A stretch of 63,899 nt of DNA, filler included, from Atractiella rhizophila (taxonomy: Eukaryota): NCBI GenBank assembly GCA_021432655.1. It is 6 parts of 5 records of this genome, joined end to end, with 100 filler letters (N's around TTAATTAATTAA, not from the genome) between each part and the next. Parts side by side here need not be neighbours in the genome. Positions count along the whole stretch, not along the records: positions 1 to 29,388 come from MU271252.1; 5 more parts are not named here. One strand, written 5' to 3'. Position 1 is the first letter of the stretch. Each line of letters starts with the position of its first letter. The notes beneath the pieces were generated by a model. That model was not told the origin of the DNA, did not search any database, and saw only the letters and a program-made list of their open reading frames with translations. Made by a program: the position numbers and the translations under genes. Positions 1-63,899 of the stretch are shown piece by piece.

Positions 1-725
1 CAGGTTGGAACGTCCGGAGAGACCGACCATTGGGTTGGAAGGTGAAACTTGGAAGCCTTCTTCTAGCTTAGAGACTGTGAGAGCCTTCAGCCCCTCCGCT
101 GTTCACCATCAGCCACATTCAGCTGCCACATCGTAGGTGGAATGACGAGGAGATGAAGAGACGAACAATCAACCTCTTGCTCGCCACGAGAACTAAACAT
201 CCGGTCCTTAAACATCTGCAAGCTCGCCAACGCCAACCCTTCGCTCCTTCCTATCCTCACCTCCTCCTCCCCCGCTCCACGACCGCCGACAGTGTATCTC
301 CATTCGTTCCCCGCTCCAGCATCCACGAGCACGGAGACGACGACGAGATCCACCAAGCGGCGGGAGATCTCGATGGCGTCGAAGGAGGCGGATTGCCAGG
401 AGGTTATGAGTGCCTGTAAGGGATCGGGCGTGCCTGGCGTGGGAATGAGGTGGCGCCAACGACCGTGGGGTGGGATGGATGCATAATCGCCTGCATAATC
501 CCTCTGCCAGTCGAATGCAGCAGGTTAGCGTTCGATCGGGAGTAATGATGTGGAAGAAGAGCTCACTTCGATCAGTGACTGCACGAAATCGACTATGTCT
601 GTCTCTTTGGATAGATCCACGTCCCAGTACTCATTCTCGCCCTTCAGCGCTGCTTCAAACACTTTGGAGCATGTCTCACGGACTGCTGGGAGGGAGCGAA
701 GATATGTGACTCTTTCAGAGGACAT
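1..725 (-). CDS. URC4: DUF1688 / URC4-urg3 family protein (uracil catabolism), 5' part; runs off the window start
   Basis: Spliced translation MSSERVTYLRSLPAVRETCSKVFE...DYASIPPHGRWRHL...DLVVVSVLVDAGAGNEWRY...RSEGLALASLQMF carries the family motifs IPPHGRWRH, DAGAG and RSEGLA. ATG at 725. Confidence 0.85.
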
Positions 726-994
726 CTTGAGCTGATCAATCTCTAGCACTTATCGTGTTGTTCTTTGCACTACTTTACGTGTTCTGCAATCTCTGGAAGT
801 CTGCAATCTAGCTGCAATGGGTTCGAAGTTCGAAGTGGACGGGAGCTTAGTGTCGGAGTTGGGCAGGAGTAGTTCCGTAGTCGGAACGAAACTAATGGCT
901 TCTGTGTTTTGCTTAGCAGTAATGTGGCTAGGAAGGGCTCAATCATTGGCTGGGATGAATAATAGAACAAATTCAATGCAGAATCACCGTATCT

Positions 995-1444
995 CTACTT
1001 CTGAGTCGCACTCCACACATCCTTCAACACTATCGCCCACACCCACACAGAGTTTCAATCAGCACTCAACATTCCACAACCCGTCCAGACACGAGACATT
1101 GAACAACTCATAAGAGAAGAGAAAGAACTCACGTCCATCCTTCGTAGCCAGCCTGTTAATGCTGTCGTCGCTCTCTCCGATCCCCCTTACAGCTCCACAG
1201 AGCGCGTAGGTGATGTATTGCCCCGGAATCGCCTTGCCCTCCTCATCTACGGCGGCGAAGTTGAGCTGCACGGATGCGTGGTCCTTGCAGGTGATGAGAC
1301 GGTTGGTAGCGGCACATTTGCGGGGGACGTAGAGGTCCACAACATGTCCCTGTAGCACAGCAAGTCGTGAATTCGACCATAGCTCTCGCTGAAAGAAAAT
1401 ACAGTCTGTGGGGTTGAAGAAAAACTCACTTGATCGTTCTCCAT
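995..1444 (-). CDS. RPS21: 40S ribosomal protein eS21
   Basis: Three exons: MENDQ / [30 protein letters not shown]...[12 protein letters not shown] / [15 protein letters not shown] introns. Confidence 0.97.
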
Positions 1445-1707
1445 TTTTATTACGTGTAAAAGACTTGGACGCTCGTAAAGTGCAAAGGGAAAGCGGGACT
1501 GGCTGCTTGCAGAAAACTGATCTGTTGTTTGGGTATAAACCTTAATGTGCAACCAAAACAAACCTTATTGTCACCAAGTTGTCGCCCCAACCACAACCAC
1601 GTCAACTCGACACTCGCTTATTCCTACACTACAATAATCTCGCTGATAATATCACACACAGCAACTGCACTCAAAACACGCGAACATCCGACTTTGAAAG
1701 AGGAGAC

Positions 1708-4365
1708 ATGTCACTCTCCCCCGCCCAGTCTTCCGCACTCACCCAATACCAAGAAATCACCTCGCTCCCTCCGACGCTCGCCCGGCAAGTGCTCGAGAGG
1801 GAGGGATGGGATCTGCAGCGGGCAGTGGAAAAGTGGGTAGAGGACCCAAATTCCCTCACCGCCGCTGGTGCCGGGAATGTTAATGGGAGCGCAAGGGAAG
1901 AGGGGAGGTGGAAGGAGAAGGATGCGATGGAGAGCATGGAAATTGATGATTCGGAAGTGGTGGAGAGGAGACCGAGGGTGAATAGCGCTGGAGGTTGGGT
2001 GGAGACTGTGAAGAAGGTGCGTTCAGCTCTCATTCTACCTTGTCGCACTGCATTGCGGTGGTGGCGCTTTCTTGTGACAAGTGTCATGTTGGAGATGAGG
2101 AGGATGGAGCGAGAGGAGAGGTGGCCTTTCGTGTATACTTCCCTAACATGAGACAGTTCAGGCGAGTTATATAAGTTATATACCGAGGGTCGTCTGTCCC
2201 TTCTCTTCACTCTTCATGTTTGATTGGTGTGAGTAGAATGAATGATTCCATTGCAAGAAGGATTAATCTAATGACCTACCTTGGACTGAGCCTGGAGCAC
2301 ATAAAGGTGCTAAGTCATCCAAGCTCCACTTTCATCAGCGAGTGGCGCCATGACCCGTGGACTCCATCCATCTTGGGACCGAGCTGCTTGTCTTGTCCAA
2401 GTCATTCATCAACCAAACACCATTGTTCGCCCTGGATCCTTTGCTTCTCCGGTAGTAGCCAGCATTGTCTACATGGAACTACATTGGACTTCTCCTAAGA
2501 GGAATATGTTCAATGTGGCCAATGTTGTGCCGGAAGGTCGACTGTCAGAGAATTATTGATCGTTGAGGAACCTCTAGCATCGTGACGAATAACAGAAATA
2601 TGAAACAGCTGCTGTATATGCTGCTACCTCACATCTTCCTTTTAAGGGTGGAGTTGGTCATTGGGTAGGAACATGCGGTTTGGAGCATTTCTTACTATGA
2701 CTGGACTAGCGATTGAGCGTTGAAAGGAGTGCTATCTCAATGATCCTAGACTTAAAAAGGAATGTGGATGACATACGATTGGCAGCTCGTCATAGCCCTA
2801 CCAAGCATCGGCTACTTGTTGATAGGTGGCGGATGATGATTCAGGTTGCTTTACATCTGCAGAACTAAATGCCGCTGCTTTTGAGACTGTGGATAGAACT
2901 GTAGCATGCAATTTCCTCGCGCAATTTTTAAGGAACACAGATCGGACAACATTGCTGATCTGACCCTCAGGTTTTCTCGCAGATTTCACCGCTAATCACG
3001 CTCCCAATATCCTTAATTGCATCGCTTCTCTCCTTCATCACCCGCATCCTCCACCTCCGATCGCTCTTCCCCTATCTCGGCATTCTGCGCCCGCGAAATC
3101 CCTTCAGCCTCACCCCACGAAGCACTTTATCCCCAGCAGCAGCGGCTGAGCATTACATTCGGTTCCTTGAGGAGACAACAGGACACCTGCATCCAGAGTC
3201 TACGCCAGTTGGCACTGGCACTGGAGTGTTTGGAGAGGGCGGAAGCGGCTTGGTGCAGCGGAAGACGGGAGGGACCTCGAAGATGTTGCCAGAATTCTTG
3301 CGATGTGGCTACTCGGAGGCACTACAAGCGGCGAAGGACGAATTGAAGATTTTGATGGTCGTCCTGTCTAGTGCTGAGCATGAAGATGATGAAGGGTTCC
3401 GCAAGTTCGTGCTTTGTTCGTTCTCGTGCAACTTCATACTGACTTCTTCCACCCCTAGAACTGTGTTGACGGATCAGAATCTACGTCGGACAATAAGCGA
3501 GAATGACATCCTTGTTTGGGGTGGAGATATAAAATATCGAGACGCATTTCAGGCTTCCCAGACTTTAGCCATACCTCGCTTACCTACCGTTGCTTTCATT
3601 GCACTCCAACCACGGACAACTCCTACTACACTCTCATCGCACACACGGACGGCGGTAGACCCTGTCATGAAGATGTTCTCACGTCTTTCAGGCTCTCCCT
3701 CTTCTACCACATCGCCCAACTCCATAATCATGCACATCCAGAACTCCGTCCTCCCCCGCGTTTCGCCCTTCCTTGGTCGGCTGAGGGTGCAGAAGAGGCA
3801 AAGGGAAGAAGAGCGGGAACTCCGACGACGGCAAGATGAGGAGTATGAGCGCGCGGTCAGAAAGGATACGGAGAGGGTGCTAGCCAAGAGGCGAGAAGAG
3901 GAAGAGAAGGAACGGCGCAGACAAGAAGGGATCGAGAAGGAGCGACTGAGAGCACAGATGGAACAGAAGCGCCAAAGATGGAGAGAGTGGGCGGCAGTTA
4001 ACCTCGTCCCAGAAGAGTGGCGAGGGCCGGGAGGAGCGAAGGTTGCTGTCAAGTTGACGGATGGGAGACGACTCATCAGAACTTTTAAGGAGGATGAATC
4101 CACGACCATCGTGTATGCTTGGATCGAATGTGAAGCCAACGGTGTCCACATAGCCCCTTCTCCCTCTCCTTCACCTTCTCCTGTTAAGGAGGGGTACGAT
4201 TTCACCTTCAAATTGGTCATGACTTTCCCGAGAAAGGTAGTCGAGAAGGGATTGGCTTTGAAGGATGTTGGAGGGATGGTACCGAATGCGAATTTGGTTG
4301 TTGAGTCTTTAGACGGTGGAAATGGCGGTAGTCATACAGATGAGGAGGAGGAAGAGGAGGATTAG
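1708..4365 (+). CDS. UBX-domain Cdc48/p97 cofactor (UBA-like, hydrophobic hairpin, UAS, coiled coil, UBX; FAF2/UBXD8-like)
   Basis: N-terminal ALTQYQEIT...VLEREGWDLQRAV (UBA-like); LPEFLRCGYSEALQAAKDELK (UAS); RELRRRQDEEYERAVRKD; KLTDGRRLIRTF...LVMTFPRK (UBX FPR motif). 954-nt intron at 2017-2970. Confidence 0.9.
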
Positions 4366-4681
4366 AGTGACCACCTTATCATACCACCATTAATTTGTCC
4401 GTTTCTGCATCTATCTTATTGCACAGCACTTTCTCGACATAAACAAACGCGCTTCTCAGAATTGCGCGTTGAAAGCAGCTGATTGAATACTTTTCCCATC
4501 GCCAGTACTGTCCCCATCAATCCACACATTCTGACAACTAACTTCTCGGCATTGAGACAGGATCACAGAGACGACTGCTCTCGAGAACTCAGATCTGCTC
4601 TATTCAACGAGACTATTCTCGTTTGATCGCACACAACGCTCGAGTATATTTTATTACAATAATATCATCGCTAAACACTGC

Positions 4682-6450
4682 TCAATCCCAGTTACCATGC
4701 AGCCAATCTTCATAACCCAAACCCCCTTCGTTCCAAAGCATCGCAAATCGCTTGCCGTCGTAGAGGAAGTTATCTCTTCCCCCTTCATCCCAAAGGGCCA
4801 TTTCCGTCTCCTTATCAGGCGATTCATCAGCTTCCCTCAGATTGAGTGTGAAATCGTCAAGAGTCCATGGGATATCGCCGAAATAGCATGTCCACGCGAA
4901 TTCGAACTTTTCTCTACCCGCGAAAGGAGCTTGAGAGGCGTGAAAACGTATAAAATCTACAATGGTGGATACATCGAGGTAGCAGTATTGCAACTGCAAT
5001 TCTTCGAGATGCGGACAGGTGAGGTCCTGAAGAAATGTGGGGGATATGACATTGGAGGCAGCGTGCGCCGCATCGATATAAAGTACTCGTAGCTCTGTTT
5101 GAGTGTCAATCGAGTATTTCGTAAAGAAGAAGAAGCGGTACCTGTGAAGCAGTGGAAGTAGGAATCAAGTGATTCAGGCAGGCGCAACATTTTTGTCTCT
5201 TGAACATGCGTTTGATGAGGGAAAAGTTCCAAGTAGAAAGTACGAGTGCACTGCTTTCGCGGCAACATAAATTGAATAACATCCGAGGGCTGTATTAGAT
5301 AGGGAAAGAAAGTGTTGAAGTGAAATCGATACATCTGAGCTGGGGCGACAGTTCTGACTGGGACAAGGTGAAGTGCCAACTCTTCGAACACCGCTTTCGA
5401 GAGTTTATTTGACTTAAGAACAATTTCAGTGAGACATTCCGAGACCCTTGTTCCTGAAAAATTGGCTGGCTGAGTGAGGTCCCATCCGATGATGAACAGA
5501 CAGGCAACCGATAAACCGTTGGAGAGTAGCTGAACGAGATCCTCTGTGTTCCAACGCGTGGAGCCATGGCTCTTCCTTCCAGTCAGCTGAAGGTTCTTCA
5601 GGCTCGGAATCTTTGACAGTGCGTTTAAGGTCGTCACTCTATCCTTTGGTGGTGGAAGAAAGATGGCGAGCCACTCTAGATTCTCGGCAAAATTCAGAAT
5701 TCGGCGAAGATTCTTCCAGATGCGTTCCGGGTTCCCACCCATTTCTTTCAGGATTAGTCTTCTCAAATATGGCGCTGAGTAGTTGGGATATGCCCGAAAC
5801 AGCCTCAAGGGATCGATAAATCCTGCACTAGATACTCCAGGCGAAGAGACCGTCAAGCTCCAAGGCTTTTCGAACGATCCAAACACTTTACAAAGAGTCG
5901 TCAATCCAAATATCGAAAAGCGCCTGTTCACTAGTCTAAGGCGCTGGAGATGCCGGAAGAGGGTAGCATCGCCACGAGTGTACAGTTGCATATCTCGCAG
6001 CTTGATCATCGAAGAAAAAATCAAATGTATGAGCTCATTGGAGAGAGCGGCAAAAGGATCTTGAGTCCATTGCTCGAAGATCGAAATGTCGAGTTGAACC
6101 CCTTCTGTGCCTTCAAATGTGGTCGAGATATAAATCCTGGGGCATTGCTCTGAATATTCGGATTCTGATACGAAATCTGTTAATTGGAGAGAAGCTGAGA
6201 TCCGTGACCTCGCCGGCTGCACGTAGATATTAAAACGGGAGGTCTCATCCAAAGACGGTTCGATTTGTAAGCAAACTGGATATCTGGATTCGTCAGCATT
6301 GTCAAGACTTGAGACTGTGCCTAAAATATTGAGGTAAAGCTGAGACTTCGACTCTTGCCAGATCGTCTGTGCCGCTGAGGAGAATCGAACATTAACAGAT
6401 AAGGCGTCCTCCTCATCTAGCTTTGTGAAACCAACGAGTCCGAGCAACAT
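4682..6450 (-). CDS. F-box-like / LRR-like hypothetical protein
   Basis: 497-aa ORF with DPFAALSNELIHLIF (F-box-like) followed by LRR-like LRRLIL/LEWLAI/LKNLQL segments; continues in ORF 4682-4999. Boundaries approximate. Confidence 0.55.
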
Positions 6451-7357
6451 GGGATTCCTGGAAATGGAAGGGTTGTGCTGCGGATCTCATGTGCGGAGTC
6501 AATTCAGCCACCGATTGTGATGGGAATCAGTGATAGAACGATTGAGCACAGGGTCTTTTCATACCTCTCCACCAGGCTGAACCTGGAGGCGACTGAAGCA
6601 GAGTGTGAGACACGTGCTAGATCCTATCTCCCGTCCTCAGGTCAATTAAGAATGCTAGGTATGGAAGTAAGTGTTTTAAAAGGTCCAACAGCCTGTTAGT
6701 TCGATTCACTAACCTTTCACTCTCATCATTCAATCAAGTGTAAACTCTTTTTATAGCACAATATTTACTCAAAACCAAAGCTCTCGGTATGATGGATATT
6801 CAACGTGGCCTCAGAACACAGACTTCACCTCAGCGTCATCTGCATGACTTGGCAAGAGTTACTTGGTGGGATGACGAGGTATTGGTTGGCTGTAGCTCTA
6901 AATATCATGCAGGATTTTGCCCACGTCTTGAAATGAAGTCACATGTTCTATCTCACTAAGTACATTTGATTGAATATTCAGGGCAGACTTTAGTTCATTT
7001 ATCGCTCCGCATGATCTAATTTCGAGCTGCATCAACACAGAGGATGGACATGTCCACAATGCAAAAGCAGAAACAGATCTAAAGGTCACAACAGGTCACT
7101 TCACTTTCTGCCGCAGGCCGCAGACTGATAGCACACCTGGAATTTTCCCATCTTCATAATTTTACACTGATTCACAAGTGCCAATCCCGTCCCATGTCCC
7201 ACTTGCACAAGGCACACTTCTTCTCGACCTTATTGTGTTTTGTTACGCGCTCCATCTCAGACTCATAGGGTTAGGGTCGAGAACGCGTCAACCTCCTCGT
7301 CCAAGCCCACAACGAACGATCTCTCGAGCGCTTCTGCCCTGCAGTCTATTGATCAGC

Positions 7358-9539
7358 ATGTCGTGCGTTTTCTTCTGCTCATTCGGCCTTGTAACTGATA
7401 CTATCCGCATTACAGACGAAGTTACGACCGTGCTCTTACTGTCTTCTCGCCTGATGGCCATCTCTTCCAAGTCGAATATGCGGGAGAAGCAGTCAAGAGA
7501 GGAACTTGTGCAGTAGGTGTGAGAGGAAAGGGTGTGGCTGTCCTTGGAGTTGAGAAGAAAAGCACACTTCAACTTCAGGATCCCAGAACTGTTAGGAAAG
7601 TTGTGGTTGTGGACGAGCATGTTGTGCTTGCTTTTGCTGGTAAGTAATCTCCTACGAAGTGAGCAGATGGCATGAGCAGGTCTTTCTATGGTGCATGTGA
7701 TCCAGCTATTGAAGCAGTATGTGCTTGACGGAGGACGTGAGTCTATGCCGGAATGGCATAGGATGTCACAGTTTATTTATTAGCGCTGCTTTGATACCCG
7801 CTCTTCTTCATGACAAAATACTCTCTATTGTGCTCTCGCCAAGCGATGTGGAAGTTATGCAATCGTGCGGCAAAGTTGGGCTCTCTTGGTTCATGCTCAG
7901 ATTTGAGATAATACCATAAAACAAGATGAAACGAGAAGGATCTATGTGTTAAACATACCCATCTGCAGGCTCAGCAAAGGTTCCTAGGATGAGGTGATAA
8001 GACCTTTCGTAAAAGGAGCAAGCCCTATACAAACTTACACAATTAGGCGCTTGCCGTGATACACTGGAATCTTTAGACTCAAAGATGCCTCTTTTTGCTT
8101 AGTATAGTACCCTCTGTATCTTCCTTTCTCACATCATCTTGACGTAGTTTGCGTTTCGTCGTAAACATTCGCTGTCCCAGTGATCACTTTGGTTATTGAT
8201 GATTTACTGCCTGAGAACCGAAGTGGGATTGATGAGAGCGCTGCTTTCCGTCACGGTGAGATAGGAGCATACTTTCTTTCGCACTAGACTCGGTTCCTCT
8301 TGGTCTTTGTAATACCATGCTACGTTTCTTCTTCATGCCTCGTTTCAAGTCGGCATCGTGGACGCGTCAGTCAGCTGCCTCCATTTGTTACTTTTGGCCA
8401 CTACAGCAATTGGTCATGCAATCTGGCTCTACCCCTTTTCTTCTGATCCCTTGATAAGCACTTATTTATCACGGATGGTTTCATCTATTGTCTTGCATGC
8501 ACCTGCTTATTCTATGTATGGCGAGAGCACATGTGCCATTGTGTTTGCGATTTTGACTGTGTGAAAGATCGCCATGCTTTCAACAGTTTCTATTTCGTAG
8601 GAAGGATGCTCATTCCCTGTTCTTCTGTTATTGAATTAACACTATCCGCTCGCATCCTCCCGACGTATAGGTCGGAAAAGGCATGAAATAGGAAACGTCC
8701 ATTTTCCTATCTCTTAGTCAGGATTTCTACACGCTCCCGAAGCCTATAAGTGATATTCTGTCTCATAACCACTTGTGTCCTCCAAATTAAAGATCGGTCC
8801 TCTAATCCCTGTTGCAACTCAGGTCTCACAGCAGATGCTCGTATTCTCATCGACAAGGCACGCATAGAGTGCCAATCCCACCGCCTTACTGTCGAGGACC
8901 CCGTTACTGTTGAATACATCACACGGCACATTGCTGGAATTCAACAAGTTTGCCTTCCTTTGCGTTCTAGAACTTAGCTGATATGCGTCACAGCGATACA
9001 CCCAATCCGGAGGAGTGCGTCCATTCGGTATTTCAACCCTTATCGTTGGTTTCGATCAAGATGGTGGGGACGAGCACGGAAATGTTGTCAAATCCCAACC
9101 GAAAATTTATACCACCGAGCCCTCTGGTATCTACAGCGCATGGAAGGTTGGTGGTATCTATGCCAATGCACCTCGCTTATGTGTGTGGCATAGGCTGTCG
9201 CTATAGGGCGGTCGTCAAAGACCGTGCGGGAGTTCTTGGAGAAAAATTGGAAGGCGGATCTGGAGGCTGAAGAGGCGATCAAGTTGACAATTAAGTCTCT
9301 GCTGGAGGTCGTTCAGACTGGAGCAAAGAACATTGAAGTTGCAGTTGTTGAAGGCTTTGGACAGATCCGAGTACAACTTTATTCACATTGCAAACGATTT
9401 CTGACTGGGTTGTTAGAACCTGACGCTGGAGGAAATCACAAAGGTAGTGCAAGAGATTGAGAAGGAGAAGGAGGCAGAGCAGGAGAGGAAGAGGAATAGA
9501 TTGGCAGCTACTGCTGCAGGCCAAGCGGCCATGCGTTAA
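7358..9539 (+). CDS. PRE6: 20S proteasome subunit alpha4 (PSMA7)
   Basis: [20 protein letters not shown]...LAFAG / [34 protein letters not shown]...[20 protein letters not shown]...[15 protein letters not shown]. 1183-nt intron at 7640-8822. Confidence 0.95.
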
Positions 9540-11891
9540 GAGACCGTGTCCAGAAAGAAAAGTTTGTCCTTTCCAGTCACAGCAGTTTGTTAGCTCACTC
9601 TGAAGTTCTAGAGTTCTATCCAATGCAGAAATGCTATGCTCGCCAGAGTTTTCAAACTTTGACTGCCTTGTTTCTGGATCCTTGTCTCTCGGCCTTGCAG
9701 AAGATGCTGCACTACAGTACCTCCTACTAGTTGCAACCTCGTTGTGACCCAACAGATAATCCGTCCAATTGAAGGGGAGATTGCCATTCTCATTCTAGGG
9801 TGTGGTGAGCTCCATATCACTTGCTGTAAGATTCGTCGAGAATAAACTTGGAGTTTTACGTCGGATGGTACTTCTACCGGCTTTGGATCTGCTTTAGCTT
9901 CCGTCGTCCTCAAGCCAGTAGACTGCCATATCGCACCACATTTAACCGTTCCTGGGGAAAGATGAAAACCCTCCAACAAGAGCAGCTAGGTTTCAACCTT
10001 CTCCCAATGGGCCTCCATTCGCTTGCTGTTCTCCATTGCGGATACTACTGATGTGACGTAGCTTAACATGCTGAAGACCAAATCGTGGGGGATTTGAATA
10101 TTCTTTGAAGTCACCACCTCGAAGGTGTCGACAAGATTCGCAATCCGAGGAGAGGAGTCGCAACGCCAAGTGAAGAGAATGAATGCAGCGGTGTCGCAAG
10201 GGGAAGGGCGGGGTGATTCAATTCATAGCTCGGCGGCGGGCGAACGGGCTTAAAAAGGGAACGTTGGGATTTCGCCTTTCCTTTCTCCTTTCTGACTTCA
10301 GGAGGCAGGAACTCTGGATTGAAGGAGCAGGGTCGTGGAATATGTGATGTTGGGAAGTGAGGTGGTGGTGGTAAAATAAGAGAAAGAAGTCAGGGTCCGC
10401 ATTTTCATTTGTTTTACCCGTGGAGGTAGTAAGCACACTTTATTGCTTGCACGTCTCTTGAGAACTTGCCAAGGTCCGGCGCGCTGGCATTCAATAAATC
10501 AGTGTTTGGTTATTCCTAAAGCATTCAGGAAGTAAAAGCAGTTTCTGCTTGTACTGAGTTGCTGGTGGCCTAAGCAGCACTGTGAGATTGCATGTCGATG
10601 CACTGCACACCTTCAACGCGAGTGCGTCGGACCGAGTACAACTTTATTCACATTGCAAACGATTTCTGACTGGGTTGTTAGAACCTGACGCTGGAGGAAA
10701 TCACGAAGGTAGTGCAAGAGATTGAGAAGGAGAAAGAGGCAGAGCAGGAGAGGAAGAGGAATAGATTGGCAGCTACTGCTGCAGGCCAAGCGGCCATGCG
10801 TTAAGAGACCATGTCCAGAAAGAAAAGTTTGTCCTTTCCAGTCACAGCGGTTTGTTAGCTCACTCTGAAGTTCTAGTGTTCTATCCATTGCAGAAATGCT
10901 ATGCTCGCCAGAGTTCTCAAACTTTGACCGTCTTATTTCTGGAGCCTTGTCTCTCGGCCTTGCAAAAGATGCTGCACTACGATAGTTGCAACCTCGTTGT
11001 TGACCAAGCAGATAATCCGGCCAATTGAATGGAAGATTGGCATTCTCATTCTAGAGTGTGGTGAGCTCCATATCACTTGCTATAAGATTCGTCGAGAATA
11101 AACATTGGAGTTTTACGTCGGATGCTACTTCTACCGGCTTTGGAATCTGCTTCAGCTTCCGTCGTCCTCAAGCGCCAGTAGACTGCCATATCGCACTACA
11201 TTTAACCGTTCCTGGTGAAAGATGAAAACCCTCCAACAAGAGCACCTCGGTTTCAACCTCTCCCAAAGGACCTCCATTCGCTTGCTGTTCTCCATTGCGG
11301 ATACTACTGATGTGACGTAGCTTAACATGCTGAAGACCAAGTCGTGGGGGATTTGAATATTCTTTCAAGTCACCTCCTCGAAGCTGTCGACAAGATTCGC
11401 AATCCGAGGAGAGGAGGCGCAACGCCAAGCGAAGAGAATGAATGCAGCGGGTGTCGCAAGGGGAAGGGCGGGGTGATTCAATTCATAGCTCGGCGGCGGG
11501 CGAACGGGCTTAAAAAGAGAACGTTGGGATTTCGCCTTTCCTTTTTCCTTTCTGACTTCAGGAGGCAGGAACTCTGGATTGAAGGAGCAGGGTCGTGGAA
11601 ATGTGATGTTGGGAAGTGAGGTGGTGGTATGGTAAAATAAGAGAAAGAAGTCAGGGTCCGCATTTTCATTTGTTTCCCCGTGGAGGTAGTAAGCACACTT
11701 TATTGCTTGCAATTCTCTTGAGAACTTGCCAAGGTCCGGCGCGCTGGCATTCAATAAATCAGTGTTTGGTTATCCCTAAAGCATTCAGGAAGTAAAAGCA
11801 GTTTCTGCTTGTACTGAGTTGCTGGTGGCCTAAGCAGCAGTGTGAGATTGCATGTCGATGCACTGCACACCTTCAACGCGAGTGCGTCGGA
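9367..11891. repeat. Tandem near-identical duplication: 9367-10631 and 10632-11891 (last PRE6 exon plus downstream DNA)
   Basis: Both units start CCGAGTACAACTTTATTCAC and end ...AACGCGAGTGCGTCGGA, with scattered substitutions and 1-few nt indels. Confidence 0.95.
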
Positions 11892-11999
11892 AGACAGGCG
11901 ATTCACGTCCGCCATTAGGCATCCGCCGTATTGAAACGGCTCAGCCCACCTGCTTGCGAAACAGTTTCCTTTCAGTCGGTCGGTCATAGTCACCTCTGG

Positions 12000-12820
12000 C
12001 CAAGGTCTCCGCATCCTGATTCCAGCTTGACCTGCTCCCCATCAGCTCCCCACGATATACACAACCATACTCCTGTCATTACCTCCCGAAGGTGAACAGA
12101 TCGGCCGTTATTCCTTTGACTGCCGGTGACGTGCGCTTCGAAGGTTTAATTTCACCTGTCCATTTGCGAGTTCTCGTCGTCGTGAAATCGACGAGCATGC
12201 CAAACGGCGCTGCTGCTTCCAACCGAGTTTTTCTTGCATAATGTCAAGCACTTTCCTTGCTTGTTCACTGGTGGGGACAACTCGAAAATAGTACAGTAAC
12301 TCTGTCATTTCGTTTCCTCCTCTCTCCTGGCTCCTGGTGCTTCGCGACAAATTTCAGAAATGTGGAGCTCCACACTTCCCCCGGAGTTTTCATCGAGCGA
12401 TGGACCTAAGACGCGTGACGTGCTTGCGAGAGAGAGATGAGATCATGATGTCAGCCTTTCCGTCTCCTCTACTTCTGGTGAGATTCTCCAGACGCGGCAG
12501 AGGAACGGCAGGCTCCGAAAGAGCTTTATCTGGGGCAGAATAGAGTGCCAAAGATAGGGCATTTGTCGTCCTAGCGGTTGAAAGGGATTGCGGGCCGTAT
12601 CGAAGCTTGAGAGCTCACGAAAGAGGTTGCAAAGGTTGAACGGGTTGTGCGTTGAAAGGTCAGCTGCAGTCCTAGATCTTTCAATTTGAGCATGATTTTT
12701 TCGACTAACTTTGCGAACACATGGAGGATGACGATCTCATTCTTCGCCTCCACCATCCTCATCCGATCCTCTTCCCCATAAATACTACTCGACAGTTGTT
12801 CAAACCCCACCTCTCTGGTT
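12000..12820. promoter_or_regulatory. Cluster of CreA/Mig1-type SYGGRG sites upstream of the sugar transporter
   Basis: About ten matches on both strands (near 12007, 12047, 12271, 12362, 12368, 12378, 12381, 12486, 12530, 12748, 12805), against roughly 3-4 expected at even base composition. Confidence 0.35.
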
Positions 12821-12887
12821 CTACCTGTGCCCTTTGCACCTCGAACGTCCGCGAAAGAAACGGAGTGAGAGAAAAAAACAAGGCGAG

Positions 12888-15055
12888 ATGTCCTCATCTT
12901 TTTTCACGAACAGGTTAGTTTGACTTCCCTACTGTCACAAAGGATGTTAACGAGAGATTGGGATGACAGTTATGTCATTGGAGGTTTTGCGACCATTGGA
13001 GGAGGCTTGTTCGGTCTCGACATCTCCTCTATGTCGGCCGTCCTCCTCAACCCTGCCTACAACAAGGCTTTCTCGCCTGTAGGAACCAACTCCGATCTCC
13101 AAGGAGGAATCGTAGCCTCTATGCCTGCTGGGTCCTTCGGAGGTGCACTCATCAACACGTATATCTCTGATAAGTTTGGGAGGAAGCCCTGCATGTTGGT
13201 TTTTTCTCGTCGTCTCGTCTGAACGCAATAGCAAGGCTGACATGTACTACCTAATTAGCATGTTTGCAGCTCTCCTTTGGGTTTTGGGATCGGTCCTTCA
13301 ATGCGCGGCCCAGAACATTCCTATGCTCGTCGCTGGACGAGTAATCGGTGGCCTCGCCATTGGTATTGAGTCTGCCATCGTTCCTATCTACCAAGCTGAA
13401 ATCACGAAACCTGCTATGTTTGTCTTCCTCTCCTCTTTCGCATAAATCAGGAACTAACGATTTGAATAGCCGAGGACGAATTGTCTCCCTTCAGCAGTGG
13501 GCCATCACCTGGGGAATTCTTCTTCAATACTTCACCCAATTCGGTTGCTCCTACATTGACGGAGAGGCATCTTTCCGTATTCCCTGGGGTCTCCAATTGA
13601 TTCCTGCTCTCGTCCTTTTCTTCGGAATGTTCTACTTCCCTGAATCTCCCCGAGTACGCTCATTTTCGACTTTCTTTGAGTCGCTGCTTAGGGAGGTTTT
13701 TTAGTGGCTCATGGATCACGGCAGGGAGGATGAGGCGTTGAAGATCCTGGCTGACGTTCACGGCGGTGGAGACATCCAAAACGGCCTTGTACAGCTTGAG
13801 TTCGCTGGTCCGTTTGTATCCATTTTTTGAATTAGCCAAGCTGATGGAAGTGCAGAGATCAAGCAACAAATCGACTTCGACCGCACTCAATCTGCTCGCT
13901 CCTATCTCGATCTACTCAAGCCTGGAGTGTTCAGGCGTGTCCTTCTCGGCTGCTCCCTTCAGGCATGGTCTCAGCTCACCGGCATGAACATCATGATGTT
14001 CGTTTCCTTATGCCGTTGACAAAATGACATCTGAATATGCCTTGGGCAACCTAGGTACTATATCACTCTTGTCTTCCGATCTGCAGGTATCACGGGAAGG
14101 CATGGAAATCTGGTTGCTTCGTCTATCCAATATGTGTTGAACGTCGTTTTCACTGTGTTGGTTCTCTGTCTCTCTTTGAAGCGTCATTTTCTGATGTGAT
14201 TATGCAGTCCTGCTATTATCTACATCGATCGCTGGGGACGTCGCCCTATGCTTGTCATCGGAGCGGCATTCATGGCTTTCTGGCTTTTCCTCGTTGGCGG
14301 CCTTCAAGGAGGATTCGGTAGCAAAGTCATCGACACTGACGGTTCTGCCCTTTGGCTCATTGAAGGACACAGCAGCGTCACGAACGGAATCATCGCTTGC
14401 TCTTACCTCTTTGTTTGCTCTTTCGCCATCACTTGGGGTCCTTGCTCCTGTATGACTTCCATCAATACCAATACTGGAAGAGTTAGTCTGATCACTGATA
14501 ACAGGGACTTACCCCTCTGAGATCTTCCCTATGCGTGTCCGAGCGAAGGCTGTCTCTCTGTCCACCGCTTCCAACTGGGCTTTCAACTTCGGTTCGTTTC
14601 ATCTTACCTGACATGTTCCATCCCTCACAATGCGCTTTTTTTTTTAGCTCTCGCCTATGCCGTGCCCCCTGCACTTGACCACATCTTCTACAGGACCTAC
14701 TTTATTTTTGGTGGGTTCTGCGCCGCCGCTGGTATTCACGTCTTCTTCTGCTTCCCTGAAACCAAGGGCCGCACTCTCGAAGTTCGTATTTCCCCTACCT
14801 CCCTCAGAAAGAGTGTTAATAGCATTGAATCTATAGGAAATGGAGGAGGTGTTTGCACAGAAGAACTACTTCACCGCCTGGCGAGTCAAGTCGGATGTTG
14901 GAAGGAAAGATTTGGAGCAAGTTCTCGCCCACGAAAAGGACGGCAAGGTTCTGGATGAACATCTCAGCGATAGGACGAGCGTCGATGACAAGAAGAGCGA
15001 GATGAGTAGCGTCCCCAGCAGCCCGGTTGATTCCAAGGGACACCTGCCCGCCTAA
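12888..15055 (+). CDS. MFS sugar porter, HGT1-like high-affinity glucose transporter
   Basis: GGGLFGLDISSMS, ISDKFGRK, VPIYQAEI, RGRIVSLQQWAITWGIL, FPESPR, QLTGMNIMMYY, IDRWGRRP, FPETKGRTLEEM; about 10 short introns. Confidence 0.93.
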
Positions 15056-15572
15056 ACATTTTGATCTGAATTTCTCGAGATTTGACGATTTTGATGAAAG
15101 TTTGAAGGAAGGAAGGAATCTGACGAATGTAAAGAAGTGAATAGTGAATCTTGGACCTGTGAACGAGAATTATTCTTCAGGCAACTGCACGCACGAGAGG
15201 CTTTGCTTGAGAATTGAGATTATCGTGGATGGCACTGATACATCCTTGAGTAGACAGCACAATTTGCTCGGGTCATATAAATCCTTCACATTACATTGAA
15301 GACAAACTACATCTATGGACTCGGACGGCTTTTGACAATCTCTTTATATTCATACACATGCAGACTGCATAAGTTGAAATAAGCACGGCAATTATAAATC
15401 GGTTATCGAGTTGGCGCTCCAGTGGCGGGTAACTGTGGCATATATCTGAGTGCGTCTTGATAATCCGTTGGAGTCGAAGCATCTTGAGAGGAAGGTGGGA
15501 GATTGATGTTTGACCTCGAGAGCGGAACCAACCCGTTGAGGCTTTGACTTGCCATTGCATTCTCGATGACAG

Positions 15573-18386
15573 CTATTGGGGGACTGAAGCTGAAGTGAGG
15601 ACCGGGGTCTTGCTCCCCTTTTCCCGTTTCGACCTCATGACACCTTTCCACCGATCTTTCATCTTCTTATACAGCGTCTCTTCCGCCTCCTCGACCTCTC
15701 CGTCCGACTTGTTGAGAGCGTCACGTTCTTCGGCTAAGGCTTGGATGCACTTGCCTAACGTTCGAAGGGAATGATAACTGGCTGATGCATCTTTTGTCGC
15801 TTGTGTAGATAGAGCGATTGACGAGAGTTGGCGGAGAGTGTAGAGTATGACGGATATCTGGTTCAGGGAGACTGGAAGGGGAAGGTCGTCGGGCAACGCG
15901 ATGATTTGTGAGATGGACGAATCCTGTGGAGATGCTCTGCCTTTTCCTTTCCCTTTGTTCTTGCCATTCGGAGCGAGTATGAAGTCTGGAGCAGAGAACG
16001 TCTCGCGGTTGCGATTCGGTGGGAGGATCCTAACTAGGAGTCGCACCACGCCAACACCTGCTTTGTCTTTTCGGAACTGAAGTACCATCGCTGCTCCTGC
16101 ACGCCGTCAGGACAACAACCACAAAGACAGAGATGAGGGAGACGCACCGGTATGACCGCTTTCTTCAGCCTCAATATCCTGTTGTCCAGCAGCGAACCTG
16201 CTCTCTCCGTGCCTGCGAACTCTCTCAGCCAACTTTTCAGGGCATAAACAAAAGAAGCGTACCACATGAGAAACCTAAGTAGGATCGGCCAATTATCAGC
16301 CTCGATAGCCCAAGTGCTCAAATCCGCTCCTTCTCCATCCTCTCCCTTCCTATGCGACAGCTCGAGAGTCTTCGGAAACTTTCCCTCCTGCGAAGAAGCA
16401 GGCTGCAATTCCCTCTCCTCTGTTCCCTTCCCTGTTCCCGGTCTCCCTAGACGCACGCCGGCAGCAAAGACGATGTTCATCGTGCGTTCTTCAGTATTGG
16501 GTGATCGCGAGCCTGCGCTCACGAGAGATTCGGTGCTTTCGATCGCGAGAGAAGGGGGAGGGACGGCGAGATGATTGTTGGATGAAGGTGTCGGCGTCGC
16601 AGAACGAGAGGGGACGTCGGTTTGCATGACAGTGGTCCTCTGTGACGGAGGCTCTGCGAGAGCGGAGGACGGCAGTGGCGTTTGAGCGTCGATGGTGCGT
16701 AAGGAAGACCTTCTGGAAGTTGTGGGTTCTGTCACCTCTTCGATCGTGTACATCGAATAGTTGTCGTCTAGTTCGTCAGCCCGAGCCAGGTTTTCGTCCT
16801 CCTCCACAGGAGGAGTTAGGGCTGGCGGTTGAGAAACGGGTTTGGTAGAATCGAATGAGGGTATGAGGGACGAGATATCGAGAGACTTGACGGGTGGTGA
16901 GCTCGTCACGTTGGGACGCATGGGCGAAGTAACCTTGCCTTTGACTGGCGAGGTTCCTGTGGAAGAAGTTGATGTTTCAGCAGGTGGGATGAGAGCGGGC
17001 TTGGTTTTGGTAGGCGATGTAATGATAGGAGATCCCGGGCGCCTGATGATTTCCCATTCATCCTTGTTGAGGCTAGAGTTCCGTCGGAGGGAGGGAGGGG
17101 GTCGGAGACTCGCGCATGTCTCTCTGCTTATCCGGAGGCGAATTGACGGGTGTGGTCGATATCGGTGGTGGTTTCAACGCGGGGACCTTGGGAGACTGCA
17201 ATGGCGGAGGAGACGTAAGAGTGTGTCTGGAGCTTGTTGAAACCAGAGGAGGGCGAAGAGGGCGAGAACTTGTTTGGGGGGACGGAATCTTCGGAGGTAT
17301 AGCAGGACGGGAAGCATCTGTTTTCCTGCTCAAAGAAGGATGCGAAAGTCGCTCCTTCCGTGCCTCCTCCTCAGCTTCTCTGATCTCCCGCTCCCTTCTC
17401 TCCTTTGCCAATTTCGCCCTGCGCACCCGCTCCTCCTCCCTACTCAACCGCAGAGCCATCTCGAACATCTCCTCCTCCTGCCGCTCCACATCGACGCGGT
17501 TAAAACCGTCGTCTCGCGGTGCAGCTCCAGGCGGTAGCCAGCCATGTTGTCCCCACGGTGTCGCCCACAGATGTCCGGCCTTTTCATTGCCCATTCCGAA
17601 GAGTGCTGGCGCCTCTAATAGCTCCGAATAAAAGTTGGGTTGCGCTGTCAGACCGTATATCGGCGCTTGATCGTTTTGGAGAGAAGGCGGAGGAGGCGGC
17701 GCGCGGGAGGAGAGCGAGTTTGATTCGGCCATCGCGATCTGCAAGTTGGCATCATCTTCCTCCTGTGTGCATCAAGACAGCAGTCAGCCTTGGAACTACC
17801 CATTTCTTTTCCAACATTATAACATTTTATACTTCAGCTTCTCACTGTTACTCTCGGGAGGCGTGTGACAGCCCAGATTAAAGACACCCATAATATTCCT
17901 TTAAGCGCTGCCCATACCTCCATGCAGCACAACATCGTGACAATAAAAGACACATACCTTCTGACGCCTTTCTTCTTCGGCCTTCTTGCTCTCCTCCAAC
18001 GCGCGCTCGAGCTCATCTCGTTCCTGCACACCCGCCGTCTTCTCCTCCCTGTCCGGCCTTTGACTCTCTCTCCTCTTCGTAAACACCGACTCCTCCCACG
18101 ACGCGGGAACCCAAGCGTCCTCAGCCCTCGGCCACTCGATGCCCCTCTGCTCACTAGGGCTTACTGCGGCACCCACCGTCGGCTTCACGAATCCCAACCG
18201 CTTCAGTAGCCCTGAGACTTCCTGCTTCGAGAGCGCCATGGATCCGTCCACGGCTGATCCGGGCGTCTCGACGGCTGTATTGGTGGACTGGCTGCTTGAG
18301 GTCGACGCCGTATGGCGATGACGGCGCTTGAAGAGGGAAGAGAAGCTGGTGTGCTCTCCTTCTGCCGCGGTTGGAGAGACGGGCAT
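15573..18386 (-). CDS. Pro/Ser-rich hypothetical protein with UIM-like motifs; apparent frameshift near 17.1-17.2 kb
   Basis: Consecutive ORFs 17901-18386, 17073-17744, 16034-16921 and 15573-16088. UIM-like DELERALEESKK, DANLQIAMAES and EEMFEMALRLSREE. Confidence 0.65.
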
Positions 18387-19563
18387 TCTAATTGCTAATG
18401 TGTCGTATCGCTGGCAGTGTCGCTGGATGGGTGATGTTTTCTTCTTGAACGCAACACAGAGATCGAGTGTGTTGAAATGACGTAATGGTTACCTTCTTGA
18501 CTTGATCACAAACAGCAGCAAGCAGTGACAAACTAAATAAAGACGAGAAGCGAATCAACTGATGATGAATTGACGTGTGGATAAGAGATACGTTATACTG
18601 CTGGTTTTCAGCATGGATAATATAATAAAGGCGCAAGGTGTGTAATCTCCAGCTGGGCTTTTCTACATAAATAAATAGTAAGACTTGGCAAGAAAATCAA
18701 CAACCATTTTTGCTGCTTCCATATCAACAAAATAATTCTCGCCTGATGCTATCTCTCACCAGGATTCTGTAAAACGGAACATTATGCCGGAGACATCAAA
18801 CCATCGCGATGTTCCTGCCTTGGGAAGAGAGCAATTTCGGAAATGCATCGTCTCAATGACTTCAGCATAATTTCGCAAAATCTGATTGTGACGTCCAGTG
18901 CGCCCGATTGTAGCGGAAATGTAAAGCTGATTTCGGCTGCTCGCAGCGGGCAAGCACGATGTGTCATCCTGTATCCTGCGAAAGGGTCCAATTCAATGAA
19001 GTGTGCACGGTGGAGCATGTATTCTAGGTGAGAGTCGATAGCTGTTCACGTCTTTGACACTTAAAATGTCATTGCTTCTGTATTGCGCAAAGTTCTTCCA
19101 AACTTTAGAATGTATGTCCTTTTACTCTTCATGTTCTTACAAGTCATGACGATGTGCTTGAGCGAACGAAGTGGAGCTTTCAATGAAACAGTCGGACTAT
19201 GTCGAATGCTTGCTAAAAGTAACTCGAGCCGTTCTTCCGCCGTTAAGGTGTCCTGCTACAAACCTTGACCTTCCTTCTCACATTGGCCAACAGGATTGGT
19301 GGTTCGTTGTTGTACGTCAGACACCTGTCCAAATCATTCACGCGTCCATGCGGGAAGACCTGCACAGATGTGAACCAATTCAGTAGAGTCGTCAGTTCGG
19401 TCAACTCATGGCAACTCATGGCAGATGAAGCTATCTTGGTCATAGGTGTTCCTGTTTAAAGCACAAAAGCAGCGGATAGAGATTCCTGCAGAACAGTGTT
19501 CCTTTTACCTTCTGAGTATCCATTATGAGTCTCTCCAGGTTCTTGCCCTGCACAGAGTAGGTC

Positions 19564-21516
19564 ATGTCCTGTATGCCCAACTCATGCTGACGGATGTCAC
19601 AGTTACCCAGTGAGAGGTACGCTAGGATTTTGAAAGCGAATGTTGCCATTCATCATTCTCCAATATCAGCAAGCTATCGAGAAAAAAGTATGTTTTCGTT
19701 GTGCAGGCCATGCTACCTATTGACTCCGCTTCCTCAAAGGGCTGGCTCCTTTACTCCTCGTTGGTGCAGTAGTCGCGTAAGTCTGTCTTTGGAATATAGG
19801 AGGACCCTGATCAAACTCAAAGTTATGTCGCACTCACCATCTGGGTACCCTTCCCCTGGCCTTGAATCGTATGAATAGATGATGAATCTTGATCAGAACG
19901 TCTTTACTCAAGGCTACAACGATATCTACACTTCTATTCTGCTTCCCACCTTTTCGCCAGACGATGGAAACACCCAGTGTAATCCAGCGCAAGTGGTTGT
20001 AGGAAGCTCTCTCTATGCAGAGCCAGAAAAGAATTTCCTTTGGACTATCAATTCGGTAAGGGAGAATGCAAGCAGTGCGGTGTATGCTGGATTTGAATAC
20101 AGTGGTTCAATCTTTTTCCTCTTTCTCTCGTCCTCATTGCTCACAATCAATCGGGTTGTCATAGCTGATACTTTGGACTGTGCAATCACTTCGTTAGGCA
20201 TAACTTACAATTATATGTAAGCAACCGGGTAGCCTCAACCAATGGGCTGATCTCAAAGTTGCGTAGGCAACAAGACCTGTGCGCTCATCAGCCATGGTTC
20301 CTTTCCTCCATAACAAGTGATGATCAGGGTTTACGGCGTCTGCGCCGAGTGTTATGTTTCTGCCTCTCCGATTCTAAACCGATCCAACTCTACCATGGCG
20401 AGAGCTCTAGCGAAGCAGACCAGCACCAAGAAGACCGAGACGAAAACTATGCTGTCATTGCAACTGTGTTCTAATTTCGACAATGTGGTGACCAATCTCG
20501 CTACCTGGTCTCAGCAAACCCAGCGATCCCTTCAAAATGCCATTTACGGCTTAGGTACCCTCCTTCAGGACTTCAACTTTCCAAATGGTACCTTCAATGA
20601 GGTTAGGAAGTATAACTTGTTCGAAGGGTTTTATGCTGACAGAAAGGTAGACGAGATGGCCACCGTACGGTGGACCTGGCCTAACTGCAACAAACTTGAC
20701 TGTGGAACCCAGTTCGGTCGTTCTCGCCTCCATGTGGACATCAGGGATCAGATTTTTGCCAACGAATCTGACAGATGACGGTTTTAGAGGTAATATGGAA
20801 TTCGGACCAGATCACGCCGTTTATGTCTTGGATATGGACGAAACTGTCGACTTTCTCGCAGCTTACGATCACACTGCCGATGCCGGTGCTCTGTCGGGTG
20901 AGCATTTATTCTATCTGATTCCATGAGGCTGACGGAAGTCAGGGTGCGTGCTGAAGGTGGCTGGCATTGGAGGATTAAACATCAATGGCCCTGCCACTGC
21001 TGCTCTGCTACCAAAGGAACCGACTTCCATATCTCAACTAAGGAATACGAGCATTGGGATCGCCTCATCAATCATGGATACGGCCATCGGAGATCTGCAT
21101 GGAAAGAGTTTTGCCAACTTGTATCTTTGCACGATCAAGACAAGAGAATGGAAGAGGTGGTTGACGCTGATTGCTTTGGTCCTCGGTACTTCTTTTACTT
21201 CTGTATACTGGGAATTGTGTTGACAATAATATATATAGGGAATAACGCTGCTCTGTTCGGGACATTCTTGTTTGTAACTCGGTATCTAGCAGAGAAGTAC
21301 GACGTCAGAAAATATGGTATGTCTGAAGTCTTAACAAACGTGAATCGGATGCCTCAGGCTCTCCTTTTACCAGGACCCCCAACAGTCGAGATGGATCCTA
21401 CAACTTTCGCGACGACGCCAAGGATTACTAGCAAAGAGCATGCGCCATCTGCTCTTTCACCGTTGATCAGCGAGATGTCATGGGCAGAAGTCCGCAATGC
21501 TAAGATGAGTATTTGA
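19564..21516 (+). CDS. Multi-exon hypothetical transmembrane glycoprotein
   Basis: N-terminal hydrophobic helix (GLAPLLLVGAVV..YVALTIWNVFTQGY), N-x-S/T sites, and a C-terminal TM segment (LIALVLGTSF..GNNAALFGTFLFV). Exon structure approximate. Confidence 0.55.
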
Positions 21517-21911
21517 GCAAATCTCATTAAGTGGCCGTGGTGGTTCACGTGTATCACGAGGTCGAAGTATGGGTGGTATGAGTGAGTGAGGGATTCAACC
21601 AATAATGACGTCAATTCTCGTTTGGTCGTAAAGGGTTTATTATATGTCAAATCAGGACTTAGCTTTGCTTGTTGGTGGTGGGAATCAATTTTTGTGACTT
21701 GCCCTAACGCGTTGAACCACACTCGAACGTCACCTGGTAATTTTAAATAATGTTCGCTTAAGAATGCGCATTAACCACAGTCAGAAACATTGTTTTCATG
21801 AATAACTTATTGCATTGGTTCTACTCTATTTTATCTGTCTCCCTAGTGCAATATCCGTGAGTTCTTTAATGAATTGGTGAGATCGTGAGTGATTATGCCA
21901 CGTAAGAAAAT

Positions 21912-24131
21912 CTAGGAATGGCCCAGTGCTTTGGAAATGACTTGCAAAAGAGCAACAACTTTCTCTCTAGAGGAGACAATTGTCAGCAAGTCAAAATCAA
22001 CGGCAACAAAACATACTCTTCCAGACGCTGCCCAATTATCTGTAGACCAACGGGGGCGTTCTCATACACAGTGGGTTCATCTATACATCGTAAGGTCTAA
22101 CACTTCATTTGTGGCATGAGAACCCACAAAGAGCTTGATTGGTGGCGTCTGCTTCGTTCAGAGGTACGAAGCTGCTGTTCACCACGTCGATGCTCGAATT
22201 AGTTCGAGTGACTGGGAAAACTCCTGTCGCTAGATCCAAGAAAGGCGAGAGATTTTGATAACCGTAGGCGTAGGCAGACCCACGTTCTTTAGCAACGAAA
22301 GAAGTGGCAGGCATGATAAGACCATCGAAATGTCTGCCAGTTGAGGTGAGATTCACAGTGCTATCACAGTTTTTAGTCCTAGCGGAAATTTCGAGCAGGA
22401 GTACATACGCGAGCCATTGCTCTCGATAGTAAGCAGTGTAGTCCCGAAGGTCCGCTACGAGATTCCAACTTTCATAGACAGTGGAACGGTTCTCCGGTGC
22501 AATCCAGGAGAGATAGCTGGAGATGACCGGTAGAAAGGGTTCTCCAGACGCATTGAAAGCACTTTGGACTAGTCATACTTAAACGTGGATCAGAAATCAA
22601 TTGAAGAAAGGCTCACTATCTTGATGAGCGTCAACATGGAACACTCCTTTGGGGCTACCTCCGAAGACGGCACTCGCGTTTGCCCAATTCGGAGGAATCC
22701 AATCAATAACTTCGTGGCCCATGGCTTCTAACTTTGAGCGCACAATCGTCATCGCTCGCTGAATCGGTGGCCAAGGCTGAACGTTCCCATCTCCATTCGC
22801 CCAAGCGAACGAAAGTTTCTTTGGCAACTTTTCCTCCTCCTCACGCCAAGGAATAGGGACTAGCTGAACATCTTCTTTCCACGATCCGGTGTTGACCAGA
22901 GATGACATGACCAGCTTGATGTCCTCAGCACTGCGGCCCATCGGACCACAAGTGGATGTCACTGTGAGGTATCTTTAATATCGCAGACGAAGATAGATTG
23001 TGAGGTCAAGACGAACCGCCCTCCTCTCCGCGAAGACTGTTGGCCATATTTTTGTAGGTACATCGACCAACTTGGAGCTGATATCAGAAGCGGTGTGAAA
23101 CAAGAAGAAGCACGTACCGCTTGGCCTGAGAGCGTACAAACCACCATTGGTGGCCGGAATACGGATCGAGCCACCGATGCTACACGTTATCTTAGAACGC
23201 CAAAATTGACTACCAAATAGAATAAACACTTACTCAGTGCCAAATCCCAAGAATGAGCCTTTGAACCCAACCAATGCACTTTCTCCTCCAGAAGATCCAC
23301 CGGGAGAGAGACGGCGATTGAATGGATTTTTTGTCGCGTTAAAGATGTTGTTCTCGGATTCCCCAGCCTGAAAATGAATCACGTTTAGTGAAGGGCAGGA
23401 TGTATTCCGGAGATAACAAACCATAAGAGAAGCTGGGATGTTCGTCTTAACGTACAAGACCGCTCCAAGGCTCTCCAACGCAGTGACTCCAAGGCTGTCT
23501 TCCGTGGCAGGGTCGTTGGCGTAACTGACATAGCCGATCGTTGCGTCGAATCCCTTGAAGCGGTATTGATCTTTGAGCGAGACAGGGAGGCCGTGAAGAG
23601 GGCCAATCGTCTTGCCAGTTTCCTTAAAGTATTGGTCGAGCTTCTTCGCCGTGGCACGACCACGCTCAAAGAGGATTTCAGTCAGGCTACCGGTAACTTT
23701 AGCTAAGAACTGCAAGAGAAGTAGAAAGAGACAAACGGGTTAAAGAGCTGATGTGCAACAACTGTCCTTTTGATCGTAGCTTCCAGGACTTCTGACGCTG
23801 TCCATTTCCCACATCCTACCATGTAAACTACGTGACTGGCAGTACTTTCCGTGATCTCGAGTTCCTTCTCTGTGAAGAAGCCAGAGGTCCGAGGGAAGGT
23901 TGATACGTCAAGAACGTCGTCTCCTGGCAACAATTCGTTGGGGACAAGATATTCAGTCCCGATCAAAGCCTCTCGGGCTGCAACCTTTCCAGCAACTACC
24001 TCTTGCCAGGTGTTGTTTTCTGCCAGCAGACTAGGAATGAGAGTGTCGCGTCTTTCGAAACCCCAAAGCGGGTTGGCAGACACTGAGAGTATGAAGGCTG
24101 GGAGTAAGAGCGAAGAGAACATAATGGGCAT
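21912..24131 (-). CDS. Amidase-signature family amidase (acetamidase-like) with predicted signal peptide
   Basis: GPLHGLPVSLKD (catalytic Lys), SPGGSSGGE, GTDIGGSIRIPA (nucleophile Ser), C-terminal NAPVGLQIIGQRLEEEKV. N-terminus MPIMFSSLLLPAFILSVSA. Confidence 0.92.
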
Positions 24132-24910
24132 GTTCCTGTTTCCAGTGCAGTTCTTCGCGTTCCCATTTTATATGCGCTGGGATCTTTGCGCTGGAGACGA
24201 TGTGATGATAAGCAAGATATCGGATTTCAAAACTTCGTGTGATAGTGATAGTGATAGAGCTCGCCGAGATGGAAACAAGATGCCGAATTTTGCCATACAC
24301 ATCATTTTGACTCTTGGATATCTGGATACACATCGACAGGGTGGGCGAAGAACGCCGGCGCGCAGGAGGGATCTGAGAGATCTAATGCACCCGAGATTAT
24401 CTATCTCCTCTCATGTATTCCCGTGCATTTGCCAATAGCATCCCCTTCTTCGCCGGATTGATTTGAAACCGTTTCTTGTTCTTTGCCAGGAAACGAGATA
24501 ATCGTTGCACGGTGAGGAAGTTTAAGGCAACGCTAGCAATCCACAACTCGCGCGGGATAACTTTTTAGCGACGCTCTGAGCCCCCGTGGCAGCTCTGATA
24601 GGCGTGTGCACAATTCGACCCGGATTATTATGTTTATGGGTTATGGGCGTAAAGCTGCTCCACTCTTAACAATATATGCTTGGCACAGTTGAACAATCCA
24701 ATGAAGGGAGAATAACGTGACGAGATGCAATATATTTTTCTCGATGTGTATCACAGTAAAGTCTTGCGAAGATAAAGTGTTGCGTGTTGTGGGAAGCTGA
24801 GCGAATTACATACGGCCGTTTCAAGCATGTCCCAAACAGGCACTATATTCAACACCTCCCTCATAATTTCTCAGAATCCGCATGAGTTGGGCTTTCCATC
24901 GCTTGAACTT

Positions 24911-26234
24911 AGTGAACCACCACATTTAGTGAACCTGGGCTGAGTTAGGAAGAAACGTCGAAGTCGATCGCCTCACGAATTACCATACCATTATACCTTG
25001 TGAACCGTCATAAAGTGGTGTATGTCCCTTGCATTCGTGAAAAGAGTAGACGGGAAGGATCTGTTTGAAAATGGATCCTGGGAAAGATAGACTTTCGCGA
25101 TCACCCCTAGGAAGAAACCCAAGAGGGAAAGGCGAACCCGCGAACGTTTTGGTCGACGAAACCGTGAAAGAGTAAAAGCCTCGTCTAGTAGGACGCTTTC
25201 CATCCAACCGGTATTAGGGTACTACCTATTAAAAAATTGGTCAACATCGAGAAAGCCTGTAGGGACAACGATCGTAAGTTATGCCGTGGTGTTGAGGCCA
25301 GAAGAGGAGGGAAAAGCGGGTTGAGAAAAAACGTACCGCAACAACCTCTATAACACCCTTTTTGGAACACCAACCCTAGGACGAACGCAAATATTAGCAG
25401 CGTAGCAAACGAAATCCTAAGTGGAGCAAGAATAAAAAAACACATTTCAGACGTGAGTGATGTCGGGGGGGTCAAGACTACGTCCTGACCAACGCCCATA
25501 CTGTCTCAGTAGCTAGGAGAAAGCGAAGGTTTAGGTTTGGCCCGTTGGCGTTGACACTTCTCCGTCCTCTAGGAGAAGTGTTCGGTTAAGAAGTCGTCGC
25601 GACGTTGACTGTATTAGTAGACACCATAAAACTCGATGTTTGACGCTGCTCTGGTTTTACCGAAGTTACAGTCTTGCCTATATGAAGAACCTGCTCACGA
25701 CAGAGAAAGCGAGTGCAGGCACGCATAGGAAGGGGAGACGGTCGGGCGTTAGGAGTGAAGATTTCCTTGTCCGCCCAAACTGGAGGCGTTGACGATAATA
25801 ACAACGTTAAGATATACAGTGATACTTTCGTGTATTGTGTCCATCCGAAGATGACTACGAAGTGTAGGGAAACGAGTGACGTGGCGGATCGTATAGAACG
25901 AAAGATATTGGAGGAAGGGAGGGAAAAGTGCGAAAGCTGACACGTATGTAACTTGCAGTCTCGCTTTAATTTCCTTCTCACCGTAAGTAAGTCTCCGTGT
26001 TGCTCACCAGGATGCGGCGGGGTAGGTTTGAAGCGTGACCGTAACACGGAATGCTACGATGTAGAGAGCTACCATAGGCCCAAGTACAGAGATGTAACTC
26101 TTCACACCTTTAGCTAGCTCTTCTCCCTCTTAGGTAACCGGATTTCCACACAACACATCGAAGTAGAGATGATCTAGCTAACCGTCTTAAGTATAAGAAC
26201 TTACATCCTGCAGGGAGGACGTGCGTAATATATT
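24911..26234. CDS. Hidden DUF6534-family integral membrane protein, readable only as the complement read left to right; 5'-truncated
   Basis: The complement gives GVLNGMVIWNTWQYFTTYRE / FAQLFFAWRCWRYC / ATDIIICGILSYKLRRDQNGFNVRTDILLGRVLSLSLTS / AGLTSATAIIVAILY / AYLAFYNLLPSLFTLSTVHTLNVR, joined by GT-AG introns. Confidence 0.85.
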
Positions 26235-26749
26235 TGCACTAGGTTTGTGTCATTGAATAAAGGGTTTTGGTTCTCAGATGATGCGCTGTGTTGGCAACAT
26301 GTATGAGGTGATGGGCGTTGCGTAGCGGTACAAAGGACAAGGTAGGTGACGTGAGATGTACGAGGCGTTAACTTGATAAACGCGAAAGGGAGATTCTCGC
26401 TCCAATGGGAGTGAAAGTCGTCCCTAGTACGGGCGTAGAGTAGATATTCTTGGTACTCCGGCTACCTTTCGTCTCCTTCGACAATGTTGCAGGCACTGTA
26501 GTACTGCTTTGGCAAATTGTAATGTTCCTGTAACTCGTCCTATAGAACCGAGTTCCAAATCATAACGGGGTAGGTGCGTTTTACGTATAGTAGGTATGAA
26601 GCGTTTGCCCCTTCGCGTGGAGTTAATAGGGTATCGGTCAGTTGAAGGTTGGTCCAGCATACGAGGTACGTCGAGATTGCGAGACAACTATTTGCACTAA
26701 ATGCAGTTGCAGAGTGATGACGAGGATTAGACCAGCGGCTCAGAAGAAG
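24911..26749. other. 1839-bp segment reversed without complementation (mirror sequence)
   Basis: 26749->26169 read backwards matches 28808-29388 base for base apart from a few SNPs/indels. The reversal restores continuity with ...GCTTGAACTT at 24910. Confidence 0.97.
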
Positions 26750-26774
26750 NNNNNNNNNNNNNNNNNNNNNNNNN

Positions 26775-28036
26775 TCTTCTTTCCACGATCCGGTGTTGAC
26801 CAGAGATGACATGACCAGCTTGATGTCCTCAGCACTGCGGCCCATCGGACCACAAGTGGATGTCACTGTGAGGTATCTTTAATATCGCAGACGAAGATAG
26901 ATTGTGAGGTCAAGACGAACCGCCCTCCTCTCCGCGAAGACTGTTGGCCATATTTTTGTAGGTACATCGACCAACTTGGAGCTGATATCAGAAGCGGTGT
27001 GAAACAAGAAGAAGCACGTACCGCTTGGCCTGAGAGCGTACAAACCACCATTGGTGGCCGGAATACGGATCGAGCCACCGATGCTACACGTTATCTTAGA
27101 ACGCCAAAATTGACTACCAAATAGAATAAACACTTACTCAGTGCCAAATCCCAAGAATGAGCCTTTGAACCCAACCAATGCACTTTCTCCTCCAGAAGAT
27201 CCACCGGGAGAGAGACGGCGATTGAATGGATTTTTTGTCGCGTTAAAGATGTTGTTCTCGGATTCCCCAGCCTGAAAAATGAATCACGTTTAGTGAAGGG
27301 CAGGATGTATTCCGGAGATAACAAACCATAAGAGAAGCTGGGATGTTCGTCTTAACGTACAAGACCGCTCCAAGGCTCTCCAACGCAGTGACTCCAAGGC
27401 TGTCTTCCGTGGCAGGGTCGTTGGCGTAACTGACATAGCCGATCGTTGCGTCGAATCCCTTGAAGCGGTATTGATCTTTGAGCGAGACAGGGAGGCCGTG
27501 AAGAGGGCCAATCGTCTTGCCAGTTTCCTTAAAGTATTGGTCGAGCTTCTTCGCCGTGGCACGACCACGCTCAAAGAGGATTTCAGTCAGGCTGCCGCTA
27601 ACTTTAGCTAAGAACTGCAAGAGAAGTAGAAAGAGACAAACGGGTTAAAGAGCTGATGTGCAACAACGGTCCTTTTGATCGTAGCTTCCAGGACTTCTGA
27701 CGCTGTCCATTTCCCACATCCTACCATGTAAACTACGTGACTGGCAGTACTTTCCGTGATCTCGAGTTCCTTCTCTGTGAAGAAGCCAGAGGTCTGAGGG
27801 AAGGTTGATACGTCAAGAACGTCGTCTCCTGGCAACAATTCATTGGGGACAAGATATTCAGTCCCGATCAAAGCCTCTCGGGCTGCAACCTTTCCAGCAA
27901 CTACCTCTTGCCAGGTGTTGTTTTCTGCCAGCAGACTAGGAATGAGAGTGTCGCGTCTTTCGAAACCCCAAAGCGGGTTGGCAGACGCTGAGAGTATGAA
28001 GGCTGGGAGGAAGAGCGAAGAGAACATAATGGGCAT
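26775..28036 (-). CDS. Second, 3'-truncated copy (likely allele) of the amidase
   Basis: Near-identical to 22871-24131; cut by the 25-N gap at 26750-26774. Confidence 0.85.
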
Positions 28037-29388
28037 GTTCCTGTTTCCAGTGCAGCTCTTCGCGTCCACATTTTATATGCGCTGGGATCGTTGCGCTTGA
28101 GACGATGATGATAAGCAAGATATCGGATTTCAAAACTTCGTGTGATAGTGATAGAGCTCGCCGAGATGGAAACAAGATGCCGAATTTTGCCATACACACA
28201 TCATTTGACTCTTGGATATCTGGATACACATCGACAGGGTGGGCGAAGAACGCCGGCGCGCAGGAGGGATCTGAGAGATCTAATGTACCCGAGATTATCT
28301 ATCTCCTCTCATGTATTCCGGTGCATTTGCCAATAGCATCCCCTTCTTCGCCGGATTGATTTGAAACCGTTTCTTGTTCTTTGCCAAGAAACTAGATAAT
28401 CGTTGCACGGTGAGGAAGTTTAAGGCAACGCTAGCAATCCACAACTCGTGCGGGATAACTTTTTAGCGATGCTCTGAGCCCCCGTGGCAGCTCTGATAGG
28501 CGTGTGCAAAATTTGACCCGGATTATTATGTTTATGGGTTATGGGCGTAAAGCTGCTCCACTCTTAACAATATATGCTTGGCACAGTTGAACAATCCAAT
28601 GAAGTGGAGAATAACGTGACGAGATGCAATATATTTTTGATATGTATCACAGTAAAGTCTTGCGAAGATAAAAGTGTTGCGTGTTGTGGGAAGCTGAGCG
28701 AATTACATACGGCCGTTTCAAGCATGTACCAAACAGGCACTATTTTCAACATCTCCCTCATAATTTCTCAGAATCTGCATGAGTTGGGCTTTCCATCGCT
28801 TGAACTTGACGAAGACTCGGCGAGCAGATAGGGAGCAGTAGTGAGACGTTGACGTAAATGACGTTTATCAACAGAGCGTTAGAGCTGCATGGAGCATACG
28901 ACCTGGTTGGAAGTTGACTGACTATGGGATAAATGAGGTGCGCTTCCCCATTTGCGAAGTATGGATGATATGCATTTTGCGTGGATGGGGTAATACTAAA
29001 CCTTGAGCCAGGATATCCTGCTCAATGTCCTTGTAATGTTAAACGGTTTCGTCATGATGTAAGGGACGTTGTAACGGCTTCCTCTGCTTTCCATCGGCCT
29101 CATGGTTCTTATAGATGAGATGCGGGCATGATCCCTGCTGAAAGTGAGGGTAACCTCGCTCTTAGAGGGAAACACAAATAGTTCAATTGCGGAGCATGTA
29201 GAGTGCAGTGGATGGAACAGGGAACATGGCGATGCGTTGCGGGTTGTGGAGTATGTACAACGGTTGTGTCGCGTAGTAGACTCATTGGTTTTGGGAAATA
29301 AGTTACTGTGTTTGGATCACGTTTATATAATGCGTGCAGAAGGGACGTCCTACATTCAAGAATATGAATTCTGCCAATCGATCTAGTA

Positions 29389-29488
29389 NNNNNNNNNNNN
29401 NNNNNNNNNNNNNNNNNNNNNNNNNNNNNNNNTTAATTAATTAANNNNNNNNNNNNNNNNNNNNNNNNNNNNNNNNNNNNNNNNNNNN
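29389..29488. other. Synthetic 100-bp contig spacer (44 N + TTAATTAATTAA + 44 N); also at 32589-32688, 41322-41421, 60500-60599 and 62796-62895
   Basis: Identical layout five times; the 12-mer places stop codons in all six frames. Confidence 0.97.
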
Positions 29489-30177
29489 GTCTCTCCTCCC
29501 CGCCCTCTTCCCGTCCCACCGACACCTGCACCTCTTCCCCTTGCTCTCCACACTCCAGTCCCTACATTTTCTCCTGTTCCATTACCACTACCCAACGATG
29601 GTGTTGGGTTGTCGGAGGAACTTTTCGGTTGAAAAACAGCCGCCGTCGGTTTTAGCGCACTCGCCATACCCGCGTTCGAATTAGGAGCTGGAGCTACAGC
29701 AGATGGAGCGGAAGCGGGTGGAAGGGTGGACGGGCGAAGTGACGATGCGAAGGATTTGGCGAGGAAGTGGCCTATGCCCATCGCTCCTCCTCTCCCTGCA
29801 CGTCCACCGGAAGGCTCTCTCTTCCTCTCTCCCTCTCCCTCCCCATTTTCATTTCCATTCCGTAGCCCAGTAGAACCTGTCCCATTCATCGTCGACGCTG
29901 CAGCTGCTTGCGCCGCTGCTGGTGGAGGTGCTGGGAGAGGGAGTTCTTCCGGCGACGACGGACTGGTGGTGTCGTCCAAGGGAACGATGAGCTCTTGAAC
30001 GGGCTCCTCCTCGTGCCACTCCTCGTGCCCGTACTCTTCAACCGCAGACATCTGGTTCGCACCTTGAGGGAACCCTGAGCTCGCCAGTCCGTCCCTTCGC
30101 CAACTCTTGTTCATAGACCCCCGCCCTCGCCCTCGCCCCCGACCACGCTCGGCTCCTGCGCCGCGTGCGCTGGACAT
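29489..30177 (-). CDS. 5' part of an RG-rich low-complexity protein (possibly Sac3/GANP-like N-terminus), truncated by spacer
   Basis: Open frame MSSARGAGAERGRGRGRGRGSMNKSWRR...LKPTAAVFQP...RGRGG running into the N gap. Confidence 0.6.
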
Positions 30178-30383
30178 TGGTGTCTATGAGTGGGTTCGCT
30201 GGCGACAGTGCTGCAGTTCAGGCGTTGGGCAAGTCAGGCGAATAGCGTACGAAAGAGAAGAAATGAAAGGTGATCATAGCAATTGGCTTCATCATTCATC
30301 ATCTCCCCCCTCAACAAGCAGGCTGCAACACGCCACGCCAAGGACCATTGCTTAGAGAAGACAGAGAAAACAAATAGCCCAAC

Positions 30384-32460
30384 ATGTCCTTCGTCACCCA
30401 TCTCCTCTCCTCCGTCCGAATCAACTCGGGCACCCAACTAGCCTCTCTCTTCGCCCTCTACCCGCCCTCGCGATCGAACCTGAACCAGTACGAGTTTTCG
30501 AAGCTCCAGAAGCCGTGGTACGAGATGGCGGAGGAGCACGCAAAGTGTATGAGTGCTTTGAAGGAGGGAGAGGATGCGATGGGGGATAGGGAGAGGGAAA
30601 GGTGGAAAGAAGAAGCTTGGAATGGACAGAGGGGAGTTGTTAAGTATGTCTCATTCTTTGTTCTTTTCATCCGTGCTCTGGATAGCTGTTCTGGGATTCT
30701 GTTGGGTTACATTAGTAGACGAGTGCCTCTAGATGGCAAGCTATGGGCATTTGAAAACTCAACAGGAAGTGTGGAATAATTCCTTAGCAGACATCGCGAC
30801 AGGCTGGAAGCGGACACCTATTTCGATTCAAACAAGCCATCTCCCTTGCCAGCTGCAATAAGAAGTTAAAAAGGCTGATGGAGGACAGAGACGCGTCTGC
30901 CGTTTGTTTCTACACTTCATAATTGGCGCCGTCTTCATCCCATGATCTTGGGAAAACCCCGTCTGCGAGTAGAAGTGCTGCATGTCTTCATCCCTACTTC
31001 AGGTGGCCTTGCCTTGAAAGAGTCATCTCCGTTGAGTTGACAGGACGTGAACTGTACTGGAGACGGGTTATGCCATTTTTGATCAATCAAGAAAGAAGCA
31101 AGAAAGTTTATCAAGCCTTCTACAGGAGCGCTGCATCCCGGTCAAGTAAAAGTCTAGTAGAGCCGATCTGGGAGATGCTCTTTGTTTGCGATTCCGAAGC
31201 TCCTGATGGGCAAGAAACGGATGAAGAAGTAGCTGACGAAACTTGCAGTGCACTTTTGCGATACTTGCAGACTTCTTCGCGCTCGACTTCGTGGACACTA
31301 CCACTCCTCAAGACCGTTTGCTCAGACTTTAAGAGGATATCAATCGAAGTACTTTTCTGCCTCAACAGGGGATCAAAGCCTAAGCCTCCATGATGTAGAC
31401 GGATGATTTCTCCTATTCTTGTGCGTTGGAAAATGGGAATTATGACCCAGAGGAGCCTCGGTGGCCCAAAACCACTGAAGCATCGAGAATCATTAGCAAA
31501 GTCTTCAACCTTTGTACTAACGATCGGCAAGTTGTCTGCCCCTCTGAATATGCATCATTCTCAAACTATCGATGCAGGACACAGGTAACTAGTGACTTAC
31601 CAAAGAGTACAGAATGCTATTTCTTCGCTAACCTCCTTATCAAAATGTATCACAAGGTCCGTTCCTTCTCAAGGAAAGATGAGCCTGTGTTCATGCTTGC
31701 AGCGCAGATGGATACTTTACATCTTTTCAAGAATATAAGCGCGACAATAGCAGCTGCCGACATCGCCCCGGTTCTTCAGCACACTTGCCCAAAAGCTGAC
31801 AAAGTCACTTACCTTTATTACATGGGTCTGATCGCTTTTTTGAAGGAAGATTTCGCGACCGCAGAGCGCGAACTTTCGCTATCATTCGTTCTTTGTCATC
31901 GACGTTCGATCCGAAATCGAGAGCTGATTCTCGACTTGTTAATACCCCTTCGACTTCTCCGTGGCTCTTTGCCATCGAAGAACCTCCTCAAGAGCTTTCA
32001 TCGGTTAAAGATCTTGTATGAGCCTTTTGTGGAAGCGTACAAGCAGGGAAATCCGGCTGCGTGGGACCAAGCGCTGGAAAGAGGTCGTGCGAGACTGGGT
32101 GCTCGTGGTACTCTTCTCTTGGTCATGGTTGCGAGACAAGCCGTTGTCAGACGACTGGTCAAGAAGATCTGGATTGTAAACAATAGAGATAGCCGACAAC
32201 GATTGGACATCATCCTTGACGTCTTTCGGGAAGTGAACAGCCAGGACATGGACGCAGATGAGGTCGAATGTGTTCTTGCTAACATGATCCGTCAGGTTTG
32301 CCTTTGTTCTTACGTCCTCTCATTCGATTCTTATTGAAGTCACGCACAGGGTCTCATCAAAGGATACCTCTCCCACCCTCATCAGCTCATGGTGTTGAGT
32401 AAGGACAATCCTTTTCCTAAAATGGACAATTTTATTAGCAACGTGCCTGGGGGACTGTAG
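30384..32460 (+). CDS. PCI-domain protein, PCID2/Thp1/CSN12 family
   Basis: ASRIISKVFNLCTNDR, YFFANLLIKMY, KADKVTYLYYMG, RNRELILDLLIP, DEVECVLANMIRQGLIKGYLSH..MVLSKDNPFP. 605-nt first intron at 30644-31248. Confidence 0.9.
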
Positions 32461-32938
32461 CACACTGCACATTGAGCGGTCTATGCAGTTTACTCTGTTG
32501 TTACATCTGTGTTCCTCCTTTAGTACTGGAACTATCTCCTTTACTAATCCAACGTGACTACCGTAACATTATATAGTTTATTTTGTTGNNNNNNNNNNNN
32601 NNNNNNNNNNNNNNNNNNNNNNNNNNNNNNNNTTAATTAATTAANNNNNNNNNNNNNNNNNNNNNNNNNNNNNNNNNNNNNNNNNNNNTTGGATCCTCAT
32701 CAGTGAAGGACACTGCCTGATCAGCCAGCAGGAAGTTAAGAGGGTAAGTATTGAATTTCCAGCATGTGTAGGATCCAGACATGAGATTTTGACGATATAA
32801 GAAGGCAAAACAGGGAAGGGACACCGTACAGAAAGAGATCAGGCAAAGGAACACAGAGATTTCTACCCATCAATCGACATATCCTGAACTAGCATAAATC
32901 CGGCCTCGTTACATTTCTTGCCGCCGTGCGACTCAATC

Positions 32939-35556
32939 TCAAAAGAAGAAACTCTGCTGCCCTTGTCCTTGCTGCTGCGGGGCTTGATTTTGAGGCTGTT
33001 GGCTATTCCAGAGTCCCTGCTTGCTCATCGCCTGCAATGTCATCCCTGCCCCCGCACCAACTCCCATTCCCATTCCATTGTTCATCATGCCGATGCCCAT
33101 TCCATTATTCATCGAGCCCATCCCCATCCCGTTCGCTCCGTACCCCGGCGTAGGCGCCATTGCACTCAGCGGCGGCGTCGGCTGTGAAGAAGTCATTGGA
33201 GCACCGGGTTTGACACTGGCCATATCAAGGAGGTCGGCGAAGCTGCTCTGTTGGTTCGTTGGCGGTTTAACGCTCCACTCGTTCTGCGCTTGACCCTGCT
33301 GCCCTTGCGGTTTGGCGACAACGGGGAGAAGGTGATTGTAGTTGACTTGGGAAGGTGTGGCGTTCGACTGCGCCTGTTGTTGAAGTTGTTGTTGACCTTG
33401 ACCTAGAGGGAAAGAGGGTATCTGTGCGACCGTCGAACGACGGTTGTGTCCCATAAATTGGGGGCTCATTGGTTGAATTGTGGCATTAGCGACAGAGGAG
33501 AAAGATCCGTTGGTAGGTTGTATGGAGGAGACAGAGGAGGAGCGATTCTGAGGAGCCATGGGTTGCATCATGCCCATTCCTCCGGCTTGCAGCATTTGCC
33601 CCGGAGGCATCTGCATCTGAGGGGTGGCGGAGACGGACATGGAACGACCGTGCGCGAATTGCTGTGCGGGATTCTGCTGTTGGTGTTGCGGAGCTTGGAA
33701 GTATCCAGCCTGGGTGGAGAGGATAGGGACAGTATGAGGTTGTTGCTGGACGAACGATTGCTGCTGTGGTTGGTACAGACTCGCTTGTTGATACATCGCT
33801 GCAGGTTGGACAGGTTGAAGGGGAGGGGATTGGATGGTAGGAGATTGTATTGGCTGTACAGCGACTGGGGTCGTCTGAAACGTCTGCTGTTGCAATTGAG
33901 CCTGAGGTGGAGGAGGGAAGAACCCGGTAGTCTGAGGGGGAGCTCGAGCAGCAACGGGAGCAGCGGTGCCAGGGCCAGAAACGAAATCATCGAAATCATC
34001 TACATCGATAAATTTTCAGCATTTTGGGTTCAGGGCGAAGAAGGCGTAGACAAACCGCCAGTATTCGCAGCAGCCGGCGCAGGGGGATCGTCGAGGTCGA
34101 AAAGATTAACTTGTTTCGCCGGAGCCGTAGTCGTCGTCGTCGGAGGAGGAGGAGCGATGGTCCCAGCTGTTTCCTTCTTGGTCTCACCAGAGCTGGATAT
34201 TGAATGACGGTCGAGTCTAGGCGGCGTTCGATTGTTATCGTTCCTATTGGTATCCTGCTCCTTGTTGGAGCTGCTCCCGTAGTCTCCCCCATCCTTATAT
34301 CCACCTCCGTAATCATTGCTATCCTTATATCCACCTCCTCCGCCTCCAGAGCTTGGACTATCCTTGTACGAGGAGGACGAGAAGCTTCCTCCACCACCCG
34401 AAAAACTACTGCTTGAAAAGCTTCCACCACCAAATCCCTCCATCTTCTTCCCACTGCCCATCCCCATGCCAAACCCCCCTCCAGCGCCATCCCTATATCC
34501 TCCGGTCCCTCCAGAATAATCGCTGCCATAATTGCCCGTTCCAAACCTCACATTCTTGTCGCTGTCAACTCCCTTCTCCCGCTCCCACGCCGCCTGTTGG
34601 TGCGAATCATACTCTCCAATAGTGTTCCCGTCATCATTATCGCCCCATCCGTCGTCCACCCTCGGCCCAGAGCTGGACGCAGTCGACTTCGAACCCCCAA
34701 ACCAGGATTTGGAGCTAGATGGAGTAGGTCGATGTCCACCTTGCACACCTCCAAACCGCGTCCGAGATGCTCGAGCCCTTGAACGCTCATCTCGTATCTT
34801 CTCGAAGTCTTGAAGGAGCTCGCAGATCTCTTTAGACCTGTTACGGACTGGAACACGACAAGCCAACATAGTTAGTGAACATATCCTTTGCAAAGTGTAA
34901 TAGGGGATAAAATCAGAAGAAGAGGAGCGTACCATTCAACCCCTGATCTTTTCCTGTCTTATCTTCCACGTAATAGAAGTTCCTGAGAGCCGAAATGCTG
35001 ACCATGTGCATGCGTGCATCATCAACACACCGTTCGCTTCCGTTCTTGACGAGATACTCTAGCTCATCGTCAACACAAAACATTCGTTACTCTGAGGTAC
35101 GTACCGAGCAGTTGTAAAGCCTGTGACCGGCGCAGTTCAATGATAGACAAAGCAGCAGCAGAAGGGAGAACAAACCTTGTAAATCTGTCTCCAGTGCTTT
35201 TGATTCTTGTCGGCCAACTTCCCCCAAATGATAGGCATGATCTGATCGAAGCTTTTCGTGTCGTGGGTCCCCTCTGCGATTTCGAGCATGAGCTGGCTTG
35301 GGGCACCCCTACATCAAAGGTTAACAACGCGGGAAGATTGCATCTTTTGGGACACCGACCAGGCTTGATCATTCGTCGCTTCCTTCACCTTTGCGGCGTA
35401 CTCAGAGAATTTGAACACCCCTGCAACGCTGGCCACTCCTCCTGCGACACCTAAAGAGATATTTGCAACTCCTGACGCTGCCGATGAAATCACTATCGTT
35501 TGGACAAACTGTTCGTTAGAAAATAGTTCTCCAAAAGGGAGGACCTTACAGTCCAT
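32939..35556 (-). CDS. ENTH-domain epsin-related protein (Ent3/epsinR-like)
   Basis: AKVKEATNDQAW/GASSCS..., WRQIYK/ALQLL.YLVKNGSERCVDDAR, DQGLN/VRNRSKEICELLQD, plus VNLFDLDD, DDFDDF and SFADLL motifs and a Q/M/G-rich tail. Start position approximate. Confidence 0.88.
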
Positions 35557-36795
35557 TTTGAAGGAATTCTATGGGGAATTCTGAGAATGGCTGGGGATAG
35601 GTGGGAGTAGCTGAAAGAGGCAGAGGTTAGTATAACAGTCGTGGATGTACAGCGTGGCGGTGGTATTAAGCCGGATTTAAGCCAAACTTTCCAAAATAGG
35701 AAAATGACTCAATTTAAGGTATGTCTGAGTGAATGCAGGAACGTTGAACCTGATAAATCGATTGGTTGTAGGTGGGACAGGGAGAAGAGGTCGAACCGTG
35801 CTAGTGAGTTCGCATGAGTTTTGAGCTCTACCGTGAGAAGGGTCACCCTCTCCTCGCCTGGAATACTTAGGATCTAATTGATATACAACCTGATTCCAAT
35901 GGTCACCTAGCTCTAATCATCGAGTTTGACGTAAGTATGCAACGTGTGCTTCTTGCGCTCATGTAGTGGGGCTTTCTCCTTGGCATCAATACCCCTGTTA
36001 GCAACCTCTCCCATTTGTAGAGGGCGATGTTTTGGGTAAATTTGTGCTGAACAGACTTGCCTCCGTCTCAGTCAACACTCTTCAACGTTGTAATATGTTG
36101 TCCATGTGTACGATTCATCTTTAACAGTTTATCAGCGTCCAGAAAACATTGCCGGCGTTTGCAGAGGACGAGGGTACTGCTTCGACGCCACGAAGTCTTT
36201 CAACGTGGTGGCAAGTACGCTCCAATCACTATGGAGCGGTTCGACTTGTTCTACTTGGGCCTCGACCGACATCCCTGCGCATTTCGCGAAAGAATGTTGG
36301 GAGCCTATTTGAAGTGGAGAATGCGATGGAAATTGTGGATGGAATTCAAGGATTTGGTGAAGATATTCTAATCATAAGTTTGATGGAGTGAAGTATCGTA
36401 GAAGCTGTGGTTTTTCGAAACGCGGAGGACTAGGCTTCAAGGGCGTTTGAGCACTTTTCCAATCTGAACGCTTTTCTGTATTGCGGATTGTTGTGTAATG
36501 ACCTGTTGTAAGCAAGTTGTGTAGTGAATTCAGGATGAGAGAGATGTCCCGCCGCCCATGGCGCGGAAACGAGAATCAATATGCCCAGCTATCACATTCA
36601 CATGAGGAGTTCTTCGCCTGCCAATAGGTCAACGAACTGGATAACAGTTGATATCGGCTAATTCATTGCACTGACACTCCATTATAAAACTCATACATGC
36701 ACTGAGCACAAACTTGTTATGATTTTGCCAATAAACCAGAAGAGGGGAATGAGAGAATACAGGGTTGTCACAACATTTTCAACAGCAACACTAAG

Positions 36796-39662
36796 TTACC
36801 AAGGGACCAAAGAACAATTCCTAATAGCGTCTATCAATTTCTCCCTACAAACTTTCGCCCTCTCAGCTTTGTAGCTTGGCCATGGCCACACCTCGCCGTG
36901 GACCTTCAAATTCTCTTCCGAAGTGACAAGCATATCCAACAGCGCTCGTACCCGCCAATCATTTAGTGCTTCGCCAGTGTTCAAAGCGAGCACATTGGAG
37001 TTGGACAGTATGGATGCCACACCAAGGAGGAGACCCCAGGCTCCGCCGAGATTGGGGCAAGAGAGGAAGGGGGATTGAAGGACTGCTGGAAAACGGTCAT
37101 AATGCGCAAAAATTTGGTGTTCCACGTGAGGCCAGTCGATATCGGTGTAAGATCGGCCATCCAGACTGCTCATCCATAACGAGGGAGAGGCGGTAGACGA
37201 GGATCGAGGAGTGGGTGTGGGTTCCACAAAGATGCTCCTCAAAGCGAGAACGTAGCTTTGGCCCGAGCCTGGAGATACAGTACTTAGTGCCCACGATGAA
37301 CAGACGGCAATAGAGCGTTATGCGTACCGACAACCTTGGTCATGGAAGGTGTACGTATGGCGCGCAAATGGACCATTTCCGGAACTTCAAAAGGCTGAGC
37401 TTCAATAATCTTCGTAGCCTCCACATAATTTTCATCTCCCATCCCAGTGCGACCGCTCATGGGACTTTCAAGACCACAATCTTCGAAATGAAGGGAGACG
37501 TTGGGTATCTCGTAATAAAGAACATGTAGCATTTGAGAGCTATCCAAACGAAATCACCCATTCAGCAAGCTGGATTCCACTAGGCAATAGGGAACAGGTC
37601 GGCATACAAAGAAATCACCCCAATCGCGGTTAGGGCCGTTTCTCGGTTGAACCTTGTCAACCAACTTGGGCTCTTGATGTATTCCTCTCTGGCCTTGTTA
37701 TGCCTCTTCTCACACTGTACCATCATTGCCTTCAAAACGGCATCGACAGACTGGTACCTTTGAGCGAGAGCGAGGGGATCTGAAGGTCGATCAGGAGACA
37801 TGACTGCCTTCATAATTGCTGCGCAACGAAAGACCAGTACAGCTGCTGGTGGGTCCTGCGCCATCCAAGCATTTTTAGCGTGGATTAAAGGGGAGCTGTC
37901 GGGGAGGCAATGGCACACCTCAGAAGTAACTGGGCCCCATTCTAGTGGGAACTCCAATGTTGTTTTTCCTTCTGTCTGCTTCAAAACGCTTTCTCGACTT
38001 CCACCCGTATTCTGCAAGAAGGCATCTGCGAGATAGAGGAGATACCAACTCTTCCTCGCCATCTCAGCCCACATCTTATCACTCTCCTCTCTCGCACCTC
38101 TTCCATACTGAAGGAACTCGACCCCAAGCATCTTCCAGATCTTCCCCTCATGCAATCCATTCCCGATTGCCAAATCTCCCGCTAGTTCAAGCCTCTTCCA
38201 GGCCACATCTAGATTTCCGTTCCCGAAAGAAAGGTGACAGAGCAGGAGCAAGCCTATCAATCGTTCGATCGGAGGAGTCGATTCAGACGAAGATGGATCA
38301 TTGAGCAATCGAGAGGCGAAAAACTCGTAATTCTTCAGTTCTGGGGACAAGTACGGGTGCAATTTCCGCGCGTAAGGGGCAGAAATGGCAAGGATGGAAG
38401 CGAGAAGGAACGGTGAGATGGTGGGGTAGATGTCTTTGAAGAATCGATCAAGAGAGGGGAAGATACCGATGTAATGATAGCAGGAGCTGTAAAAAATAGT
38501 GATCCTTCGGATTACAAGATGGTTGGTCAGTGTACTATTATTGCAAGTGAATCGGCTCACAGTTTCAAGATCATAGTTTCGCTCCCCAACTCTCCCTTCC
38601 CAAGCGAACTATCCTCTATTGGCAGCAGAAGATCGAACAGCTGCCCATGAGATATGGGAGGGAGGCCGGTGAACCGATTCTGAAATAGCGAAGCAAGTGC
38701 ATCCGACGTATCGTTAGTCATGATCACGTGCTTCAAAGAAGGAGGCAATAGTTCGCAGAGAGGTCGAGAATCTAGACCTGATGATGGAGGAAGAGGCACT
38801 GGCTCAGGCACAACGAACGACGTGGTAGACGATGAGGACTCAGGGGACGGGACAGAGATATGTCCCTGAAAAGCCGTAAAGATAGGTCCTGCCACTGGAG
38901 AAGGACCTCGGTTCGACGATGCAGAGCCTGAATTCGAAGAGGATGTCCCAGAGGATCGGATGAGGTCGTCTTCGTTGACGAAGGAGTAAACTGTCGCACT
39001 ACATCAGCTCCAGTCTCCTTAGTAGCGGTGGGGACGCGCTGTCGTATCCCGATACCAAATCCAGCTTCTCCTCTCGCCCTAAAAGCCCGAATGTCCTCAA
39101 CATCTTTCCCTCCCTCTCCCTCTCCCTCTCGTCCTCGGAACTGTCACTCTTTTCTGAATCCGCCACTGTGTGACGAATCGCCTCTTTCTTCTTGGTAGAG
39201 CCGTTGCCATTAGAATTCACCTGTCCTGACTGTCGGTGTGCAGGCAGAGGATTACCAGCTTCATCTCGGAGGATGCGGCGTGGTCTGCCTTTGCGACGAC
39301 TCGGAAGCCTGGCAGGTGGCGAATGAATTAGCTTCTTCCAGAAACGAAGACAAAATGAACGAGCCATTGGCAATCGACGTGCAGGCGCACGCAACGCTTG
39401 CAAGGGTTCTGCTTCTCGACCAACACCTCCGTAGAGTCGTAAGTAGCAGGTTTGCCTGACAGCCACGTCGTAAACTGCAGGTAGACCCAAGTTCAAGGAA
39501 CGACGCATACCATCACATTTTGCCTTGGAGGCACGACATCCCTTTCGCCAGCAATTGTCAATCAGTAAACAGGTTCCCTCGACCTTAATGCCAACAGCTC
39601 ACCTTGCATGCTCTTGCCCTTCTTTGTCGCGAAGGATCATCCGGCCGAAGTGCTTTTGTCAT
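36796..39662 (-). CDS. Zn(II)2Cys6 fungal transcription factor with middle homology region
   Basis: Spliced N-terminus RARACKGCRASKAKCDGKPATYDSTEVLVEKQNPCKRCVRLHVDCQWLPSRRKGRPRR; later SPFLLASILAISA, AGDLAIGNGLHE and EMARKSWYLLYLAD. Confidence 0.85.
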
Positions 39663-41156
39663 CTCTTACAACGCTTCTCAGACCGTCCAGAAACGACTTG
39701 TACTTGCTGATAGGCTTACAGCCAGCTTTTAAACCTCCAGCGGTAGGCCAGAGATGCTGATTACCTATCCTGAGCGATGTAAAGCTCTGGAGGAAGGATG
39801 CCAAATGCGCGGGAGTTGAACGTATGTCCGACGTACAGACACTACTGCTGTGGTGCAAAAATGGAGCAGGTGCTTTTTGCCTTGTACTTTCGAATTTCGC
39901 TCTGAAGTAACTATTCAGGNNNNNNNNNNNNNNNNNNNNNNNNNNNNNNNNNNNNNNNNNNNNNNNNNNNNNNNNNNNNNNNNNNNNNNNNNNNNNNNNN
40001 NNNNNNNNNNNNNNNNNNNNNNNNNNNNNNNNNNNNNNNNNNNNNNNNNNNNNNNNNNNNNNNNNNNNNNNNNNNNNNNNNNNNNNNNNNNNNNNNNNNN
40101 NNNNNNNNNNNNNNNNNNNNNNNNNNNNNNNNNNNNNNNNNNNNNNNNNNNNNNNNNNNNNNNNNNNNNNNNNNNNNNNNNNNNNNNNNNNNNNNNNNNN
40201 NNNNNNNNNNNNNNNNNNNNNNNNNNNNNNNNNNNNNNNNNNNNNNNNNNNNNNNNNNNNNNNNNNNNNNNNNNNNNNNNNNNNNNNNNNNNNNNNNNNN
40301 NNNNNNNNNNNNNNNNNNNNNNNNNNNNNNNNNNNNNNNNNNNNNNNNNNNNNNNNNNNNNNNNNNNNNNNNNNNNNNNNNNNNNNNNNNNNNNNNNNNN
40401 NNNNNNNNNNNNNNNNNNNNNNNNNNNNNNNNNNNNNNNNNNNNNNNNNNNNNNNNNNNNNNNNNNNNNNNNNNNNNNNNNNNNNNNNNNNNNNNNNNNN
40501 NNNNNNNNNNNNNNNNNNNNNNNNNNNNNNNNNNNNNNNNNNNNNNNNNNNNNNNNNNNNNNNNNNNNNNNNNNNNNNNNNNNNNNNNNNNNNNNNNNNN
40601 NNNNNNNNNCACACGGCCTTTGCCGTTTCAATGCCTTTTTTGGAACGGGACACGGTGTGGCTTTGGGTCGCACCTAGCGGAAGGACCACTCAGAAGCTGT
40701 GATCGAAGGCTCATTCATCCTTGCCGCCGGCTCTTGTTCCCCGTTCTCAACATCTGCTCTGCAAGGCACCGCTCAAACACGCATGCATAGTTCTACTGGA
40801 ACAAGGCACCCGCAGCACAGAACTTAGTGGGATGGCTGTAGATAATCTGACACGAGTTTGAACTCTGAGTTGCAAGTGCTTCGAAGCAAGCATGAGCTCT
40901 GCAATTCCCGTCATGGGGGTTTCCATATTTTCTGGAAAGTCTTCATGTTTTTGAGGAGGACAACCTGATAACAGCCCCAACGGCTCACTAATACTCCAAA
41001 GTTGTTCATGAATTCACTTGACACTCCCGTAACGCTGACAAGTATCCTTGAAAGCCCAAACACTGCACGTGCATGAAAGCAGGCAACCACTTGTATTATT
41101 TTCTCTTCTCTAACGAGAAACAAGCCAATAAAATAATCCAAAGTGAGCACGCACGT

Positions 41157-41321
41157 CTACTTCTTCCCTTTCTTCTTAGCTTGCGCGGCCTTAATAGCGT
41201 CCTGTTTCTCCTTCTCCTTCTGTCGCTCCCTTTCCTTCCTCTTCTCCTTCGCCAACCTCATTTCCTCCGTCTCTTCCTCCTCTAACCATGCCGTCTCTCC
41301 ACCCTCAGCGAACAAATCACC
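41157..41321 (-). CDS. 3' end of an unidentified Lys/Glu-rich protein, cut by spacer
   Basis: Open frame ...EEEETEEMRLAKEKRKERERQKEKEKQDAIKAAQAKKKGKK*. Confidence 0.5.
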   Translation of the reverse strand, partial: GDLFAEGGETAWLEEEETEEMRLAKEKRKERERQKEKEKQDAIKAAQAKKKGKK

Positions 41322-41421
41322 NNNNNNNNNNNNNNNNNNNNNNNNNNNNNNNNNNNNNNNNNNNNTTAATTAATTAANNNNNNNNNNNNNNNNNNNNNNN
41401 NNNNNNNNNNNNNNNNNNNNN

Positions 41422-43044
41422 ATTGAAAGTGATGACTTACCTCGATATCGTGCATTTCAGTGTGTTGAAGTATCTCGGTATGGATTTGAACTCCTCCAAG
41501 CTCGAGGTCAGAATCCTAAGATGAAAGCGCGAAATAATAAGGTCAAGTGTGAAGGGAAAGAGGAGAGATGAAGGCGAACCCTCGCTTGACGCCTTGTTTT
41601 GTGCGTCCCAATGGTGTTAGTGGCCAGTCTGTCCGTTCTGCTCTCTGAGGCGCTTGTACCGTGTGCGCGGACGATCGACTTCCGAGAATTGAGTACAAAC
41701 TACGGGGATGTGATTAGGGGAGAGAGGTAGATGATCGAAAAGGTGGAATGTACCATCATAGAACAAGCGTAAACCCTGCATTCGACATTTAGATCGGGTC
41801 TTGGAACAAAGATATCGACTCTACCTGACAAGAACCATGTTGAAGATTGTTGAGGTCAAATCTACAGTTCCATCATAGCTTTGGGACATTTTAGATGTTG
41901 GCCTTTTGTTGACAATCGCGGACTCACATTTGTGAAAAGGCTGCGAGTTCATGAGACATGTTTTTTCCTCTTGATCAAGGGAGCAGACATACCGAGATTC
42001 AGGGCGGCAACGATCACAGCCTTGAAGTCGTCAAATTACTTCCATCCCTTGCGATCCGGATAGCAGACTTACTGGAACAGCGCATTGGATGGAAAGTTTG
42101 ATGAGTGCGAAGATGAGGTTGTGGGTCCTGAAACCGTACACGCTTAGCGATTGTTTTGGAAAGGAATAAATGTATAATCCTACTGAGGCATGACAGCTTT
42201 TTTTGTTTGTGTCAGGAGGAAGTAAGCTGTGCATGCAGCGATAAGGATATCGGTTGCTAACACACCGCTAGATTCAAGTGTTTGTTTCTGGCTTTTGGAT
42301 GTGTGAAAGGGACGGCGCGCACCTGTAGTGGCTAGCGAACCAGCGTGCGATGAGATTGAACTTGGCTTCCATTATGAGGATGGTCTATGGTCAAGTTCGT
42401 CAGACAGTTCGCACTAGCTAAAGTCTGCACTGACCGCAATGATGATGGAAATATACGAGAAAATGAGGACCGCGACAATGAGCGCGATAACCCACCACCT
42501 CCTGCATATTATATATAATCGATATAGGAAGTAAGCTTGGCTGTTAATCATTCGCGCTTCATCAGCCTTGCAAGCAGCTGTTTGGTCGAAGATAAATGCG
42601 TACACATAGAGACCGCAAGAAGCGTCCTTGCTGTCTGTTAGCTGGGAGGAGAAACAAGGGATGGGAAACGTACTATTAAAGTGAAGGCACTCTGCCACCA
42701 CTCCGTGTAGGATATAAAAATGGCGCCTTGGAGATCCTGCAAGTAGTTTGGGCTCAATCGTTCTGACGTTGAAAGTGAGACTTACCGTAAAAAAAGCCAC
42801 AAATTGGATCCAGCAAGTTACACTGATGGAAAACCGTCAAGCGGAGAAACTGGGAAGCTTTGGAAATGCTCACAAAGAATGAATGCTCTTCAGGAGCTGA
42901 ATGATAAATAGGCCTGCGACAACGAGTTTCAGCCAACGACGATCGTCCTTGTAGTGCTGATAATCTTGGCAGGTTCCATGAGCAGTGTGCTACTGCGAAG
43001 AAGAATCTGCTTACAAGTGTGAAATTGTGCCAGAAGGATGCCAT
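41422..43044 (-). CDS. DUF6534-family integral membrane protein, 3' end cut by spacer
   Basis: SQAYFLYRLYIICRRWWVIALIV, GFRTHNLIFALIKLSIQCAVPVSL, FVLNSRK and a GVQIHTE tail; many short introns. Confidence 0.75.
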
Positions 43045-44531
43045 AAAGAATGAACTCGAGTGAAAGACCTATAAGCCAAGGGCCTTCAAACCAGGATTGA
43101 CAAATCAATCACGTTCCCTGATCCCAATGTGGAGAGAAACTCACCAAGCAGCCGCCTTGACTGCTCGTACTCCTCATGCGTCATAAGAGGTGAATGGAAA
43201 GGCATCTTGCTCAAAATTGCTCAACAGCACGAAATCAGCAACGGGGGCGAGACATCCAAAGAGGACCGGGCAGGAGAGGTTATGATTATAAAGGTCGTTG
43301 CAATTTCTCCTGGCCACACATTGGACCCAAGCGGGGCGGGGGTGCGGCAGCGAGTTTGGGCAAGTGTTCAAGCATCTTTGGTCATCATAGCTGCGTGGAG
43401 ACTTTCCATTCGGCGTTGTTTTGAATTGCCTTCGTTCCCACTATCTTCGCGGCGTCAATTTTGGCGTGGTTGTTCTGTCCGGCGGTGACTACCCGGAGTA
43501 TGACCACTTTCAACAGACCATCGCTCACTTCATTTAGTCTTCAGAGCTCCGAGAAGCTGCCTCGATTTCATATCAACCTTCGTCTCCATGCCTTCGCTTC
43601 CCAAAACAAATGTGAATGTGGCAGCGACAGAATCGTGATCATTCCTTCAATGCTGGCTTCGACCTTCTACGTTTTAGGATTCAATTCAATCATTCAACAA
43701 GCAATACTTGCCTGATGTCACATCTGTTCTCCAAGACAACGCATGAACTTGGCCGGGTAAAAAGCATCTGTGAGGCTACAGATATCGCCGCGTAGACAGC
43801 CGGGCAGCTTGCAGAAGCAACAGGAACAGGAACAGAGAACGAAGACTCCGTTTTGTTCTTGTTCTTGAATTCTTCTGTGTCAAGGTTAAGGTCGGGAGCA
43901 TTGATTGAAACTGAGATGCTCTGTAACTTTAAAATGTCAGTCCAGACGCATTTTGTGGTATTAATAACTTCCCAGTCCCGAAATAATGGACTGATGGATA
44001 TGGAGGAATTCGCTTGCATCCTTGCATCCTTGCCTCCTCGAGTTAGTGAGATCTTAACACTCTCTCTGTTCACTGGATCAAGTCTCCACTTTGCACTCCT
44101 AGATGGGTTGCCATCCCATCACACAATTACGAACCAGCTGCGAGTGCAGAATCTCTTCATTCTCGCTTGGCTTTCAAGAAGTTGTTCGATTTCGATTCAA
44201 AAAAAGTCGGAAGTAACAGCATGTCCCTTGATTGTGGATTTGTTTTTTTGATGACACAATACGATGGAAACGATCTAGACAGATCTGGAATCGTCGTCCG
44301 AGCTCGTGGTTTCTCACCCGGTTTTGAGGAAGCGGTTCCAAAGCAGGCATCTTTCTTTGCCACCTCTGTTCTTGATGCCAGGAAATTTGATCAGGCGGAC
44401 CCCCTTGCTGCGGTGGACTTTTGCTTTTAAAGTCGTTGACTTTCTCCAACAGAGTCAGGGCACACCACAACTCTTGGTGTTTCTGTTACTTAACCTCATC
44501 TCCGTAGCTTCGCCTCGTTCTAATTGCCATC

Positions 44532-46851
44532 ATGTTGCTCATTTTGTTGCCTCTCCTATCCACGCTCCTTTCACCTGCATCCGCGGCAGGTTACCAGATT
44601 ATTTCCTCAGCCTCCCATCTTCCGACGACCTCCTTCGATTACCTCATTGCTGGCGGTGGTCTCACTGGACTTGTCGTCGCCAACAAATTGTCCGCGGCCG
44701 GGAACACCGTCCTCGTCGTTGAAGCTGGTCCAAATCCCATTGACTTTGATTCTGTCAACAACGCTGAACTGCGAGGTTCAATCACAGCAGAGCAATGCAA
44801 TTGGAAATACACTGCTTACGACGACGACTTGTCCCCTCTTTCCACTTTGGTTGATGCCGGACGTGAGTTCACCCGTCATCCGAAGATTGGCCGCTAACCC
44901 GCTGGAAGGATGCCTCGGGGGTTCCACGAGCATCAATGGGATGGTCTTCTATCGTCCCACTTTGGCTGAGGTAAGGGGCTGGAAGAGGTTGTCAGGACTT
45001 TGGGTTGACTTATTCCCTAGTTCGACGCTTTGGAATCTCTAGGGAATACAGGGTGGAATTCTCAAACATTGCTGCCTTACCTAGTCGAAACGGAACGCTT
45101 TAACCCTGTGAGACTTCCCACATCTCACCCGTCTTGCACGTTGACTGTCTTGGAAGCCGGATGCCTCACAACTCGCAGACAACGTCACCTATGATCCTGC
45201 CTCTCGCCCAACTACTGGAAATACAAACACCAGTTTCTCTCACCCTATCCGGAATCCTGCTATGGTGGCAACCTACCACGAAGCATTCCAAGATGTCTAC
45301 CCCGGTATCCCAGTCTCTACCGATCTGTCGAAGCGCAATGGTTCAGTACTTTCGAACACAATCTGGAGTATCTTTTGGGATCCAGTAAACCAAATCAACC
45401 GTCGCTCCTCCGCCGCATGGTCCGCACTCCGAACTTTTTAATCTTGTGGCTAACTCTCAACTTCCAGGTCTTACCTGTTCAATGAGACACCTCAGACTCT
45501 GCCAGGAACACTTACAGTGCTAGTTCAGAACCGAGTTGCCCGCGTCAACCTAGACTCCACCAAGACAGCTGTGGGCTTCGAGATCCAAAACTCCAAGGGA
45601 GCTGCAACAGTCAAGGTAACTGCGAAGAAAGAAGTCATTCTTGCTGCGGGTGCCCTTCAATCTGCTCCTCTCCTCGAGGTATGTCTTCTGTTTCGTTTTT
45701 CTATCCCCACGCTGAGTATTTCCATCCAGCGAAGTGGTATTGGTTCGAAGCAAGTTCTTACTCAACTTGGCGTTACCAAGCAAGTCATCTTGGAAGGTGT
45801 CGGCAAAGGTATCATGCCTCTTCCTACTCGGAAACTTTCACTTACAGTTTCAACATAGGTTTGAACGATCAACCGGGTACCGGTCTCGCTGCTCTCGTCA
45901 CTGATGCTGTCGCAAACAACACTGAGTACATCGATGGCGTCAACATCTTTGCGCCGATCATCGCTCTACCTGGCCTCGCTGAGATGTTCCCTAACGCTGA
46001 CGGTCCTCTCAAAGTTCTTCTCCAAGCTACTCTCGACATTCGAGCTCTGGATATGGTCGCCAACGGTGGATTCGCCAACTTGGAGGGTGCTAGGAAGGTA
46101 CTTGGCGCACTCACCGATCTGATTGTCAACAAGAAGCAACCCATCGCTGAAATTGTGGGAGAAGCCTATCCTGGTGGATTGGCATATCCTATTTTCTGGC
46201 CGTTAATGCCCTATTCACGAGGTATGTTTGTCGCTGTCGTTGGAGTCAGGCTGATGACAGTGAACAAGGGCATGTTCATGCTAACTCCACCGATCCCTTC
46301 GACAACCCCATCATTGTCCCCCGCTTCTTGACTGATTATTTCGACCAACTGATCGCTGTCACTGTCTCCATTGTAAGCCGTTTTTACAAAAGGGCAATAG
46401 AGGCTGACCCAGCCCTTAGAAATCCCGAGCTTTGTTCAAGACTTCAGCGTTCCAGCCGCTCATCTCTCAGCTCTATGTTGATGGCTTGGGAGTTTCACAA
46501 GCTGACGACAACAACTATGAGTAAGTCGGTGCCGGTTACATACCATTGCGGTTGACGCGATGTTTCCAGGGCTTGGCTCGAATGGTATAAATCGACATCT
46601 TACGGTGGGTCTTTTGACCATTTGTCCTCATCCCATGCTGATTTTCTGCAGGTGCCTCTCACTGGATTGGTTCCACCTCAATGCTTCCGCAATCCTCTGG
46701 AGGGGTCGTCAACCCCAAACTGCAAGTGTACGGCACGAAAAACCTCCGAATCGTTGATGCTGGTGTCCTGCCGCTCCAGAGCACTGCCCACACTCAACCT
46801 TACGTGTACACGCTCGCTTTGCGAGCCGCCGACATCATCTTGGGAAATTAG
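44532..46851 (+). CDS. Secreted GMC oxidoreductase (CAZy AA3_2, glucose oxidase/dehydrogenase-like)
   Basis: Signal peptide; FDYLIAGGGLTGLVVA (FAD binding); LGGSTSINGM; EVILAAGALQSAPLLE; C-terminal SHWIGSTSM...NLRIVDAG...AHTQ (His/His pair). Confidence 0.93.
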
Positions 46852-47203
46852 TTTCATACCTGCTTTCTCTATACCTTTCCTCAGATTCCTTTGTTGTTAT
46901 TTATTCACAACCTGCATGGATTCTGTGTTACCCTCCTTTACAATCCTCTACAGCTCCAAAAGTCAACTGTAGAGTTTGCTTAATCTTCATACCTATTTCA
47001 CCGAACGAGATGTCAGCACATAAAGGACTAGAAGCTTGTTCTGACTTAAATTACAATCCATTAGAGGACGTGGACATTCATACACATTCCTATTTACAAC
47101 TGGTGGTGGGGCATGGTGCATGAGTGAGGCATGATCAAAGCAAAGGTAGGGTAAATAGGAACTAGAAATCCTTGAAATGCGAAGAAGGTGAGAAAGGATG
47201 TCC

Positions 47204-50200
47204 TTAACCTGAGAAGAGGCGAATAGCAAGGTACACCGTGGATCCAGCGAATCTGATAACGGACACTAGACAACTGTTAATTTTGAAGTGAAGGAATTGT
47301 AAGCGACTCACTCAATGCTACGAAGGCGAGAATGACAATCATGTCTGTTGTTTGTCGCTTTTAGAAGCATGCAGAAAGCTCAAGCAGAAAGGCGTACAAA
47401 TTCTTGTCGTTGTGTTTCCCCCAGTTTTAGCGAATGTTGATGCAATATCACCATGCAGTACTCCAGCGGCGAGGACTCCATTGCTGAGTGCCCAAGCAAG
47501 GAGGACATTTGTTCGAACGTTCTTGTAGTAATCTTGCTTCATAGTTTCCTTCTCCACTGCGCTTTGCGACTTTTCAATCACTTTCGGTCGGGTTTTCAGT
47601 TTGTGTAACGCGTCGTCGTAAGTAACGTCTAATCACAGTGATTAGATTGAGCCTGGGAGACAGCTAAAGCTCTTGCCAATATCCTTCTGCGCGGTCGGAA
47701 GGGACACGTCCACTGTTTTATCACCAGAGACAACGGCAACTCCAAGGTCAGTTTGAATGAGATTGTGGTCCTTTGTACCCCATCTAACACCTCGTTAGGT
47801 CATAAGAACCTTTCAAGGACCCACGTACGAAAAGTCATGCAGATTGGCGAAGGCGAAGACATTGAGGACGTTGATGTAGATTGGAGCAAAGAGGATGTAT
47901 TGAGCCATGCAAGTAACTGTTCTCTTGACGTCAGTTTCAAGCATCCCAATTGTGAAAGCGAGCGCATACTCATGTGCCATGGCTCCAACGCCAGCAAGCT
48001 TGCAACCCACCACACGCCATAGGTCGCCGAAACGGATATGACAATCTGAGCGTAAATGGCATTGTCTCCCATTCCATTAACAGCTTTAACGATCAGGAAG
48101 ACGGCTGCCGCAACCATGTAGACTGTGAGGATCGAGAAAATTGCCATTGCGATGAGGTACTTCCACTTCGAACCCTGTGGTCGATTGCCCATGGCAAAGA
48201 GGAAGCAAGCGATTAGAGCTCCCGAATAGAGGTACTGTTCGACCTGTTATTAACGTATCAGAAACGGGAGAATACGAACTTGAAGTAGTGGATTAATGTA
48301 TTTTATCGGCTTGAGCTTGAATTGATCATATTCGAGGGAGGTGGTGAGGATGATAAAGAAGATGTAGTAATTAGCCTTTCCCGTCATCAGCTTCGAAAAA
48401 GAGAGCAGGATATCTAGCGTACCAATGCAAACCAAGAGAAGAGCAAATTGAGAAAATTGTACGCCGCTTCCACAAGCAGAGCGATCTTCCTTGCAAGGGA
48501 GTGTTCCGTTCTGAATATTTGGAAGACGTTGGCGGTTGAATAGATGGCGGCAAAGAACGATCCATTAAGCCACCTGACCACACCGTCCCATCAGGACCGT
48601 TTGAAGCAGGAGAAGTCAAGCTACACACCGTCGCCTCTGCGAAATGAATTCGGGAATCTGGTCCGGAACATCTGTTTCCCCCACTGCACTCTTGACATAT
48701 TTGAGGACCCAGTTCCCTCCTCTCTTTGCCACGAGTTCCCAGCAGAGTATGCGATCCTCTGCCAGGTACATGTTGCTTGTAAAGACGTCGGCGTCGTGTC
48801 CTGCGAGATGTTCTCCCTTGAAATAAGACGCGAGAGGACCCCGTCCTAGTTCGTCATTGAGCAAGGCAATGTATCGATAGGCGGAAAAAGCCCCTGGAAG
48901 CACTGAGATGTAGCCGAAGACAGACTCTGTTGGTTTATCCAGTATATCTGGGGAGATCTTCAATACTTCCGTGATTTGGAAAGGAACCACACGCACTCGA
49001 AATTTTATATTCAAAGTTTTGGGCAGCCACTAGAGGGTTCAGTAGCGCAAGTCCCATCTTCCCTTTCATCGCGCTGATCTCTCCGCATGCTCCGGCGACA
49101 TTGCTATTGAGATCGAACGTTTTCCAGAGATAATACAGACTCTTGTTCGCTGGCTTCGTTCCAACATCGAGCAAGCAGCAGATATTGGGTTGCAACAGCG
49201 GAGCGAAGGCGTTAAAGAACCAGCGGTGCGAATTGAGCTTTTTCCCATTTCGTTCCTTGAGACAGAAGATGATCTGGGTCGGCACAATTCCTTTTTCGAG
49301 CCCTTTGAACTTGAGAGACGGGTCGATGGAGAGCTGAGTGGTGAATTCGAAAATGTGTGCTTGGACGATCTTCTTTTGCCCATTCGGCGTCTCTACCATG
49401 TTCTTCGCTACACCGTCCTGGTAAACTCCCATAGCGGCGAGACTAAGGCTTCAATGTGAACATAGGAAAGCCCCATTTGAGGAACGTACCAGTCCAAAAC
49501 TCGAGGATGGATGCTCTTCCGTCCATCAGCCACAATACAGACCACGACCTATATGTTGTCAGTTAAATTATGTCGAGGAGAGAAAGGAAGGGACCTCACT
49601 TTCTTCCACCCGTCTTTCCCCCAGGTCCGACTTCTTTCCCGCGTACAAAGGTGAGCGATGTTTTCTATTTCCTCTTGTTTAGTATGTTTCAGTTGAGGGT
49701 TGGAATGTAGGTACGCACTCATGATTCCGTGCATCGTGCGCGTAAATAAAATCTCATCCTCGTTGTACATCGTAACGCCTACGAAGAGTTCCGTATGCCG
49801 ATTCATCATTGCTGGGCGTAGAGTGAAACGTTCCTTTTCGTAGTTGTCCGGCTAGAGAACCAAAGAACCATGAGCTCTTAAATCCCTCGTACCTGTATAA
49901 CATGAACACGTGAAGACGCACATCACAAGTAGCGGCAGTATAACGCATAGTCGTAAATTCCTCCTCTCCTTTCCGCGGCAGGAATCCAGCGAGACGAGTT
50001 GGAATGGGAAGGTCCATGATAAGGTTGCCATCCGTGAGCGCTATCCGCTTCTTGGTCTTGTTCCTCCTCAACATAGGATGTTTAGGTGCAGGTCCGAAAT
50101 GCAAATTAACGGTCGAAGGTACACTCGCGCTTTCTGGCAGCTTTGTCTCCTCGATAGTTGTTGCAATTCGCGGCCCGCCAGAAATCCCAGCTTCTTCCAT

Positions 50201-50572
50201 CTTTGCACTCATAGGATCTGGACTCACTACATCCCCAACGAGGTCTTCATACCAACCCGCGTTCTCTTCTGGCAGCTCGGCCTTTTCGTCATCCATGAGT
50301 TCGCCCTGATAGTCTCTCATGCCGTGAGCGTAGCCCTCTTGCTCTACCCAGTACCCCTCCGCTTTCTCGTCTCCCTCCCACGGCCCATTGTCTCCGAACC
50401 CATTCATGTTTACTGGCTCATACTGATCGTGATGTCCTGAGTGCAGTGGAAGGATAGGCGCTGTTGGGGGAGGGGAAGTCGCGTAGCGGTGGTGATAGTC
50501 CGACAGCTGGGACGCGTACGGATCATCGACGTCCAGGTCAATTGGTGGAAGCGTTACTGGCGTGTATGACAT
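47204..50572 (-). CDS. Chitin synthase, division 1 (GT2)
   Basis: [52 protein letters not shown]. Confidence 0.96.
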
Positions 50573-50686
50573 CGTGACGGTAATCGCGTATCGAGTCTCG
50601 ATTGAGCAACCAGAACCAAACAAAAGTGGAACAACAAGTCCCGACTCCTAACCCTACTTCGCGAGTCACGTGTAGTTACAACCAAC

Positions 50687-51070
50687 ATGGTTTATGAGAG
50701 GCTCGTTAAAAACCACATACAATCTCTTTCTTCCCCCCTTGTGCTTCCGGACGAAGCGAGTAAAGAAGAAAAGAAAGCCGTCGACGTCCTGAACAAGGAC
50801 TTTGCGAAAGATCTGAAGGGGCGATTCACCTCTGCTGCCATCGCCCAATTCTGTGATCAATTGGACCAGCTCGATAAAGAGTTACCGCCCGAAGCTAACG
50901 TTGATGGAATCTTTGTCGATGTTAACGGGAGAGTTAATATTGGAGCGTCAAAGGTCGCATTAAAGGCAGCGAAGGGCGGCGGCGAGCTAGTTGAGTTGGG
51001 AAGAAAGAAGGAGGAGCTGGAGGAACAAATAGCTCATTATGAGGTGAACAAGCCAATCTCTCGACATTAA
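50687..51070 (+). CDS. Small helical hypothetical protein, divergent from chitin synthase
   Basis: 127-aa ATG-initiated ORF with charged, coiled-coil-like composition. Confidence 0.45.
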   Translation: MVYERLVKNHIQSLSSPLVLPDEASKEEKKAVDVLNKDFAKDLKGRFTSAAIAQFCDQLDQLDKELPPEANVDGIFVDVNGRVNIGASKVALKAAKGGGELVELGRKKEELEEQIAHYEVNKPISRH

Positions 51071-51226
51071 GAGTAGTATAATAATTATATGTTAAGGCGC
51101 TCCTACAGAAACTGCGCGATATGAAGAAGGTTGAAGTGGTGGATGAAGAGGAAGGGAGGAAAGGGACGAGGAAAAAGAACAAGTCATAGCATTTATGTTT
51201 AATTCCTGTTCTCCTGCCTTTTCGTT

Positions 51227-53399
51227 CTACTCTGCCGGAATGAGAGTCGTCAGTAAATTTGTCTCCTCCAGCCTAAAATCGTCCAGAATGATGTCATCCC
51301 CTGTCACATTGGTGGTCAGACAATTCTCTAGTTTCAGGACGAGTAACGACTGTGCGCACCTGAAGTATTGAAGCGGATGAGTTCTTCCTTGCTTTCTGAG
51401 TATTTGTTCCAAAGTGGTTCCGCTGCCAATTTCGATCAATCCGTACAATCTTAGACACAGGTCGATCTAGGGACTCACAAGAAGGAGCATTAGGATTCTG
51501 CTCAGTGATAAAATAAATCCATCGATCCAGGAGCCTGTTTCTCACCGCCAACAGTTCAGGTGTTTGGCCAATTATTGAAGTATCGAGGAATTGGAGGAAT
51601 GCATTCGGAAAGAAATAGCCAACATCGGATCCATGGTGCACTAACCAGCTACGATTCACATCGACTGCTAGACGGTCATGGATGCAAGCTCACCGCCATA
51701 CAAATCTGCAAATGGTCCCGGAGTGAAAACATCGAAGCGATACGTCCAGACAGGCTGCGTCCGAGAGAGATGTTTCGCCTCAAATCGACGATCTGTCAGA
51801 TAGTAGCCGTCGCCTGTATCCCACGTTTGGCGACATGATTGGAAGAGGGTAAGAGTGGAAGAACAAACCTATGTAGTCGCTAGCCAACTGGAGCCATGTT
51901 TGTCCTTGCAAATCAGGGTCGTTCTTATACGCATCGAGGACAGTGCGCGCAATACTCTCATTCTTGTTTAATGTTGAGTTGATGAACAGGAAGAGATCTT
52001 CTTCGCTGTTCACTTCTGCAGGTGTGGAACTGTCTCCCAGTAAACAATTTCGCAGGGGTTACTACAACATAAGCGGAAAGACCTACATGCTACCTTCATC
52101 CCTTGTCGTGCCAATAAGGACCGGAACCTTGTTGTACTCCTGATCCAGAATCCTCTCCTTCGGAGGTCGATCGATAAAGCTACCGGTAATTCGAGGATAA
52201 ATATTGAGCTTTGTAGAAACGTCTCTGATTGTCTGCCACGGCACCGTTTTCAAGCACTGGTTGGCTTCCTGTGGCGTGACTTCTCCCTCCCCTCCACAAC
52301 CGGTACCAGAAGAGACTTGCCAGAAGAAGTCGTTTGTTGGATACTGACTGTCTTTCAGCAAATACCCGCTCGCAACTATACTCGATCGAAACAGATTAGG
52401 TGGACCGAACACCGTATGTGCTTGCACAGAAAATGCTCCTGCACTTTCTCCCCCTAACTCTAAGCTCAGGATCTTGAAATCGTAAAGAGAAAACAAGATA
52501 AAATGTACAGATCGTAACTTTTTCTGGATCTCCTCCGAAAACCTCCAGATTTTGCTGCAGCCATTTCAGAGCCAACGACTGATCGGTGATCCCGCGATTC
52601 GCGTCCTCAGCTACGGTCTGTCAGTTACGTCATACACAAAAGCAAAACGTTACGTTTTGTTATCTCAGAATGCCAGAGAAAGCCCAAAGCACTACGCACA
52701 GATGAGTGAAAGTGTTGAAACGAGGTGGGTCGGAGAGACGAACCTGAGCCTGTAGTTGACGGACGCAAAGATGATAGGTTTCCCAATGACCATGCTTCGT
52801 TGGAGAATCACTAGATGACACTCAGTTGGACTACCACAGGCACGGTGGGCACCTCACGTATCGGGTCATAGGCTGACGTATCACCCTAAACATTTGTCGA
52901 TGGCAATCGGTCAAGAGCTTCAGGTCTGAAAGAAGAGGGAAGCCCACGAGCACAAAATCACCTCCATAAAACCACACAACGACAGGTAACATCTCCTTCT
53001 GCTCATGCTCCTGAGTATCCGGGACGAAGACGTTCAGAAAAAGGCAATCCTCATCTATCGCCACCTTAATCGTGTCGGTCTGATTCTGCGGACAAGCCAC
53101 AGGCCATTCCGTCGCCTGTCGAAGATTAGACGAAAAGGAGGCAGGGGCTGCAGCTTGAAATCTTCTGTCGCCGATAGGAGGTTGGGCATATGGGATCCCT
53201 TCACAAAGCGTTGTGAGTCAGAGCTAGAAGAGGGCAGAGAAAGAGGAGAACCTGTGTATTGAGTGATTCCGGTGCTGCTATTGTACAACCCTTGAAATGC
53301 TCCGATCGAGGTGTGGACGATGGGAGGGATGATTGTGGATGCTACAAAGGAGAGGAAGGGTGCCACGAGCCATGTCCTGGTTGGTGTTGAAGGGACCAT
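51227..53399 (-). CDS. Secreted type-B carboxylesterase/lipase
   Basis: Signal-like N-terminus; [33 protein letters not shown] (GxSxG), [22 protein letters not shown]. Confidence 0.92.
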
Positions 53400-54618
53400 C
53401 GTGAAGGTCGTTGGTCTACGCTACCAAAGCAGAGACCTCTAGAAGAACCCTCGAGTCCGTCCCCACCCGGGCGCGCCATCATTACTTCGCGTGTGGCAGC
53501 TGCTTTCTTGGTCGGAACAATTCATTCTTCCATCGGAATATTGAAATGAAGGACAGGCATGTCACAGGCGGAGTAGACCCGATTGAAGCGGTGCTCGCAC
53601 CAACTAGATGAAACTAGTGTGCTATTGGCATATTAAGGAGCATGATACCATATTACTTTTTCTCTGAAACCAAGTAAAATAATAAATCACGAAGGCTCCA
53701 AATGAAATTCTCAACTTCGTGAGAGCGGGCGGATCATCACAGCAGCAATTTGAATGGCTTCATTTTCCTCACTCCCTCGACTCCAGCAAGAAGTCTGCAG
53801 TCACACTTCCGCTCGTCATGTAGCTAGCTGTTGGTATGACGCATCACGCTGTGGCGCCATGTCACAGCCACCTCTTATCTGCAAGCAGCAGAGAGATATC
53901 ATTGACGAGCTTGCTGTCCCCGAGCGACAAAACTTTAGGAAGGGGAATATGCACCCGACTTCCTGACCAGCACACCTTCCAGTTGATCCCGAGCATTGCT
54001 TCCTCATTACCCCTGAAGTACAACATTTCTCCCTCGCTTGAGTACCTTCCAACATAATTAGATCCTGCTGGACCACTGCCATCTGGTGCAGCCTGATGAT
54101 GGTATATTCCCTGCAACTCTCCACTAAGCATGCAGTACAAATCAAAGGAGTGACGTGAACACACGAACTACTGACCGAGGTCTGAAGTCCCGACCCTAGG
54201 GAAAACTCCATCCAGCAATGCCTTCAGAATGGCAGCGATGTCAGCAGCTCCACGCACTCCATTCTGATCATCCTGGAACAGCCGGAATTCAGTCAAAGAA
54301 TGATCATGTGCATTGAATCGAGCGAATCGAGCACATCAACCCACTGCCCAACCGTGGTATTGCCGCATTGTCTTTCGGCTTTCAGCGGGAGTGCCACCGT
54401 AATAAATAAAGGAGAGAGCAGGAAAGAAGTGAGCTTCCACTTCCAGTTATGTAACCAGTTACTTCGTTTCGCCAGTAAGAGTATCGGTGACTTAATATGC
54501 CTCGTCATCCACAGTTCAACGCGTCGGCGTTAACGTCGTGTTATTAACGCCTGGCGTCGACGTGGGAGAAAAATAAAGATGAATTCGCCTTCCCCCCACC
54601 AGCTGGCTGAGCTGAGTA

Positions 54619-57600
54619 GTGGCCAGAGTATTGGTACTTATGAAGGGTATGCCTTCTGAAAAGCAGCACTTGTTGCTAACAAATCCTCTCGTCATTGGTG
54701 TTAGTCCAATCCCTTCAAGTTCCTCAATCAAGCAGAGCACCTCTGCACTCTCAGGCACATTTTCTCAAGTTTTAGCTCCACCAAATCTTTACAATCAATC
54801 CGAAGCTGACCTCCTCGCACAATATCCCCTAACACTGCGCTCCACCTTAGGATCCAGCGCTCTACCTTTCAATTCTCGGCATTCTCCTCCTAGCTTTCAG
54901 TCTGCGATCAGGAACTCGACGCTGGATGGTCTGTATGCACCTTCATCCATGGATCGCGTGTACGAGATTCCACAGTCAGAATTGGAGGAAACCCAAGCAC
55001 TCTCGCGAGCCTTTTCGGACAGTTTGATGGCCATGGAAGGCGCGTCTATCTTGGAAGAAGAGACTCTGGTACAACAACTCTCCTCTGAACACACACTCGG
55101 CCAGGAAGTGGGGGAGGAGGAGCGGACTGAAGAAGCAATCGTGGCTTTTGGGAACTGGGACACTAACGTCTCAAGGAGCGAACTTAGAGTGGGGGAAGAG
55201 AGTGTCAAGTTAAATCTGAAGGGATTACTTGTTCGCGGTCCGTCTCCCACTATTTTTCCTATGATTGACATTACATATTTTTATTTAACCCTTTTTTGGA
55301 TTGATTTAACCGCGATGACAATGACAGATGCACTCCGCCTCGACTATTCTCCCCTCGCGAAACTAATCTTCACAGAAGCCGCCTTCCTCTCTCCAGCATT
55401 CATAAACCTAAAAGACCCCTCTGCCTCCTCCGATCCACTTTCCATCCTCTTCGAATGCTTCGTGGCTGGATTCACGCTTGTGGGATCTCGAACTGCCGAT
55501 CCACCCGTGAGTCTCTCCTTCTTGAATGTCATTGATGCTCATGAGGCTGATTTGTGGGAACAGACTACTCAGTCGCCGTATGACGGTTTGGTTCATAGGT
55601 CTCGCTTGCTCCAAGGAGATTTGTGGGTTCTCATCTAAATCTCTCTCTTCACCGCCTGAGCGATCGGGGCCTTCAAAGGCGTCGTTTCGGAATCGCACGC
55701 ACCCCATTCTGCGCCGCCCTTACCCAATCTGTTGTCCATCTATTGGAGAGGAATGAGAGGTTTCTCACCACACTCTCGGTTAGCGGTCTGAACGGGATTG
55801 TGTGTCTTTTGGCGCTTATACAGGATTTACATCACTGTGAGATGGTTGTCATTATGGATCACCTCTCCGACTGATAGCAGTATTGGACGTAACAGGTGCA
55901 AGAGAAGACATTTTCTCCCTTCGGGATCTATTGGCCATTGTCATAAAGAATTACAAGAGCTTTATCGCCTCTCTCTCACCGCAGGAACTTGCACAGGCTG
56001 CAGGACGCATACATATACTATCCAACGAGCTGTTTGTATGTTCATCCCCTTTTCCAGAAATTGTGTTAATTGGAAATGGTGTAAAAGATAACCGACATAA
56101 TTCTGGCATGGAAGAGCAATCTTCTTCCCCTCATGTAAGCACTTCATTGTTGAGTCGGTAGAGGCGCGAAGTCACAAGAAGTGGGATAGGACAAATCAAG
56201 ATATCTATGACATTTTCCAGCATACCACCATTCAACCTCCCCTCATTCTTTCCATCGATGCAGCGCTAAACCTTGATCCCTCTTCCGCTGACGCTGTACG
56301 CTTGACAGCCTTGCTACCGAGCATCCTTTGTCGAACGATGATCCTCGCCGGTTCGTTTTTGCTCCTTTTACTCATTCCATCACCTACTCATGTCAATGGT
56401 CATGAGAAGACCATGTAGCAGCCTCTCTAGATCTTCCATCCTACCTCACCTTCCTCCAATCCCTCTTTAACATACAAGACCGCTTGCTGGCCACCATTTC
56501 CCCCAATGCTTATATCATGCAACTCGAAATAGTCTGCTCAATATTCTGGCTTCATTCATTGATACATCTCCGCACCCTCTCCTTTCCAGAAACAGAAGTC
56601 CTTGAACCAGTCTTGAAGGAGAGCAAGAGGAGAGTGAAAGTGGGAATGGATCGCTTGTGTACTATTTTGAAGGCGACGGTACGTCCTATTTCCACGTTAC
56701 TTGATACGGACATTGTTGACATTTCGGTTGCGCAAACAGCTCGAAAAACCATCAGAGACGGCCAGCAGCCATACTTGGATCCTGTTTGGCGCTGGGAAGG
56801 CATTATCCAAGTTACCCCGTGGCAGTCGCTATCTCAAGGTGTACGTGACCGAAGCTGAAGAAGAAGAGGAGAAGAGGCGGCGATCAGCCCAGATTTGCTT
56901 GTGCGTCCTTCCCCTTCTTGCGCTCACTACTGGCATTCATCAGCTGATCAAAATTAGGATCTTGGAGGCTCTCCTCCCCGTCGTCCGTCTTCACCCTGTC
57001 ATTGCCAACTGATGACTGAAGGCATAATAAAGGGATGGTATGCAGATCAAAAGGTCTCATGGGTGTCCCAACTCTTCTCCATAGTCAAAAACACTGTGGA
57101 TTCCTCTTCTCCGCCATTGGACGAATCTGAGAATGAATCGAGGCACGCTCCAGCTCCAGTTTACAAACTCTTTACAGGAATAGAATCCGAGAAGGCGCAG
57201 ATGAAGAAATTTAAGTTTCACGGCACATATGGAACAGATCCAGTGACAATATACGAATGGGCAAAAGAGAATGAGAAGGAAGGCAGTAGTCCGGGTGCGT
57301 TTTCGGACGACCACTTTAAACAAAACGTGGTTGACTTTTCATGATAGACACCTCTCCTACTGAAGAGGAGCTAAAGGAAGGAGCGAGCGAGTCGTATGAA
57401 ATTTTAACTCTGAATTATAAGCATCATCTAATCCTGTGTAGCCACTCAAAACGAAGGCGAAAGACTCGAACATGCCGTCGCTGCAAAATTCCCACCTGCA
57501 AGGGGCACAAAGGTCTGTCACGCCGATTTCTATATCCTCTTGTTCTTTTGTATTCTTGGGATACAAACTTTGAAGTAACAATGTGTTCTCATGGTGGAAC

Positions 57601-57688
57601 AGACATTTCTCTCTGTTCAAAGAAACCAACAGTGCCATGCCGGCGTTGCGGAGGATTGAACGTGAGCCCTTTCCTCCATTGGCTATGA
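54619..57688 (+). CDS. Large multi-exon hypothetical protein with Cys/His-rich C-terminus; boundaries uncertain
   Basis: 339-aa ORF followed by further + strand ORFs with GT-AG boundaries; C-terminal CSH..CRRCKIPTC..CSH..CRRCGG. Confidence 0.45.
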
Positions 57689-57976
57689 TGGCGCAAAGGC
57701 TGATAGCCATTGAAGGACTGCCCGAGAGGGAGCGATGGGGGAAGGTATTGCAGACTTCTAGGGAAAGATCTGCGGCCTTTAAAAACCGCTTAGAATATTC
57801 CATTAACATGTAATAAGGATCCTTTGCATTCGATTTATAATAGTGCATATTCAAGCACATTAATTGTAAATGTGTATTTTGATAAATTTCTTGAATTATG
57901 TAATAACAAGGGCAAAGGGCAACTTCCAAGCAATGCTACCACGTGATCTTGATGCGCAACAACGAACACGAACAGG

Positions 57977-59669
57977 ATGGAGCTCTCGCTGCAGTTGCTT
58001 TCAAAAGATCCGGCGCAAGATGTCACGGACTCCTACCGTGATTTGGAGCATTATTCTGAATTTTCCACAAATCATCCTCGAGGATCAGGGGATGAGACCA
58101 CAAACAATGGAGCCAGCAGTTCGAGTTATGGAGGCAAGAGTGTTTTGAGTGGGAGATTGACGAATTTGAGCGCGTTAATCGACTTTTTGGATAAGGAGGA
58201 TGCTGAGACTGTTCATTTGAATTCACCTGTGGAAAGAAAAGGCAGGCGAAATGGGAGCAGGACTGTGAGTGGACATGGTGACACAAATGGCAATGGGCAA
58301 AGAAAGGGGAAGGGGAAAGCGCCGCTCCGCTTTGACGAGGAGAGTCTTGGAGCATCACCCTTGCTGTCACGCGTCAGCCTCTCTCGGCGCAACCACTCAG
58401 CTACCGGTCTCCCCTCCCTCCCTTCCTTCTCAGGTGGGAGTCTACTGGCCGATCCTTTACCGTCACCCTCCAGGTCCGAACCTCCCTTAGGGTTACATCC
58501 GTCACAAACGGTAGAGAACACCCTCATCCGCTCCCGCAAGGGAGCTGTCGCGCCAACTCCTTCTCGCGCACTTGAAGCGTACGACAGGTTGAGGCAGATT
58601 TCATCAGTCTCAAACTCGAACGATTCTAACGGCTCCTCACGCGTTCTTCCTGCCTCCAACCCTCGCACAATTCGACCCCAACGGCGAAGAGAGGATGTTA
58701 GCTCTTCTACCCTCTCCTCTATCCTCGATTCACCAACGCCGCAGGACTGGTCAAAAACTAAGCTTCATACCTCCTCTAGATTGGGTCTCGACTCTCGATT
58801 ACCCCATGGCAATGGTTCCGGGAATGACAGTTCAACGGGAGAGACTGGGAAGGATTCAATTGCGCGACTTGCAGATCAGGTACAGAGTGAATTCGAGAGT
58901 ATTGTCCGAAACGGTCGTGGTCGTTCACCTTCTGCGGTTCGCGAGAGATTTACACCTGATATTCAAGTTCAGCAGGCGGCTAATGCGTCTCGCGACTATG
59001 TTCAGCGTCGAGAGCAGTTACTATCTCACGTCCGGATGCCCATGGAACAGACGTCGGAGTTGAGAAGGGAGTTGGAAAGGACGACAGAAGTGGATGAGGA
59101 GGTCGAGAGCGAATTGTTTAGATGGAGAGAGAGAGTGAAGAATTTGGAAAGTCCGCCGAGGGAGGAAGACGCAGAAAAAGTAAGGTTAGAGATGGAGCTG
59201 GAATTGAGAAGGAGTAGGGACGAAGTAGAGCGGTTGAAGAAAGAGGTGGGAGAGTTGAAAGAGACATTGGTGCAGGGAATGGAGGGCAAAAGGAGGAGGA
59301 CCGCGACTGGAGAGACCAAAATAAGCAGTCGGAGTGGGAATGGACTGGTGGAGCATGTGGAAAAGCAAGCAAACGAGAATCGCCTGCCATTCAATGACGA
59401 GGCTTTCTTCAATGTCCTCAAAGTGAGTTTCTGTTTATGCTAAGGCATATTTGCTAAAGAAATATTAGCACCTCCTCTCTACCCTCTCGACAGACTACAA
59501 GCATGACCTTTCCTCTCTCGAAAACGCACTCCAATTCGTCCGTAAAGCCGATTCCATTATTTGGAAAAAGAAGATGGGAACGGGGGAGGATAGAAAGATA
59601 TTCGATCCGGAGAATCTGAGAGCGTTAGAAGATCGACTGATGGTCTGGGAGAGACTAGTGAGGACGTGA
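57977..59669 (+). CDS. Low-complexity / coiled-coil protein with a compact C-terminal domain
   Basis: 488-aa ORF, intron at ~59423-59469, last exon HLLSTLSTDY...FVRKADSIIW...RLMVWERLVRT*. Confidence 0.75.
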
Positions 59670-60599
59670 TTGTATAACATCCCATGAATGAGAATCGGTT
59701 ATTGACGGAAAGGTTGTGTCGTTCGTCTTTCTTAAGTTGTTTTACTACATCGCCGTCTTATCCTGTCATAGTATCTGGCATGTAATTCTGTCAATTTTCT
59801 GCCCCTTGAACAAAACGTTTGCAGGACTTCTAGTAGGAAGAAAGGAGCACCTCTAGCAACATTCAACCACCTCCATCGAGCTCGATAGGTTGCGAGGTTC
59901 GATTTCTGGCACCCAGCTTTATTAATTGCTCCTGATCGTTCGTCTCCCCATATCACTTCAGCATCATCCCACCCCGGCTCCACGCTAAACCATAGCGGCC
60001 CACGATTCTCCCAGCTCGCTAAGCCTGAAGCCGCGAAACGACGCTCGATAATTCTACTGTTTACTTCAGACTCAGGGAAGAAGAAGGAAGGGGATTTCAA
60101 ACTGTATGATTGCTGAATGAGACTGTTTCCCCTCTCAAGATGAGGCTGTGGTGCTTTGAGTGAGATCGGGTGAGTATCTTTCTCTTCAACGTTATCTCGT
60201 GCAACAAGCGCCATGCTGCAGGGACATCACACTGTAAACAACTGGACTTGCTTCTGCAGCACTCCAGATACCTCCCTACAGCCTAGAGAAGAATGAGGAG
60301 CCGCACTTTCTTTGGCCTATAGATGCGAAGAGGCGTTGACAGGCGAGTGCCGGTCAGCACTGAAGCCAAGGGCGCTGACTCTGACTCCCACTTTACCTAC
60401 TGCTGCTTTCTTATTCGTTGATTATTCTTCTGAATGGCCGTCGGAAGCGGTCGCGACGAGTTGGGAAGAACTAAGCGACGTTGACATGTGCCTCAGCCTN
60501 NNNNNNNNNNNNNNNNNNNNNNNNNNNNNNNNNNNNNNNNNNNTTAATTAATTAANNNNNNNNNNNNNNNNNNNNNNNNNNNNNNNNNNNNNNNNNNNN

Positions 60600-60802
60600 T
60601 GAGAGCGCTTGAGGGAGGGAGAGACGAAATCGGAGGGGAAGAAGGACATGTCGGTCGGACTGCCTGTTCGTTGAGGAGTGAATCGGTCGCTGAGGCGCCG
60701 TCGCTTGTTGCTTGAGTGTTCGGAGAGGGAATAAGACCGGGAAAGAGAGAGGGAATGAGAGAGATTGGAGGGGGAGGGAGAGGATGGTCCTGGGAAATCC
60801 AT
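60600..60802 (-). CDS. 5' fragment of a Ser-rich protein with NLS-like KRRRL, cut by spacer; duplicated at 61772-61938
   Basis: MDFPGPSSPSPSN...SNKRRRLSDRFTPQR. Confidence 0.45.
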
Positions 60803-62795
60803 GATCGAGTTCGTTTTCGCTGTGCTCTTTGACGCGTCTTTCACTAACGGGTAACGGAACACGCGAAGGTTTCTAGCAAGTCAGTTTGGTACAAGAACAA
60901 GTGGCGTGAATAAACGCTCACAAATATACGGGTAAACCAAGTGAGTCTATAATGAGAGCAGTGACTAGTGAGCTCGAGTGATGGCTGCACTGGCAGCAGC
61001 CAAGCTGTCAAGCGAAATCGACTGCAGCCCCTTTCCGTTGAGCTTTAGTACAACGTCAACAGAGCGCGTGTGCGAATAATTTATGCTTACTTATATCTAG
61101 CTCGCTAATGTATCGACCTTTAGACGTGCCACTAGACTAGTATGTCAAAGCTCCTCTGACGAACAGCTGAGTGTAGAAGTGAAGATAATAATTGGTATAG
61201 CCGAAGCGCAGCAGGCGAAAAGACACCCCGCCACGTGAGTTTGCAGAACGAAACAACTTGACCAAATCCACAAAAGTGTAGGCTGAGGCAGAAGAAGGTA
61301 TTAGCGGGCGAATCGAGGTATCCACTTGAGGTTGTGTGGATCTAATTTTGCATAGAGGATAGTTTTCTGCACTGTATTTTCAACGGTAAGAGTTTCCTTT
61401 TGGCCAGTCAAACGGGATAGTAAACCTATCTGTTATTCTTCAGAACCAAAATGTCCTTCCTTACCCTCTCGCGCCACATAACAAGGCGTTCAGTCCACAC
61501 CACAAACGCTCGAATAACGCGCGATCCCCTCCTCTCCTCCCCAGCCGCCAAACACTACATCCTCCCCGACGGCACACTCTTCATCGTCCGAACACCACCC
61601 AGCGCCGTCCCTCCAACCCTTCCACTCTCCCCTCTCCCGCCACCAGCCTCCAACCCGAACTCCTCCCTCACCCATCCCCTCTCCGCTGCGTCCTCTCCAA
61701 AAATCTCGTCACAAGCAGAAGCAGAAACCTACCTGCCTCCCGTCGTGCGACCGAACAAGAACCCAAAGACAGGGAAGAAGGACATGTCGGTCGGACTGCC
61801 TGTTCGTTGAGGAGTGAATCGGTCGCTGAGACGCCGTCGCTTGTTGCTTGAGTGTTCGGAGAGGGAATAAGACCGGGAAAGAGAGAGGGAAAGAGAAAGA
61901 TTGGAGGTGGAGGGAGAGGATGGTCCTGGGAAATCCATGTTCGAGTTCGTTTTCGCTGTGCTCTTTGACGCGTCTTTCCGAAGGTTTCTAGCAAGTCAGC
62001 TTGGTACAAGAACAAGTGCCGTGAATAAACGCTCACATATATGCGGTTAAACCAAGTGAGTTTGTAATGAGAGCAGTGATAAGTGAGCCCGAGCGATGGC
62101 TGGAGCAGCCAAGCTGTCAAGCGAAATCGACTGAAGCCCCTTTCCCTTCTGTTGAGCTTTGGCACAACGTCAACAGAACGCGTGCGCGAATGATTTATGA
62201 CTTATGCGTACTTATATCTAGCTCGCTGGTATATCGACCTTTCGACGTGTCTCAAGGGCCACTAGACTAGTATGCCAAAGCTCCTCTGACGAACAGCTGA
62301 GTGTGGGAAGTGAAGATAACAAGTGGTATAGCCGAAGCGCAGCATGCGAAAAAGGACACACCCGCCAAGTGAGCTGCAAAACGAATCAACTTGACAGTCT
62401 AGGAAGAGGCAGAAGAGGGTATTAGTGGGCGAAATCCAGGCTATCTACTCGAGTTGTGTGGATATAATTTTGCACAGGGGGACAGTTTCAGCACTGTGTT
62501 TTTCAACTGTAAGAGTTCCCTTTGGTCGTCAAACTGGTTAGCATACCTACCCATTATTCTTCAGAACCAAAATGTCCTTCTTTACCCTCTCGCGCCACAT
62601 AACAAGGCGTTCAGTCCACACCACGAACGCTCGAATAACGCGCGATCCTCTCCTCTCCTCCCCAGCCGCCAAACACTACATCCTCCCCGACGGCACACTC
62701 TTCATCGTCCGAACACCACCCAGCGCCGTCCCTCCTACCCTCCCACTCTCCCCTCTCCCGCCACCCGCCTCCAATCCAAACTCCTCCCTCACCCA
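60636..62795. repeat. Near-identical duplication: 60636-61674 and 61772-62795
   Basis: Both copies start GGGAAGAAGGACATGTCGGTCGG and run through the mL58 5' exon; more divergent in the intergenic part. Confidence 0.92.
61451..61810 (+). CDS. Mitochondrial ribosomal protein mL58 (MRP-L20 family), N-terminal part only; second partial copy at 62572-62795
   Basis: Mitochondrial presequence-like MSFLTLSRHITRRSVHT; LPDGTLFIVRTPPSA and YLPPVVR resemble the fungal MRP-L20 N-terminus. The expected C-terminal helices are absent after the duplication junction. Confidence 0.6.
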   Translation: MSFLTLSRHITRRSVHTTNARITRDPLLSSPAAKHYILPDGTLFIVRTPPSAVPPTLPLSPLPPPASNPNSSLTHPLSAASSPKISSQAEAETYLPPVVRPNKNPKTGKKDMSVGLPVR

Positions 62796-63319
62796 NNNNN
62801 NNNNNNNNNNNNNNNNNNNNNNNNNNNNNNNNNNNNNNNTTAATTAATTAANNNNNNNNNNNNNNNNNNNNNNNNNNNNNNNNNNNNNNNNNNNNGAACT
62901 GGCCATTTGGACCATCTTTAATACCAACAGTGATGACTAGATGTCTCTGGAAATATTTGAAACACCCACAATTCAAGACTGGCTTAGATGCCATTTCCAA
63001 TGTTGTCTGTGACAGTAAAAGATCGGCTACTCAGATTGTGGAGAGTCGCAGGACATGGACTGTCGCGTCATAAGTAACTCGATGATTGACAGTCCTTCTG
63101 AGAACTGAACCGATGAACGACTGACGTTAGCTCAGGTCCCGCAGGTTTGTCAGCAGAGACGGGTGACGGGGACGGCGAGAGTAATCTGCAAGCGCTGACA
63201 GCAGGCTCGGAAATGTCCTGGCGGGGGGCGGGGAGGGCTTAAATGCCTGAACAGAGCCCCTGTATGCTGGCTTACTCAGAGGTAGCTTAGAGGCGTACTG
63301 GCACAGTCTGAAAATACAT

Positions 63320-63899
63320 TTACAACTTGTTGCTATTCTTCTTCTCGATCCTTATTACAACCTGGCGAGCCCGCATTAGCCAGTCGCCTGTACTTCGAAA
63401 CAAGCACATACCTTCCCGAACTGTGATCCGTTCTGAATTGTAAAGAAAGGAAAGGTAAGCGAGCATTCTTTTACAAAGACGCGGGGACGAGTGATTGTAT
63501 GAACGAACCTTGAGAGTCTGAAATCCTTCTTCCGCGTTCTCCAAACCGTCAATATAGCTGTGCACCACCGGTTTGATGTTGTGCTTTCCAATGAACTCGA
63601 CCGCGGCCTTGAATTCCTCGAGTGATCCCATAGTCGACCCTGTCAGCAAATTTGAGCGCCACACACAACGGCATGATCGGGAAATTACCTTTGAGCTCGA
63701 TGTTCTGCAGGACAAGATGCATAGAGACTGGGACTTCGCCACCTTGCGTCATTCCGTAAATGACGATGGTTCCTATGCTGGAGTTAGTAAAATGCTCCAA
63801 GTTCGAAAGGAAAGGGAGAGACAAACCTCCAGCTTTCATGATCTTAGGCACCTGCAGGGCTATTTTGCCTCCTCCCGAATCGATGACTGTGTCAAGCAC
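63320..63899 (-). CDS. Medium-chain (zinc-type) dehydrogenase/reductase, 3' part
   Basis: LDTVIDSGGG, GTIVIYGMT, QNIELKG/STMGSLEEFKAAVEFI..HNIKPVV, GSQFGK/VVIRI. Confidence 0.88.

Follow-up and report, generated by a model that had tools for sequence, protein, structure and literature searches.

Positions 24911-26749 of the 63,899-nt window analysed here (the window being the whole stretch of DNA under study), which lie in scaffold MU271252.1 of Atractiella rhizophila, hold 1839 bp of DNA that has been written reversed without being complemented, and this mirror segment does not correspond to any real feature of the organism. Very probably it is a data-handling artefact: at a gap left unclosed between two alleles that had not been collapsed, a string was reversed by error. 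The contigs derived from sequencing reads run opposite to the segment as written, such that it is to be ascribed to an error in the data and not to biology. The value of the observation is therefore one of data quality: it serves as a warning and offers a test case for screening the orientation of assemblies. In practical terms, 1.84 kb of the scaffold as written does not exist in the organism, and any ORFs, motifs, primers or alignments taken from it are spurious; the 5' region of an amidase gene is counted twice in the assembly; and a simple end-to-end flip of the segment recovers 1258 bp of real sequence, extending the locus past the end of the allele B contig.

The window as a whole is a chain of small scaffolds. 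Five identical 100-bp linkers, each of the form 44 N + TTAATTAATTAA + 44 N and located at 29389-29488, 32589-32688, 41322-41421, 60500-60599 and 62796-62895, carry stops in all six frames and connect pieces that are 1.0 to 29.4 kb long; adjacency across a linker is therefore without meaning. A gap of 690 N lies at 39920-40609. Positions 1-29388 make up one scaffold, composed of a long contig that extends to 24910, the 1839-bp insert, 25 N and a contig of 2614 bp. The features of this scaffold which bear on the mirror segment are collected in Table 1.

Table 1. Features at and around the mirror segment, in window coordinates; allele assignments are putative.
Feature	Position	Strand	Basis
5' exons of the amidase gene in its complete copy (putative allele A)	22597-24131	-	Pfam PF01425
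Copy A, end of the long contig (putative allele A)	22871-24910		97.95% identity to 26775-28807
Mirror segment; true first base 26749, true last base 24911	24911-26749		Reverse-only alignment, orientation test, read contig
25-N placeholder between the presumably appended string and the next contig	26750-26774		Only 25-N run in the window
Copy B, first 2033 bp of the 2614-bp contig (putative allele B)	26775-28807		Identity to copy A
Continuation of putative allele B in true orientation; counterpart of 26169-26749 (581 bp)	28808-29388		96.74% over 582 columns
Linker of 100 bp, 44 N + TTAATTAATTAA + 44 N, at the scaffold end	29389-29488		One of five

An earlier note on this DNA had claimed that copy A tracks copy B and then departs from it abruptly at 24911. 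The two copies are 97.95% identical over 2045 columns, with 25 substitutions and 17 gap columns, and the junction is exact. Beyond the junction, the sequence of the written segment relates to the continuation of copy B in one orientation only. Local alignment of the plain reversal of 24911-26749 against 28808-29388, which is the check that the note had proposed, gives a score of 523, the 579 columns comprising 561 identities and 2 gap columns, whereas the segment as written, its complement and its reverse complement score 10, 13 and 11, respectively, which is the level of chance. The mirror match that had been described over 581 bp (26749->26169 against 28808->29388) thus holds, and only as a plain reversal, the identity being 96.7-96.9% over 579-582 columns. 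Likewise, when the reversed window is compared with the window by blastn, a single mirror pair is returned, in both directions (96.7%, 582 columns, E = 0.0), and a match to the complement alone is not found by blastn within the 63,899 nt. It had further been proposed that a flip without complementing restores a continuous allele, and copy A followed by the flipped segment is indeed colinear with copy B followed by its continuation, at 97.68% identity over 2627 columns and with the junction unbroken. At its other end the segment stops, as had also been noted, exactly at the run of 25 N.

The nature of this match can be taken somewhat further. The differences between the flipped 26749->26169 and allele B, which amount to 17 substitutions and 2 gap columns in 582 columns (96.74%), are mostly substitutions, and so they fit a difference between alleles rather than raw long-read error. 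The match is not one of low complexity, since Tandem Repeats Finder reports no tandem repeat in 24911-26749 or in 28808-29388; over 24000-29388 it lists a single entry, a hexamer run of 19 bp at 24239-24257. The far end of the flipped segment has no overlap with the next piece (29489 onwards), and none of the 1242 17-mers of the flipped 24911-26168 is present anywhere in the window. Lower or upper case as a mark of inserted bases is absent, the sequence being all in one case.

A counterpart exists for only 581 of the 1839 bp, and therefore a test of orientation was chosen that does not need one. It makes use of the fact that real DNA is symmetric between its strands but not under reversal. On both strands of the window outside the segment, Markov models of order 1-3 were trained, and the statistic was taken as LL(as written) - LL(reversed). 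The asymmetry is already apparent from dinucleotide ratios, TA/AT and CA/AC being 0.65 and 1.26 in the rest of the window, as against 1.34 and 0.76 inside the segment. Across the three orders, the LL difference of the segment is -32.5 to -34.6, compared with means of +33.3 to +38.9 for 27 other chunks of 1839 bp, of which none is at or below 0; the corresponding z values are -6.2 to -6.6, and the null quoted for the value of -32.5 is +33.3 +/- 10.6 (27 chunks). The 1258 bp without a counterpart (24911-26168) behave in the same manner when taken by themselves, with differences of -23.9 to -27.3 against null means of +23.9 to +27.6, no null chunk out of 41 at or below 0, and z values of -7.3 to -8.0. 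In other words, the values of the segment lie close to the null means taken with opposite sign, as is to be expected of fully reversed native DNA, and all 1839 bp, including the 1258 bp that lack a counterpart, are genuine DNA written backwards.

The same statistic in a sliding scan of 600 bp takes values of -9 to -14 in windows which lie wholly or almost wholly inside the segment. The 379 scan windows outside it have a mean of +12.1 and a minimum of -2.5, with 6 below 0, five of these slightly negative windows being at 60601-62550; the scan of the window shows no further reversed block. An orientation scan of this type detects reversed strings even where no second copy is to hand, and as such it could serve to screen whole assemblies, should a pipeline bug have given rise to more such inserts; this class of error escapes ordinary BLAST-based checks. 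Because the whole 1839 bp is reversed DNA, the ORFs inside the written segment are spurious, as the earlier note had maintained, and a Pfam search with the 6 ORFs of at least 70 aa that lie wholly inside it gives no significant match (best E = 0.059, below the curated cut-off). The length of the longest open frame does not discriminate, at 155 aa as written and 133 aa flipped, with a median of 171.5 in 26 other chunks.

The junction at 24910/24911 can be compared with DNA from other sequencing. Two public runs, X1 and X2, which derive from one sample (S1) of one study and are available as contigs, were found by a search with 21500-26749; they contain 0.45 and 0.44 of the sampled words, respectively, and S1 is possibly not the individual that was assembled. 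Record 16 of X2 (359 nt) aligns to 24640-24910 with 0 substitutions and 2 one-letter gaps, after which it continues in an overhang of 88 letters. Of this overhang 30 letters were compared, and all 30 agree with the reverse of 26749->26720, whereas 26 of the 30 agree with copy B and only 5 of the 30 with 24911-24940 as written. The 30-mer itself is absent from both strands of the window. The overhang beyond 24910 is seen in this one contig, and in X1 the sole listed contig that reaches 24910 (record 7) stops there with no overhang. As record 16 crosses 24910 into the flipped string, the written junction is contradicted, and in the DNA of sample S1 allele A continues beyond 24910 into the flipped string. 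The contigs of the two runs cover 21500-24999 (20 of 30 bins), and the depth of 0 over 25000-26749 (the other 10 bins) is not counted as support. The overhang, taken with the reversal test on the whole segment, upholds the note's proposal of a software strand-handling error or an in-silico edit; read support for the junction as written, which the note had named as the finding that would overturn it, is the opposite of what the contig gives.

The duplicated sequence belongs to an amidase gene. The Pfam family PF01425 (Amidase) is matched on the minus strand at 23230-23715 (E 1.9e-37, profile positions 15-150) and at 22597-22962 (E 2.4e-12, profile positions 187-288), with 129.8 and 47.1 bits, respectively, against a curated cut-off of 27, which places the gene in this family. 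The domain is split across ORFs in different frames, from which short introns, and with them an intron-bearing eukaryotic gene, can be inferred. The gene begins with a start codon near 24131 and extends leftwards beyond 22871. Copy B, on the other hand, begins in the middle of the gene, at the first base after the 25 N, and carries just the 5' part, truncated by the gap; the duplicated sequence therefore borders an assembly gap, with one of its copies starting at the very edge.

The contigs of X1 and X2 inform on the relationship between the two copies. They differ from copy A at 17 letters, of which 15 are the letter of copy B, and record 16 of X2 has the letter of copy A at each of the 5 A/B substitution sites in 24640-24910; thus both sets of letters are present together in sample S1. 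Record 2 of X1 (2623 nt) runs unbroken over 21639-24267, across the boundary at 22871; of the 12 sites in 22871-24267 where a substitution separates A from B, it has the letter of copy B at 10 (11 of 12 with both runs taken together), from which it follows that B-type sequence shares the left neighbour of A. This record and the start of copy B at the gap edge argue for two uncollapsed alleles over a tandem duplication. The comparison as a whole points to copy A with the flipped segment as one allele and copy B, the 2.6-kb contig, as the other. The amidase region is most likely present as a single copy in a eukaryote that is heterozygous (diploid or dikaryotic), its two alleles having been left unmerged.

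The contigs contain other differences from the scaffold. At 22997 and 23197 the letters of the X1 and X2 contigs agree with neither A nor B; left of the duplication, 8 substitutions fall within 22095-22855; in both runs 82 bases (21528-21609) are replaced by 38 other letters; and X2 has a 10-letter insertion behind 21681. The variation at 21527-21610, 21681, 22095-22855, 22997 and 23197 is further allelic or strain variation that is absent from the scaffold. Record 7 of X1 (415 nt) lies on 24491-24910 with 12 substitutions and 13 gap letters relative to the window, several of its letters matching neither A nor B, and ends exactly at 24910. This record may be a diverged repeat copy whose similarity ends at 24910, in which case the end of that similarity could explain why a primary contig would stop at this base.

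A reversed-string error at a false gap would have arisen in the following manner. The long contig, carrying allele A, is inferred to have ended at 24910, the sole hint of which is the exact end of record 7 of X1 at this base, suggestive of a branch in the assembly graph and of a primary contig end. The 2.6-kb contig of allele B (26775-29388) would have been scaffolded behind it, though the two truly overlap. In a gap-extension or gap-filling step, the long contig would next have been lengthened at this end by 1839 bp whose allele-A sequence was correct but whose order was wrong, such that the base belonging beside 24910 was placed beside the Ns instead. This could have come about if half of a reverse-complement operation was applied, given that a read of opposite orientation which is complemented without being reversed amounts to a reversal without complement. 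Alternatively, the extension may have been grown base by base outwards and written in the order appropriate to the opposite contig end. Since even a correctly oriented extension could not meet the start of copy B, the gap would have stayed open, with a minimal placeholder of 25 N left in it. A phrase search of the literature gave no description of this class of error among the matches listed, going by their titles, which is a weak negative.

As to the software, PBJelly may leave exactly 25 N after extension, which would be the size of the placeholder here. In the excerpts of its publication that concern gaps, a gap is defined as 25 or more N, the residual gap here being of 25 N; flanks are extended into gaps, 'overfilled' gaps are described at wrongly scaffolded negative gaps, and any FASTA input is accepted (PMC3504050). 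A default of 25 for the gap size is given in an excerpt of a further paper (PMC6240028), and excerpts of two others describe how gap extension into wrongly scaffolded 'negative' gaps leads to duplicated, unclosed gaps and spurious duplication (PMC9635638, PMC7757076). The present case resembles the overfilled or extended gaps and the uncollapsed haplotype duplications of these excerpts (PMC3504050, PMC9635638, PMC7757076) in that an unclosed gap is bordered by duplicated sequence, one side of it is lengthened where an overlap belonged, the placeholder is minimal and the duplicates differ at an allelic level of ~2-3%. It is unlike the gap-filled drafts in these excerpts in that the sequence added there is correctly oriented, whereas here it is reversed without complementing, an arrangement absent from the excerpts. 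Moreover, the indel-type errors of a long-read consensus are not what is seen: the added sequence agrees at 30 of 30 letters with a short-read-derived contig, and it differs from allele B by 17 substitutions as against 2 gap columns. The perfect agreement with a short-read contig makes the segment a poor fit to uncorrected PacBio consensus, the usual input of PBJelly; as any FASTA is accepted, however, PBJelly is compatible with the segment despite the lack of indel-type errors. That PBJelly specifically was responsible is a guess, and rather a doubtful one.

Several other accounts of the segment have to be weighed. Natural long mirror repeats are reported to originate from simple tandem repeats, many of which are homopurine-homopyrimidine (PMC12214015). 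With these repeats and with H-DNA motifs the segment shares its formal symmetry, one arm being the other read backwards on the same strand; unlike them, it consists over 581 bp of complex sequence, its arms are ~2 kb apart, and the read contigs do not enter the written segment. A natural mirror repeat or H-DNA motif is rejected, as no simple tandem repeats were found by Tandem Repeats Finder in either arm. A biological inversion has in its favour that the segment appears turned round relative to the allele, but the reverse-complement test fails (a score of 11 against the 523 of the plain reversal) and an inversion is rejected as well. The thought that the assembled individual truly carries a 1.84-kb non-complementary mirror copy, made by some unknown mechanism, would demand a wholly unknown way of copying DNA and is improbable in the extreme: nothing positive speaks for it, beyond the fact that the runs possibly come from an individual other than the assembled one, whereas the read contigs of sample S1 show the unreversed continuation with allele-A letters, the segment is free of tandem repeats and it ends exactly at an assembly gap. 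We know of no polymerase or recombination chemistry that makes a reversed, uncomplemented copy. Seligmann is said to have hypothesised, in J Theor Biol in 2012, a 3'-to-5' 'invertase' polymerisation of non-complementary RNA, which is, to our knowledge, the only proposal in print for a biological synthesis of reversed, non-complementary sequence. That proposal concerns hypothetical mitochondrial RNAs, unlike the kilobase of genomic DNA found here, its mechanism is not established, and nothing in the segment calls for it.

The remaining alternatives accept that the orientation is in error and place the error elsewhere. A reversal made outside the assembly pipeline, by a manual or scripted edit, a slip of format conversion or a deliberate in-silico change of sequence, would leave much the same string, and the time at which the reversal took place is not readable from the sequence alone; an exact look-up in a public protein collection found 0 of 5 mirror ORFs and likewise 0 of 4 control ORFs. 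The unit that is reversed, however, spans from a point which is unremarkable in allele B (28807/28808) to the exact edge of the 25-N gap, and a unit that ends at a gap edge has the shape of a flank extension and not of an arbitrary edit. Furthermore, the contig of the more divergent relative of 24491-24910 (record 7 of X1) ends exactly at 24910, and such an edit is considered very unlikely. It is also unlikely that the 5' region of the amidase gene is truly duplicated in tandem as copies A and B, with the error confined to the orientation of 24911-26749. Two other near-tandem pairs in the window, 9367-10631 / 10632-11891 (95%) and 60636-61674 / 61772-62795 (86.6%), lend this some weight, as they would make such duplications a common feature of the organism or of the assembly. 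It is opposed by the fact that copy B starts within a gene, right at the edge of a gap, and by record 2 of X1, which spans the 22871 boundary with B letters at 10 of 12 sites; contigs can, however, switch between alleles, and it is on this account that a tandem duplication keeps its small share of probability. The reading that we prefer is thus that a string was reversed in error at a gap left open between two alleles.

The two near-tandem pairs are worth a brief description in their own right. The copies 9367-10631 and 10632-11891 follow one another head to tail as an exact tandem pair without an intervening gap; their identity is 95.0% over 1273 columns, and no ORF of at least 100 aa is common to both copies; the pair could be a real tandem repeat or a duplication of alleles that stems from gap closing. 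The copies 60636-61674 and 61772-62795 lie within a piece of 2196 bp between two linkers (60600-62795), are 86.6% identical, and have the same ORF start repeated at 61451 and 62572, the second copy reaching the end of the piece. The orientation statistic is near zero along this piece, which suggests that its composition is unusual.
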